The notes below the pieces were generated by a model. It was not told where the DNA came from. It was given only the letters and a program-made list of their open reading frames with translations, and ran no database searches. Positions 1-50,631 of a stretch of DNA of 50,631 bases are shown here, piece by piece. The position numbers and the translations under genes are program-made. Each line of letters opens with the position of its first letter. Position 1 is the first letter of the stretch. This DNA is from Candidatus Puniceispirillaceae bacterium (GTDB lineage: Bacteria; Pseudomonadota; Alphaproteobacteria; Puniceispirillales; Puniceispirillaceae), in assembly GCA_049615365.1 (NCBI GenBank), contig JBMZFK010000001.1, positions 1 through 50,631 of the forward strand. Reading direction: 5' to 3'.

Positions 1-1
1 C

Positions 2-637
2 GTTTTTCGCCAGATTAGCGCTGCAGCGCATAGCCGGGTACCTGCCTATGAAGGCAATCAGGATAATGTGCGCGGCATGCTGCATATCAAAGATTTGGTT
101 GCGCATTCCCTTAGTCCCGAACAGCCGGTTTTGCGCCAACTGTTGCGCCCAGTATTATTTGTATCCCCGGCGATCAGGCTGTTGGATCTGCTACAGGAAA
201 TGCGCCTGAAGCGCCAGCATTTGGCGTTGGTTATTGATGAATTTGGCGGCGTAGACGGTCTAATCACCATCGAGGATTTGGTCGAGGAAATAGTTGGCGA
301 GATCGAAGATGAGCATGATGAGACACAAGCGCCCCGCTTTGAGATGGTCAGCAAGGATGTCGCCGTTGCAGATGCGCGGCTGGAAATGGAAGAGCTGGAA
401 TCTCATATCGGCATGGCATTGGAATGTGACGAGCGAGACGAGATTGACACGCTTGGCGGCTTTGTCTTTGCACTGGCAGGTCATGTGCCGGTGCGCGGCG
501 AGGTGCTGCATCATCATAGCGGTCTGGAATTTGAAATCATGGAATCAGATCCGCGGCGCTTGCGTCTTGTCAGGATAAGAGGCTTGAGCGCAAGTACAGC
601 AGAGCCAGGCATAGCAGGTTCAAAAACAGGCGGATGA
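2..637 (+). CDS. corC: CBS-pair/CorC-HlyC family Mg/Co efflux protein, 5'-truncated
   Basis: The frame is open from the window edge (VFRQISAAAHSRVPAY...). It has HSRVP and VIDEFGGVDGLITIEDLVEEIVGEIEDEHD motifs, a C-terminal CorC_HlyC domain (DTLGGFV), and the usual position upstream of lnt. Confidence 0.85.
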   Translation, partial: VFRQISAAAHSRVPAYEGNQDNVRGMLHIKDLVAHSLSPEQPVLRQLLRPVLFVSPAIRLLDLLQEMRLKRQHLALVIDEFGGVDGLITIEDLVEEIVGEIEDEHDETQAPRFEMVSKDVAVADARLEMEELESHIGMALECDERDEIDTLGGFVFALAGHVPVRGEVLHHHSGLEFEIMESDPRRLRLVRIRGLSASTAEPGIAGSKTGG

Positions 638-2193
638 AACAGGATCTGAAGCAGCGGCAACAGATTTTAAAGGCGCGTATAAATCGCCCTGCTTCCTTAT
701 TTTTTCTGGCATTTCTTTGTGGTGCAGGGGCCAGTCTGGCCTTACCACCAACAGGCTGGCTGCCGGTTGCCTTATTGCTGGCGGTGCCGGTTGTTCTGGC
801 TGTCGGTGCGGCGCGGCCCCTGACAGGGGTGCTATTGTTTGGCGCTGGCGGGTTTGGCTGGTTTGTCTGTTCTCTTTACTGGATTGCCAGTGCGCTATTT
901 GTTAAGGGCGGGATTCAGCTTTTGGTCGTTCCCCTCGCCTGTCTGGGCCTGCCTGTTTTATTATCGCTATTCTGGATAGTGGCGGCCTATCTGGCGTTAA
1001 AATTGCCGCTACATTCAGGTGCAAAGTTGGTCGCGCTGGCAGGGTTCTGGGGGGGCGCTGAATGGCTGCGTTCTTTTATATTCACCGGATTTCCGTGGAA
1101 TGTGACAGGGCATATTTTTGCAGAAAACCTTCTTCTTGCACAAATGGCGGCCTTTACAGGCCAGCATGGGCTTAATGTACTGGGCGGGATTTTTGTACTT
1201 GTCGCTGCGGCTCTTTATTTGCGGGAGATGCGGGCGGCGATAGGGATGTCCCTGCCTTTATGCCTGTTGATAGCGGCGGCGGCCATGCGCCTTGCGGATA
1301 TGCCGCCGCTTGCGCATCAGCAAAATGAAAAAACGACAATAAGGCTGGTTCAGCCCAATATTCCGCAAACAGAAAAATGGGATCGCAGTCGCAAGCCAGC
1401 ACATATTAAATCCATGACCAAATTGGCGCTACAGCCAGCTACCCCGGCTGTATTGACCATTTTGCCAGAGGCAGCGATTGCGGGCTTTTGGCGCGATGAT
1501 GCAGAAGGTGTGCGCAGGCTAGCGCAAGCCATCACCCCTAAAGACGGGGTGCTTTTGACCGGCATCCTGTCTTCTGATGACAAAAATAATTTCCTGAATT
1601 CAGCTGTTTTTCTGCATCATTCCGGCGGGCTTCTGGGGCAATATCATAAACAGCATCTGGTGCCTTTTGGTGAATATATTCCGTTTCACGATTTACCTTT
1701 TGTTTCGGCAATTGCCGGGCAAGGTGAATTCACTCCTGGCCCGCCTGTTGAGGATATTTATATTGAACCTTTTGGCTATATTCGTGTGCTGATTTGCTAT
1801 GAGATTATTTTTCCCGGCTTTATTGCCCGGGACAGGCGGCGCCCTGATATGCTGATCACCCTCAGCAATGATGCCTGGTTTGGCCAAACCGTAGGCCCGC
1901 ATCAACATTTTGCACAAAGCCGATTGCGTGCCATTGAAGAGGGGTTGGCTGTATATCGCCTTGCAAATACAGGGGTTTCAGGCGGTTTTGACGGGTTTGG
2001 GCGGCTGCTTGGCAAAACGAAATTGGGCCAGCAGGCGGTATTGGATTTACCCCATGTCACCGCGCAAAATCCTACATTTTATGCAGAAAACCGATTTACC
2101 GGGTTCTTGGTTTTACTTATTTGGCTTGGTATATTGGCTATTTTTCTTGAATTCCTGAATCAGAAGCGTGATAAAGGGCGGAATAAAATTTAA
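634..2193 (+). CDS. lnt: apolipoprotein N-acyltransferase
   Basis: N-terminal TM helices, FTGFPW, VQPNIPQ, KQHLVPFGEYIP, LICYEIIF, NDAWFG and ANTGVS motifs. Confidence 0.95.
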   Translation: MKQDLKQRQQILKARINRPASLFFLAFLCGAGASLALPPTGWLPVALLLAVPVVLAVGAARPLTGVLLFGAGGFGWFVCSLYWIASALFVKGGIQLLVVPLACLGLPVLLSLFWIVAAYLALKLPLHSGAKLVALAGFWGGAEWLRSFIFTGFPWNVTGHIFAENLLLAQMAAFTGQHGLNVLGGIFVLVAAALYLREMRAAIGMSLPLCLLIAAAAMRLADMPPLAHQQNEKTTIRLVQPNIPQTEKWDRSRKPAHIKSMTKLALQPATPAVLTILPEAAIAGFWRDDAEGVRRLAQAITPKDGVLLTGILSSDDKNNFLNSAVFLHHSGGLLGQYHKQHLVPFGEYIPFHDLPFVSAIAGQGEFTPGPPVEDIYIEPFGYIRVLICYEIIFPGFIARDRRRPDMLITLSNDAWFGQTVGPHQHFAQSRLRAIEEGLAVYRLANTGVSGGFDGFGRLLGKTKLGQQAVLDLPHVTAQNPTFYAENRFTGFLVLLIWLGILAIFLEFLNQKRDKGRNKI

Positions 2194-2220
2194 CGAAGCC
2201 ATAGTCGCAGGAGAAACGCA

Positions 2221-3402
2221 GTGAGCTTTCTTTTCACTTCAGAGTCAGTTTCAGAAGGTCACCCTGATAAAGTTTGTGATAAAATTTCTGATACTGTTTT
2301 AGATTTGTTTTTAGGTCAGGAAGCCGAAGCGCGTGTGGCATGTGAAACGCTTGCAACCACAAACAGGGTTGTTCTTGCAGGGGAAGTTCGCGCCTCAGAA
2401 GATAAATTAAAAACCATTTTTTCAAAAATTGAAGGGGCGGTGCGTGCGGCGGTTGCCGAAATTGGCTATGAGCAGGAAAAATTCCATCATGCACATTTTG
2501 AATTTCAGAATTATCTGCATGAACAATCAGTAGATATCGCTCAAGGGGTAGATAGTTCAGACAAGAAAGATGAGGGCGCCGGGGATCAGGGCCTGATGTT
2601 TGGCTATGCCTGCCGCGAAACAGAAGAGCTGATGCCTGCGCCTATTCATTTCTCGCATCAAATCTTAAAAGAGCTGGCGGCGCATCGTAAAGCAGATGCA
2701 AACACGCTGTTCGGTCCGGATGCTAAAAGTCAGGTGACCTTGCGGTATAATGATGATGGCTCGATAGATGGGGTTGATAAGCTGGTTCTGTCTACCCAGC
2801 ACAAGCCCGGCGTTTCTACAGATGACATACGGGCGATTGTTACCCCGCTTGTTGCCGAGATTCTGCCACAGGGGTGGATGGTTGATGCAGAAGATTTTCT
2901 TATTAACCCTACTGGCAAGTTTGAAATCGGGGGGCCAGATGGCGATGCCGGGTTAACTGGTCGTAAAATCATTGTTGATACCTATGGCGGGGCAGCACCG
3001 CATGGCGGCGGCGCATTTTCTGGCAAGGATCCGACAAAGGTGGATAGATCAGCTGCCTATGCCGCGCGGTATCTGGCGAAAAATATTGTTGCTGCTGGAC
3101 TGGCAGATAAATGTACTATCCAGATTGCCTATGCTATCGGGGTCGCTGCACCGGTATCTGTTTATGTAAATACACATGGCAGTACCAGGGTTGATGACGC
3201 CAAGCTTTCAGCCCTGTTGACCAGCAATGAGGTGATGGATTTAACCCCGCGCGGCATCCGCACCCATTTAGGGCTGAACCAGCCTATCTATACGCCAACC
3301 GCTGCCTATGGGCATTTTGGACGGCGTGCGGGCGAAGCTGGGGCAGGTACCTTTAGCTGGGAAGCTCTTGATTTAACCGATAATCTGCTGGCAGCGTTAT
3401 AA
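2221..3402 (+). CDS. metK: S-adenosylmethionine synthetase
   Basis: [35 protein letters not shown]; GTG start with AGGAG RBS. Confidence 0.98.
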
Positions 3403-3404
3403 TC

Positions 3405-3438
3405 CAGATTGGCCAGACTAGATCAGACTAGACTGGAC
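3405..3438. repeat. degenerate 5-bp tandem repeat (YAGAY/YGGAC)
   Basis: cagat-tggc-cagac-tagat-cagac-tagac-tggac immediately after the metK stop. Confidence 0.5.
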
Positions 3439-3470
3439 TCTCGCCTCACTGGTTGTTGACAATAGATAAG

Positions 3471-4199
3471 ATGGGGCCCGTTATGCTAGCATCACCTGCA
3501 GAAAAGATACGGTTTTACGGTCGCCGTAAAGGTCGCCCACTCAGCCAGAATATGCAGCGCCTGCTAGAAGAAGTGCTTCCTGATATACAAGTGCCAGAGG
3601 CGATAGACAAATCTTGGCTTGATAGCCGTTTTGCCCATCTGTCAGAACTGCCAGCTACAGCTGGCCAGCCTCCTGAATTGGTGCTGGAAATTGGGTTTGG
3701 AGGCGGCGAGCATTTAGCCGCTATTGCCGCCGCGCATCCGCATAATCTGTTTATCGGGGCAGAGCCATTTGTAAATGGCGTGGTAAGCTTGGTACGCCAT
3801 ATTGAACAGCAATCATTGAAAAATATCTGCATCTGGCCAGATGATGTGCGTTTGATTCTGGATAAGCTGCCGCCGCAAAGCCTGGCTTGTGTGTATGTGA
3901 TGTTTCCAGACCCCTGGCCAAAGGCACGCCATGCGGGTCGGCGCATCCTAAATCAGGAGATGTTGGACAGGCTGGCAGATTTGATCCGGCCCGGCGGTCT
4001 GCTGCGCATGGCAAGTGACCATCCGGTAGCGAAAAGCTGGCTACTGGCTGAAGCTATGCGCCATCCCGCTTTTGAATGGTGCGCACGCTCGGCCCCTGAT
4101 TGGCGTGAACGCCCCGAAGGCTGGCCGCAAACACGCTATATGCAAAAAGGTGTTACTGAAGGGCGCTTGCCAAGCTGGTTTCAGTTTCAGCGCCACTAG
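3471..4199 (+). CDS. trmB: tRNA (guanine-N7)-methyltransferase
   Basis: FYGRRKG, LEIGFGGGEH, FPDPWPKARH and TRY motifs; start uncertain (3453 TTG, 3471 or 3483 ATG). Confidence 0.95.
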   Translation: MGPVMLASPAEKIRFYGRRKGRPLSQNMQRLLEEVLPDIQVPEAIDKSWLDSRFAHLSELPATAGQPPELVLEIGFGGGEHLAAIAAAHPHNLFIGAEPFVNGVVSLVRHIEQQSLKNICIWPDDVRLILDKLPPQSLACVYVMFPDPWPKARHAGRRILNQEMLDRLADLIRPGGLLRMASDHPVAKSWLLAEAMRHPAFEWCARSAPDWRERPEGWPQTRYMQKGVTEGRLPSWFQFQRH

Positions 4200-4227
4200 C
4201 CCATTTGCCCGCATATATGAGACAGGC

Positions 4228-4256
4228 TTGAAATCTGCGGCAAAAAGCCTTATAAT
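4228..4256 (+). promoter_or_regulatory. sigma70-type promoter of the rimP-nusA-infB operon
   Basis: TTGAAA (4228-4233), 17-bp spacer, TATAAT (4251-4256). Confidence 0.75.
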
Positions 4257-4284
4257 GCATATGAACGTTTCGAATTTACTGAAC

Positions 4285-4309
4285 GGTGGGTGAACAGCCC
4301 GCCTTTTTT
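4285..4309 (+). terminator. rimP-leader type intrinsic terminator/attenuator
   Basis: GGTGGG-TGAACAG-CCCGCC hairpin followed by T6, lying between the promoter and the rimP start. Confidence 0.7.
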
Positions 4310-4386
4310 ATTGCCTTCATGCAAAAATTGCCAGGAAGGCGTGTAACAAAATTGTGCGATAATCGTGAACAGGAACATCAAAGGCG

Positions 4387-4920
4387 ATGATACCACAAAA
4401 GCTAGAACAGCTTATTGAGCCTGCCCTCGCTGATTTGGGCTTTGAATGCGTGCGCATCCGCTATATGGGTGGCGCCGGGAAATCTGCGCGTGGTCAACTT
4501 CAGATTATGGTAGAACCGATTGATTTGCGCGAAATGACTGTGGAAGATTGTGCAAAAATCAGTCGCCATCTCTCTGCCGTTCTGGATGTGGAAGACCCTA
4601 TTTCAGATGCCTATCAGCTAGAGATTAGCTCTCCTGGTATCGACAGGCCGCTTACTCGGCTGAAAGATTTCTCGCGCTTTTCTGGCGAGCTGATAAAGAT
4701 TACGCTGAAACAAATGCTTGAAGGGCAAAAGCGCTATCGTGGCCGCCTTGCAGGTGTGGATGATGAGGGTGTCATTCATGTCGAAACGCTCACCGGGCGG
4801 GTAAGCGCAACTCTGGATCAAATTGATACAGCTAAAATTGATCCAACCGAATTTTTTTCCACCCAAAAACAGCCTGCAAAAAACATAAAACAGGCACGCA
4901 CGAACAAAGAAGAGGCTTAG
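4387..4920 (+). CDS. rimP: ribosome maturation factor RimP
   Basis: TVEDCAKISR..LDVEDPI..YQLEISSPGIDRPL; upstream of nusA. Confidence 0.96.
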   Translation: MIPQKLEQLIEPALADLGFECVRIRYMGGAGKSARGQLQIMVEPIDLREMTVEDCAKISRHLSAVLDVEDPISDAYQLEISSPGIDRPLTRLKDFSRFSGELIKITLKQMLEGQKRYRGRLAGVDDEGVIHVETLTGRVSATLDQIDTAKIDPTEFFSTQKQPAKNIKQARTNKEEA

Positions 4921-4924
4921 GTCA

Positions 4925-6502
4925 ATGGATACATCTTCAATCCCCGGTCTGGAATTGTTGCAAATCGCAGATGTGGTAGCACGTGAAAAATCTATCGAGC
5001 GTGAGGAAGTGATCGCGGCGATGGAAGAGGCCATCCAAAAAGCTGGCCGCTCTAAATATGGCCATGACCGGGACATCCGGGCAATGATCGACCGCAAATC
5101 TGGCTCTATCCAGCTAGAGAGATGGACAGAAGTGGTTGAAGAAGTTGAAAATGATGCAACGCAAATGGGCATAGAAGAAGGGCGCAAGCATAATCTAGAA
5201 ACAGGCGAGTTTTTAAAACAGCCCCTGCCGCCCATTGAATTTGGCCGCATTGCAGCCCAGACCGCAAAACAGGTCATCTCTCAAAAAGTGCGCGAAGCAG
5301 AACGGTCTCGTCAATATGCAGAATATAAAGACCGGGTTGGCGAAATTGTGCTGGGTACGGTCAAGCGGGCAGAAAGCTATTCTGTAACCATTGATTTGGG
5401 CCGTGCCGAAGGGGTAATGCGCCGCGAGGAAATGATCCCGCGCGAAAATCTTAATCAAGGCGACCGGGTGCGTGCCTATATTGTAGATGTTCGTGAAGAA
5501 GTGCGCGGGCCACAAATCTTTCTTTCCAGATCTGCTAACGAATTTATGGCGAAATTATTTACTCAGGAAGTACCGGAAATTTATGACGGTATTATCGAGA
5601 TTAAAGCGGTTGCAAGAGAGCCTGGAAGCCGTGCAAAAATCTCGGTTCTGTCACGCGATCAATCGATCGATCCGGTTGGCGCCTGCGTCGGCTTGCGGGG
5701 TAGCCGTGTACAGGCGGTGGTAAGCGAGTTGCAAGGCGAGAAAATCGAGATCATTCCGTTTTCAGAAGATCCGGTTACTTTTATTGTGAACGCGCTGGCC
5801 CCTGCTGAAGTGGCAAAGGTGGTTATGGATGAAGTTGCTGGCCGGGTAGAGGTTGTGGTACCAGATGAGCAGCTAAGCCTGGCGATTGGCCGACGCGGCC
5901 AGAATGTGCGCCTCGCCTCCCAGCTTACTGGATGGTATATTGATATCCTTACCGAAGCAGAAGAATCAGAGCGTCGTCAGGAAGAATTTAAAACACGTTC
6001 GGCACGCTTTATCGAAGCCTTGAACATTGATGATGTTATCGCCCATTTGCTGGTAGCTGAAGGGTTTGTATCTATTGATGATATCGTGGCGACCCCGGTA
6101 TCTGAATTGGCCATGATTCAGGGATTTGATGAAGATATTGCTGGCGAGCTGTTAAATCGTGCGGTTGAGTTTTCAGAAGCCGAAAACAAGCGGATTACCG
6201 AAGAGCTGTCTAAATTAAAGGTTCAGGATGATCTGCGCGAAGCTGAATATCTAACCCTTGGGATGGTACTGACTCTGGCTGAAAATAAAATCCTGTGTCT
6301 GGATGATCTGGCCGAGCTGGATAGTGAAGAGCTATTAGGCTTCCTTGGCGAGCATGGCATTGAAGATGAATCTGCGGCCGGCGATATTATTATGGCTGCA
6401 CGGGCACATTGGTTTGCTGATGAAGACGTTGCTGCCGCATCTGATGCTGATGCCGACGCCGATGCTGAAGCTGACTCTGCAGCAGCAGATACAACAGAGT
6501 AA
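4925..6502 (+). CDS. nusA: transcription termination/antitermination factor NusA
   Basis: FGRIAAQTAKQVI, S1 and KH domains (IDPVGACVG, LSLAIGRRGQNVRLAS), acidic C-terminal repeats. Confidence 0.98.
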   Translation: MDTSSIPGLELLQIADVVAREKSIEREEVIAAMEEAIQKAGRSKYGHDRDIRAMIDRKSGSIQLERWTEVVEEVENDATQMGIEEGRKHNLETGEFLKQPLPPIEFGRIAAQTAKQVISQKVREAERSRQYAEYKDRVGEIVLGTVKRAESYSVTIDLGRAEGVMRREEMIPRENLNQGDRVRAYIVDVREEVRGPQIFLSRSANEFMAKLFTQEVPEIYDGIIEIKAVAREPGSRAKISVLSRDQSIDPVGACVGLRGSRVQAVVSELQGEKIEIIPFSEDPVTFIVNALAPAEVAKVVMDEVAGRVEVVVPDEQLSLAIGRRGQNVRLASQLTGWYIDILTEAEESERRQEEFKTRSARFIEALNIDDVIAHLLVAEGFVSIDDIVATPVSELAMIQGFDEDIAGELLNRAVEFSEAENKRITEELSKLKVQDDLREAEYLTLGMVLTLAENKILCLDDLAELDSEELLGFLGEHGIEDESAAGDIIMAARAHWFADEDVAAASDADADADAEADSAAADTTE

Positions 6503-6529
6503 TGGCACAGGCAGGATTGACAGGCATTA

Positions 6530-7177
6530 ATGATGAAGCCAACAACGCCCATTTTGGAAACCTGGGAGATTGCGGCTCACGCTGCCAGCCTGCGGCGTTG
6601 TCTGGCAACTGGCCAGGCTGCTGAAAAACAGCATTTGATCAGATTTGTTGCTAGCCCCGAAGGCGAGCTAGTTGCCGATATTTATGGCCGGCTTGGCGGG
6701 CGCGGTGCCTGGGTAACAGCTGAAAAACAGCATTTGGAAAAAGCGGTATCAAAAAATCTGTTCGCCCGGTTTTTACGGCACCCTGTGAAGATAAAAGACG
6801 GGTTTATTCCGCAGCTTGGAGAGCAGCTGGCGCAAATTCTTTTGAATCGTATGAGCCTGATGCGAAAAAGCGGGCTGCTTGTCACGGGTCGTGGCAAGCT
6901 GGAAATGGCCGCCGCACGCCTGGACGGGTTGCTGATAGCCGACGATGCCAGCCCGCGCGAAGCCGCCGCCCTGATACAAATGGTGCAACCAAGCTGGTGC
7001 GAGAGGGATATGCCTGCTCATCTGCTAGGCCAGATAGCCGGGGTTGATTCGCTGGCTTACGCCGGTGTTTTGATCGCGGCCTATCCATCAGAACAAAAGC
7101 AGATAAATGCGCTGATGGTCGATTTGCGGCGGTGGCGGGCAGTTACGGAAACTGAAAAACAAGAGATTAGGTCGTGA
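6530..7177 (+). CDS. YlxR/DUF448 RNA-binding protein with degenerate L7Ae-like C-terminal region
   Basis: RRCLATG..LIRFV..DIYGRLGGRGAWV motif; lies between nusA and infB. Confidence 0.8.
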   Translation: MMKPTTPILETWEIAAHAASLRRCLATGQAAEKQHLIRFVASPEGELVADIYGRLGGRGAWVTAEKQHLEKAVSKNLFARFLRHPVKIKDGFIPQLGEQLAQILLNRMSLMRKSGLLVTGRGKLEMAAARLDGLLIADDASPREAAALIQMVQPSWCERDMPAHLLGQIAGVDSLAYAGVLIAAYPSEQKQINALMVDLRRWRAVTETEKQEIRS

Positions 7178-7306
7178 GGAAAGCTTGTCATTTAGGGGCA
7201 AGCAGGTGTATTACCATGCACAAAGGTGCGAAAGGCTAAGACATAGCTACCAAGCTAAATCCTTTATTTTGGTGTTATGGGCAAAGCTGAACGGGAAAGG
7301 TCATCG

Positions 7307-9862
7307 ATGAGTGAAGAAAATAATAAGCCGAAGAAACTAAGCCTGTCTGGAAGTGGCAAGCTTTCACTCGGTGGCGGTGCGGCTGACCCCGCAAACCTTC
7401 GTGGCGGCATGGTTGGATCTGGTCGCGGAAAAACCGTTCAGGTTGAAGTTCGGCGTAAACGCGTTGGCGGTGCGGCAGTGCGTCCCGCACAGGCAAATGT
7501 TCCGGCACCTGTTACCCCTGCTGTTGAAACACCCGCACCGGACAGCGCGTCTGAAAAGCTGGATGATCGCCTGACCGCAGAAGAACGCGCCAACAGAATG
7601 AAAGTTCTGCAAGAGGGGCTGACCAAAACCAAAGATACCGCTGGTGACGCGCTGCCGGAAAGCGCAGAGCTGCCAGAAGAAGATGCGCCAGCAGAAAAAG
7701 AAGAAGTTCTGGATCCACGCGAAGCGCGCCGCCGTGCCGAGCTTGCCGAGCTTCAGGAAATTGAAAAGCAGGCGGTAGCTAACCGTCAGACAGAGACCGA
7801 AAGGCTAGCTGCGGAAAATGCCGCGCGTCAGGCAAAGATGCGCCAGCAAGAGCAGGACGTTCAGCCAAAAGGTCCGGCGCCAATCCGCGAGGATGCACCA
7901 GTGCGGAACCGCCGCAAAACCAATGAATCCGAAACGCCAATGCGCCCTGCACCGGTAAAGCGAGACGGGGATCGCAGACGATCTGGTAAAATGACCATCT
8001 CGCAGGCCCTGTCAGATGGGGATGGGCGTCAGCGTTCGCTTGCTTCTGTTCGCCGGCAACGTGAAAAAGCCCGGATGCGCGAGAGCCAGCCTCAGGTAAA
8101 GCAGGTTCGTGATGTGGTTATTCCAGATACCATTACGGTTCAGGAACTGGCCAACCGTATGGCTGAACGTGCCGCTGATGTGGTTAAAGAGCTGATGAAG
8201 CAGGGCATTATGGCGACCGTAACACAGTCTATTGATGCGGAAACTGCCGAGCTGGTCACGCTGGAATTTGGACATAAGGTTCAGCGCGTATCGGAATCAG
8301 ATGTTGAAGAAGGTCTGGTAGGCGCAGATGATAACGAAAAAGATTTACAGCCTCGCCCACCTGTGGTGACGGTGATGGGCCATGTGGATCATGGTAAAAC
8401 CAGCTTGCTAGATGCTATTCGGGCAACCGATGTAGCTGGCGGCGAATCAGGCGGCATTACCCAGCATATCGGCGCGTATCAGATTGAAACAAAATCAGGA
8501 AATCTGATCACCTTTATTGATACACCTGGCCACGAAGCCTTTACCGAAATGCGTCTGCGCGGGGCCAACACAACAGATATTGTAGTGCTGGTTGTGGCAG
8601 CAGATGATTCTGTAATGGCACAGACTATCGAAGCGATTAACCATGCAAAGGCAGCTGGATGTCCGGTGATTGTCGCGGTTAACAAATGTGACAAGCCAGA
8701 AGCCGACCCGCAGCGGGTTAGAAATGATTTGTTGCAGCATGAAATTGTTACCGAGGATTTCGGCGGTGAGGTCTTGTGTGTAAATGTATCTGCCCATACC
8801 GGGCTTGGTCTGGATAAGCTGGAAGAAGCGATTATGCTTCAGGCAGAATTACTAGAGTTAAGAGCGAACCCTGACAGACCAGCTGAAGGCAGTGTTGTAG
8901 AAGCAAAAGTAGAGCGTGGCAGAGGTTCGGTGGCAACCGTACTGGTACAGCGCGGTACCCTGCGCGTTGGGGATATCTTTGTATCTGGTGCTGAATCAGG
9001 CCGGGTCAGGGCATTGCTAAATGAACGTGGCAAACAGCTTAAACTGGCACTGCCAGGCCAGCCAGTTGAAATTCTGGGTCTGAATGGCACGCCCATGTCC
9101 GGCGATACCTTTGTTGTGGTCGAGAGCGAGTCACGGGCACGTGAAATTGCCGAATATCGCAAGCGCCGCAACCGCGATAAAGAAGCCAGAATTTCAGCCC
9201 GGGGTTCTGTTGAACAGATGCTGACCGCGATTGCCGCAGGTGAGGCAGAAGAACTACCTGTGGTTATTAAAACCGATGTACATGGATCGCTTGAAGCGAT
9301 TAGAGCGGCGTTTGACAAGCTGGCAACCGAACAGGTGCGGGTGCGTATTCTTACCGCCGGTGTCGGGGCCATTTCTGAATCAGATGTATCGCTGGCAGCC
9401 GCCTCTAATGCGATGGTAATCGGCTTTAATGTCCGGGCGATTCCGCAAGCCCGCGACCTTGCCAAAAGAGATGGCATTGAAATTCGCTATCACTCTATCA
9501 TTTATGAGCTGATTGACGAGGTGAAGGGTGCGATGGGCGGTCTGCTTAGCCCGGAACAGCAGGAAAGCTTTATTGGTTATGCAGAAATCCGCCAGGTATT
9601 CTCGGTCTCCAAGCAGGGCAAAGTGGCTGGCTGTATAGTCACTGAAGGCATTATCAAGCGGGGCTGCAAGGTCAGATTGCTGCGCGATAATGTGGTCATT
9701 CACGAAGGCAGTCTGAAAACGCTGCGGCGCTTTAAAGATGAAGTGAAAGAGGTGCGTGACGGCATGGAATGCGGTATGGCGTTCGATAATTATTCCGATA
9801 TTCAGGAAGGCGATATGATCGAATGTTTTGAGGTAAAGGAAATCGCCCGCACCCTTGATTAA
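7307..9862 (+). CDS. infB: translation initiation factor IF-2
   Basis: [16 protein letters not shown] and NKCD GTPase motifs, [20 protein letters not shown] tail; ATG 7307 has a GGAAAGG RBS (alternative ATG 7277). Confidence 0.98.
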
Positions 9863-9921
9863 AACATAGGGTCGGCTGGCTTTGCCCCCCCCCTCACAAG
9901 GGCCAAGGACAGGCAGGTAGT

Positions 9922-10305
9922 ATGGTACAAAAATCACGATCAGCCAGTGCTGAGCCAAGCCAGCGTCAATTACGTGTGGGCGAGGATTTACGCCATCATC
10001 TTGCTTCTATTCTGATGCGTCAGGAAACCCATATCCCGGAGCTGGATAAGGTGTCCATCACTGTATCTGAAGTATCGGTCAGCCCGGATCTAAGCTCGGC
10101 ACGGGTTTATGTAATGACGCTAGGCGGTCAGGATATGGATCGGGTATTACCCCTGTTAAATCAATATGCCCCTGTGCTGCGCCATGAGGTAGCTGGGCGT
10201 GTACATCTGCGGCGCTTGCCAGTATTTAAATTTGTATGCGATGATTCATATGACAATGCCGACCGGATGGCCCGGCTTTTCTCTGGCATACAGTCAAAGG
10301 ATTAA
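9922..10305 (+). CDS. rbfA: 30S ribosome-binding factor A
   Basis: SQRQLRVGE..ITVSEVSVSPDLSSARVYV..P.FKF..D; lies between infB and truB. Confidence 0.95.
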   Translation: MVQKSRSASAEPSQRQLRVGEDLRHHLASILMRQETHIPELDKVSITVSEVSVSPDLSSARVYVMTLGGQDMDRVLPLLNQYAPVLRHEVAGRVHLRRLPVFKFVCDDSYDNADRMARLFSGIQSKD

Positions 10306-10312
10306 CACAGAT

Positions 10313-11299
10313 TTGTCGGATAATCTTCGCAACGAAGGCCCGCATGGCTGGGTGTGTATCCATAAACCCACCGGTATCTCTTCTGCCAGGGTGGTGGCGG
10401 TCGTCAAGCGCTGTTTTAAAGGCGTAAAGACTGGTCATGCTGGCACGCTTGACCCGTTGGCGAGCGGCGTTTTGCCAATTGCTCTGGGGGAAGCCACAAA
10501 AACCATCTCCTATGTGATGACGGCTGAAAAATCCTATCGTTTCTCAGTGAAATGGGGTGCGGAGACGCAAACAGATGATACCGAAGGCAGCATTACCCGC
10601 ACCAGTGATTATATCCCGCCTGCGAGCGCCATAGCTGAAATATTGCCGCAATTCACCGGTCTGATAGATCAAATCCCGCCTGATTATTCCGCTGTGAAAA
10701 TACAAGGCAAGCGGGCTTATGCCCTGGCCCGGTCGCGCGATAAGGCAGGCCGTGATATCCCGAATACCGAAACGCCAGCTGAGGCAGCACCCTTGCTGGC
10801 GGCGCGAAAAATTCGCATTGATAGTCTGGAGCTACTATCCGCAGAGGCGGAGGAAGCCCATTTTGAAGTGCATTGCGGCAAGGGCGCCTATATCCGGTCT
10901 TTGGCACGTGATTTGGGCCGGGCATTGGGCTCGGCTGCCCATGTTACCGCCCTGGAGAGGCGATCTGTAGGGAAATTCCACATAGATAATGCGATTTCAC
11001 TAGATTTTCTGCAAGAAATAGGGCAAGGTGCGCGCGCATCTGACTATGTTTTATCTGTCATGACTGTGCTGGACGACATCCCGGCAGTAGCCCTGACAGA
11101 TGAGGAAGCCAAACGGCTTCGATTTGGTCAGAAGCTGTCTCTGGATTTGGAACGGCAGGCATTGTTACGCCAGGCCTTTGCAGAATCAGGCGACAGAGAG
11201 CACTCAGATAGAGCGATAGCTGTTTTTGAGGGGCGCCCGGTGGCGCTTGTTCAACTGGAAAACAGCATTTTATCGCCGATGCGGGTGCTAAACTTATAA
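10313..11299 (+). CDS. truB: tRNA pseudouridine(55) synthase
   Basis: [51 protein letters not shown]; the in-frame TTG at 10313 is preferred over 10199, which overlaps rbfA. Confidence 0.96.
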
Positions 11300-11342
11300 A
11301 CTTGCTGTGTTCAGGCACAGCGCTAGCATGAAGGAGTATGCG

Positions 11343-11612
11343 ATGTCGATTACGAAGGAACGCAAAGCAGAGCTTATCTCGGCTTTCGGTAAAGATGCAA
11401 ATGATTCAGGTTCAGCTGCGGTTCAGGTCGCTATTCTTACAGACCGGATTGTTTATCTGACAGAACATATGAAAACCCACAAAAAAGATTTCGCGTCGCG
11501 TCGTGGCCTATTGAAAATGGTAGGCCAGCGCCGTCACTTACTGGATTACATCCGTGCAGGTGATGAAGCTGCCTATAAAGCGCTGATCGAAAAGCTGGGT
11601 CTGCGCCGCTAA
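11343..11612 (+). CDS. rpsO: 30S ribosomal protein S15
   Basis: 89 aa, [41 protein letters not shown]; AAGGAG RBS. Confidence 0.98.
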
Positions 11613-12000
11613 TTTGTTGGCGGCCAGCCTGTCTGGTTTTCAAAAAACACAACTATAAACGGGTTTGCCTGCAGCTTTGTTTTTACAAACTGGCTGAAAA
11701 AGGGAGACCCGTTTTTGTGTATGGTTTTCTACATAGTGGTTGCATTTGTGCCGATAGCGTGCGATATCTGCTGACATAAACGATAGATGAAGATAGCGAA
11801 TCGAGAAAAACCGCGAAATTAGGCGTATGCGGGCGGTAAAAGACCAGACTGAGAGTCTTTTAACAACTATGCGTCCATTGACCAAACCCCATAACATTTC
11901 TCAGCAATTTCCTTGATTACGGGCCTGTAGCCGATGTGCTTGCAGGGTCTATCTTGATCATGACCGTATGTAGATGAAACAGATAAAAGAGATAAACTAG

Positions 12001-14118
12001 ATGTTCGAAATATTCAGAAAAGAAATCGATTGGGGGGGTAAGACCCTCGTTCTTGAAACAGGTAAGGTTGCGCGTCAGGCAGATGGCAGCATTATGGCCA
12101 GCATGGGCGAAACAACGGTTCTTTGTACCGCTGTGGCGGCTCGCAAGGCAAAGCCTGGCCAGGATTTCTTTCCGCTTACCGTAAATTATCAGGAAAAGAC
12201 ATTTGCCGCAGGTAAAATCCCGGGTGGATTTTTCAAGCGTGAAGGCCGGCCTTCTGAGCATGAAACCCTGACCAGCCGTTTGATTGACCGTCCAATCCGG
12301 CCTCTATTTCCAAAGGAATTCAAGTGCGAGACCCAGGTTATTTGTACCGTGCTGTCACATGATATGGAAAATGCCTCTGATATCGTTGCATTGATCGGCG
12401 CTTCAGCAGCGCTAACCCTGTCCGGTGTCCCGTTCTTTGGCCCGATTGCAGGGGCGCGTGTTGGCTATAAAGATGGTGAATATATCCTGAACCCAACGCT
12501 TTCTGAAATGGAAGATACGGCACTTGATTTGGTTGTTGCAGGTACCAAGGATGGCGTGCTGATGGTGGAATCAGAAGCAGAAGAGCTGTCTGAAGAGATC
12601 ATGCTGGGCGCGGTGAATTTTGGTCATCAGCAGATGCAGCCTGTCATTGACGCTATTATTGAGCTGGCAGAAGTCGCCGCAAAAGAGCCACGCGATCTGC
12701 CAGTTGAAGCCCCGGAAGCTGCCCCGCTGCGCGAAACGCTGGCAGGGCTGGCTCCCAAGCTGACCGCTGCTTATGATATTGCGGATAAATCAGCCCGTCA
12801 GGAAGCGTTGGCTGAAGCCCGCGCCGAAGCGGTTGAGATGGCTGGCGCAGATGCAGATGGCGTGCTGGTCTCCTCTATTGTCAAGGAAATGGAATCAGAT
12901 ATTGTTCGCTCTTCCATTTTAAAGACTGGTCAGCGTATTGATGGCCGGGATACCAAAACCGTGCGAAATATTGTTGCTGAGGTGGGTATGCTGCCCCGCA
13001 CACATGGCTCGTCCCTATTTACCAGAGGCGAGACACAGGCATTGGTGGTCTCTACCCTCGGTACTGGCCAGGATGAGCAGATGATCGATGCGCTGACGGG
13101 CGAATATCGTTCCAGATTTATGCTGCATTATAACTTCCCGCCATTTTCTGTGGGTGAGGCAGGGCGTGTTGGATCGCCTGGCCGGCGCGAAATTGGTCAT
13201 GGCAAGCTGGCATGGCGGGCGATTAATCCGCTACTGCCCTCTAAAGAAGAATTTCCCTATACCATCAGAGCGGTATCTGAAATTACCGAATCTAACGGTT
13301 CTTCTTCAATGGCGACAGTTTGCGGTACCTCTCTTGCGTTGATGGATGCCGGAGTTCCGCTAGCGCGCCCGGTAGCCGGTATTGCGATGGGTCTTATCAA
13401 GGAAGATGAAGACTATGCGGTTCTGTCCGATATTCTGGGTGATGAAGATCACTTGGGCGATATGGACTTTAAGGTCGCGGGTACAGATGCGGGCATCACT
13501 GCCTTGCAGATGGACATTAAAATCACTTCTATTACCCCTGAAATTATGGATATTGCGCTGGGTCAGGCCCGTGATGGTCGCTTGCATATCCTGGGTGAAA
13601 TGGGCAAGGCGCTAACAGGCGCACGTGATGGTCTGGCGGAATCTGCGCCAAAAATTACAACCTTCAAAATCTCTGTAGATAAAATCAGAGAGGTGATTGG
13701 ACCAGGTGGCAAGATGATCAGAGAGATTGTTGAGCAAACAGGCGCCAAGATCGATATTGATGATGATGGCAGTGTTTCTGTTGCCGCGATCAGCCAGTCT
13801 GCCAGTGATGCGGCCATTGCCCGTATCAAGGATATCGTAGCAGAGCCGGAGCTTGGCGTGATCTATGATGGCAAGGTTGTAAAAACCGTTGATTTTGGCG
13901 CGTTTGTAAACTTCCTTGGCGCACGTGACGGGCTGGTACATATTTCAGAAATGAAAAATGAGCGTGTTGCCCAGACCACAGATGTCTGTAAAGAAGGCGA
14001 TATGGTCAAGGTTAAGGTTATTGGCTTTGATGACAGAGGCAAGGTCAAGCTGTCCATGAAGCGTGTAGATCAGGAAACAGGTGCAGATCTGGAAGCTGAT
14101 AAGGGCGATGAGGAATAA
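12001..14118 (+). CDS. pnp: polyribonucleotide nucleotidyltransferase (PNPase)
   Basis: [43 protein letters not shown] and S1 domains. Confidence 0.98.
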
Positions 14119-14151
14119 AATCGCCTGAAAATCAGGGAATAGAAAAATTAC

Positions 14152-14195
14152 TGATTAAAAAAGCTGCCTTTTAACAAGGGCGGCTTTTTTAATCA
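14152..14195. terminator. bidirectional intrinsic terminator between convergent pnp and fabI
   Basis: TGATTAAAAAAGCTGCCTT / AGGGCGGCTTTTTTAATCA inverted repeat with A and T tracts on both flanks. Confidence 0.85.
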
Positions 14196-14227
14196 AGGGC
14201 CAGCTTTTATGTATAGTCAGGTCAGAT

Positions 14228-15016
14228 TTACTCGCCGCTCTCGGCCGGCACACCAATATGATGATAACCGCCATCTACATAATGAGTCTCGCCTGTTACA
14301 CCAGAGGCCAGATCAGACAGAAGATATGCCGCCGCCCTACCCACTTCCTGAATATCGGGGTTGCGTTTTAGCGGGGCCTGTTCTTCGGAATGGCGGAAAA
14401 TATGGCGCGCCCCTGTAATGGCAGAACCGGCAAGGGTACGCATTGGTCCGGCTGACAGGGTGTTTACCCGAATATTCTGCCGCCCCAAATCCACCGCCAG
14501 ATAGCGCGTTGAGGCTTCCAGCGCGGCTTTGGCCACCCCCATCACATTATAATTTGGCGTGGTACGCACCCCGCCAAGATAAGATAGAGTCAGCAAAGAG
14601 CCGCCCTGTTCTGGCATCATATGCCGGGCTTCTGCGGCCAGCTCGGTAAAGGAAAAGGCCGATACCAGCAGGGTTTGCTCAAAATTATCCCGGCTGGTGT
14701 TATAATAGGGGCCTTTTAGCTCGGATTTGTCTGAAAACCCTATCGCATGAACGGCAAAATCTAGCTGTTCCCAATGCTGGCGCAGTTGGGTAAAGGCAGA
14801 TTTAATGCCATTTTCAGCCACGACATCACATTCAATCAGGATATCTGATCCAATTGATGCTGCCAGCGGCTCCAGCCGTTTTTTAAAGCCTTCAATCTGA
14901 TAGGTAAAAGCAAGTTCAGCCCCTTGCGTGGCCGCCGCTTCGGCAATACCCCACGCGGCAGATCGCTCATTCGCAACCCCCATAATAAGGCCTTTTTTTC
15001 CAGCCAGGATACCCAT
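14228..15016 (-). CDS. fabI: enoyl-ACP reductase
   Basis: GKKGLIMGVAN.RS.AWGIA, YNVMGVAKAALE, SAGPMRTLA. Confidence 0.95.
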   Translation of the reverse strand: MGILAGKKGLIMGVANERSAAWGIAEAAATQGAELAFTYQIEGFKKRLEPLAASIGSDILIECDVVAENGIKSAFTQLRQHWEQLDFAVHAIGFSDKSELKGPYYNTSRDNFEQTLLVSAFSFTELAAEARHMMPEQGGSLLTLSYLGGVRTTPNYNVMGVAKAALEASTRYLAVDLGRQNIRVNTLSAGPMRTLAGSAITGARHIFRHSEEQAPLKRNPDIQEVGRAAAYLLSDLASGVTGETHYVDGGYHHIGVPAESGE

Positions 15017-15049
15017 GCTAGACCTGCTCCTTTTTAATACCAGGCTATC

Positions 15050-16282
15050 TTACAGACGCGCCAGTGCCAGAGTGGCGTTTGTACCACCAAAACCAAAGCT
15101 GTTCGACAGCGCCAGAGTGATATCTTTATTTTCCATAAGCTGACGCGGTATTGGAATATCGCCAATTGCCGGATCTGGATTTTCGATATTGGCAGAAGCC
15201 CCGATAAAGTTGTTCTGCATCATCAGCAAGGTATAAATTGCTTCTTGTACTCCTGTCGCCCCCAGCGAATGACCGGTCAGGGATTTGGTAGAGGTAACAA
15301 CTGGCAGATACCCGCGCGGGCCAAACACCACCTGCACCGCTTCTAGCTCCTTGACATCTCCAACCGGTGTAGAGGTGCCATGTGCATTGATGTAATCTAC
15401 GGGCATTTCAAGGCCGTTTCCGGAAAACCCGTCCAGTGCCAGCTTCATGCAACGCTGTGCGCCTTCACCAGATGGCGCAACCATATCATGGCCATCTGAA
15501 TTGGCGCCATAGCCTACAATTTCAGCATAGATTTTCGCACCTCTGGCTTTTGCATGTTCATAATCTTCCAGCACAACCATGCCGCCACCGCCAGCGATGA
15601 CAAAGCCATCCCTGTCTGCATCATAGGCACGTGACGCTAATTCTGGCGTGTCGTTATATTTGGACGACATGGCCCCCATTGCATCAAACAGCACAGACAA
15701 GGTCCAATGCAATTCCTCGCCGCCACCAGCAAATACAATATCCTGCATGCCATAGCGAATGGCATCTGCCCCTGCGGTAATACAATGGGCCGAAGTTGAA
15801 CAGGCAGAGGAGATTGAATAATTCACGCCCTTAATTTCAAAGAAGGTAGCGATACAGGCAGATACGGTAGAGGACATACAGCGCGGTACCATATAGGGGC
15901 CAACCCGCTTTGGCCCTTTTTCACGCGTGGTATCAAAGGCGGTCAGCATATTCGCAGTAGACGGGCCACCTGAACCGGCGATCAGGCCGGTGCGCGGATT
16001 AGATACATCTGCCGGCTCCAGACCGGAATCAGCTACCGCTTGCTGCATCGCAACTACCGCATATCCTGCACCTTCGCCCATAAAGCGCATCTGTTTGCGA
16101 TCAATATGCTGGGTCAGGTCAATATCAACCGCCCCTTTTACCTGCGAGCGAAAGCCCAGTTCTGTGTAATCAGGCGCTGCGATAATGCCAGAACGTGCCT
16201 CGCGCAGAGACTGTGTAACCGCCGCTGCATCATTGCCAATTGACGAGACGATTCCAATACCTGTTATAACAACCCGCCGCAT
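15050..16282 (-). CDS. fabB: beta-ketoacyl-ACP synthase I
   Basis: [46 protein letters not shown]; coupled to fabA. Confidence 0.95.
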
Positions 16283-16803
16283 TATTTCGCCTCCTCAGCA
16301 CCAAACAGACCCACGCGGATATCCGCCGCTTCAAAAACTGTTTCGCCGTCACACAACACGCGGCCATCGGCAATCCCCATCACCAGGCGGCGCATCAATA
16401 CCCGCTTGATATCCAGCTGAAAGGTTACCAGCTTTGCTGAGGGCAATATTTGGCCAGTAAATTTAACCTCGCCCACAGACAGGGCGCGTCCACGGCCCAA
16501 ACCGCCCAGCCAGCCAAGATGAAACCCAACCAGCTGCCAAAGCCCGTCCATACCAAGACAGCCCGGCATCACCGGATCTCCCTGGAAATGACAGGGAAAA
16601 AACCATAAATCAGGGGTAATATCCAATTCAGCTTCGATATAGCCCTTTTCATAGGCTCCCCCTGTTTCGGTGATACGCGTAATTCTGTCTGTCATCAGCA
16701 TAGGTGGGAGTGGCAATTGCGGATTGCCGGGGCCAAAAAGCTCGCCCTTTGCACAAGAAATCAGTTCATCATAGGAAAATTCATTTTGATGGGTGAGTGC
16801 CAT
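16282..16803 (-). CDS. fabA: 3-hydroxydecanoyl-ACP dehydratase/isomerase
   Basis: [34 protein letters not shown]. Confidence 0.96.
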
Positions 16804-16900
16804 AGCCCTACCTTATTCGTCAGTGAAACCAGTTTAATTTTTAACTTATTTGGTTTTAGTACAGAACGCTGTAAACACCAAATCCAAGCAGAAACTTTTC

Positions 16901-17503
16901 TTACTCTACCTCTTCGTTTTCCAGTACACCCCAGAAATTCTGGCGTTTTGTCCAGCCGCGCACGTCCTTTGTTGCCAATCGGCACCATTGTTTCTCGCAA
17001 TATTGCACCTCCAGCAACACATTCCGGCCAGCGACAGCCACGATTTTTGAGCTGTCTTCGGGGCTATCATATAATTTAATTTCTGCTTTTGTGACCAATC
17101 CAAAACGTTTTAGCGATAGCAGCGAGCTATGCAGCCATCCGGTCGTGCCTTCATGATCCACAACCTTTCGCCAGACATCGAATTCTGAAATCACCTTCAG
17201 GGGCAGATTTTGGCGCACATATACCCAGTCCAGCTGATATTCGCGCCCCGGCCCGACCCGTAAATAGGCCAGATCCTTTTTTAAGGTCACAAAACGTGGC
17301 ACCGGATAGCCTGATCCGCGAATGACGGTGCGCTCGCTCAGGCTGGTTTGTTTTGCTGTATCGGCGGCGGCGCCCGGAAGGGGGGTAAGCAGGCTTCCAA
17401 AACAGAGAATAGACAGGCTTGCTAAAAGATACCGTAATCTTGTGTTTCCGGGGAAAAATGACCGAAAAATACTCTGTGAATCTGTTTTATGTGCGTATCG
17501 CAT
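16901..17503 (-). CDS. exported protein with tandem bacterial SH3 (SH3_4) domains
   Basis: Hydrophobic signal-like segment, then SGYPVPRFVTLK..LRVGPG..WVY..LPLKV..WRKV.D.EG..GW and C..QWC..GW....WGV; start uncertain. Confidence 0.85.
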   Translation of the reverse strand: MRYAHKTDSQSIFRSFFPGNTRLRYLLASLSILCFGSLLTPLPGAAADTAKQTSLSERTVIRGSGYPVPRFVTLKKDLAYLRVGPGREYQLDWVYVRQNLPLKVISEFDVWRKVVDHEGTTGWLHSSLLSLKRFGLVTKAEIKLYDSPEDSSKIVAVAGRNVLLEVQYCEKQWCRLATKDVRGWTKRQNFWGVLENEEVE

Positions 17504-17694
17504 TAATTAGGCATGCCCTTTTACTCTATGTTAAAATATTCCTTAAAAAAACAGGTATCTATTTTTTTGTTCGATCTATCTGGAGAGACATCTATACTTG
17601 ATACCGTAACTTCGGTTACAAGAAAACACGCAATCAACGAAGCAACTGTTATTTTATTGGCAGATATGTACATTTTTATAGAGGAACGCTGTTG

Positions 17695-18672
17695 ATGAAG
17701 CCGAAAGTTGTTCTGACACGAAAACTACCTGATGTCACCGAAACGCGCATGCGCGAACTTTTTGATGCCGAGCTTAGCGCACATGATATCCCGCTTGGTC
17801 CAGACGCGCTGGTAGCAGCGATGCAGGATACAGATGTTCTGGTACCAACCGTTACAGACAAATTAACCGAAGCCATTCTGGCACAGGCAGGCTCGCGGCT
17901 AAAGCTTATCGCCTCTTTTGGAACGGGAGTGGATCATATTGACCTGGCCGCCGCCAAGGCACGCGGAATCACTGTTACCAATACACCCGGCGTCCTAAGC
18001 GAGGATACAGCCGATGTCGCTATGGCCCTTATCCTGTCGGTGCCGCGCCGTCTGGTAGAGGGCGATGGGCGTGCCCGTTCTGGTAAATGGACAGGCTGGT
18101 CGCCCACAGGCATGCTAGGTCACCGGATTAATGGCAAGCGTCTGGGAATTATTGGCATGGGGCAAATTGGACAGGCGATTGCCCGGCGGGCGCGTGGGTT
18201 CGGGATGAGTGTGCATTATCATAATCGCAACGCGGTGCATCCGGCTATCGAAGCTGAACTGGAAGCGACCTATTGGGATGATTTGGATGAGATGCTTCGG
18301 CGCATGGATATTGTATCGGTTAATTGTCCCTATACAGATGCCACCAAGGGGCTGGTCAGTGCAGAACGCCTCGCGCTGATGCCAGAACATGCCTATCTGG
18401 TAAATACGGCACGCGGTGAGATTGTCGATGAAAAAGCGTTGGCTGATGCGCTGGAAGCTGGATCGATTGCAGGTGCAGGGCTGGATGTCTATGCAGATGA
18501 GCCTGCCATTGCCCAACGGCTGCGTGAACGCAATAATGTGGTGTTATTGCCGCATATAGGCTCGGCAACTATCGAAGGTCGCCATGCTATGGGTGACAAG
18601 GTCATTATCAATATCCAAACCTTTTTGGATGGGCATACCCCGCCAGACAGAGTGCTGGCCGCGATGCTGTAA
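17695..18672 (+). CDS. D-2-hydroxyacid dehydrogenase (glyoxylate/hydroxypyruvate reductase, GyaR-like)
   Basis: FGTGVDHID, NTPGVLSEDTAD, GIIGMGQIG, VNTARG, LLPHIGSAT. Confidence 0.88.
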   Translation: MKPKVVLTRKLPDVTETRMRELFDAELSAHDIPLGPDALVAAMQDTDVLVPTVTDKLTEAILAQAGSRLKLIASFGTGVDHIDLAAAKARGITVTNTPGVLSEDTADVAMALILSVPRRLVEGDGRARSGKWTGWSPTGMLGHRINGKRLGIIGMGQIGQAIARRARGFGMSVHYHNRNAVHPAIEAELEATYWDDLDEMLRRMDIVSVNCPYTDATKGLVSAERLALMPEHAYLVNTARGEIVDEKALADALEAGSIAGAGLDVYADEPAIAQRLRERNNVVLLPHIGSATIEGRHAMGDKVIINIQTFLDGHTPPDRVLAAML

Positions 18673-18702
18673 TGCGCCTTCAGCTGCAGGGACAGGCTAT
18701 TA

Positions 18703-19464
18703 TTAGGGTCTGGCGCAAACAGGACAGGCCGGGTCGGGCGAGACCGCAATTTCGGTAAAGCTGTTAGCCAGCCCATCATATAATAACAGCCGACCAATGA
18801 GCGGTGTACCAAAACCGGCAAGTATCTTCAACGCTTCTGCTGTTTGCAAACCGCCAATGACCAGGGTGGTGCTGCCCAAAATACCGGAATTCGCACAAGA
18901 AGGTGCCTGATCATAATCAAGATCTGTTTGCGGGAAAATACAGCGCAGACACGGGCTATGCGGGTCGCCCGGCACAAAACTGGTGACCTGGCCATCTGTG
19001 CGAATTGCCCCGCCAAAAATCAGTGGTGTATTCAGGCGCTGGCAGGTGGCATTGGCCAGATATCGGGTTTCCGGATTATCGGTGCAATCTATCACCAGAT
19101 CATGGGCATCCACCAGCGCGCCTGCATTTTTCTCTGTAAAACGCACCTGCTGGCACTGCACAGAAATATCTGGATTTAGCTGCTGGATAAATTGCGCGGC
19201 ACTTGCTGATTTGGGTTGCGACAGGCTTTCTGTTTTATGGATAAATTGGCGGTTCAGATTGGTTGTATCAATTATATCCTCATCCAAAATGGTCAGATGC
19301 CCCGCGCCTGCGCCTGCCAATCCGGCAATTACCGGCGCGCCCAGCCCGCCAGCGCCAAGGATAAGCACGCGCGCTTCCAGCAATTTTTTCTGCCCGTCCT
19401 CGCCCAGCTCCAACATCACCACCTGACGGGCATAGCGTTCTATTTCAGCATCACTTAACCGCAT
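18703..19464 (-). CDS. moeB: MoeB/ThiF family adenylyltransferase
   Basis: ERYARQ, GAGGLG, NLNRQ, DCTDN and two CxxC zinc motifs (CLRC, CPVC). Confidence 0.85.
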   Translation of the reverse strand: MRLSDAEIERYARQVVMLELGEDGQKKLLEARVLILGAGGLGAPVIAGLAGAGAGHLTILDEDIIDTTNLNRQFIHKTESLSQPKSASAAQFIQQLNPDISVQCQQVRFTEKNAGALVDAHDLVIDCTDNPETRYLANATCQRLNTPLIFGGAIRTDGQVTSFVPGDPHSPCLRCIFPQTDLDYDQAPSCANSGILGSTTLVIGGLQTAEALKILAGFGTPLIGRLLLYDGLANSFTEIAVSPDPACPVCARP

Positions 19465-19505
19465 AAAATTTTTCCAGCGTTATCTCCCGGTATTATTTCT
19501 CAGCA

Positions 19506-19955
19506 TTACTGGCCGGTTGAGCCAAACCCCGCTGTTCCTCTGATGGTTTTATCCAAAGTTTTCACGGTTTCAAATTCTGCCTGAATAACCGGGGCAATGA
19601 CCAGCTGTGCGATACGCATGCCATGGCTAATTTCAATAGGCTCCTGACCCAGATTGATCACAATCACTTTTACCTCGCCGCGATAATCTGCATCAATGGT
19701 GCCAGGCGCGTTCACCAGACTAAGCCCCTGTTTCAGGGCGAGACCAGAACGTGGACGAAGCTGGGCTTCATAGCCTCGGGGGATGGACATCGCCAATCCG
19801 GTGGGGATAGCGGCGCGTTCCAAAGGTTGCAGAATTACACTTGCCTCTGGCAAGGCGGCGCGTATATCTGCCCCGGCTGCTGCGGTGCTTTCATAGGCGG
19901 GCAGTAAAAGGTCTTGTGCATGTGCAAGTTTCTGGAAGCTAACTTTGATGGTCAT
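19506..19955 (-). CDS. dut: dUTP diphosphatase
   Basis: AAGADI, RPRSGLA, GTIDADYRGE, RIAQL, RGTAGFGSTG. Confidence 0.97.
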   Translation of the reverse strand: MTIKVSFQKLAHAQDLLLPAYESTAAAGADIRAALPEASVILQPLERAAIPTGLAMSIPRGYEAQLRPRSGLALKQGLSLVNAPGTIDADYRGEVKVIVINLGQEPIEISHGMRIAQLVIAPVIQAEFETVKTLDKTIRGTAGFGSTGQ

Positions 19956-21378
19956 CGAACCAGGCCTCTATTTTCTGGGTTAATGTTATCGCTATTTCTG
20001 TTTTGCTGGCGCGGGGCCAGTCATGCGCGCCGGTATCATCTAGCATGGTAACATGATTGCTGTCCTGACCAAATACCGCAGCCTTGCCGGTGCCGCCAAC
20101 CCAGTTAGTAACAATCCAGTCACATTTTTTGCGCGCGCGTTTTGCCGCGGCATGCCGGGCGATATTTTCGGTCTCTGCAGCAAAACCGATAACCAGGTGA
20201 GGGCGGTTTTCATGCTGGCTAAGGCTGGCCAGAATATCCGGATTTTCTGCCAGTTGCAGATGCGGTATCCCCTCATCAGTTTTTTTAATCTTTTGAGGCC
20301 CGCTATTTACCACATGCCAGTCGGCGACCGCCGCGGCACAGATGGCACAATCTGCAGGCAGGCTGGCCATACAGGCGTCATACATCTCGCCAGCGGTTGT
20401 GACCTTTATAACCTCCACCCCTGCTGGATCCTCCAGCTGAACAGGGCCGCTGATCAGGGTAACGCGCGCCCCTTTATCTGCACAGGCTTTGGCAATCGCA
20501 TGCCCCTGCTTGCCAGAGGAATGATTAGCGATATAGCGCACTGGATCAATCGGCTCAAAAGTAGGGCCAGAAGTAACCAGAATATGCCGCCCGGCCAGAG
20601 GCTGCGAAGGGCCAGACAGGGGCGGGGCAAGACGCGCCTCAAGAGCAGAAATAATGACCGCTGATTCAGCCAGTCTGCCCGTTCCTACCTCTCCGCAGGC
20701 CGTATCGCCATCTTCCGGGGCTATCAGGGTGACGCCGCGATTTTTCAGCATTTCTACATTGGCCCGCGTGGCGGGATGTGCCCACATATTCGGGTTCATG
20801 GCCGGGGCTATCATTACCGGGCAATCGGTTGCCAGACAAAGTGTGCTGGCCAAATCATCCGCCAGACCATGCGCCATTTTCGCCAGGAAATTTGCTGTTG
20901 CCGGGGCCACCAGCACAATATCGGCATCACGGGCCAGCCGGATATGCCCCATCTCGGCTTCATCTGTCAGCGAAAATAACTCGCTATAGGTTTTTTCACC
21001 GGTTAGGGCAGACAAGCTAAGCGGGGTGATGAATTCCATGGCTGAGCGGGTCATGACGCCGCGCACCTGATAGCCTTTATCCATCAGGCGGCGTGCAAGG
21101 TCCAAAGCTTTATAGGCCGCAATGCCGCCTGTTATCAGCAGCAACACACGTTGTTGTTGGGCCGGGTTCAGCGGGGTCAGCTGCAGGCCTTGCAGATCCA
21201 GATGCCATCCTTGCTGTGCCAGCGCGTCTTCCAGCTTGGCTCGCTTTGCTGCCGGAATTTGGGCACGCATGCGATAATTAGACAGCGCACTCGCGCCCAC
21301 AGATAACAGTTTTTGCACCGCCTCACTGCCACCAAGCTGTTCAATCGCAGCATCCAAAATGGTTTTAAAATCACTCAT
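19939..21378 (-). CDS. coaBC: bifunctional PPC decarboxylase/PPC synthetase CoaBC with extra N-terminal HTH-like domain
   Basis: ITGGIAAYK, APATAN, PAMN..MW, ACGEVG.GR, TSGPT.EPIDPVRYI.N.SSGKQG, AAVAD, GFAAET; about 75 extra residues precede the normal start region. ATG 21378 is preferred over GTG 21396. Confidence 0.95.
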   Translation of the reverse strand: MSDFKTILDAAIEQLGGSEAVQKLLSVGASALSNYRMRAQIPAAKRAKLEDALAQQGWHLDLQGLQLTPLNPAQQQRVLLLITGGIAAYKALDLARRLMDKGYQVRGVMTRSAMEFITPLSLSALTGEKTYSELFSLTDEAEMGHIRLARDADIVLVAPATANFLAKMAHGLADDLASTLCLATDCPVMIAPAMNPNMWAHPATRANVEMLKNRGVTLIAPEDGDTACGEVGTGRLAESAVIISALEARLAPPLSGPSQPLAGRHILVTSGPTFEPIDPVRYIANHSSGKQGHAIAKACADKGARVTLISGPVQLEDPAGVEVIKVTTAGEMYDACMASLPADCAICAAAVADWHVVNSGPQKIKKTDEGIPHLQLAENPDILASLSQHENRPHLVIGFAAETENIARHAAAKRARKKCDWIVTNWVGGTGKAAVFGQDSNHVTMLDDTGAHDWPRASKTEIAITLTQKIEAWFDDHQS

Positions 21379-21391
21379 TAGCCTCTCTGTT

Positions 21392-21444
21392 TTCACAAAT
21401 TTGTGAAGAATTCACATTTTAGTGAATATACAGGGTGCTGTAAA
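21392..21444 (-). promoter_or_regulatory. coaBC promoter overlapped by two tandem TTCAC-N6-GTGAA palindromes
   Basis: On the minus strand TTTACA (21444-21439)-N17-TAAAAT (21421-21416); palindromes at 21392-21407 (perfect 16-mer) and 21411-21426. Confidence 0.7.
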
Positions 21445-22912
21445 GGGCGATCAGAACAGAGATAGCGGTGACAACATAGGGCCATTTTGGGGTGGGGGGC
21501 GGTGATACAGGCCTGTCCAGCTTTTCCAGAATTTGTGGCAATTTCAGATAGAGCTGGCGTAAATCGGAAAATATCCTGTCTATCTGGGCGCGGATATTAT
21601 CTTCTGAACTGATCCAGTCGCTGGCCAGCGGGCGCGCAAACGACCACATATCTGCTTTTGGATTCAGGCTTCTGGCTACCCCTTCGGCCATCATCATGGT
21701 TTTTTGCAGTAAATTAAATTGCGGCTGCACAGAAATATCAAATCGAGCCGAGATTTGCAGAATCTGGCCAAGAACCAGACCCAGCGATATCTCGCCAAGC
21801 GATTTGCCTAATACCGGATCGGCCACGCTTCGCAGGCTTTGGGAAAACGCCGCCAGAGAGACGGTGTCATCCAGCATGCCAGCATCATAATGCAGGCGCG
21901 CCACCTTGTCATAATCACGGTTTAAAATAGCATCAAGCAAGCGTGCGAGGAACAGCCGGTCGGCAAAATCCAGCTGGCCCATTATGCCAAAATCAATCGG
22001 CACTAACAGCCCGTCACTGGTGACAAAAATATTGCCAGGATGCATATCAGCGTGGAAATAGCCATCGCGGAAAACCTGATTAAAAAAGCTGGTGGCCGCC
22101 GCTTCGGTAATCTTGGCAATATCGTGTCCAGCCGCCTGTAGCCCGTCTACATCATCAATGCGAACGCCATCAATCCATTCGATGACCAGCATGTGGCTGT
22201 TGGTGCGTTCCAGATCAATAAAAGGGACACGGATGCCCTTATCGCCAGCCATATTTTCACGCAGCCGGCTTCCTGCGGCCGCTTCCATTCGCAAATCAAG
22301 TTCAATATCCGATATATGCTCAAATTGCTGAACCGCGGTTACCAGTTTTAGGCGGCGCAAGCCCGGCGCAAGCGCCTCTGCCAGCCGCGCCAGCGCACGG
22401 AAAAACCGCACATCCCGTCGCAAGCGCTTGGCGATGCCAGGACGCAATATTTTTACCGCTACCAAACGTCCATCTGGCAGGGTTGCTTTGTGAACCTGGG
22501 CAATAGAGGCAGCGGCAATAGCGGTTTCTTCGAAATGCAAAAAAAGCTCGGAAAGGGGTTTTTGTGTGGTGTCCTCAATAATCTGGATAGCCCTTTTACC
22601 AGAAAAAGGTGGCATCCTGTCTTGCAGCTGCACCAGCCCGCTTGCCAATTCAGGACCAATCAAATCTGCTCTGGTCGCCAGCGCCTGTCCAAATTTAACA
22701 AATCCTGGTCCCAAAGCCTGTAGCGCATCGCACAAAGCTTGCCCTGCATCTTTTCTGGATTTACGCCCGGCTATGATAAAATTCAGGATCAGTAACAGGC
22801 GGCAAAACCAGTCTGGCAACAGATCGATTTTTGCCAGATGCCCAAGCACCCCGGCCCGGCCAAGAATAAAGCCGGTTCGCGGCAACCGCCACAATGTCAG
22901 CAGACTATCCAT
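21419..22912 (-). CDS. ubiB: ubiquinone biosynthesis kinase-like protein UbiB
   Basis: LGPGFVKFGQ, AAASIAQVH, VAVKILRP, FHADMHPGN, IDFGIMG; coupled to ubiE. Confidence 0.95.
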   Translation of the reverse strand: MDSLLTLWRLPRTGFILGRAGVLGHLAKIDLLPDWFCRLLLILNFIIAGRKSRKDAGQALCDALQALGPGFVKFGQALATRADLIGPELASGLVQLQDRMPPFSGKRAIQIIEDTTQKPLSELFLHFEETAIAAASIAQVHKATLPDGRLVAVKILRPGIAKRLRRDVRFFRALARLAEALAPGLRRLKLVTAVQQFEHISDIELDLRMEAAAGSRLRENMAGDKGIRVPFIDLERTNSHMLVIEWIDGVRIDDVDGLQAAGHDIAKITEAAATSFFNQVFRDGYFHADMHPGNIFVTSDGLLVPIDFGIMGQLDFADRLFLARLLDAILNRDYDKVARLHYDAGMLDDTVSLAAFSQSLRSVADPVLGKSLGEISLGLVLGQILQISARFDISVQPQFNLLQKTMMMAEGVARSLNPKADMWSFARPLASDWISSEDNIRAQIDRIFSDLRQLYLKLPQILEKLDRPVSPPPTPKWPYVVTAISVLIALYSTLYIH

Positions 22913-23667
22913 TAATCCAGTTTCCAGCCGGAATGAATAGCGGCAATCCCGCCAGATAAGCTGCGGATCCGCACTTGTCCGAAACCCGCGTCACCAAACA
23001 TCGCCGCCAGCGCTTCGGGGCGCGGAAACATGCGGATAGATTCTGCCAGATAACGATAGGCCGCTTCGTCACGGGCGATATAGCGCCCTAATTTTGGCAA
23101 GGCCTGGAAAGACCAAAAATCATAGAGCTTTGCAATGGCCGGATTATCAACATGCGAGAATTCCAGACAACAAAACCGCCCGCCCGGCTTTAAAATACGA
23201 TAGGCTTCGCTCAGTGCAGCTTGTCGGTTGGTTACATTACGCAATCCGAAAGCAATCGTTACCCTGTCAGTGCTGTTATCTTCTATCGGCAGGCACTCGG
23301 CACTGGCAGTTGTCCAGACAAGCTTGTCAGAGAGTGCGCGCATCTCGCGCCGTTTTTTGCCAGCGGCCAGCATTTCTGCATTAATATCGACAATATGGGC
23401 AGAACCGCCGCCGCGCCGCAGAAATCGCAGCGCAATATCGCCAGTACCGCCTGCCAAATCAACCAGACTTTGGGCAGGGCGCGGGGCCATCCAATCCATT
23501 AGCGCATCTTTCCACAGCCTGTGGATGCCGGCACTCATCACATCATTCATCAGATCATAAGAGGGGGCTACAGACGAGAACACCTCGCCGACTCGCGCTT
23601 GTTTTTGTGCCCGCGGCACTTTTGAAAAGCCAAAATCAATGACATCCTGTTCGGGCTGTGTCGTCAC
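22912..23667 (-). CDS. ubiE: ubiquinone/menaquinone C-methyltransferase
   Basis: VFSSVA.SYDLMNDVMS.GIHRLWK, DLAGGTGDIA, IAFGLRNV, YLAESI. Confidence 0.96.
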   Translation of the reverse strand: MTTQPEQDVIDFGFSKVPRAQKQARVGEVFSSVAPSYDLMNDVMSAGIHRLWKDALMDWMAPRPAQSLVDLAGGTGDIALRFLRRGGGSAHIVDINAEMLAAGKKRREMRALSDKLVWTTASAECLPIEDNSTDRVTIAFGLRNVTNRQAALSEAYRILKPGGRFCCLEFSHVDNPAIAKLYDFWSFQALPKLGRYIARDEAAYRYLAESIRMFPRPEALAAMFGDAGFGQVRIRSLSGGIAAIHSGWKLD

Positions 23668-23847
23668 CTTATATCCTCACAAACTTGCTATGTGCTTTTC
23701 GTACCTGCCCTATTTGGAACATGATAGGTAAAGGGTTCAGTTATTTTACGTTCAAATCAGCAAAATAGCCTGCATTAACTTTATTGGAAAAAACGGCGAA
23801 TCCCTGATACATCATGACTATAAAGAAGTTGCAAGGGAAATAGAAGA

Positions 23848-24675
23848 GTGCCTGAGTTACCAGAAGTTGAAACCGTTCGCACGGCTCTGGAGCCGGTAGT
23901 AAATGGCCAGCCTATTCGGTCTGTCAGGTTAACCCGATCCGATTTACGCTGGCCATTGCCACACGGGCTGGCACAGACCCTTACCGGTCAGACTTGCGGA
24001 ATGCCATGGCGGCGTGGAAAATATATTTTGCTGCCACTTTTACCTGCGGATAAAACCTTGCTTATCCATCTTGGCATGTCCGGGGCGATAAGGCTGTATG
24101 ATCAGCAGCCAGAGAAATTTGGCACGCATGATCATTTTTCTGTAGAGCTGGCAGATGGCCGCTGGTTTGTTTTTTCTGACCCGCGCCGTTTTGGTCATCT
24201 GGATTTGCTGGATAGCGGTGATGAAGCTGCCCATCCATTGCTGGCCTCCATGGGGGTTGAGCCGCTTTCCAACCATTTTTCAGCCAGCTATCTGGATCAG
24301 GTGCTGGCCGGCCGAAAACAGCCTATCAAAACCGCCCTGCTGGATCAGCGGCTTATTGCGGGTCTCGGCAATATCTATGTGAGTGAAGCGCTATTCGAGG
24401 CGCGGATTTCCCCTCGCCGACAGGCCCAGAATGTGGTTGGCAAGCGGGCAATGCGCCTTGCGCCAGCGATTCGCGAGGTATTAACAAAAGCGATCGCCGC
24501 TGGTGGTACCAGCCTGCGTGATCATGTTCAGCCTGGCGGTGAAATTGGCTATTTTGTGCAAAGCTTGCAGGTTTATGGGCGTGAGAAACAGGCATGCGCT
24601 ATCTGCAAGGCACCTATCCGAATGATACGGCAGGGGGCGCGTTCCGGGTTTTACTGCCCGAACTGCCAACGCTAG
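23848..24675 (+). CDS. mutM: formamidopyrimidine-DNA glycosylase
   Basis: PELPEVET N-terminus, HLGMSG, DPRRFG, GLGNIY, C-terminal C4 zinc finger. Confidence 0.97.
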   Translation: MPELPEVETVRTALEPVVNGQPIRSVRLTRSDLRWPLPHGLAQTLTGQTCGMPWRRGKYILLPLLPADKTLLIHLGMSGAIRLYDQQPEKFGTHDHFSVELADGRWFVFSDPRRFGHLDLLDSGDEAAHPLLASMGVEPLSNHFSASYLDQVLAGRKQPIKTALLDQRLIAGLGNIYVSEALFEARISPRRQAQNVVGKRAMRLAPAIREVLTKAIAAGGTSLRDHVQPGGEIGYFVQSLQVYGREKQACAICKAPIRMIRQGARSGFYCPNCQR

Positions 24676-24808
24676 CGATAGTGACAAGCTCTGGCAGGAG
24701 AAGTGCTGCAAAGCTGATTCGCCAATTAAGCGGACAGGCCAGGGATTTTCAGTCAGGGGATATAGCAGCGAAAACGATGCCTAGGCTTTGGCTATCTGTA
24801 TAAAATAC

Positions 24809-24838
24809 TTGACCTATGTAATGGTTTGCGCGTATCGT
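24809..24838 (+). promoter_or_regulatory. putative sigma70 promoter of rpsT
   Basis: TTGACC-N18-TATCGT upstream of the AAGGA RBS. Confidence 0.5.
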
Positions 24839-24876
24839 GCGCCCATATTTGTATTGATTATTTAAGGAACAGCTTT

Positions 24877-25143
24877 ATGGCTAATCATAAATCTGCAAAA
24901 AAGCGTATTATTCGTAACGCGAATCGCGCCGAGATTAATAAGAGCAGGATCAGCCGGATCAGAACGTTCATCAAGAAAGTTGAGAGCGCAATTACTTCTG
25001 GCGACCAAGCGGCGGCACAAACAGCGCTGAAAGAAGCACAGCCTGAAATCATGCGCGGCGTAACCAAAGGTGTTTTGCATAAAAACACAGCCTCACGCAA
25101 AGTAAGCCGTCTGGCTGCGCGTGTAAAAGCAGTTGGCGCCTAA
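24877..25143 (+). CDS. rpsT: 30S ribosomal protein S20
   Basis: [40 protein letters not shown]. Confidence 0.98.
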
Positions 25144-25176
25144 CACGCCTCGCAACATATCTACCATCTTTCGATG

Positions 25177-25208
25177 AAGGGCACGGGCATTTAGTCGGGC
25201 CCTTTTTT
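25177..25208 (+). terminator. probable intrinsic terminator of rpsT
   Basis: AAGGGC...GCCCTT stem followed by a T tract. Confidence 0.6.
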
Positions 25209-25262
25209 GATGCGCGCGTTTCCAGATGTCAAACAAACGCCGCGAATCATATCTATGGATCG

Positions 25263-25315
25263 CTGTCCGGCATTCCCGGCGGGGAATAATATCTGGCATC
25301 AGATAGCCGGAACAG
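25263..25315. other. perfect three-way-junction structured element (candidate ncRNA or ssDNA structure)
   Basis: Closing stem TCCGGC/GCCGGA encloses two perfect 6-bp hairpins; see findings. Confidence 0.45.
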
Positions 25316-25665
25316 GAGGGCGGTTAGCTACCATAGTTATCAGCCTACTTTGATTCGCCTTTCTTAACCTGTTCTCTTTCTTGTAGAAAATTTATTTAAC
25401 CTGCCTCTGGGCAGTTTTGGTGCGGCAAACTGTCAAGGAAAAAAACTGCCAAAAAACCATATTTATTTTCACCAAATCGGTTTTTGGTGACTTGAAACAA
25501 CCAGCAAATTTGCGCTACCTTCACGGCTAGGGCTCGTGAAGTTTCACATGCATTTTTAATCACGGAAAAGTGTGTTTCAAATTCTTACGCTAGCTTACGA
25601 AAAAATAAAAACAACAATGCCGTCCGGGCGATTTGGGCCCAGGCGCGAGAGAAGTGTACAGTTTC

Positions 25666-27237
25666 ATGGCGCCAGCTGACAAAGATGTAACAGAGCCTGC
25701 CCGCGAGAATCGCTCGCGCAATCGGCAGGATATAGCGCCGCACTCTTCTTTGCGCGGCAGTGCGCCCCTGCCAGCAGATGCCGCCCATCTGGCAGAGCAG
25801 AATTTATTATGGCAGCGGGTATCGCACCGGCTGAAAGCAGAGCTGGGTGAGGCGAAATGGCGCGCCTGGATTAAGCCGCTTCTGGTGCAGGAATTCACAG
25901 AAGATCATTTGATTCTGCGCGCTTCTACAGCCTTTTTACGAGATCGGGTTCTGTCTAATTATCTGGATAAGATCCGCTTGCTGGCCGCTTCTGAAACCGG
26001 GGCTGGCCCTGCGGTAAATATTCTTTTGGCCAGCGATCTGGAGGCACGTTCTTTTGCCACTCATTTTGGCCAGCCAGCCGGTGTCGGGGCTACCGATACC
26101 ACTGGCAATGGCGCGGATGCGATAACAGAATCTGTCGGACCAGCTGCTTACCCGCCACGGTTTTCACAAACACATAATGGGCTGGCACAAAATCAGCAGG
26201 CCGCCAGCTCACCCTCTATCGAGGGGCTCGATACCCGCTTCACCTTTGAAAATTTTGTTGTTGGCGCTCCGAATCAGCTGGCATTTGCCATTGCCAGGCG
26301 CGTTGCGGAAAGCCCTGAAGCTACGTACAACCCGTTATTTTTATATGGCGGTGTTGGATTGGGGAAAACCCATCTGATGCACGCGATTGCATGGGAAATT
26401 CATTTTCGCCAGCCACATCGCAAGGTTATGTATCTATCGGCAGAAAAATTTATGTACCGGTTTATCCGGGCGCTCCGCTACCGCGATATGATGTCATTCA
26501 AAGAGCAATTCCGTTCTGTTGATGTGCTGATGATCGATGATGTGCAATTCATCTCGGGCAAAGATTCCACGCAGGAAGAATTTTTCCACACATTTAACGC
26601 TCTGGTTGAAGATGGGCGTCAGGTGGTGCTGTCAGCTGATAAATCCCCTACAGATCTGTCCGGGATGGAAGAGCGGTTGCGCTCGCGTCTGGGCTGGGGA
26701 ATGGTTGCGGATATTCATCCCTCTGATTACGAATTGCGGCTAGGTATCTTGCAGGCTCGGCGCGAGAAATTGGGTGTCGAGGTACCAGACAAGGTTCTGG
26801 ATTTTCTGGCCCGCAAAATCACCTCCAATATCCGCGAAGTTGAAGGCGCCTTTAACCGGATTACCGCCTATGCCACTTTGGTTGGCAGATCGGTAACAGT
26901 AGAGACCACAAAAGAAGTGTTGAGTGATTTGCTGCGCGCCAGCAACCGGAAGATCAGCATTGATGATATTCAAAAACAGGTGGCCGATCATTTCAATATT
27001 CGCGTTGCCGATATGTTTTCTGCCCGGCGGGCGCGCCAGATTGCCAGACCACGTCAAATTGCGATGTTTTTGGCGAAAAATCTAACTTCCTTATCCTATC
27101 CTGAAATTGGCCGACGCTTTGGCAACCGGGATCATACAACCATCATGCATGCGGTGCGTAAAATTGAGGAATTGATGGAAACAGATGCCAGTCTTGCAGA
27201 TGATGTCAGCCTGCTGAAATCGATCCTGGCAGATTAA
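25666..27237 (+). CDS. dnaA: chromosomal replication initiator DnaA
   Basis: FTFENFVVG..N, NPLFLYGGVGLGKTHL, LMIDDVQF, RLRSR, RPRQIAM, RDHTTIMHA; start uncertain (25633 TTG, 25654 GTG, 25666 ATG). Confidence 0.97.
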   Translation: MAPADKDVTEPARENRSRNRQDIAPHSSLRGSAPLPADAAHLAEQNLLWQRVSHRLKAELGEAKWRAWIKPLLVQEFTEDHLILRASTAFLRDRVLSNYLDKIRLLAASETGAGPAVNILLASDLEARSFATHFGQPAGVGATDTTGNGADAITESVGPAAYPPRFSQTHNGLAQNQQAASSPSIEGLDTRFTFENFVVGAPNQLAFAIARRVAESPEATYNPLFLYGGVGLGKTHLMHAIAWEIHFRQPHRKVMYLSAEKFMYRFIRALRYRDMMSFKEQFRSVDVLMIDDVQFISGKDSTQEEFFHTFNALVEDGRQVVLSADKSPTDLSGMEERLRSRLGWGMVADIHPSDYELRLGILQARREKLGVEVPDKVLDFLARKITSNIREVEGAFNRITAYATLVGRSVTVETTKEVLSDLLRASNRKISIDDIQKQVADHFNIRVADMFSARRARQIARPRQIAMFLAKNLTSLSYPEIGRRFGNRDHTTIMHAVRKIEELMETDASLADDVSLLKSILAD

Positions 27238-27313
27238 AACCCCACCCCTTCTGGCAGATATCTGCCCATGCGTCCCTACCTGCTATCAACAGCGCGTTAC
27301 ATCCTGATTATTT

Positions 27314-27360
27314 ACCATATATCTGGTGCGTGTTTTTGTTTGTACTGCTATATTTTGTGT
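27314..27360 (+). promoter_or_regulatory. tandem NrdR-box-like operators upstream of dnaN
   Basis: ACCATATATCTGGTGC (27314-27329) and CTGCTATATTTTGTGT (27345-27360), with a 31-bp period. Confidence 0.6.
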
Positions 27361-27411
27361 GTCAAAATAGATTAGTTTAAAACCACTTCCAAATTAAGGG
27401 AAATAGCACGG

Positions 27412-28515
27412 ATGAAATTTGCCATAGACAGATTGAGTTTACTGCGTCCTCTCGGGCATGTCAGTTCTGTTGTTGAGAGGCGAAATACAATTCCAATTCT
27501 GGCGAATATTGTGATGCGCGCTGATGCAGGTCAGCTATCACTTACCGCTACAGATATGGAGATGGATATTGCAGAACAAATTAGCTGTTCTGTTCAGCAA
27601 GAAGGGGCCTGTACGGTACCGGCGCATTTATTTTATGACATTGTCCGCAAGCTGCCAGATGGCGCCGAGGTAGAGGTCAGTGTGGCAGATGGTAATGCGT
27701 CTATCAAAGCAGGGCGTTCGGCCTTTACCTTGCCAACCTTGCCGGTAGAAGATTTTCCGGCTTTTAATGTGAGCGAGTTGCCGGTTCAGTTCAGCCTGAC
27801 CACAGCAGATATGCGTCATCAAATTGATACAACGCGCTTTGCTATCTCGAATGAGGAAACGCGTTATTATCTGAACGGTATTTTCTTTCATAAAAGCGAT
27901 AGCGGGTCTTTGGCCGCGGTGGCCACAGATGGACACAGGCTGGCACTTGCACAAATGGATATGCCGCAAGGGGCAGATGCGATGCCGGAAATTATTTTGC
28001 CACGCAAGGCGGTTGGCGAGCTTCGCAAATTGCTGGATGATGAAGATGGCGAGGTGTCGGTTAGCCTGTCTGAGACCCGGGCAGAATTCGCGTTTGGACA
28101 GGTTCGTCTTACCTCCAAGCTTATTGATGGCTCTTTTCCAGATTATACCCGGGTTATTCCAAAGGGAAATGACAAGATTTTAGTCGTTGATGCAGGGCTG
28201 TTCTCTGCAGCGGTAGACCGTGTTTCCACCATTTCATCGGAAAAATCGCGTGCCGTAAAGCTCAGCCTGACAACCAATCTCCTGACCTTATCTGCCAGCA
28301 CTCCCGAAGCTTCTTCTGCGGTTGAAGAAATTGAGGTTAATTATACCGGTGATGATTTGGATATTGGCTTTAATGCGCGCTATCTGCTGGAGATTGCCCA
28401 ACAGGTTGAAGGGGATGTGATGCAGCTGGCCTTGTCTGACCCAGGCTCCCCAAGTTTGATTTCTACGCCTGAGGATGATCAGAATCTGTTCGTTCTCATG
28501 CCAATGCGTGTGTGA
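27412..28515 (+). CDS. dnaN: DNA polymerase III beta clamp
   Basis: VERRNTIPILAN, ATDME, ETRYYLNG, VATDGHRLA, LIDGSFPDY.RVIP, VLMPMRV. Confidence 0.98.
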   Translation: MKFAIDRLSLLRPLGHVSSVVERRNTIPILANIVMRADAGQLSLTATDMEMDIAEQISCSVQQEGACTVPAHLFYDIVRKLPDGAEVEVSVADGNASIKAGRSAFTLPTLPVEDFPAFNVSELPVQFSLTTADMRHQIDTTRFAISNEETRYYLNGIFFHKSDSGSLAAVATDGHRLALAQMDMPQGADAMPEIILPRKAVGELRKLLDDEDGEVSVSLSETRAEFAFGQVRLTSKLIDGSFPDYTRVIPKGNDKILVVDAGLFSAAVDRVSTISSEKSRAVKLSLTTNLLTLSASTPEASSAVEEIEVNYTGDDLDIGFNARYLLEIAQQVEGDVMQLALSDPGSPSLISTPEDDQNLFVLMPMRV

Positions 28516-28577
28516 TAGCTGGCCGGTTAAAACGGTCTGTTATCGCTTGTGCAAACCCCTGATGCAGGGACGGGTAA

Positions 28578-29777
28578 GTGAAACTGGAAGCTATTGATAA
28601 TTACAGCATGCGTTCGCATAGGGCTATTAGCTATTTGCCGCCGCCGCCAGAGCAGGGCGCAGCAGCAGAGATTACCGCTATTCGCCATTTGCGGCTGACC
28701 AATTTCCGGAATTACGCCCAGCTGGAGGTTAAGACAGATGCCAAAGCTGTGGTGCTGACAGGGGTAAATGGCGCGGGTAAAACAAATCTGCTGGAAGCGG
28801 TATCTTTGCTGGCGCCCGGGCGCGGCTTGCGGCGTGCTGCCCGTGAAGAGGTTGGCTATCGGGCCGCGCTATCTGATGCATCCGCCAGCTGGAGCGTTTT
28901 TGCAGAGCTGATGGGCCATGATGGGCCATGCCAGGTAGGTACTGGCATATCAGAGAGGATGGAAAAAGGCCGCGCTATCCGGATTAACCATGCCCCTGCA
29001 ACACAGGGCGATTTGCTGGAAACACTCAGCCTTTCCTGGTTAACCCCGCAAATGGATGGGCTGTTTCTGGCCTCTCCATCGCAGCGCAGGCGGTTTCTGG
29101 ACAGGCTGGCCATGACCTTTGATCCGGCACATAATGGCCGTCTCCTGCGCTATGAAAAGGCCTGGCGTGAACGCAATCATATGCTGCAGGAACAGATCAG
29201 GGATGAAGGCTGGCTGCAAGCAATAGAGCAATTATTAGCAGAAACAGGCGTTGCTTTGATGGCGACCCGCACGCAAATGCTTACAGATATCTGCCGTATT
29301 TCCCAAAGTCAGGACAGCCAGTTTCCGCAGATATCCGGACATATGACCGGGCCGGTGGCAGTAGGGCTGGCCGCAGGGGAACCTGCGATTGATATTGAAG
29401 ATAAGATATTATCTGCGGCGCGGCAAAACAGGCTGGCTGGCGAGAGCAGCATGCCAGGTGCCCATGATGCAGATTTTGCCTTGTTATATAAAGGGCGCCC
29501 TGCGCATCTTGCCTCAACAGGTGAGCAAAAGGCGTTGTTAATTTCCATGATATTGGCGCATGCACATTTACAGCATCAGCGCCTGAACCGGCCCCCAATT
29601 TTGTTGCTGGATGATGTGGTTGCGCATTTGGATGAGGGACGCCGGAGAGAACTTTTTGCGCTGTGCCAGCATATGGCCGCCCAGACATGGTATAGTGGAG
29701 CAGATGCAGATGCGTTTGACGAAATCAAAGACATCGCCGCTCATTTTTGTATTGAGGATGGCCAGTTGCGTGCCTAA
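28578..29777 (+). CDS. recF: DNA replication/repair protein RecF
   Basis: NFRNY, G.NGAGKTNLLEA, RRRFLDR, STGEQK, LLLDDV.AHLD; start uncertain. Confidence 0.93.
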   Translation: MKLEAIDNYSMRSHRAISYLPPPPEQGAAAEITAIRHLRLTNFRNYAQLEVKTDAKAVVLTGVNGAGKTNLLEAVSLLAPGRGLRRAAREEVGYRAALSDASASWSVFAELMGHDGPCQVGTGISERMEKGRAIRINHAPATQGDLLETLSLSWLTPQMDGLFLASPSQRRRFLDRLAMTFDPAHNGRLLRYEKAWRERNHMLQEQIRDEGWLQAIEQLLAETGVALMATRTQMLTDICRISQSQDSQFPQISGHMTGPVAVGLAAGEPAIDIEDKILSAARQNRLAGESSMPGAHDADFALLYKGRPAHLASTGEQKALLISMILAHAHLQHQRLNRPPILLLDDVVAHLDEGRRRELFALCQHMAAQTWYSGADADAFDEIKDIAAHFCIEDGQLRA

Positions 29778-32245
<2,468 letters not shown>

Positions 32246-32246
<1 letters not shown>

Positions 32247-33628
32247 TGTCGAGGCTGGGCACAAAACTCCGTGCGATATTTTCGGGTTGGCATGTGCATA
32301 TATCAACAGATGCCCGTCCAGATGATAGATCAAATGATAGGTCAGATGGCGGGTCAACTGACAGGCCAAATACGCGGCATTCTGTGATCGATACACGGGC
32401 GGTAATTGCGATTCGCTGGCTGGCCCTGGCTGGTCAGACTATCGCGCTTATTATTGTTGCTTTTGGCTTTGGTTTTGCCGGCGCCTTCCAAAGTGCCTTT
32501 GGGCTGGTTGCGGTTGGGGCGGTGATTAATTTATGGCAGAGTTGGCGTAGTCGATATCAGAGGGTCACCAGCCGGCCAGAATTATTGCTGGCACTTTCCT
32601 TTGATGTGATACAGCTATCGGGGCTGCTATATCTGACTGGCGGGATGGCTAATCCGTTTGCAATGCTGCTGCTGGCCCCGATTGTGGTTTCTGCTGCCTT
32701 GCTGGATTTCAAGGCAACTGTCTATCTGGTATTATTGGTCGCTTTTTGCGCTATCATGATCACGCATTTTTATCTGCCCCTGCCTTTTTCGGAAACAGAT
32801 TTCGTGTTGCCAGCCTTATATCTTAGCGGGTTATTTACGGCGCTTTTGGTCTCCAGTGTCTTTATTGGATTTTATGTCTGGTATTTGGCAGATAAAGCGC
32901 GGCAGGCCAATGCGGCGCTGGCGGCGATGCAGCTCTTGCTGGAACGGGACAGGCGCGCCACTGTCCTTGGCAGTCTGGCTGCGGCGGCTGCGCATAAACT
33001 GGGCTCGCCGCTAAATACCATTGCGGTGATCAGCCATGATATGAAAGCGGCATTAAAGGGAAAAATTGATGGCAATGACGAGATTTTGCAGGATGTGCGC
33101 CTGTTAAATGCAGAAGTAGAGCGTTGCCGTACCATATTGACCGAATTGGACCGCGATGCCCAAACCGAAAATCTGGCACGGGATGTGGCGTTGCCGGTTA
33201 GCCAGATGATACGGGCCTTGCTGGATCCAAAATTAACAGAATTATATGGGCGAGTTCGGTTTAACACGCGCCCGCTGGATGAAAATCAGGAACCACATGC
33301 CAAACCCCTGCCAGATTTGAAATATGCTCTGGAAACCTTGCTGGACAATGCCAATGATTTTGCCGCCAGCCAGATTGATGTCACCATTGGCTGGTCAAAA
33401 CAGGCGATTGAAATAGAAATCACCGATGATGGCCCCGGTTTTACTCCTGCGGTATTATCGCGTCTCGGTCAGCCATGGAACAGCAGCCGCGAGGGCAGTG
33501 ATGGTCATAAGGGGCTGGGCCTGTTTTTGGCCATGACCCTGATAGAGGGGCTGGGTGGCCAGATGAGCATTACAAATGCACAGGGGGCAAAAATTACTAT
33601 TTACCTGACCTGTGATCGTCTGTTGTAA
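32246..33628 (+). CDS. regB: RegB/PrrB/ActS family redox-sensing histidine kinase
   Basis: IRWLALAGQ, quinone-binding GGxxNPF (GGMANPF), H-box AAAAAHKLGSPL, redox-box RCR.IL, DDGPGF and GLGLF. Confidence 0.9.
32306..32377 (+). repeat. six imperfect in-frame 12-bp tandem repeats in the regB 5' region
   Basis: acagatgcccgt/ccagatgataga/tcaaatgatagg/tcagatggcggg/tcaactgacagg/ccaaatacgcgg. Confidence 0.65.
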
Positions 33629-33802
33629 AGCAGGCTGCTTCCGCGGGATGCGTAATTAATAGTGGTAATTATTCACCGGCGCCCCATTTATGATGTAAGG
33701 GTTGTTTTTTAACAGCAAAATACAGCTTTGATTCAGTGCCGGCACGTATGTCCTTTTTCAAATCGCCTCATAGGGAAATCTATTCAGGGTAAGTGAGACC
33801 AC

Positions 33803-34330
33803 ATGGTAAAAGAACTTCTGATCCTAGATGATGATAATGCCCTTCGTCGCACGCTTGCCCGGGCGATGACCCAGCGCGGATTTTCTGTCATGCAGGCAGC
33901 CAGCGTTAAACAAGCCCGCGAGCAGGTTAATCTGAGCGCCCCTGATTTTGCAGTGCTTGATTTAAAGCTTGAGGATGGCAATGGGCTGGAAATCGTAACC
34001 TTGCTTCGCAATCTTCGCCCGGAATGCCGGATTATTATTTTAACCGGTTTTGGCAATATTGCTACGGCGGTCGCGGCGGTTAAAGCTGGTGCGCTGGATT
34101 ATTTGCCAAAGCCGGCCAATCCGGATGCGATCGAACAGGCCTTGCTACAGCGTGAGGGTAATCTGCCACAGCCGCCAGAAGATCCGATGAGCGCTGACAG
34201 GGTGCGTTGGGAGCATATTCAGCGGGTTTTTGAGCAATGTGATCGCAATGTCTCTGAAACCGCACGACGCCTGAAAATGCACAGGCGTACGCTGCAACGT
34301 ATCCTTGCAAAACACGCCCCTCGAGACTAA
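33803..34330 (+). CDS. regA: RegA/PrrA/ActR family response regulator
   Basis: LTGFGNIATAVAAVK.GA.DYL.KP and MSADRVRWEHIQRVFEQCDRNVSETARRLKMHRRTLQRILAK. Confidence 0.96.
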   Translation: MVKELLILDDDNALRRTLARAMTQRGFSVMQAASVKQAREQVNLSAPDFAVLDLKLEDGNGLEIVTLLRNLRPECRIIILTGFGNIATAVAAVKAGALDYLPKPANPDAIEQALLQREGNLPQPPEDPMSADRVRWEHIQRVFEQCDRNVSETARRLKMHRRTLQRILAKHAPRD

Positions 34331-34430
34331 AGTCTGCTGAACAAGCTTTGGGGCATGGCGTTTTTTACCTGCTATATACAGCTTGTTGTTATATGCCACT
34401 CTCGATTACCTCTAAGAATGACCGCACAGT

Positions 34431-34622
34431 ATGGAAACGAAATCGCGCAAGCTCTACCGTTTTTTAACCGGCTCGGATACCCCTGATTTTTGCCAGCGCG
34501 TAAGCGACGCGCTAGCCGAAGGATATCAACTTTATGGCAATCCGGTATTGGTAGTGGTAGAAGGTCAACCTATTGTGGGTCAGGCTGTGATTTGGCCAAA
34601 TAAAGATAATCTGGATGGGTAG
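34431..34622 (+). CDS. DUF1737 family small protein
   Basis: KLYRFLTG.D...FCQRVS.AL.EGYQLYG.P...GQAV pattern. Confidence 0.75.
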   Translation: METKSRKLYRFLTGSDTPDFCQRVSDALAEGYQLYGNPVLVVVEGQPIVGQAVIWPNKDNLDG

Positions 34623-34657
34623 CCGCTTTTTGCGAACGCTGAAAAAAGAGATAAGAA

Positions 34658-35851
34658 ATGACCGATAAGCAAAAGTGGCATGCCGATACAGCCCTGGTTC
34701 GCGCCGGCCTGAACCGAACAGAAAATAAAGAAACCTCAGAAGCGTTATTTCTGAATTCTGGCTTTGTATATGATAGCGCCGAACAGGCCGCGGCCTCTTT
34801 TCAGGGAGAGACAGATAATTTTGTTTATTCGCGCTATGGCAACCCTACTTTGCAGATGGCCGAACAGCGGCTGGCTGCGATAGAGGGTGCAGAAGCCTGC
34901 CGTGTATGTTCAACTGGAATGGCTGCTATTTTTGCATCTCTTGCCTGCCAGCTGGAAAGCGGCGATCGCGTGGTTGCCAGCCAGGCATTATTTGGCGCTT
35001 GCCATGCCATATTGACAAAAATCCTGCCACGCTGGGGCATCCAAACAGAGCTGATAGATGGCACAGATATTCGCCAGTGGCAGGCCGCCCTTGCCACGCC
35101 GGCAAAGCTGGTATTTCTGGAAAGTCCCTCTAACCCGGTTTTACAGCTGGTAGATATTGCTGCGGTATCCGAGCTGGCGCATAAAGCCGGTGCAAAGGTG
35201 ATTGTGGATAATGTATTTGCAACCCCTATCCTGCAATCGCCTCTGGCGCTGGGTGCGGATATTGTTACCTATTCAACCACCAAACATCTAGATGGTCAGG
35301 GCCGAATTCTGGGTGGTGCGGTGCTTGGCAGCACGGCCTTTATCGAGGATGTGTTTTTGCCTTTTTATCGCCAAACCGGCGCCTCCATGGGGGCGTTTAA
35401 TGCCTGGGTGTTGGTGAAATCGCTGGAAACCTTGCGGCTGCGCGTAGAGGCCATGTCCGCTACCGCCAGCCAATTGGCAGACAAGCTGGCATCCCATCCG
35501 GCGGTGACCTCTATTTTCTATCCAGGCCATCCAAGCCATCCACAATTTGCGCTCGCCAAAAAGCAAATGACAGGCCCCGGATCGCTTCTCGCCTTTCAGG
35601 TTAATGGCGGAAGAGCCGCGGCATTTAAATTTTTAAATAATCTGCAGCTGATAGATATTTCAAATAATCTGGGCGATTCAAAAAGCCTTGCCTGTCATCC
35701 GGCAAGTACAACCCATGCCAATTTAAGTGATGATGAACGGGCCGCCCTATCGATCAGCGATGGGCATATCCGGTTGTCTGTCGGGCTGGAACATAGCACA
35801 GATTTATGGCGCGATCTTTGCCAGGCTCTTGATAAAATGCTGGCGGTGTAA
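34658..35851 (+). CDS. metZ: O-succinylhomoserine sulfhydrylase
   Basis: ETSEALFL.SGFVY, YSRYGNPT, ESPSNP, VDNVFATP, YSTTKHLDGQGR.LGG, ISNNLGDSKS. Confidence 0.92.
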   Translation: MTDKQKWHADTALVRAGLNRTENKETSEALFLNSGFVYDSAEQAAASFQGETDNFVYSRYGNPTLQMAEQRLAAIEGAEACRVCSTGMAAIFASLACQLESGDRVVASQALFGACHAILTKILPRWGIQTELIDGTDIRQWQAALATPAKLVFLESPSNPVLQLVDIAAVSELAHKAGAKVIVDNVFATPILQSPLALGADIVTYSTTKHLDGQGRILGGAVLGSTAFIEDVFLPFYRQTGASMGAFNAWVLVKSLETLRLRVEAMSATASQLADKLASHPAVTSIFYPGHPSHPQFALAKKQMTGPGSLLAFQVNGGRAAAFKFLNNLQLIDISNNLGDSKSLACHPASTTHANLSDDERAALSISDGHIRLSVGLEHSTDLWRDLCQALDKMLAV

Positions 35852-36735
35852 TGGCGCTGGCGCATCTATTTGCGCTTGGTGCTGCCCTAAGCTGGACCCT
35901 GGCTGGCCTGTTTAGCCATCAGGCAGTTTTGCGTTTTGGCTCGCTTCATTTCAACCGATTACGGATGCTGGCAGCGGCGTTTTTGCTGGTGGTGATGATA
36001 GCGCTAACCGACGGCTCTTTTGTGCTGCCGATGGCATTCTGGCAACCGGTGCTTTTTTCTGCGGTGGTTGGCGTTGTATTGGGGGATTATTTTTTATTTG
36101 TGGCAATGCGGCGATTGGGGCCCCGGCGCACCGCAATATTATTTGCCGGTAACGCGCCTATTGCCGCTATCCTGAGCTGGTTATTTCTGGACGAGATTCT
36201 GTCTGCTGTGCAAATTTTGGCCATTCTTGTTGGTTTTGCGGGTATTTGTTTTGCGATTATTTATGGCAAACGTCGGGACCTGCTACATATTTGGGAAGCG
36301 ATAACCCCGCCTCTATGGATAGGGCTGGCAGCCGGGTTCTTGGCCGCCACTGGTCAGGCGATAGGGGTATTGATGTTGCGCCCGGTGATGCATGCAGGGG
36401 CAGATCCGCTATTGGTTGGGCTTATACGTGTATCTGTTGCCGCTATGATCTTCTGGCTGAGCTGGCCATTTGACCGCAAAAAATCGGAACATCCTTTATT
36501 ACCAGATGCCAGAATGTCCATGCTGATTCTGGCTAACGGGTTTTTTGGCCTTAGCTTTGGGGTGTTCTTGCTACTCAAGGCACTTGAAATCGGCTCAGTT
36601 GCAGAGGTAACTATTCTATCTTCTGTCAGTCCGGTAATGATCTTGCCCTTTGTGTGGTATAAGACAGGTAAATGTCCCCCCTGGGGGGCATGGCTTGGCG
36701 CGCTTCTGGTTGTTGCAAGCACCATTTTGCTCTAG
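35851..36735 (+). CDS. DMT/EamA family transporter
   Basis: About 10 TM helices in two EamA repeats; translationally coupled to metZ. Confidence 0.85.
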   Translation: MALAHLFALGAALSWTLAGLFSHQAVLRFGSLHFNRLRMLAAAFLLVVMIALTDGSFVLPMAFWQPVLFSAVVGVVLGDYFLFVAMRRLGPRRTAILFAGNAPIAAILSWLFLDEILSAVQILAILVGFAGICFAIIYGKRRDLLHIWEAITPPLWIGLAAGFLAATGQAIGVLMLRPVMHAGADPLLVGLIRVSVAAMIFWLSWPFDRKKSEHPLLPDARMSMLILANGFFGLSFGVFLLLKALEIGSVAEVTILSSVSPVMILPFVWYKTGKCPPWGAWLGALLVVASTILL

Positions 36736-36769
36736 GTCTCACCCTTTCCTCTTTTTTGAAAGATAGGTT

Positions 36770-37684
36770 ATGCGCCACGATTTCGTCCGTCCCAAACCGC
36801 TGGATTTTGCGATCTTATTGCTATTATCGATTATTTGGGGATCGGCATTCGGGGCAATTAAAATAGCGGTAGATAGCACCGGGCCGCTCAGCCTAGTGGC
36901 GGCGCGTACCTTAATCGGTTTTCTGGTTCTATTTATCTTTTTGGCGATTTTTGGTGGATTAAAGCTGGACTATGCAAAACTGCCCTATCGGCGGCTTTTA
37001 GCTATCGGGCTGGTTGGCACACTGCTGCCGTTCTTTTTGATCAGCTGGGCAGAGCAAACAGTGGATAGTGCGGTGGCCGGGCTGCTAAACGGGGCTGGGC
37101 CGCTGGTAACTGTGCTTGGCGCGCATTTTATTACCCGTGACGAGCTGATGACAAAAGGCAGGTTGCTTGGCGTATTGGTTGGCTTGCTGGGGATTATTTT
37201 ATTAATGCAGGACGGGCTAAACAAGCTCGGCACACAATCGCTTTTGGGGCAGTTGGCGCTGGTTGTGGCGTTTGGCTGTTATGCGGCAGGTAATTTACTG
37301 GTGCGCGGTCGCAGCCTGTTAACCCCTGTTCAGCTAGCCGCTAGCAGCCTGTTTATTTCTGCGTTGATCAGCGTGCCAGCTGCGATATGGCTGGAAGCGC
37401 CTGCCCCGCAAAGCTGGCCTTTACAGGTATGGGGAGCGATATTATGGCTGGCGATTATATCTACCGCATTTGCATTTTCGCTCCGCTATGTTTTGATAGA
37501 ACGAGCAGGTGCGGGCTTTATGGCCAATGTCGGGTATTTGATTCCCGTTGTCGCTGTGCTAATCGGGTTTTTCATTCTTGGCGAGAGCGTATCTCTTACC
37601 ACCTTATTAGCGATGACGGTGATTTTGATCAGCCTGTATATCACCAGACGCGCGGGCATAAGATTAAGGAATAAAGATGATTAA
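36770..37684 (+). CDS. DMT/EamA family transporter
   Basis: IWGSAF..IK, P..L.A.R, AEQ.VDSAVAG.LN...PL, YLIPV.A...G...LGE. Confidence 0.88.
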   Translation: MRHDFVRPKPLDFAILLLLSIIWGSAFGAIKIAVDSTGPLSLVAARTLIGFLVLFIFLAIFGGLKLDYAKLPYRRLLAIGLVGTLLPFFLISWAEQTVDSAVAGLLNGAGPLVTVLGAHFITRDELMTKGRLLGVLVGLLGIILLMQDGLNKLGTQSLLGQLALVVAFGCYAAGNLLVRGRSLLTPVQLAASSLFISALISVPAAIWLEAPAPQSWPLQVWGAILWLAIISTAFAFSLRYVLIERAGAGFMANVGYLIPVVAVLIGFFILGESVSLTTLLAMTVILISLYITRRAGIRLRNKDD

Positions 37685-38351
37685 AGCTGTTTTATTTGAT
37701 GCCTATGGCACCTTGCTGGATGTAGATGCCGCCGCCGCCCAGCTAGCGGGCTCAGGGCAGTTTCCTGTATTGACAGAATGCTGGCCAGAATTGGCAGCTA
37801 TCTGGCGTACACGCCAGTTAAATTACACCTGGTTGCGATCCCTCAGCCATAGCTATCAGCCCTTTTGGCAGGTGACATGTGATGCGCTGGATTATGCCAT
37901 GGAGGCGCTATCTCTGTCTGATCCGGACATGCGTGAGGCGTTGCTGCAGCTTTATCGAGAGCTCGCTGCCTATGAAGATGCGATTATTGCTCTGGATGCG
38001 GTGGCAGAAAAGGGCCTGCCAGCGGCGGTGTTGTCAAATGGCAATCATGATATGCTGAAAACAGCCTTTACCGCGGCGGGGTTGATGGACAGGCTGGATG
38101 CGCTGTTATCTGTGGAAGATGTCGGCATCTTTAAACCTGCCCCAGAGGTGTATCAGCTAGGTACCAGGCGGTATAATGCCCGCTCGGATGAAATTTTATT
38201 TGTATCGTCAAATGGGTGGGATGCCTGTGCGGCGGGTCAGTTCGGTTTTCATACTATCTGGGCAAATCGTGCCCAAATGCCTGTGGAACGCTTGCCAAAT
38301 CCGCCTGACCATATCGTTACAAATTTGCACGGGGTCGCTCAATTTTTGTGA
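37677..38351 (+). CDS. haloacid dehalogenase type II
   Basis: FDAYGTLLDV, WR.RQL.YTW, LSNGN, FKPAPEVY, FVSSNGWD. Confidence 0.9.
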   Translation: MIKAVLFDAYGTLLDVDAAAAQLAGSGQFPVLTECWPELAAIWRTRQLNYTWLRSLSHSYQPFWQVTCDALDYAMEALSLSDPDMREALLQLYRELAAYEDAIIALDAVAEKGLPAAVLSNGNHDMLKTAFTAAGLMDRLDALLSVEDVGIFKPAPEVYQLGTRRYNARSDEILFVSSNGWDACAAGQFGFHTIWANRAQMPVERLPNPPDHIVTNLHGVAQFL

Positions 38352-38420
38352 AAATAACAGCATCTGTAACATAAGGTCAGCCAATCGGCGCCGCTGCCCG
38401 CACCTCATCTAAAAATCAGC

Positions 38421-38939
38421 TTGCCGCGTATTAATTTCATGATGTTGTTATTTCGATTAGTTTTAATTCTGGCGATGCTTTGGCCTTTTTCGCTTCAGGC
38501 ATCTGAGTTTATTGAACCGGCCAGCGAGCTTTCTGCGCAAGAAGTGGTGGAGATTCAACTGTTAGGGCTGCAGGCCGCAGGCATGGACAGGCGCGCTGGT
38601 ATTGAACAGGTTTGGCGTTTTGCCCATCCAGATAATCGGAAAATGACAGGTCCGATTACCCGCTTTTCACGTCTTTTTGACTTACCTGCCTATGCCCCGC
38701 TTATCGGGTTGCAGGATTATGTAATTAATGACCGCGCGGTTAATCAGACCCAGGCCCGGTTTGTGGTGACGATACGGGCCCGCGATGGCGCCGCTTATGG
38801 ATATATCTGGACTCTTCGTGCCCTGCCCGCCCAGGCACTGCCGGATGCAGATAAAGATAATGCCGATCAGAGCCGGCAGGGTGATTTTGTCTGGATGACA
38901 TCAGCTGTTTCTGCACCCACAGCAGGCGGCGGCAGCTAG
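38421..38939 (+). CDS. exported protein, DUF4864-like
   Basis: Signal-peptide-like N-terminus, then P..ELS..EVV.IQL..LQ..GI...W.FAHP.N...TGP..RF....Y.PL; true start may be ATG 38439. Confidence 0.65.
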   Translation: MPRINFMMLLFRLVLILAMLWPFSLQASEFIEPASELSAQEVVEIQLLGLQAAGMDRRAGIEQVWRFAHPDNRKMTGPITRFSRLFDLPAYAPLIGLQDYVINDRAVNQTQARFVVTIRARDGAAYGYIWTLRALPAQALPDADKDNADQSRQGDFVWMTSAVSAPTAGGGS

Positions 38940-38989
38940 CTTTCTTGTCTCTTCCCTGCCAGAATTAACTGGGGTATAGAACAAGAATT

Positions 38990-39931
38990 ATGAACACATA
39001 TCCTGTCCCATTCTTGCGCAACCTGCCTACACCGCTTATCGCGGCCATTTTGCTGACCATTGGCATTTCTATTATGGGCCTGTCCGATAATCTGGTGCGG
39101 CTGGTCTCCGAAGATATTGGTCTGGGGCAATATCATTTTTTGCGCTCGGCACTGTCTATTGCGCTGTTTTTGATGATGCGGGGTTTTGTGTCTTTTCGCC
39201 TTCAGATCATAAATTGGCGACCTGTGCTGTTGCGGACGCTATTTTTATCGCTGTCCATGACGCTGTTTTTTTCTGTGCTTTCTTTTCTGCCTGTCGCACT
39301 GGCAGGGGCGGGGCTATTTACCTCTCCTGTTTTTGTGCTGCTCTTTTCTGTTGTTATATTTCGAATGCGCCCTGGATGGCGACGTATTCTGGCAGTGGTG
39401 CTAGGCAGTGTCGGGGTCTGGTTTGTCTTGCGTCCTGATACGCAAAATTTTCAACTGATACAGATACTGCCTATCCTGGCTGGCGCTTTTTATGCCGGGG
39501 CCAGTCTGACAACACGTCGCTATTGTGCAGAAGAAAGCCCCTATGCACTGACCATGGCGTATTTTGTGCTGATTGGGCTGATTGGTTTGCTTGGGGCGCT
39601 GGTGATTGATCTCGCCGGCATTCAAGGGCGCGAACAGGCCGCATTTTTATTGCGAGGGCTAGTATGGCCAGATGCCTCAACCTATGGCTGGATAGCGGTG
39701 ATGTCCCTGTTATCTGTGCTGGGGATTTTCATGATTACCAAAGCCTATCAAATGGCAGAGACAAGCTATATGAGCATTTTTGAATATAGCTATCTTATTT
39801 CGGCTGGCCTGTTTGGCTGGCTATTATGGGGCAGTGTTTTCGGGGTTAGCGAATTTACCGGCATGGGCCTGATTGTTGTGGCCGGGGTAGTGGCGGCGAT
39901 ATCGGCCGGGCGCCGCGGGGAGAGGCGCTAG
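38990..39931 (+). CDS. DMT/EamA family transporter
   Basis: About 10 TM helices; D.LV..VS...GL.Q..F.R, LFTSP.F, KAYQ.AE.S....FEYSYL. Confidence 0.87.
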   Translation: MNTYPVPFLRNLPTPLIAAILLTIGISIMGLSDNLVRLVSEDIGLGQYHFLRSALSIALFLMMRGFVSFRLQIINWRPVLLRTLFLSLSMTLFFSVLSFLPVALAGAGLFTSPVFVLLFSVVIFRMRPGWRRILAVVLGSVGVWFVLRPDTQNFQLIQILPILAGAFYAGASLTTRRYCAEESPYALTMAYFVLIGLIGLLGALVIDLAGIQGREQAAFLLRGLVWPDASTYGWIAVMSLLSVLGIFMITKAYQMAETSYMSIFEYSYLISAGLFGWLLWGSVFGVSEFTGMGLIVVAGVVAAISAGRRGERR

Positions 39932-40170
39932 CTATCTGTCCTTGTCAAAAAATTTAGTTGTCGGCTTGTCTGTTTTTGTGGTTCATAGAATAAGGCAGAA
40001 GGCTGTTCATTTTCATGATATCTATCCAGGAAATGTTAAAAAAATTCTAGTCAAATTCAGGACAGGGAACAGGCTATTCAGGGCGGTCATATAGCGGTAT
40101 CTATTCTGCACTGTACTCTGAAGTGAATTTAAAAATCGCTGTTAAAAATTTTAAAATATAGGGGTATTTC

Positions 40171-40869
40171 ATGACAAATTATGTGATCACACCAAATCCG
40201 CAAGCCGCAGTTGCGGTAGCTGGTTCGGATGACCAGTTTCCCGTGCGGCGTATTTTTTGTGTTGGCCGGAATTATGGCGAGCATGCAAAAGAAATGGGAT
40301 TTAGTGAAAAAGAGCCGCCTTTTTTCTTTACCAAGCCAGCCGATGCGGTTGTGGAAAATAACGCCACCATACCCTATCCCCCGATTACCAGCGACCTGCA
40401 TCACGAAATTGAATTGGTGCTGGCCATTGGCAAGGACGGTGCCAATATTTTGGCAGATGACGCTATGGATCATATTTGGGGGGTTGGTGTCGGGATTGAT
40501 TTTACCCGCCGTGACCAGCAAATTGCCCATCGTGAAAAAGGGCGGCCCTGGTGCTGGGGAAAGGCGTTTGATAATTCTGCACCCATGACCAGCTTACAGC
40601 CGCTATCTGCCCTGCCGCCAGCTCGGCAAAGCCTGGATAGCGGGCGGATTTGGCTGTCTGTAAATGGCGAGATGCGCCAGCAGGCAGATTTGGGGGATAT
40701 GATCTGGAATGTTCGCGATATCATCGCCTTTTGCAGCCAGTCGGTGACATTAAAGGCCGGGGATTTGATCATGACAGGCACCCCGGCGGGTGTGGCGGCG
40801 GTCACCGCAGGGGATGTGCTGACAGGCGGGGTAGAGGATGTTGGAAACATAAAGATAACCCTTTCCTAA
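40171..40869 (+). CDS. fumarylacetoacetate hydrolase family protein (fumarylpyruvate hydrolase-like)
   Basis: FPVRRIFCVGRNY.EHA.EMG, FFTKP, HHEIELV, D.TRRD.Q, GKAFD.SAP, GDLIMTGTPAGV. Confidence 0.9.
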   Translation: MTNYVITPNPQAAVAVAGSDDQFPVRRIFCVGRNYGEHAKEMGFSEKEPPFFFTKPADAVVENNATIPYPPITSDLHHEIELVLAIGKDGANILADDAMDHIWGVGVGIDFTRRDQQIAHREKGRPWCWGKAFDNSAPMTSLQPLSALPPARQSLDSGRIWLSVNGEMRQQADLGDMIWNVRDIIAFCSQSVTLKAGDLIMTGTPAGVAAVTAGDVLTGGVEDVGNIKITLS

Positions 40870-40898
40870 GCGTTACCAGACAGGATGCGGAGGGGTAG

Positions 40899-41912
40899 AT
40901 GATCCCGATGGATATTCAGGTGCCTGAAAAGGGCCAGCTTGTACAGCTTGCTGATGATTTATATTGGGCACGGTTTGCCCTGCCCTTTCGGTTAAATCAT
41001 ATTAATCTGTATATGCTGGATACCCCTGATGGCTGGTGTCTGATTGATGCCGGGGTGAATGACCGCGCCACTGCCGAAAATTGGCAGATGCTGTTGGACG
41101 GCCCGCTGGCAAAACAGCCGGTAGCCTCTATCTTAATCACCCATCACCATGTTGATCATATGGGCTATGCAGGTGCGCTTGCCGCGCTAACCAAGGCACC
41201 TGTTTTTGCCAGTGCCGAAGAAGCGCTGCATGGGCATTGGCTATATGATCTGGAACCTGCCAAGTTTGGCGCGATTATGGCAGAGACCTATCGCCGATAT
41301 GATATGCCCGCACAGATTATTGCACGCGTGGCTGAAAATGGCAGCCGCTACCGCGCGAATGCCAGCCCGCTGCCGGTTTTTTCCGAAGTGAAGCCCGGAG
41401 AGATTATCCATACCCGTTTCGGTGCGTGGGAGATGCGTGTGGATACTGGTCATTCAGACGCACAAATCAGTTTGATGGATAAAGACCGCAACCTGTTCCT
41501 TAGCGTTGATTTTCTGTTGCCGCGTATCTCGCCAAACATATCAGCCGATATTCGGGATCCGGATTTTGATTTGCTTTCCCATTATTTTACCTATCTTCAG
41601 GAAATGACGTCCCTGCCTGCAGATATGTCTATCTTTCCCGGCCATGATTGGCCGTTTCGTGATGGCGGCGCGCGCGCGGCAGCGCTGATCGACCATCATT
41701 ATATGCGTTTGCAACAGCTGGTAGATGCCGCACAGCATAAATCCCTGACCGTTGCATCGGCTATGGATGTATTATTCGGACGGGAATTTGGCGATCATGA
41801 ATTATATTTTGCCTCAGGTGAGGCCCGCGCACATTTAACGCATCTGGTTGCAACCGGGCGCTTGCAGGTAGTCAGGAAAGATGCGGGCTATGATCTGTAT
41901 GAAGCTGTCTAG
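40899..41912 (+). CDS. metallo-beta-lactamase fold hydrolase with C-terminal winged helix
   Basis: LPFRLNHINLY, THHHVDH (HxHxDH), GHS, LPRISPN, PGH, E..AHL.HL. Confidence 0.85.
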   Translation: MIPMDIQVPEKGQLVQLADDLYWARFALPFRLNHINLYMLDTPDGWCLIDAGVNDRATAENWQMLLDGPLAKQPVASILITHHHVDHMGYAGALAALTKAPVFASAEEALHGHWLYDLEPAKFGAIMAETYRRYDMPAQIIARVAENGSRYRANASPLPVFSEVKPGEIIHTRFGAWEMRVDTGHSDAQISLMDKDRNLFLSVDFLLPRISPNISADIRDPDFDLLSHYFTYLQEMTSLPADMSIFPGHDWPFRDGGARAAALIDHHYMRLQQLVDAAQHKSLTVASAMDVLFGREFGDHELYFASGEARAHLTHLVATGRLQVVRKDAGYDLYEAV

Positions 41913-41930
41913 ATATATAGGCCAGATGTA

Positions 41931-42797
41931 ATGGTTCGGGTATTTCCACTGTTATTTGTGGTGTTATGGGCGTCTGCCTTTATCACCAGCAAGGTGATTG
42001 TTCACGATGCCACACCTTTTGCCTCGCTGGGATTCAGATTCGCGCTGGTCGCGCTGGGGTTTTTGATTTTTGCCTTTTTCATGCGTGATTGGGTAAAGCC
42101 ACGTCTGCTGGATATCCTCGAAGCTGGCGGTACAGGTGTGCTGTTTCACGGCTTTTATTTAGGCGGGGTATTTTTTGCTATCTCGAAAGGGATGCCAGCT
42201 GGAATGGCGGCCTTGCTGGTTTCCTTGCAACCTGTATTAACCGGCGCGCTCGCTGGCCCAATCTTGGGTGAACAGGTAACCTGGCGGCAATGGCTGGGTA
42301 TTGCTCTTGGATTTGGCGGTGCGGCAACGGTATTGGGGCTGGATATTGGAACCGGCTTTCCGCTTATTGCCTTTTTATCTGCGATAACAGGTCTGCTTGC
42401 GGTAACTGCAGGTACGCTTTGGCAGAAAAAGCTTAGCGGAAAACTGCCTTTATCTGTGTCCAATTTTTATCAGGCACTGGCCGCCTGTATCTTTCATTTG
42501 GCAGTAATGGCGCTGTTTGAAACGCCGGTTATTCATTTTACTCCGAATTTTATCTATGCGATGGGCTGGCAAATTCTGGCGGTGTCTTTTGGCGCCTTCA
42601 CGATATTGATGTATTTGATCAAGGCAGGATCTGCCAGCCAGACAGCCACCTTATTTTTTCTGGTGCCGCCCGTATCGGCGGTAATGGGCTTTGTGTTTTT
42701 GGACGAGGCGCTGAGCATAAGCGACATTATTGGGCTGATGGTCGCCAGTATCGGGGTATATATCGCAACGTCCGGGCCTTCTGCTGCACAGCGGTAA
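41931..42797 (+). CDS. DMT/EamA family transporter
   Basis: FVVLWASAF, RF, YLGGVF.A...G.PAG.AAL.V.LQP.LT, GTLWQK, LFFLVPP. Confidence 0.88.
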   Translation: MVRVFPLLFVVLWASAFITSKVIVHDATPFASLGFRFALVALGFLIFAFFMRDWVKPRLLDILEAGGTGVLFHGFYLGGVFFAISKGMPAGMAALLVSLQPVLTGALAGPILGEQVTWRQWLGIALGFGGAATVLGLDIGTGFPLIAFLSAITGLLAVTAGTLWQKKLSGKLPLSVSNFYQALAACIFHLAVMALFETPVIHFTPNFIYAMGWQILAVSFGAFTILMYLIKAGSASQTATLFFLVPPVSAVMGFVFLDEALSISDIIGLMVASIGVYIATSGPSAAQR

Positions 42798-42803
42798 AAG
42801 AGT

Positions 42804-42838
42804 TTGACAAGTACTATCGCCTCTGCTGATACTATCAG
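42804..42838 (+). promoter_or_regulatory. putative promoter of the rhodanese gene with a palindromic operator over the -10
   Basis: TTGACA (42804-42809)-N18-GATACT; CTGATA-C-TATCAG at 42826-42838. Confidence 0.45.
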
Positions 42839-42867
42839 AATTTTTCGTTTTATTTTACGGAGACCTT

Positions 42868-43245
42868 ATGTCAAAGACTGCTCAAGACTATCTCGCCGAA
42901 GCACACGCTATCGTATCGAAAATTGAAACCGATGCCGGGATTGCCCGTCACGGTCAAGCCAATGTGGTATTTGTAGATGTCCGCGATGGTATGGATATCG
43001 CTAAAACAGGCACAATTGCTGGTGCGCTTCGTATCCCTCGCGGTTTTATTGAATTCGCCGCTGATTCAAATACGCAATTTCACGCACCCGCCATGCAAAA
43101 GGATGCAGAGGTGATTTTGGTATGTGCCGCAGGTGGACAAGCGGCCCTTGCTGGAAAAACGCTGGTTGATATGGGGTATCAAAATGTCACTAATGTTGGC
43201 GGTTTTGGTGCCTGGAAAGAGCAGGGTGGGCCTGTAGAAGCCTAG
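42868..43245 (+). CDS. single-domain rhodanese (sulfurtransferase)
   Basis: VDVRD, G.IAGA..IPRG..EF, active-site CAAGGQ, GY.NV.N.GGF.AW...GGP. Confidence 0.88.
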   Translation: MSKTAQDYLAEAHAIVSKIETDAGIARHGQANVVFVDVRDGMDIAKTGTIAGALRIPRGFIEFAADSNTQFHAPAMQKDAEVILVCAAGGQAALAGKTLVDMGYQNVTNVGGFGAWKEQGGPVEA

Positions 43246-43281
43246 CCTGCGCATTTCTGATGCTAGCTGGAGGGGTGAGGT

Positions 43282-44643
43282 GTGCGCGCCAGAAATCTAG
43301 ATAAAAAACCATACCCGCTTGTTATTGTCGGCAGCGGATTTGCCAGTTTTTGTCTGATTGCGCATCTGTTAAAGACCCGGCCAGAATTTGGAAAACAGAT
43401 TACCGTCATAGGCCCGGAGCCCTTTGGGTTTGGCGCGGCCTATGGCTGTACGCATCGTGATTTCAGGCTGAATGTCAGAGCCCAGATCATGCGGATATTT
43501 CCCGATCAGCCCAATGATTTTCTGCAATGGGCGATGCAGGAAATTGAGGATAAAGAGGCGCATAACCCGCAAGGTGCCTTTTATCGGCGTGCAGATTTCG
43601 CGGCATATTTATCTGCTTTGCGTCTTCAGCTAGACGGGTTTGACAAGGTTCATTTTATCCCGGCGCAGGTTATCGCAGCCCATAAGGGGGCGGCAGGCTG
43701 GCGCCTTACCCTGGACAGGGATACCGCCCCCGATAGCCATAACATGGTTGAGGCAAAACAGGTGGTGCTGGCAACAGGTAATCCGCCGCCGCGCTGGCCT
43801 TGTGCTATTAACGGGATGCTGCCAACAGATAAGGCGGTTGAAAACCCATGGCCCGGTCATTGGCTGGCCAGCCTCGATAAAACAGATATTGTTACCTTTA
43901 TTGGTGGCGGGCTAACCTCAATGGATGGGATATATAGCCTCGCCCGGCAGGGGCATACAGGCCCCATAGAAATCGTGTTGCCGCATCCGGTTTTACCGCC
44001 AAAACAGACAGACTGGCAGCCAGAGGCCCCGATCCTGTGGCCCGAAAATATTCGCACCGCCAGTCAATTTTTCAGATTTATGATGATGTCTCTTGGATCA
44101 ACAGACTGGACAGAAACGCGCTGGCAATCACGGTTTGAGGCGCTGCGCATTCATTTAAATACGGCGTGGCAAGGTCTGGATGATCAGGCCCAAAAGCGGC
44201 TGATGCGCCATGCTGGACAATGGTGGCAACTTGCCCGGTTTCGTTCTGCACCGCAAAATTTTGAAGCTGCCCAGGCGATGCTAAATAGTGGCCAGCTGCG
44301 CCTGACCAAAGGACGGGTGGTTCAGATAACAGAACAGGACGGGCAATTTCAGCTTGGGCTGGAAGATGGTCAAAAGCGGCTGGCGGATGCGGTGATAAAT
44401 TGCACCGGGCCAGCCCCTGACCCGCTTATCGCGCAAATGCGCCAGGCTGGGTTGGTGGCGCCAGATATCAGCAATCGCGGCGCCTGGATAGGCCCGGATT
44501 TCAGAGTGCTGGATAATCAGCATGCACGCTATGAAACCCTGTTTGGGGTCGGGGCGATGACAGCAAGCAGTCTGGGAGATGTGATAGGCGCTGGCAGTAT
44601 TGCCAAACAGGCAGAGCAGCTGGCAAAAATTTTGGCATGTTAA
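43282..44643 (+). CDS. FAD/NAD(P)-binding protein (NAD_binding_9-like)
   Basis: IVGSG, G.GAAY, LNV.A..M, F..R..F..YL, VVLATGN, NPW, IGGGLTS.D, W...RFR, VINCTGP. Confidence 0.8.
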   Translation: MRARNLDKKPYPLVIVGSGFASFCLIAHLLKTRPEFGKQITVIGPEPFGFGAAYGCTHRDFRLNVRAQIMRIFPDQPNDFLQWAMQEIEDKEAHNPQGAFYRRADFAAYLSALRLQLDGFDKVHFIPAQVIAAHKGAAGWRLTLDRDTAPDSHNMVEAKQVVLATGNPPPRWPCAINGMLPTDKAVENPWPGHWLASLDKTDIVTFIGGGLTSMDGIYSLARQGHTGPIEIVLPHPVLPPKQTDWQPEAPILWPENIRTASQFFRFMMMSLGSTDWTETRWQSRFEALRIHLNTAWQGLDDQAQKRLMRHAGQWWQLARFRSAPQNFEAAQAMLNSGQLRLTKGRVVQITEQDGQFQLGLEDGQKRLADAVINCTGPAPDPLIAQMRQAGLVAPDISNRGAWIGPDFRVLDNQHARYETLFGVGAMTASSLGDVIGAGSIAKQAEQLAKILAC

Positions 44644-44765
44644 AACTCTAACTATTCCTGCCAGATAGCAATCTCTGTAAAAAAAGGGCTTTCAACCAGA
44701 TATATAAAGGCTACATTAAAAAGATATGGCAGTTAGATATATCAGCTTTTCAATGAGGGGTAGAA

Positions 44766-46076
44766 ATGGCGATTAGGTATTTGAAAGAAGGTAAGACAGA
44801 ATCAGCGCGCGCCGAAGATGATGCACAGGTTCGACAAAATGTTGAAGCAATTCTTGCCTCTATTGAAACAGAAGGCGATGTAGCGGTTCGGCGTCTGTCT
44901 GAAAAATTTGATTCTTATAGCCCGGCTTCCTTTCGCCTGTCCGAGGCCGATATCGAGGCGCTGATGGCACAAGTCTCGAAGCGCGATATGGAAGATATAA
45001 AATTCGCCCAGGAGCAGGTCAGAAATTTCGCTCAAATTCAGCGTGACAGCATGCGCGATGTAGAGGTTGAAACACTGCCCGGTGTGGTGCTGGGGCATAA
45101 GAATATTCCGGTTCAATCGGTAGGCTGTTATGTGCCGGGGGGTAAATTTCCAATGGTGGCCTCGGCGCATATGTCTGTGGCAACCGCATCGGTGGCTGGC
45201 GTGCCGCGAATTGTGGCGGCAACCCCGCCCTTTAATGGCGCCCCGAACCCTGCGGTTATTGCTGCAATGCATTTGGGCGGCGCCCATGAAATTTATGTGC
45301 TTGGGGGTATTCAGGCGGTTGGCGCCATGGCCCTTGGTACTGAAACAATGGCACCGGTGCATATGCTGGTTGGGCCGGGGAATGCCTATGTAGCCGAAGC
45401 CAAACGCCAGCTTTATGGCCGTGTGGGCATTGATTTATTTGCTGGGCCAACGGAAACCATGGTCATTGCGGATGAGACTGTAGATGCAGAAATCTGTGCA
45501 ACAGATTTGCTGGGACAGGCCGAACATGGCTATAACTCGCCAGCGGTATTGCTGACCAATTCTGAACAGCTTGCGCGTGAGACACTTAGCGAAATTGACA
45601 GGCTGTTATCCATATTGCCTACCGCAGATACCGCCTCGGTAAGCTGGCGTGATTATGGCGAGGTTATTGTCTGTGACAGCTATGATGAAATGTTACAGGT
45701 CGCAGATGATATTGCCTCAGAACATGTTCAGGTAATGACAGATAGAGATGACTGGTTTTTGGAAAATATGACCTGTTACGGGGCGCTATTTTTAGGGGCG
45801 CGGACCAATGTGGCAAATGGCGACAAGGTTATTGGCACAAACCATACCCTGCCAACGAAAAAGGCAGGGCGCTATACAGGCGGTCTATGGGTAGGTAAAT
45901 TTTTAAAGACTCATAGCTATCAACGGGTGTTGAGTGACGAAGCCGCCGCGATGATAGGCGCCTATGGATCCCGGCTATGTATGCTAGAGGGGTTTGTTGG
46001 TCATGCCGAGCAATGTAATATCCGTGTCCGCCGCTATGGTGGCCAGAATGTACGCTATGGTAAAGCTGCTGAATAA
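44766..46076 (+). CDS. HisD-family NAD+/Zn dehydrogenase, HpsN (sulfopropanediol 3-dehydrogenase)-related paralog
   Basis: [52 protein letters not shown]; no his-operon context. Confidence 0.8.
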
Positions 46077-46133
46077 AATTTTAATAGTGGCCCTACCGTC
46101 TAATTTGATAATCAAACACAAAGAGGCGTAATA

Positions 46134-46898
46134 ATGGAACTTCCAAAAACCCCTGCCTTTCGTCTGGATGGAAAACGCGCTCTTGTAACCGGGGCGTCCT
46201 CTGGAATTGGGCTTGGCTGTGCGGCTGGCTTGGCGGAATATGGCGCCGAAATTGTGGTGGCGGCGCGATCCAAGGAAAAACTGGATGAATTTGTCAAGGC
46301 GGCTACTTCTGCTGGCTGGTCTGCGCGTGCAGCTGTGATGGATGTAAGCGATATCACGCAAATGCAACAGACCCTTGCTGAGTTGGGCAATTTTGATATT
46401 CTGGTGAATTCTGCCGGGGTTGCCAAACATAGCCCTGCCCTTGACACGGCAGCCGAGAACTTTGATGCGGTAATGGATTTAAATCTGCGCGGTGCATATT
46501 TTTTATCCCAGACTATCGCCAAGCAGATGATAGATGCCGGCACGGGCGGGTCAATCATAAATATTTCATCGCAAATGGCACATGTTGGCGGCATTGAACG
46601 GTCTGTTTATTGTGCATCCAAATTTGGGGTTGAAGGGTTTACCAAGGCAATGGCTATTGAATGGGGGCAATATGGCGTGCGGATAAATACTGTTTGCCCG
46701 ACCTTTGTCCGCACAGCCTTGACCCAGAAAACCTTTGATGATCCGGATAAACGGGCATGGATCATGGATAAGATCAAGCTTGGCAGAGTTGCCGAGGTTG
46801 AAGATATTATGGGCAGTGTTGTGTTTCTGGCATCCGACGCAGCAGCGATGATAACGGGGGCCAGCCTGTTGGTAGATGGTGGCTGGACAGCAGAATAA
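46134..46898 (+). CDS. short-chain dehydrogenase/reductase
   Basis: TGASSGIG, NSAG, catalytic S plus YCASK, VDGGW. Confidence 0.92.
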   Translation: MELPKTPAFRLDGKRALVTGASSGIGLGCAAGLAEYGAEIVVAARSKEKLDEFVKAATSAGWSARAAVMDVSDITQMQQTLAELGNFDILVNSAGVAKHSPALDTAAENFDAVMDLNLRGAYFLSQTIAKQMIDAGTGGSIINISSQMAHVGGIERSVYCASKFGVEGFTKAMAIEWGQYGVRINTVCPTFVRTALTQKTFDDPDKRAWIMDKIKLGRVAEVEDIMGSVVFLASDAAAMITGASLLVDGGWTAE

Positions 46899-46923
46899 AA
46901 ATAAAATAATGGGGTAGGATTAA

Positions 46924-47625
46924 ATGAGTTTGGATACAGTGCTTTTAAAACGGCTTCAGGCCGTAGATACGCCCACAATTTGTAACGCTATCGAAGTTGC
47001 CCAGAATAAAAGAGGTTTTTCAAACTTTACGCATCAGCAAATGTTTTCCACCGAACCAGATGCGCCGGCAATGGTTGGCTATGCCTTAACCGCTAAAATC
47101 CGGGGCAGGACACCGCCAGACGATAGCCCGGAAGTGCTGAAACAGCGCCGGATGGATTATTACCGATATGTCAGTGACGGTGCGCGGCCCGGCATTGTTG
47201 TGATCGAAGATACAGATAATGAACAGGCCTGCGGCGCGTTTTGGGGTGAGATTAATACCAGCGTCCATAAGGGCTTTGGTATAGAAGGAGTGGTCACAAA
47301 TGGCCTTGTTCGTGATTTAGGCGATATCCCTTCGGCCTTTCCTGTGCTGGCAGGGTCGGTTGGGCCAAGTCATGGTTTTGTTCATGTGCTGGACTATAAC
47401 TGCCCGGTTACACTATTTGGTTTGCAGGTACAGCCAGCAGATATAATTCATGCAGACCGTCATGGCGCCTGCGCTATTCCAGCAGATATCCTTGATAAGA
47501 TGATACCTGCCCTTGATCAGCTTGCTGCGAGTGAGGCTATTGTTCTGACAGCAGCGAAAAAGCCTGGATTTGATTTTGTTGCATTTGAAGCGGCCTGGGC
47601 GGCTTTTGAGAAATCCAGAACCTGA
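46924..47625 (+). CDS. RraA/HMG-aldolase family protein
   Basis: DTPTICNAIE, G.A.TA.I, FWGE, GVVTNGLVRD, DIIHADRHG. Confidence 0.82.
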   Translation: MSLDTVLLKRLQAVDTPTICNAIEVAQNKRGFSNFTHQQMFSTEPDAPAMVGYALTAKIRGRTPPDDSPEVLKQRRMDYYRYVSDGARPGIVVIEDTDNEQACGAFWGEINTSVHKGFGIEGVVTNGLVRDLGDIPSAFPVLAGSVGPSHGFVHVLDYNCPVTLFGLQVQPADIIHADRHGACAIPADILDKMIPALDQLAASEAIVLTAAKKPGFDFVAFEAAWAAFEKSRT

Positions 47626-47676
47626 TATCCTGCGCTGCCTAAAACCGCTTACATATGCGTAAAATACTTATCTGCC

Positions 47677-48753
47677 CTATTCGCCAAGGCTAGCCGGCAA
47701 GGCGACGGAGAGCTGGCCGGAAATCGTTTTAAGCTGGTCAACTATCGCATCGCCCAGGCTGACGCCGCCGGTTTTTACCTCTGCGCGTTTGGCCCGTTCT
47801 GGATCACCCGGTATCAGCACCTTTTCACCTGCCAGACGAGGCGGGCAGTCGCGTATGGAGGCGATAAAATCATTTACCTCCTGTTGCATGGTATTTTCGG
47901 TATCAAAATCATCAGCGTTGAAAACTAATGACAACATTCCATTGCAAAAGGGATGATCATGGGCATTTGTTCCAGCCCCTGTCAGGGCGCCTGCCAACAG
48001 CTCACACGCCAACCCCAGCCCGGATCCCTTATGCTGTCCAAAGGTTTGGATAGCGCCCTCGCCACCTCTCGGATTAGGAACGGCACTTGTAGCTGTTTTT
48101 CCATAGATGGTAATCGGCTGGTCTGAATCCTTGCCGCTGGCATCTACCATCGCATCTGCAGGCAGGGCGGTGCCGGTTTTCTGGCTGACCAGAACTTTAC
48201 CTTCGGCAACGCGGCTGGTCGCAAAATCCAGAATGAAATGCTTACCATCTTCCTGAGGCATGCCAATCGCAATCGGTGCGGTTGATATTCTGGCTTCACG
48301 CCCGCCAAAGGGGGCAACAATGCGTGATCCGGCCACAGTGACAAAATGGATAGAGGTTAGTCCTGCTTCTGCCAGCAATTCTGCCCAGCCGCCAATCCGT
48401 CCCAGATGTCCTGCATTGCGCAACCCGATAAGCGCCAATCCATCTGTGGCGACCATTTCCCTTGCCTGGCCAACGACATGATGGCCCAGCACCTGGCCAA
48501 AGCTATATTGCCCGTCAATCAGGCGCAGGCTGCCAGAGGACATCATTGTTTGATGGGCACATACCGGGCGCACGGTGCCATGTTCGATATATTCCATATA
48601 GCGCGGCACCCGCACAATACCGTGGCTAGGATGGCCAGAGGCATCTGCATCTACCAAATGGGTGCTGATAAGTGCTGCCTCATCTTCTGGGCATCCCGCT
48701 GCTGTGAACATTGCCGTCAGCCAGTTGGTAATCTCTGTTTGGTCAATACGCAT
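47677..48753 (-). CDS. Ldh_2 family (malate/L-lactate/ureidoglycolate/sulfolactate) 2-hydroxyacid dehydrogenase
   Basis: GH.SHG..R.P.Y, HLGRIG, VAPFGG, LDFATS..AEGK, FG.HKGSGL, PGDPE. Confidence 0.88.
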   Translation of the reverse strand: MRIDQTEITNWLTAMFTAAGCPEDEAALISTHLVDADASGHPSHGIVRVPRYMEYIEHGTVRPVCAHQTMMSSGSLRLIDGQYSFGQVLGHHVVGQAREMVATDGLALIGLRNAGHLGRIGGWAELLAEAGLTSIHFVTVAGSRIVAPFGGREARISTAPIAIGMPQEDGKHFILDFATSRVAEGKVLVSQKTGTALPADAMVDASGKDSDQPITIYGKTATSAVPNPRGGEGAIQTFGQHKGSGLGLACELLAGALTGAGTNAHDHPFCNGMLSLVFNADDFDTENTMQQEVNDFIASIRDCPPRLAGEKVLIPGDPERAKRAEVKTGGVSLGDAIVDQLKTISGQLSVALPASLGE

Positions 48754-48803
48754 ATCTCTAACTTTCCTCTATTTTTTTAAATTCTTTTTTTGATATGTAA
48801 TGG

Positions 48804-49976
48804 CTATTGGCTGTCTTTTATGGCCTGTTTATATCCGGTTTCAAACCGGTCAAACGCCGCATTCAGCACGTTTGCCTCTTGTGCATAGCACAGCCTGACA
48901 TAGCCCTCAGCCTCGCTGCCAAAGGCAAGACCGGGCGCAAGCCCCACGCCAGCAGTTTTAAGGAGCGCTTTGCAAAACCCCACACTGTTGGTCATGCCAG
49001 CAAGTGAAAAAAAGCTGTAAAAAGCGCCGTCAGGATCAATAAAATCTACATCAGTTATGTTTTGCAGGCGCGATTTTATCAGCTGATAACTTTCCGCCAG
49101 CTTGTCCTGCAGATGATCTACCTCAACTTCACCACCTTCGATCATTGCCTTGCCAGCTTCCTGAACAAAACCTGCGGTACAGGACATGTTATATTCAGTA
49201 AGCTGGGCGAATATCGGGGCCACTTCAGCAGGGCCAGCTAGCCAGCCAAGCCGCCATCCGGTCATCGACCATGCTTTTGAAAAGCTGTTGACCGAGATTA
49301 ACCGGTCTTGTGGATCGGCACAGCTCATCATATGCGGGGCAGCTTTACCATGCTGGTATAACCGGGAATAAACATCATCAGAAACAATCCATGTGCCCTG
49401 TTTGCGGCAATGCAGGAGCAGGTTTTTTTGATCTTCTGCTTTCATCACCCAGCCAGTTGGGTTGTTAGGCGAATTTACCAATACCGCTTTGGTAGTGGTC
49501 GAAATGCTGGCAAGCAGCCTGTCCATATCCAGATGCCAGCATCCCTGTTTAGGGGTTAGGGGCACAAACTGGATATCAGCACCCGCAATTTTAAAACTCT
49601 CAGCCAGATTTGGCCATGCCGGGCCTACCACAACCACCTGGTCACCGGGGTCTGTCAGGGCTTGCGCGCTCAGCATCATTGCCTGCATGCCTGAACCGGT
49701 TACCGTAATCGCCGAGAGATCCAGCTTTAAATGATATAAATCATTCATATAGCGTTGCAGGCTGGCCCGCAAAGCAGGTTTGCCGCTATTTGGCTGATAG
49801 AAATGATCGCCATTTGCCAATGCCTGTTGTGCCGCAGCTACCGCTATTTTCGACGTCGGCCAGCGCCCTTCGCCAAACCATAGCGGAAGTATATCGGGCA
49901 TTCCCATACCGGTTTCTGCAACCTCTCTTATCAGGCTGGGTTGCATCGAAGAAGCACGGTAACTGCTGGCATCCAT
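48804..49976 (-). CDS. PLP-dependent aminotransferase class I/II
   Basis: LWFGE, VNSPNNPTGW, DDVY, NSFSKAWSMTGWRLGW, GLAPG.AFG...EG.VRLC. Confidence 0.92.
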   Translation of the reverse strand: MDASSYRASSMQPSLIREVAETGMGMPDILPLWFGEGRWPTSKIAVAAAQQALANGDHFYQPNSGKPALRASLQRYMNDLYHLKLDLSAITVTGSGMQAMMLSAQALTDPGDQVVVVGPAWPNLAESFKIAGADIQFVPLTPKQGCWHLDMDRLLASISTTTKAVLVNSPNNPTGWVMKAEDQKNLLLHCRKQGTWIVSDDVYSRLYQHGKAAPHMMSCADPQDRLISVNSFSKAWSMTGWRLGWLAGPAEVAPIFAQLTEYNMSCTAGFVQEAGKAMIEGGEVEVDHLQDKLAESYQLIKSRLQNITDVDFIDPDGAFYSFFSLAGMTNSVGFCKALLKTAGVGLAPGLAFGSEAEGYVRLCYAQEANVLNAAFDRFETGYKQAIKDSQ

Positions 49977-50148
49977 ATATGTTCCCCTTTGGTGAATAAA
50001 AAAGCTATCTGGCTCAGGCTTTCAGTGTCCTAAACATCGAGATGGCTGACAAGTTAAAAACAGCATGACAATTATCAAGGCTAGCTTATTATCAATGCAA
50101 AGCTATATAAATTTTACTTGCCAATATCATCCATAAGGAGATGTGAAT

Positions 50149-50631
50149 ATGGGTCGTTTTATATGTGCAGAAACACCGGGAAACGCAGATGTCCTAGAAC
50201 TTCGCGACAGACCTACCCCAAATCCCGGGGCTGGCCAGGTGGTGGTGGCACAAACAAAGATGGGACTGAACTTTCTGGATGTCTATCAAACTTCAGGGAT
50301 TTATCCATTTCCGGAAAATGATGTATTTGTGCCAGGCAATGAAGGGGTTGGCCGGGTACTGGCAATAGGCGATGGAGTAACCGGATTTGCAGAAGGCGAT
50401 AGGGTTGGCTATCCGATGGTGGTGGGCGCTTTTGCCGAAGAACGGGTTGTTGCGGCAGACAGGCTGGTACATCTGCCAGACGATATCTCGGACGATATGG
50501 CCGCAGCGGCCATGCTAAAAGGGATGACAGTTGAATATTTGCTAACCCGTTCTGTGCCCTTGCAGACTGGCGACAAAGTCTTGTTCCATGCAGCAGCTGG
50601 CGGCGTCGGTTTGCTGGCCGGACAGTGGCTA
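50149..50631 (+). CDS. qor: NADPH:quinone oxidoreductase (zeta-crystallin/MDR family), 3'-truncated
   Basis: Not in the ORF track. AAGGAG RBS, then MGRF...GLNFLDVYQTSGIYP..PGNEGVG.V..GDRV..AAAAMLKGMTVEYL..FHAAAGGVG, running off the window. Confidence 0.88.
   Translation, partial: MGRFICAETPGNADVLELRDRPTPNPGAGQVVVAQTKMGLNFLDVYQTSGIYPFPENDVFVPGNEGVGRVLAIGDGVTGFAEGDRVGYPMVVGAFAEERVVAADRLVHLPDDISDDMAAAAMLKGMTVEYLLTRSVPLQTGDKVLFHAAAGGVGLLAGQWL

What the first reader, a model, noticed from the sequence alone, without database searches (positions are those of the whole stretch)
21151..21378. CoaBC carries an extra N-terminal Cro/YdaS-like helix-turn-helix domain: candidate self-regulating CoA enzyme
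Seen: about 75 residues (MSDFKTILDAAIEQLGGSEAVQKLLSVGASALSNYRMRAQIPAAKRAKLEDAL...) fused in frame ahead of RVLLLITGGIAAYK, where CoaBC normally begins, with all CoaC and CoaB motifs intact. The pattern I..LGG..AV..LL.V..SA.SN[WY]R....IP is typical of small Cro/YdaS-type HTH proteins. Established: enzyme-HTH fusions such as BirA, NadR and PutA repress their own pathways, and CoaBC is an oligomer that is feedback-regulated by CoA species in some bacteria. I know of no described DNA-binding CoaBC. Inference: a trigger enzyme coupling CoA/PPC/CTP status to transcription of coaBC-dut-moeB, with the oligomer presenting several HTHs to a multi-site operator.
Basis: partly seen in the sequence, partly recalled or inferred. 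Interest (0 to 1): 0.85.

Follow-up and report, generated by a model that had tools for sequence, protein, structure and literature searches.

The report
CoA enzyme carrying a phage repressor
In a whole order of marine bacteria (SAR116 group), the enzyme for two steps of coenzyme A synthesis carries a small phage-repressor-like head, and DNA palindromes of the kind found in front of that head's phage relatives sit in front of its own gene, so the enzyme likely switches down its own production.

Summary
Confirmed and extended. CoaBC (19939-21378, minus strand) has 76 extra N-terminal residues predicted to fold as a Cro-type helix-turn-helix (best match Xfaso 1 Cro, 3bd1). All 58 coaBC genes opened in the order carry it; 79 of 80 high-quality genomes have the domain; 0 of 105 other alphaproteobacterial coaBC loci do. 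Its predicted recognition helix is strongly conserved (dN/dS 0.02). Two palindromes, TTCAC-N6-GTGAA (21392-21407, 21411-21426), overlap a predicted promoter and are the genome's two best sites. The palindrome follows the HTH, not the enzyme: TTCA-N7/8-TGAA precedes HTH-coaBC, HTH-hisZ fusions (6 of 7) and phage cro genes with the same SAVSN helix (15 of 26), but not HTH-less coaBC (0 of 105) or cro genes with a TVQGW helix (0 of 25). Best reading: a phage cro-operator cassette turned into a self-repressing enzyme (about 0.8). Gating by CoA or CTP is untested (about 0.35). Against: one genus keeps the domain without boxes (0 of 7); nothing is assayed. Eight paper searches for the fusion or its regulation found no report. 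This scan noted the same fusion earlier on another genome (e1-9720905).

The parts
19939..21378 (-). coaBC gene, 479 aa, Cro-like HTH fused to CoaC and CoaB
   Evidence: (TIGR00521 416.7 bits)
21172..21378 (-). N-terminal Cro-type HTH domain, residues 1-69 (four helices and a beta hairpin, predicted)
21265..21294 (-). predicted recognition helix, residues 29-38 (ASALSNYRMR); A31, S33, N34 invariant in 58 of 58
   Evidence: dN/dS 0.020 for residues 27-38
20677..21150 (-). CoaC (PPC decarboxylase) domain, residues 77-234
   Evidence: PF02441 E 9e-33; H145 and C228 invariant in 44 of 44
20041..20598 (-). CoaB (PPC synthetase) domain, residues 261-446
   Evidence: PF04127 E 8e-69
21382..21388 (-). 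SD-like ribosome-binding site AGAGAGG before the ATG at 21378
   Evidence: sequence
21392..21407 (.). proximal candidate operator, perfect palindrome TTCACAAATTTGTGAA
   Evidence: 25.2 bits; next site outside this promoter 17.1
21411..21426 (.). distal candidate operator, TTCAC-N6-GTGAA, overlapping the ubiB stop codon and the predicted -10 box
   Evidence: (25.5 bits)
21416..21444 (-). predicted sigma70-type promoter TTTACA-N17-TAAAAT (consensus match only)
   Evidence: 10 of 12; 1 found, 0.5 expected by chance; similar layout in family f2 consensus
19506..19955 (-). dut, overlapping the coaBC stop; likely co-regulated
   Evidence: found in 49 of 58 loci
18703..19464 (-). moeB/thiF-family gene, likely last gene of the unit
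   Evidence: found in 27 of the 28 loci with longer downstream flank
21419..22912 (-). ubiB, upstream neighbour in 58 of 58 loci; its 3' end holds the predicted promoter

Best explanation
CoaBC of this order is an intact CoA-pathway enzyme fused to a phage-type Cro helix-turn-helix that likely binds the TTCAC-N5/6-GTGAA palindromes over its own predicted promoter and would so repress coaBC-dut(-moeB). Shown: the fusion, its conservation, the palindromes and their co-occurrence with this HTH type. Predicted: the HTH fold and the promoter. Inferred: (1) pairs of HTH heads, held together by the enzyme oligomer (a dodecamer in mycobacteria, PMC7794376), read the two half-sites, and the 2-4 half-sites in a row give avidity; (2) binding over the -10/+1 region blocks RNA polymerase, so expression falls as enzyme accumulates; (3) the head and its operator came together as a cro promoter-operator-gene cassette from a temperate phage into the ubiB-coaBC junction of the order's ancestor and were inherited vertically. 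I take plain negative feedback on enzyme level as the default (about 0.45 of the 0.8) and metabolite gating as the open refinement (about 0.35).
For: Fusion in 58 of 58 coaBC opened; domain in 132 of 151 order genomes, 79 of 80 high-quality ones, one copy each, nearly all in 470-530 aa frames; the one high-quality miss (G481) has coaBC cut by a contig end. dN/dS 0.020 in the recognition helix, 0.037 over residues 15-42, 0.094 over the extension, 0.069 in CoaC, 14 close pairs. TTCAC-N5,6-GTGAA within 120 nt upstream: f1 24 of 36, f2 8 of 8, f3 6 of 6, shuffles under 0.3; held-out genomes f2 8 of 11, f1 3 of 11 with half-sites 2.64 per locus against 0.32 shuffled. Absent from 29 and 76 HTH-less coaBC loci. 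Unbiased count of spaced inverted 4-mers: TTCA-N7-TGAA is 14 of 14 in f2+f3, tops HTH-hisZ (6 of 7) and phage cro genes with the SAVSN helix (15 of 26); TTCA-N8-TGAA 24 of 36 in f1; phage cro genes with a TVQGW helix have TACG-N7-CGTA (20 of 25) and no TTCA box (0 of 25). In several phage loci the box lies right behind TTGAC in the cro promoter. Genome-wide the two boxes are the top sites; in 10 near-complete genomes 10 of 15 strict sites lie at coaBC, the other 5 matching 4 reversed-pattern controls. Phage-type CI partner found weakly in 4 of 61 genomes; Rex in 0 of 6. HTH tree follows host families.
Against: No binding or expression data; the RNA contigs laid did not cover the extension or promoter. 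Genus g313 of family f4 keeps the domain (helix changed to PSTISNW) with no boxes, 0 of 7, and coaBC abutting the upstream gene; g314 0 of 1. Family f4 has no TTCAC palindrome (0 of 8) and its ATGAA half-site includes the ubiB stop codon in 6 of 8. 12 of 36 f1 loci lack the full palindrome and show only half-site runs. In phages CI and Cro share operators (recalled), so the helix-to-box link there could partly reflect CI. The window's own domain is below Pfam and NCBIfam cut-offs. One origin of the CoaBC HTH is not rejected but not shown (p-AU 0.31). Genomes are related, so counts are not independent.
Confidence: 0.8

Rival explanations
1. Refinement of the best reading: a true trigger enzyme, in which CoA thioesters, CTP or phosphopantothenate bound in CoaB change the oligomer and switch DNA binding on or off. 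This probability lies inside the 0.8.
For: CoA and acyl-CoAs inhibit mycobacterial CoaB competitively with CTP (PMC7794376, passages); RbkR binding is raised by CTP and lowered by FMN, and BirA, NadR, PutA are like cases (PMC5397151, passages and section 14). The same HTH type is also fused to HisZ, a histidine-sensing subunit (recalled).
Against: Linker length varies (43-78 residues; extension of 176 in P0071), which fits a tether better than a fixed allosteric interface; the ligand sites are in CoaB, at the far end of the chain; mycobacterial CoaBC showed only the dodecamer by native MS; no strong sites at other genes.
Confidence: 0.35
2. The palindromes are read by another regulator in trans (Rex, a CRP/FNR protein or a phage-type CI), and the fused HTH is incidental.
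For: GTGAA-N-TTCAC resembles Rex and CRP boxes (recalled); three CRP-like HTH matches exist in G000.
Against: Rex family not found in G000 or 5 near-complete relatives; the f1 GTGAA-to-TTCAC gap is 3, not the 4 recalled for Rex/CRP, and f2/f3 lack that arrangement in the first set (0 of 14); CI-like partner weak in 4 of 61; counts of the pattern genome-wide are near control; the box follows the HTH onto hisZ and phage cro.
Confidence: 0.07
3. The HTH is a relic or a structural/oligomerisation module (as XRE-like domains in HppE/MPnS may be, recalled) and no longer regulates.
For: HppE, MPnS and HEPD are among the fold matches; g313 keeps the domain without boxes.
Against: Selection is strongest on the recognition helix (0.020) and weakest on residues 43-69 (0.143); matching boxes are kept in a 30-111 nt intergenic gap across three families.
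Confidence: 0.09
4. The palindromes act as an RNA hairpin (terminator or translational element).
For: They lie between the ubiB stop and the coaBC ribosome site and can pair.
Against: No terminator-like site; folding z -1.36, 24 of 200 shuffles as good; sequence rather than pairing is kept, and several genera have direct runs of half-sites that cannot pair.
Confidence: 0.03

Closest known systems
RbkR, archaeal riboflavin kinase/regulator (PMC5397151; passages and section 14 read)
   Same: [quoted passage not shown]
   Different: MarR-like winged HTH on a dimer, activator, multi-gene regulon, ligand control shown; here a Cro-type HTH on CoaBC, sites over the promoter, apparently one target, ligand control untested
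BirA, NadR, PutA ('trigger enzymes', as listed in PMC5397151 section 14)
   Same: enzyme-HTH fusions that control genes of their own pathway
   Different: other pathways and enzymes; none acts in CoA synthesis; no phage-matched operator described in what I read
Xfaso 1 Cro (PDB 3bd1) and alphaproteobacterial phage Cro-like proteins with the SAVSN helix (L202-L234)
   Same: sequence and predicted fold; same palindrome in front of the gene, divergent XRE repressor gene in the phages
   Different: stand-alone 64-100 aa phage proteins with a CI partner; here fused to an essential enzyme, no conserved CI, spacer one base longer in family f1
NCBIfam NF046037 carph-isopro domain
   Same: the extension matches 53 of 54 model positions; an f4 orthologue passes the cut-off (41.6 bits)
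   Different: the window's copy scores 21.6-25.6 bits, under 38; the members that score best have a TVQGW/ISGW helix and another palindrome; no paper holds the name
Canonical CoaBC (TIGR00521; M. smegmatis 6tgv)
   Same: whole enzyme part, 416.7 bits; E 2.9e-74 to 6tgv
   Different: no N-terminal HTH in 6tgv or in 105 other alphaproteobacterial loci

Membership tests
CoaBC (TIGR00521) | score above the curated cut-off with CoaC then CoaB domains | tested here: met
   416.7 bits vs 219.7; PF02441 and PF04127
CoaBC (TIGR00521) | catalytic His and Cys of CoaC kept (roles recalled) | tested here: met
   H145, C228, N195 invariant in 44 of 44
CoaBC (TIGR00521) | enzyme activity and dodecamer | not testable with these tools
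   dodecamer shown only for mycobacterial CoaBC (PMC7794376)
Cro/YdaS-type HTH (PF15943, PF14549; 3bd1) | family score above Pfam cut-off | tested here: inconclusive
   window copy 19.4 bits vs 30; 45 and 43 of 58 orthologues hit at E<=0.05, best 1.9e-8
Cro/YdaS-type HTH (PF15943, PF14549; 3bd1) | lambda-repressor-like helical fold with HTH in helices 2-3 | tested here: met
   model pLDDT 90.3; best match 3bd1 by sequence profile E 5.7e-12, Foldseek and VIA Z 7.2; prediction, not a solved structure
Cro/YdaS-type HTH (PF15943, PF14549; 3bd1) | palindromic operator in front of its own gene | tested here: met
   not met in f4 genus g313 (0 of 7)
Cro/YdaS-type HTH (PF15943, PF14549; 3bd1) | divergent CI partner in a phage switch | tested here: not met
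   upstream gene is ubiB in 58 of 58; CI-like profile weak in 4 of 61 genomes
carph-isopro domain (NF046037) | score of 38 bits or more | tested here: inconclusive
   window 21.6-25.6 bits; orthologue L052 41.6 bits
Trigger enzymes (BirA, NadR, PutA, RbkR) | DNA-binding domain fused to an intact metabolic enzyme | tested here: met
Trigger enzymes (BirA, NadR, PutA, RbkR) | specific binding to operators of pathway genes | not testable with these tools
   inferred from co-occurrence only
Trigger enzymes (BirA, NadR, PutA, RbkR) | DNA binding gated by substrate or product | not testable with these tools
   no data; variable linker
Rex regulon | Rex repressor (PF06971) in the genome | tested here: not met
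   0 of 1 (G000, 83% complete) and 0 of 5 near-complete relatives; rings in 7 of 14 controls

The most novel reading that the evidence does not exclude
Streamlined marine alphaproteobacteria have repeatedly domesticated a phage cro-plus-operator cassette as a 70-residue self-regulation module: on CoaBC throughout the SAR116 order and on HisZ in two other families. The enzyme oligomer replaces Cro's own dimer, and CoA thioesters or CTP bound in CoaB gate DNA binding, making this a CoA-sensing transcription factor that is itself a CoA biosynthetic enzyme, with a readable helix-to-operator code (SAVSN to TTCA-N7/8-TGAA, TVQGW to TACG-N7-CGTA).
Probability: 0.3. Interest if true: 0.86.

Novelty: new variant of a known kind. 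Interest (0 to 1): 0.72.

Why it matters
I found no paper describing a DNA-binding CoaBC (open-licence PMC and bioRxiv only). If right, an abundant marine order controls an essential CoA step with a regulator built into the enzyme, taken from a phage together with its operator, and the protein, the 16-bp site and the residues to mutate are all named, so one gel shift and one reporter test it. The HisZ fusion suggests a repeated route by which small genomes gain regulation cheaply.

Tried and rejected
Downstream start at the enzyme core: rejected. Rex, CRP-like or CI regulator in trans: not supported. RNA hairpin or terminator: not supported. Wider CoA regulon: no second strong site in G000 (83% complete) and background-level extra sites in 10 genomes; the 5 extra sites were not opened. 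RNA evidence: 4 of 8 RNA runs laid, all contigs, none covering 21150-21460; says nothing on expression or start. Reciprocal test on HTH-less hisZ in this order: no hisZ found with that query in G000 or 5 relatives. A prediction of HTH self-pairing was not available, so dimerisation of the head is open. Apparent losses: G481 and G484 are cut by contig ends, G488 has several frame breaks, the G550 match is an HTH start joined to unrelated sequence; G008, G041, G047, G553 had no coaBC match. The HTH tree (62 columns) could not settle one origin or a donor. The word-index protein search reached only close relatives (18 hits). One search added nothing.

Full report
Observation. The minus-strand ORF 21378-19939 gives a 479-aa protein with 76 residues ahead of the usual CoaBC start. 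The rest is a full CoaBC: TIGR00521 416.7 bits against a cut-off of 219.7, PF02441 at 77-234 and PF04127 at 261-446, alignment to M. smegmatis 6tgv from residue 75; H145, N195 and C228 are invariant in 44 of 44 orthologues (catalytic roles recalled). The gene lies between ubiB and dut-moeB. Two fusion-bearing records are titled Candidatus Puniceispirillaceae (L123, L125), which places the group in SAR116.

The domain. Alone it is a weak hit: YdaS_toxin E 9e-4 and P22_Cro E 0.06, carph-isopro 25.6 bits, all under cut-off. With 58 orthologues (A1), 45 hit YdaS_toxin and 43 P22_Cro at E<=0.05, and the profile finds Xfaso 1 Cro 3bd1 at E 5.7e-12. AlphaFold gives four helices and a hairpin at pLDDT 90.3 (same elements in the full-length model, pTM 0.56). 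Foldseek ranks 3bd1 first, though no match reached E 0.001; VIA gives Z 7.2, tied with other XRE/Cro domains.

Distribution. A single-protein search hit 51 of 61 relatives; the 8 f4 genomes, mostly missed, also have the extension. All 58 coaBC genes opened carry it in frame. The profile hits 132 of 151 order genomes and 79 of 80 high-quality ones, one copy each; the one high-quality miss is cut by a contig end. Outside the order, 77 of 401 class genomes hit (this tally includes the unpublished genome G092, on which no other claim rests). I opened 26 of the 81 matches outside the order: 7 fused to HisZ, 3 to crotonyl-CoA carboxylase/reductase, 14 to a long coiled-coil-like protein (5 scanned; my label COG4223-like is recalled), 2 stand-alone, none to CoaBC; 55 were not opened. 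CoaBC in 28 of 30 such genomes (29 loci used, one partial dropped) and 76 more alphaproteobacterial loci has no HTH (one search kept 80 of at least 599). Among the best 150 of 1936 representatives, the long ones scanned were CoaBC or HisZ fusions or multi-HTH proteins, and many were 64-100 aa stand-alone proteins.

Selection and start. Over 14 hand-picked close pairs (some share members), dN/dS is 0.094 for the extension, 0.037 for residues 15-42, 0.020 for 27-38, 0.143 for 43-69 and 0.069 for CoaC. In 22 of 58 a stop lies within 3 codons before the first ATG; 17 of 58 have an ATG near the core, 1 with a strong SD.

The operator. The 40-nt gap after ubiB holds two palindromes 19 bp apart, 21392-21407 and 21411-21426, across a consensus promoter TTTACA-N17-TAAAAT (1 found, 0.5 expected, so weak alone). 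TTCAC-W6-GTGAA occurs nowhere else in the 1.8 Mb assembly, and a matrix from 21 sites of relatives ranks them first (25.5 and 25.2 bits, next 17.1). TTCAC-N5,6-GTGAA (the N5 form added) is within 120 nt upstream in f1 24 of 36, f2 8 of 8, f3 6 of 6, f4 0 of 8, HTH-less controls 0 of 29 and 0 of 76 (150 nt). On 40 held-out regions (2 dropped, helix not found): f2 8 of 11, f1 3 of 11 with half-sites 2.64 per locus against 0.32 shuffled; a pattern widened after the fact to TTCAY/RTGAA gave g16 3 of 4, g312 2 of 3, g313 0 of 7, g314 0 of 1. In f4 the ATGAA half includes the ubiB stop in 6 of 8, so f4 evidence is weak. The f2 consensus reads TTtACA, 17 nt, tat.at, with one box on the -35 and one just behind the -10. 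Genome-wide counts are 0-9 against 0-7 for the reversed pattern; of 15 strict sites in 10 near-complete genomes 10 are at coaBC. So it looks like a one-target regulon.

The box follows the HTH. Phage genes with the same SAVSN helix (33 loci, 27 distinct proteins) have TTCA-N7,8-TGAA upstream in 16 of 27 (0.31 expected), often right behind TTGAC, and 11 of 15 inspected have a clear divergent small XRE repressor gene. An unbiased count of spaced inverted 4-mers gives TTCA-N7-TGAA for those phages (15 of 26), for f2+f3 coaBC (14 of 14) and HTH-hisZ (6 of 7), the N8 form for f1 (24 of 36), nothing for HTH-less coaBC, and TACG-N7-CGTA (20 of 25; TTCA box 0 of 25) for phage genes with a TVQGW helix (25 distinct usable proteins from 80 kept of 94 loci). 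The phage CI profile finds weak matches in 4 of 61 relatives, Rex is not found in 6 genomes, and the region is not an unusual RNA hairpin. The fused head is therefore the simplest reader of these boxes. The HTH tree groups f1, f3 and f4 each with strong support; one origin is neither rejected nor shown.

Mechanism. Shown: fusion, conservation, boxes, co-occurrence. Inferred: the oligomer (dodecamer in mycobacteria; PMC7794376, passages) presents paired heads to 2-4 half-sites and blocks the promoter, giving negative feedback on coaBC-dut(-moeB), about 0.8. Gating by CoA species or CTP is plausible by analogy with RbkR (PMC5397151, passages and section 14) and with CoA-thioester inhibition of CoaB, but the variable linker and single target give no support; about 0.35. 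Against the whole reading: g313 keeps the domain without boxes, a third of f1 loci have only half-site runs, and the RNA contigs were uninformative. Whether the head dimerises alone remains open.

Known or new. Searches (listings only, apart from the papers named; PMC11487621 passages showed no coaBC regulator) found no DNA-binding CoaBC; (listing only) was for Cro background. No supplements were read; subscription papers, RegPrecise and bioRxiv supplements could hold a note on this. It works like the enzyme-regulator fusions BirA, NadR, PutA and RbkR, but membership as a ligand-gated trigger enzyme is untested. Verdict: real, new variant of a known kind, interest 0.72.

Noticed in passing
L063-L069 (class genomes G393, G452, G360, G106, G253, G169, G295; families f113, f50): The same SAVSN-type HTH is fused to HisZ, with TTCAT-N5-ATGAA palindromes upstream (6 of 7 by TTCA-N7-TGAA): a likely second self-regulating enzyme subunit.
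   Followed up: partly
L070, L072, L073 (family f151): A related HTH (helix TAISGW/TAVSGW, carph-isopro above cut-off) is fused to crotonyl-CoA carboxylase/reductase (TIGR01751); no TTCA box upstream; its own operator was not sought.
   Followed up: partly
L075-L088: A carph-isopro HTH with a TVQGW helix heads a long coiled-coil-like protein in many alphaproteobacterial families; L083 and L087 have GTAC/TACG-rich palindromes upstream, resembling the box of TVQGW phage cro genes, most others do not.
   Followed up: partly
L202-L234 and L283-L362 (viral contigs): Two phage Cro subfamilies show a clean helix-to-operator code: SAVSN with TTCA-N7-TGAA, TVQGW with TACG-N7-CGTA, the box usually right behind the TTGAC -35.
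   Followed up: yes
L253-L259 (family f4, genus g313): HTH retained with Ala31 changed to Thr, no boxes and almost no intergenic gap: possible relaxed or re-targeted regulator.
   Followed up: partly
L031-L036, L040-L044 (f1 genera with SAISNY/SAVSNY helix): Half-sites occur as direct runs, in several loci about 10 bp apart, instead of full palindromes, as might suit heads on an oligomer.
   Followed up: no
L051-L058 (family f4): dut is not found next to coaBC; a moeB-like gene follows within the fetched flank.
   Followed up: no
window 25520-25548: A loose cluster of three TTCAC/GTGAA half-sites upstream of dnaA; not among the top matrix hits, probably chance.
   Followed up: no
L125 / P0071: An orthologue with a linker of over 100 low-complexity residues between HTH and CoaC and about ten half-sites upstream.
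   Followed up: no
G014, G019, G028, G049, G042 and G000: No hisZ found with the L064 query, so this order may use a long-form HisG (not checked).
   Followed up: no
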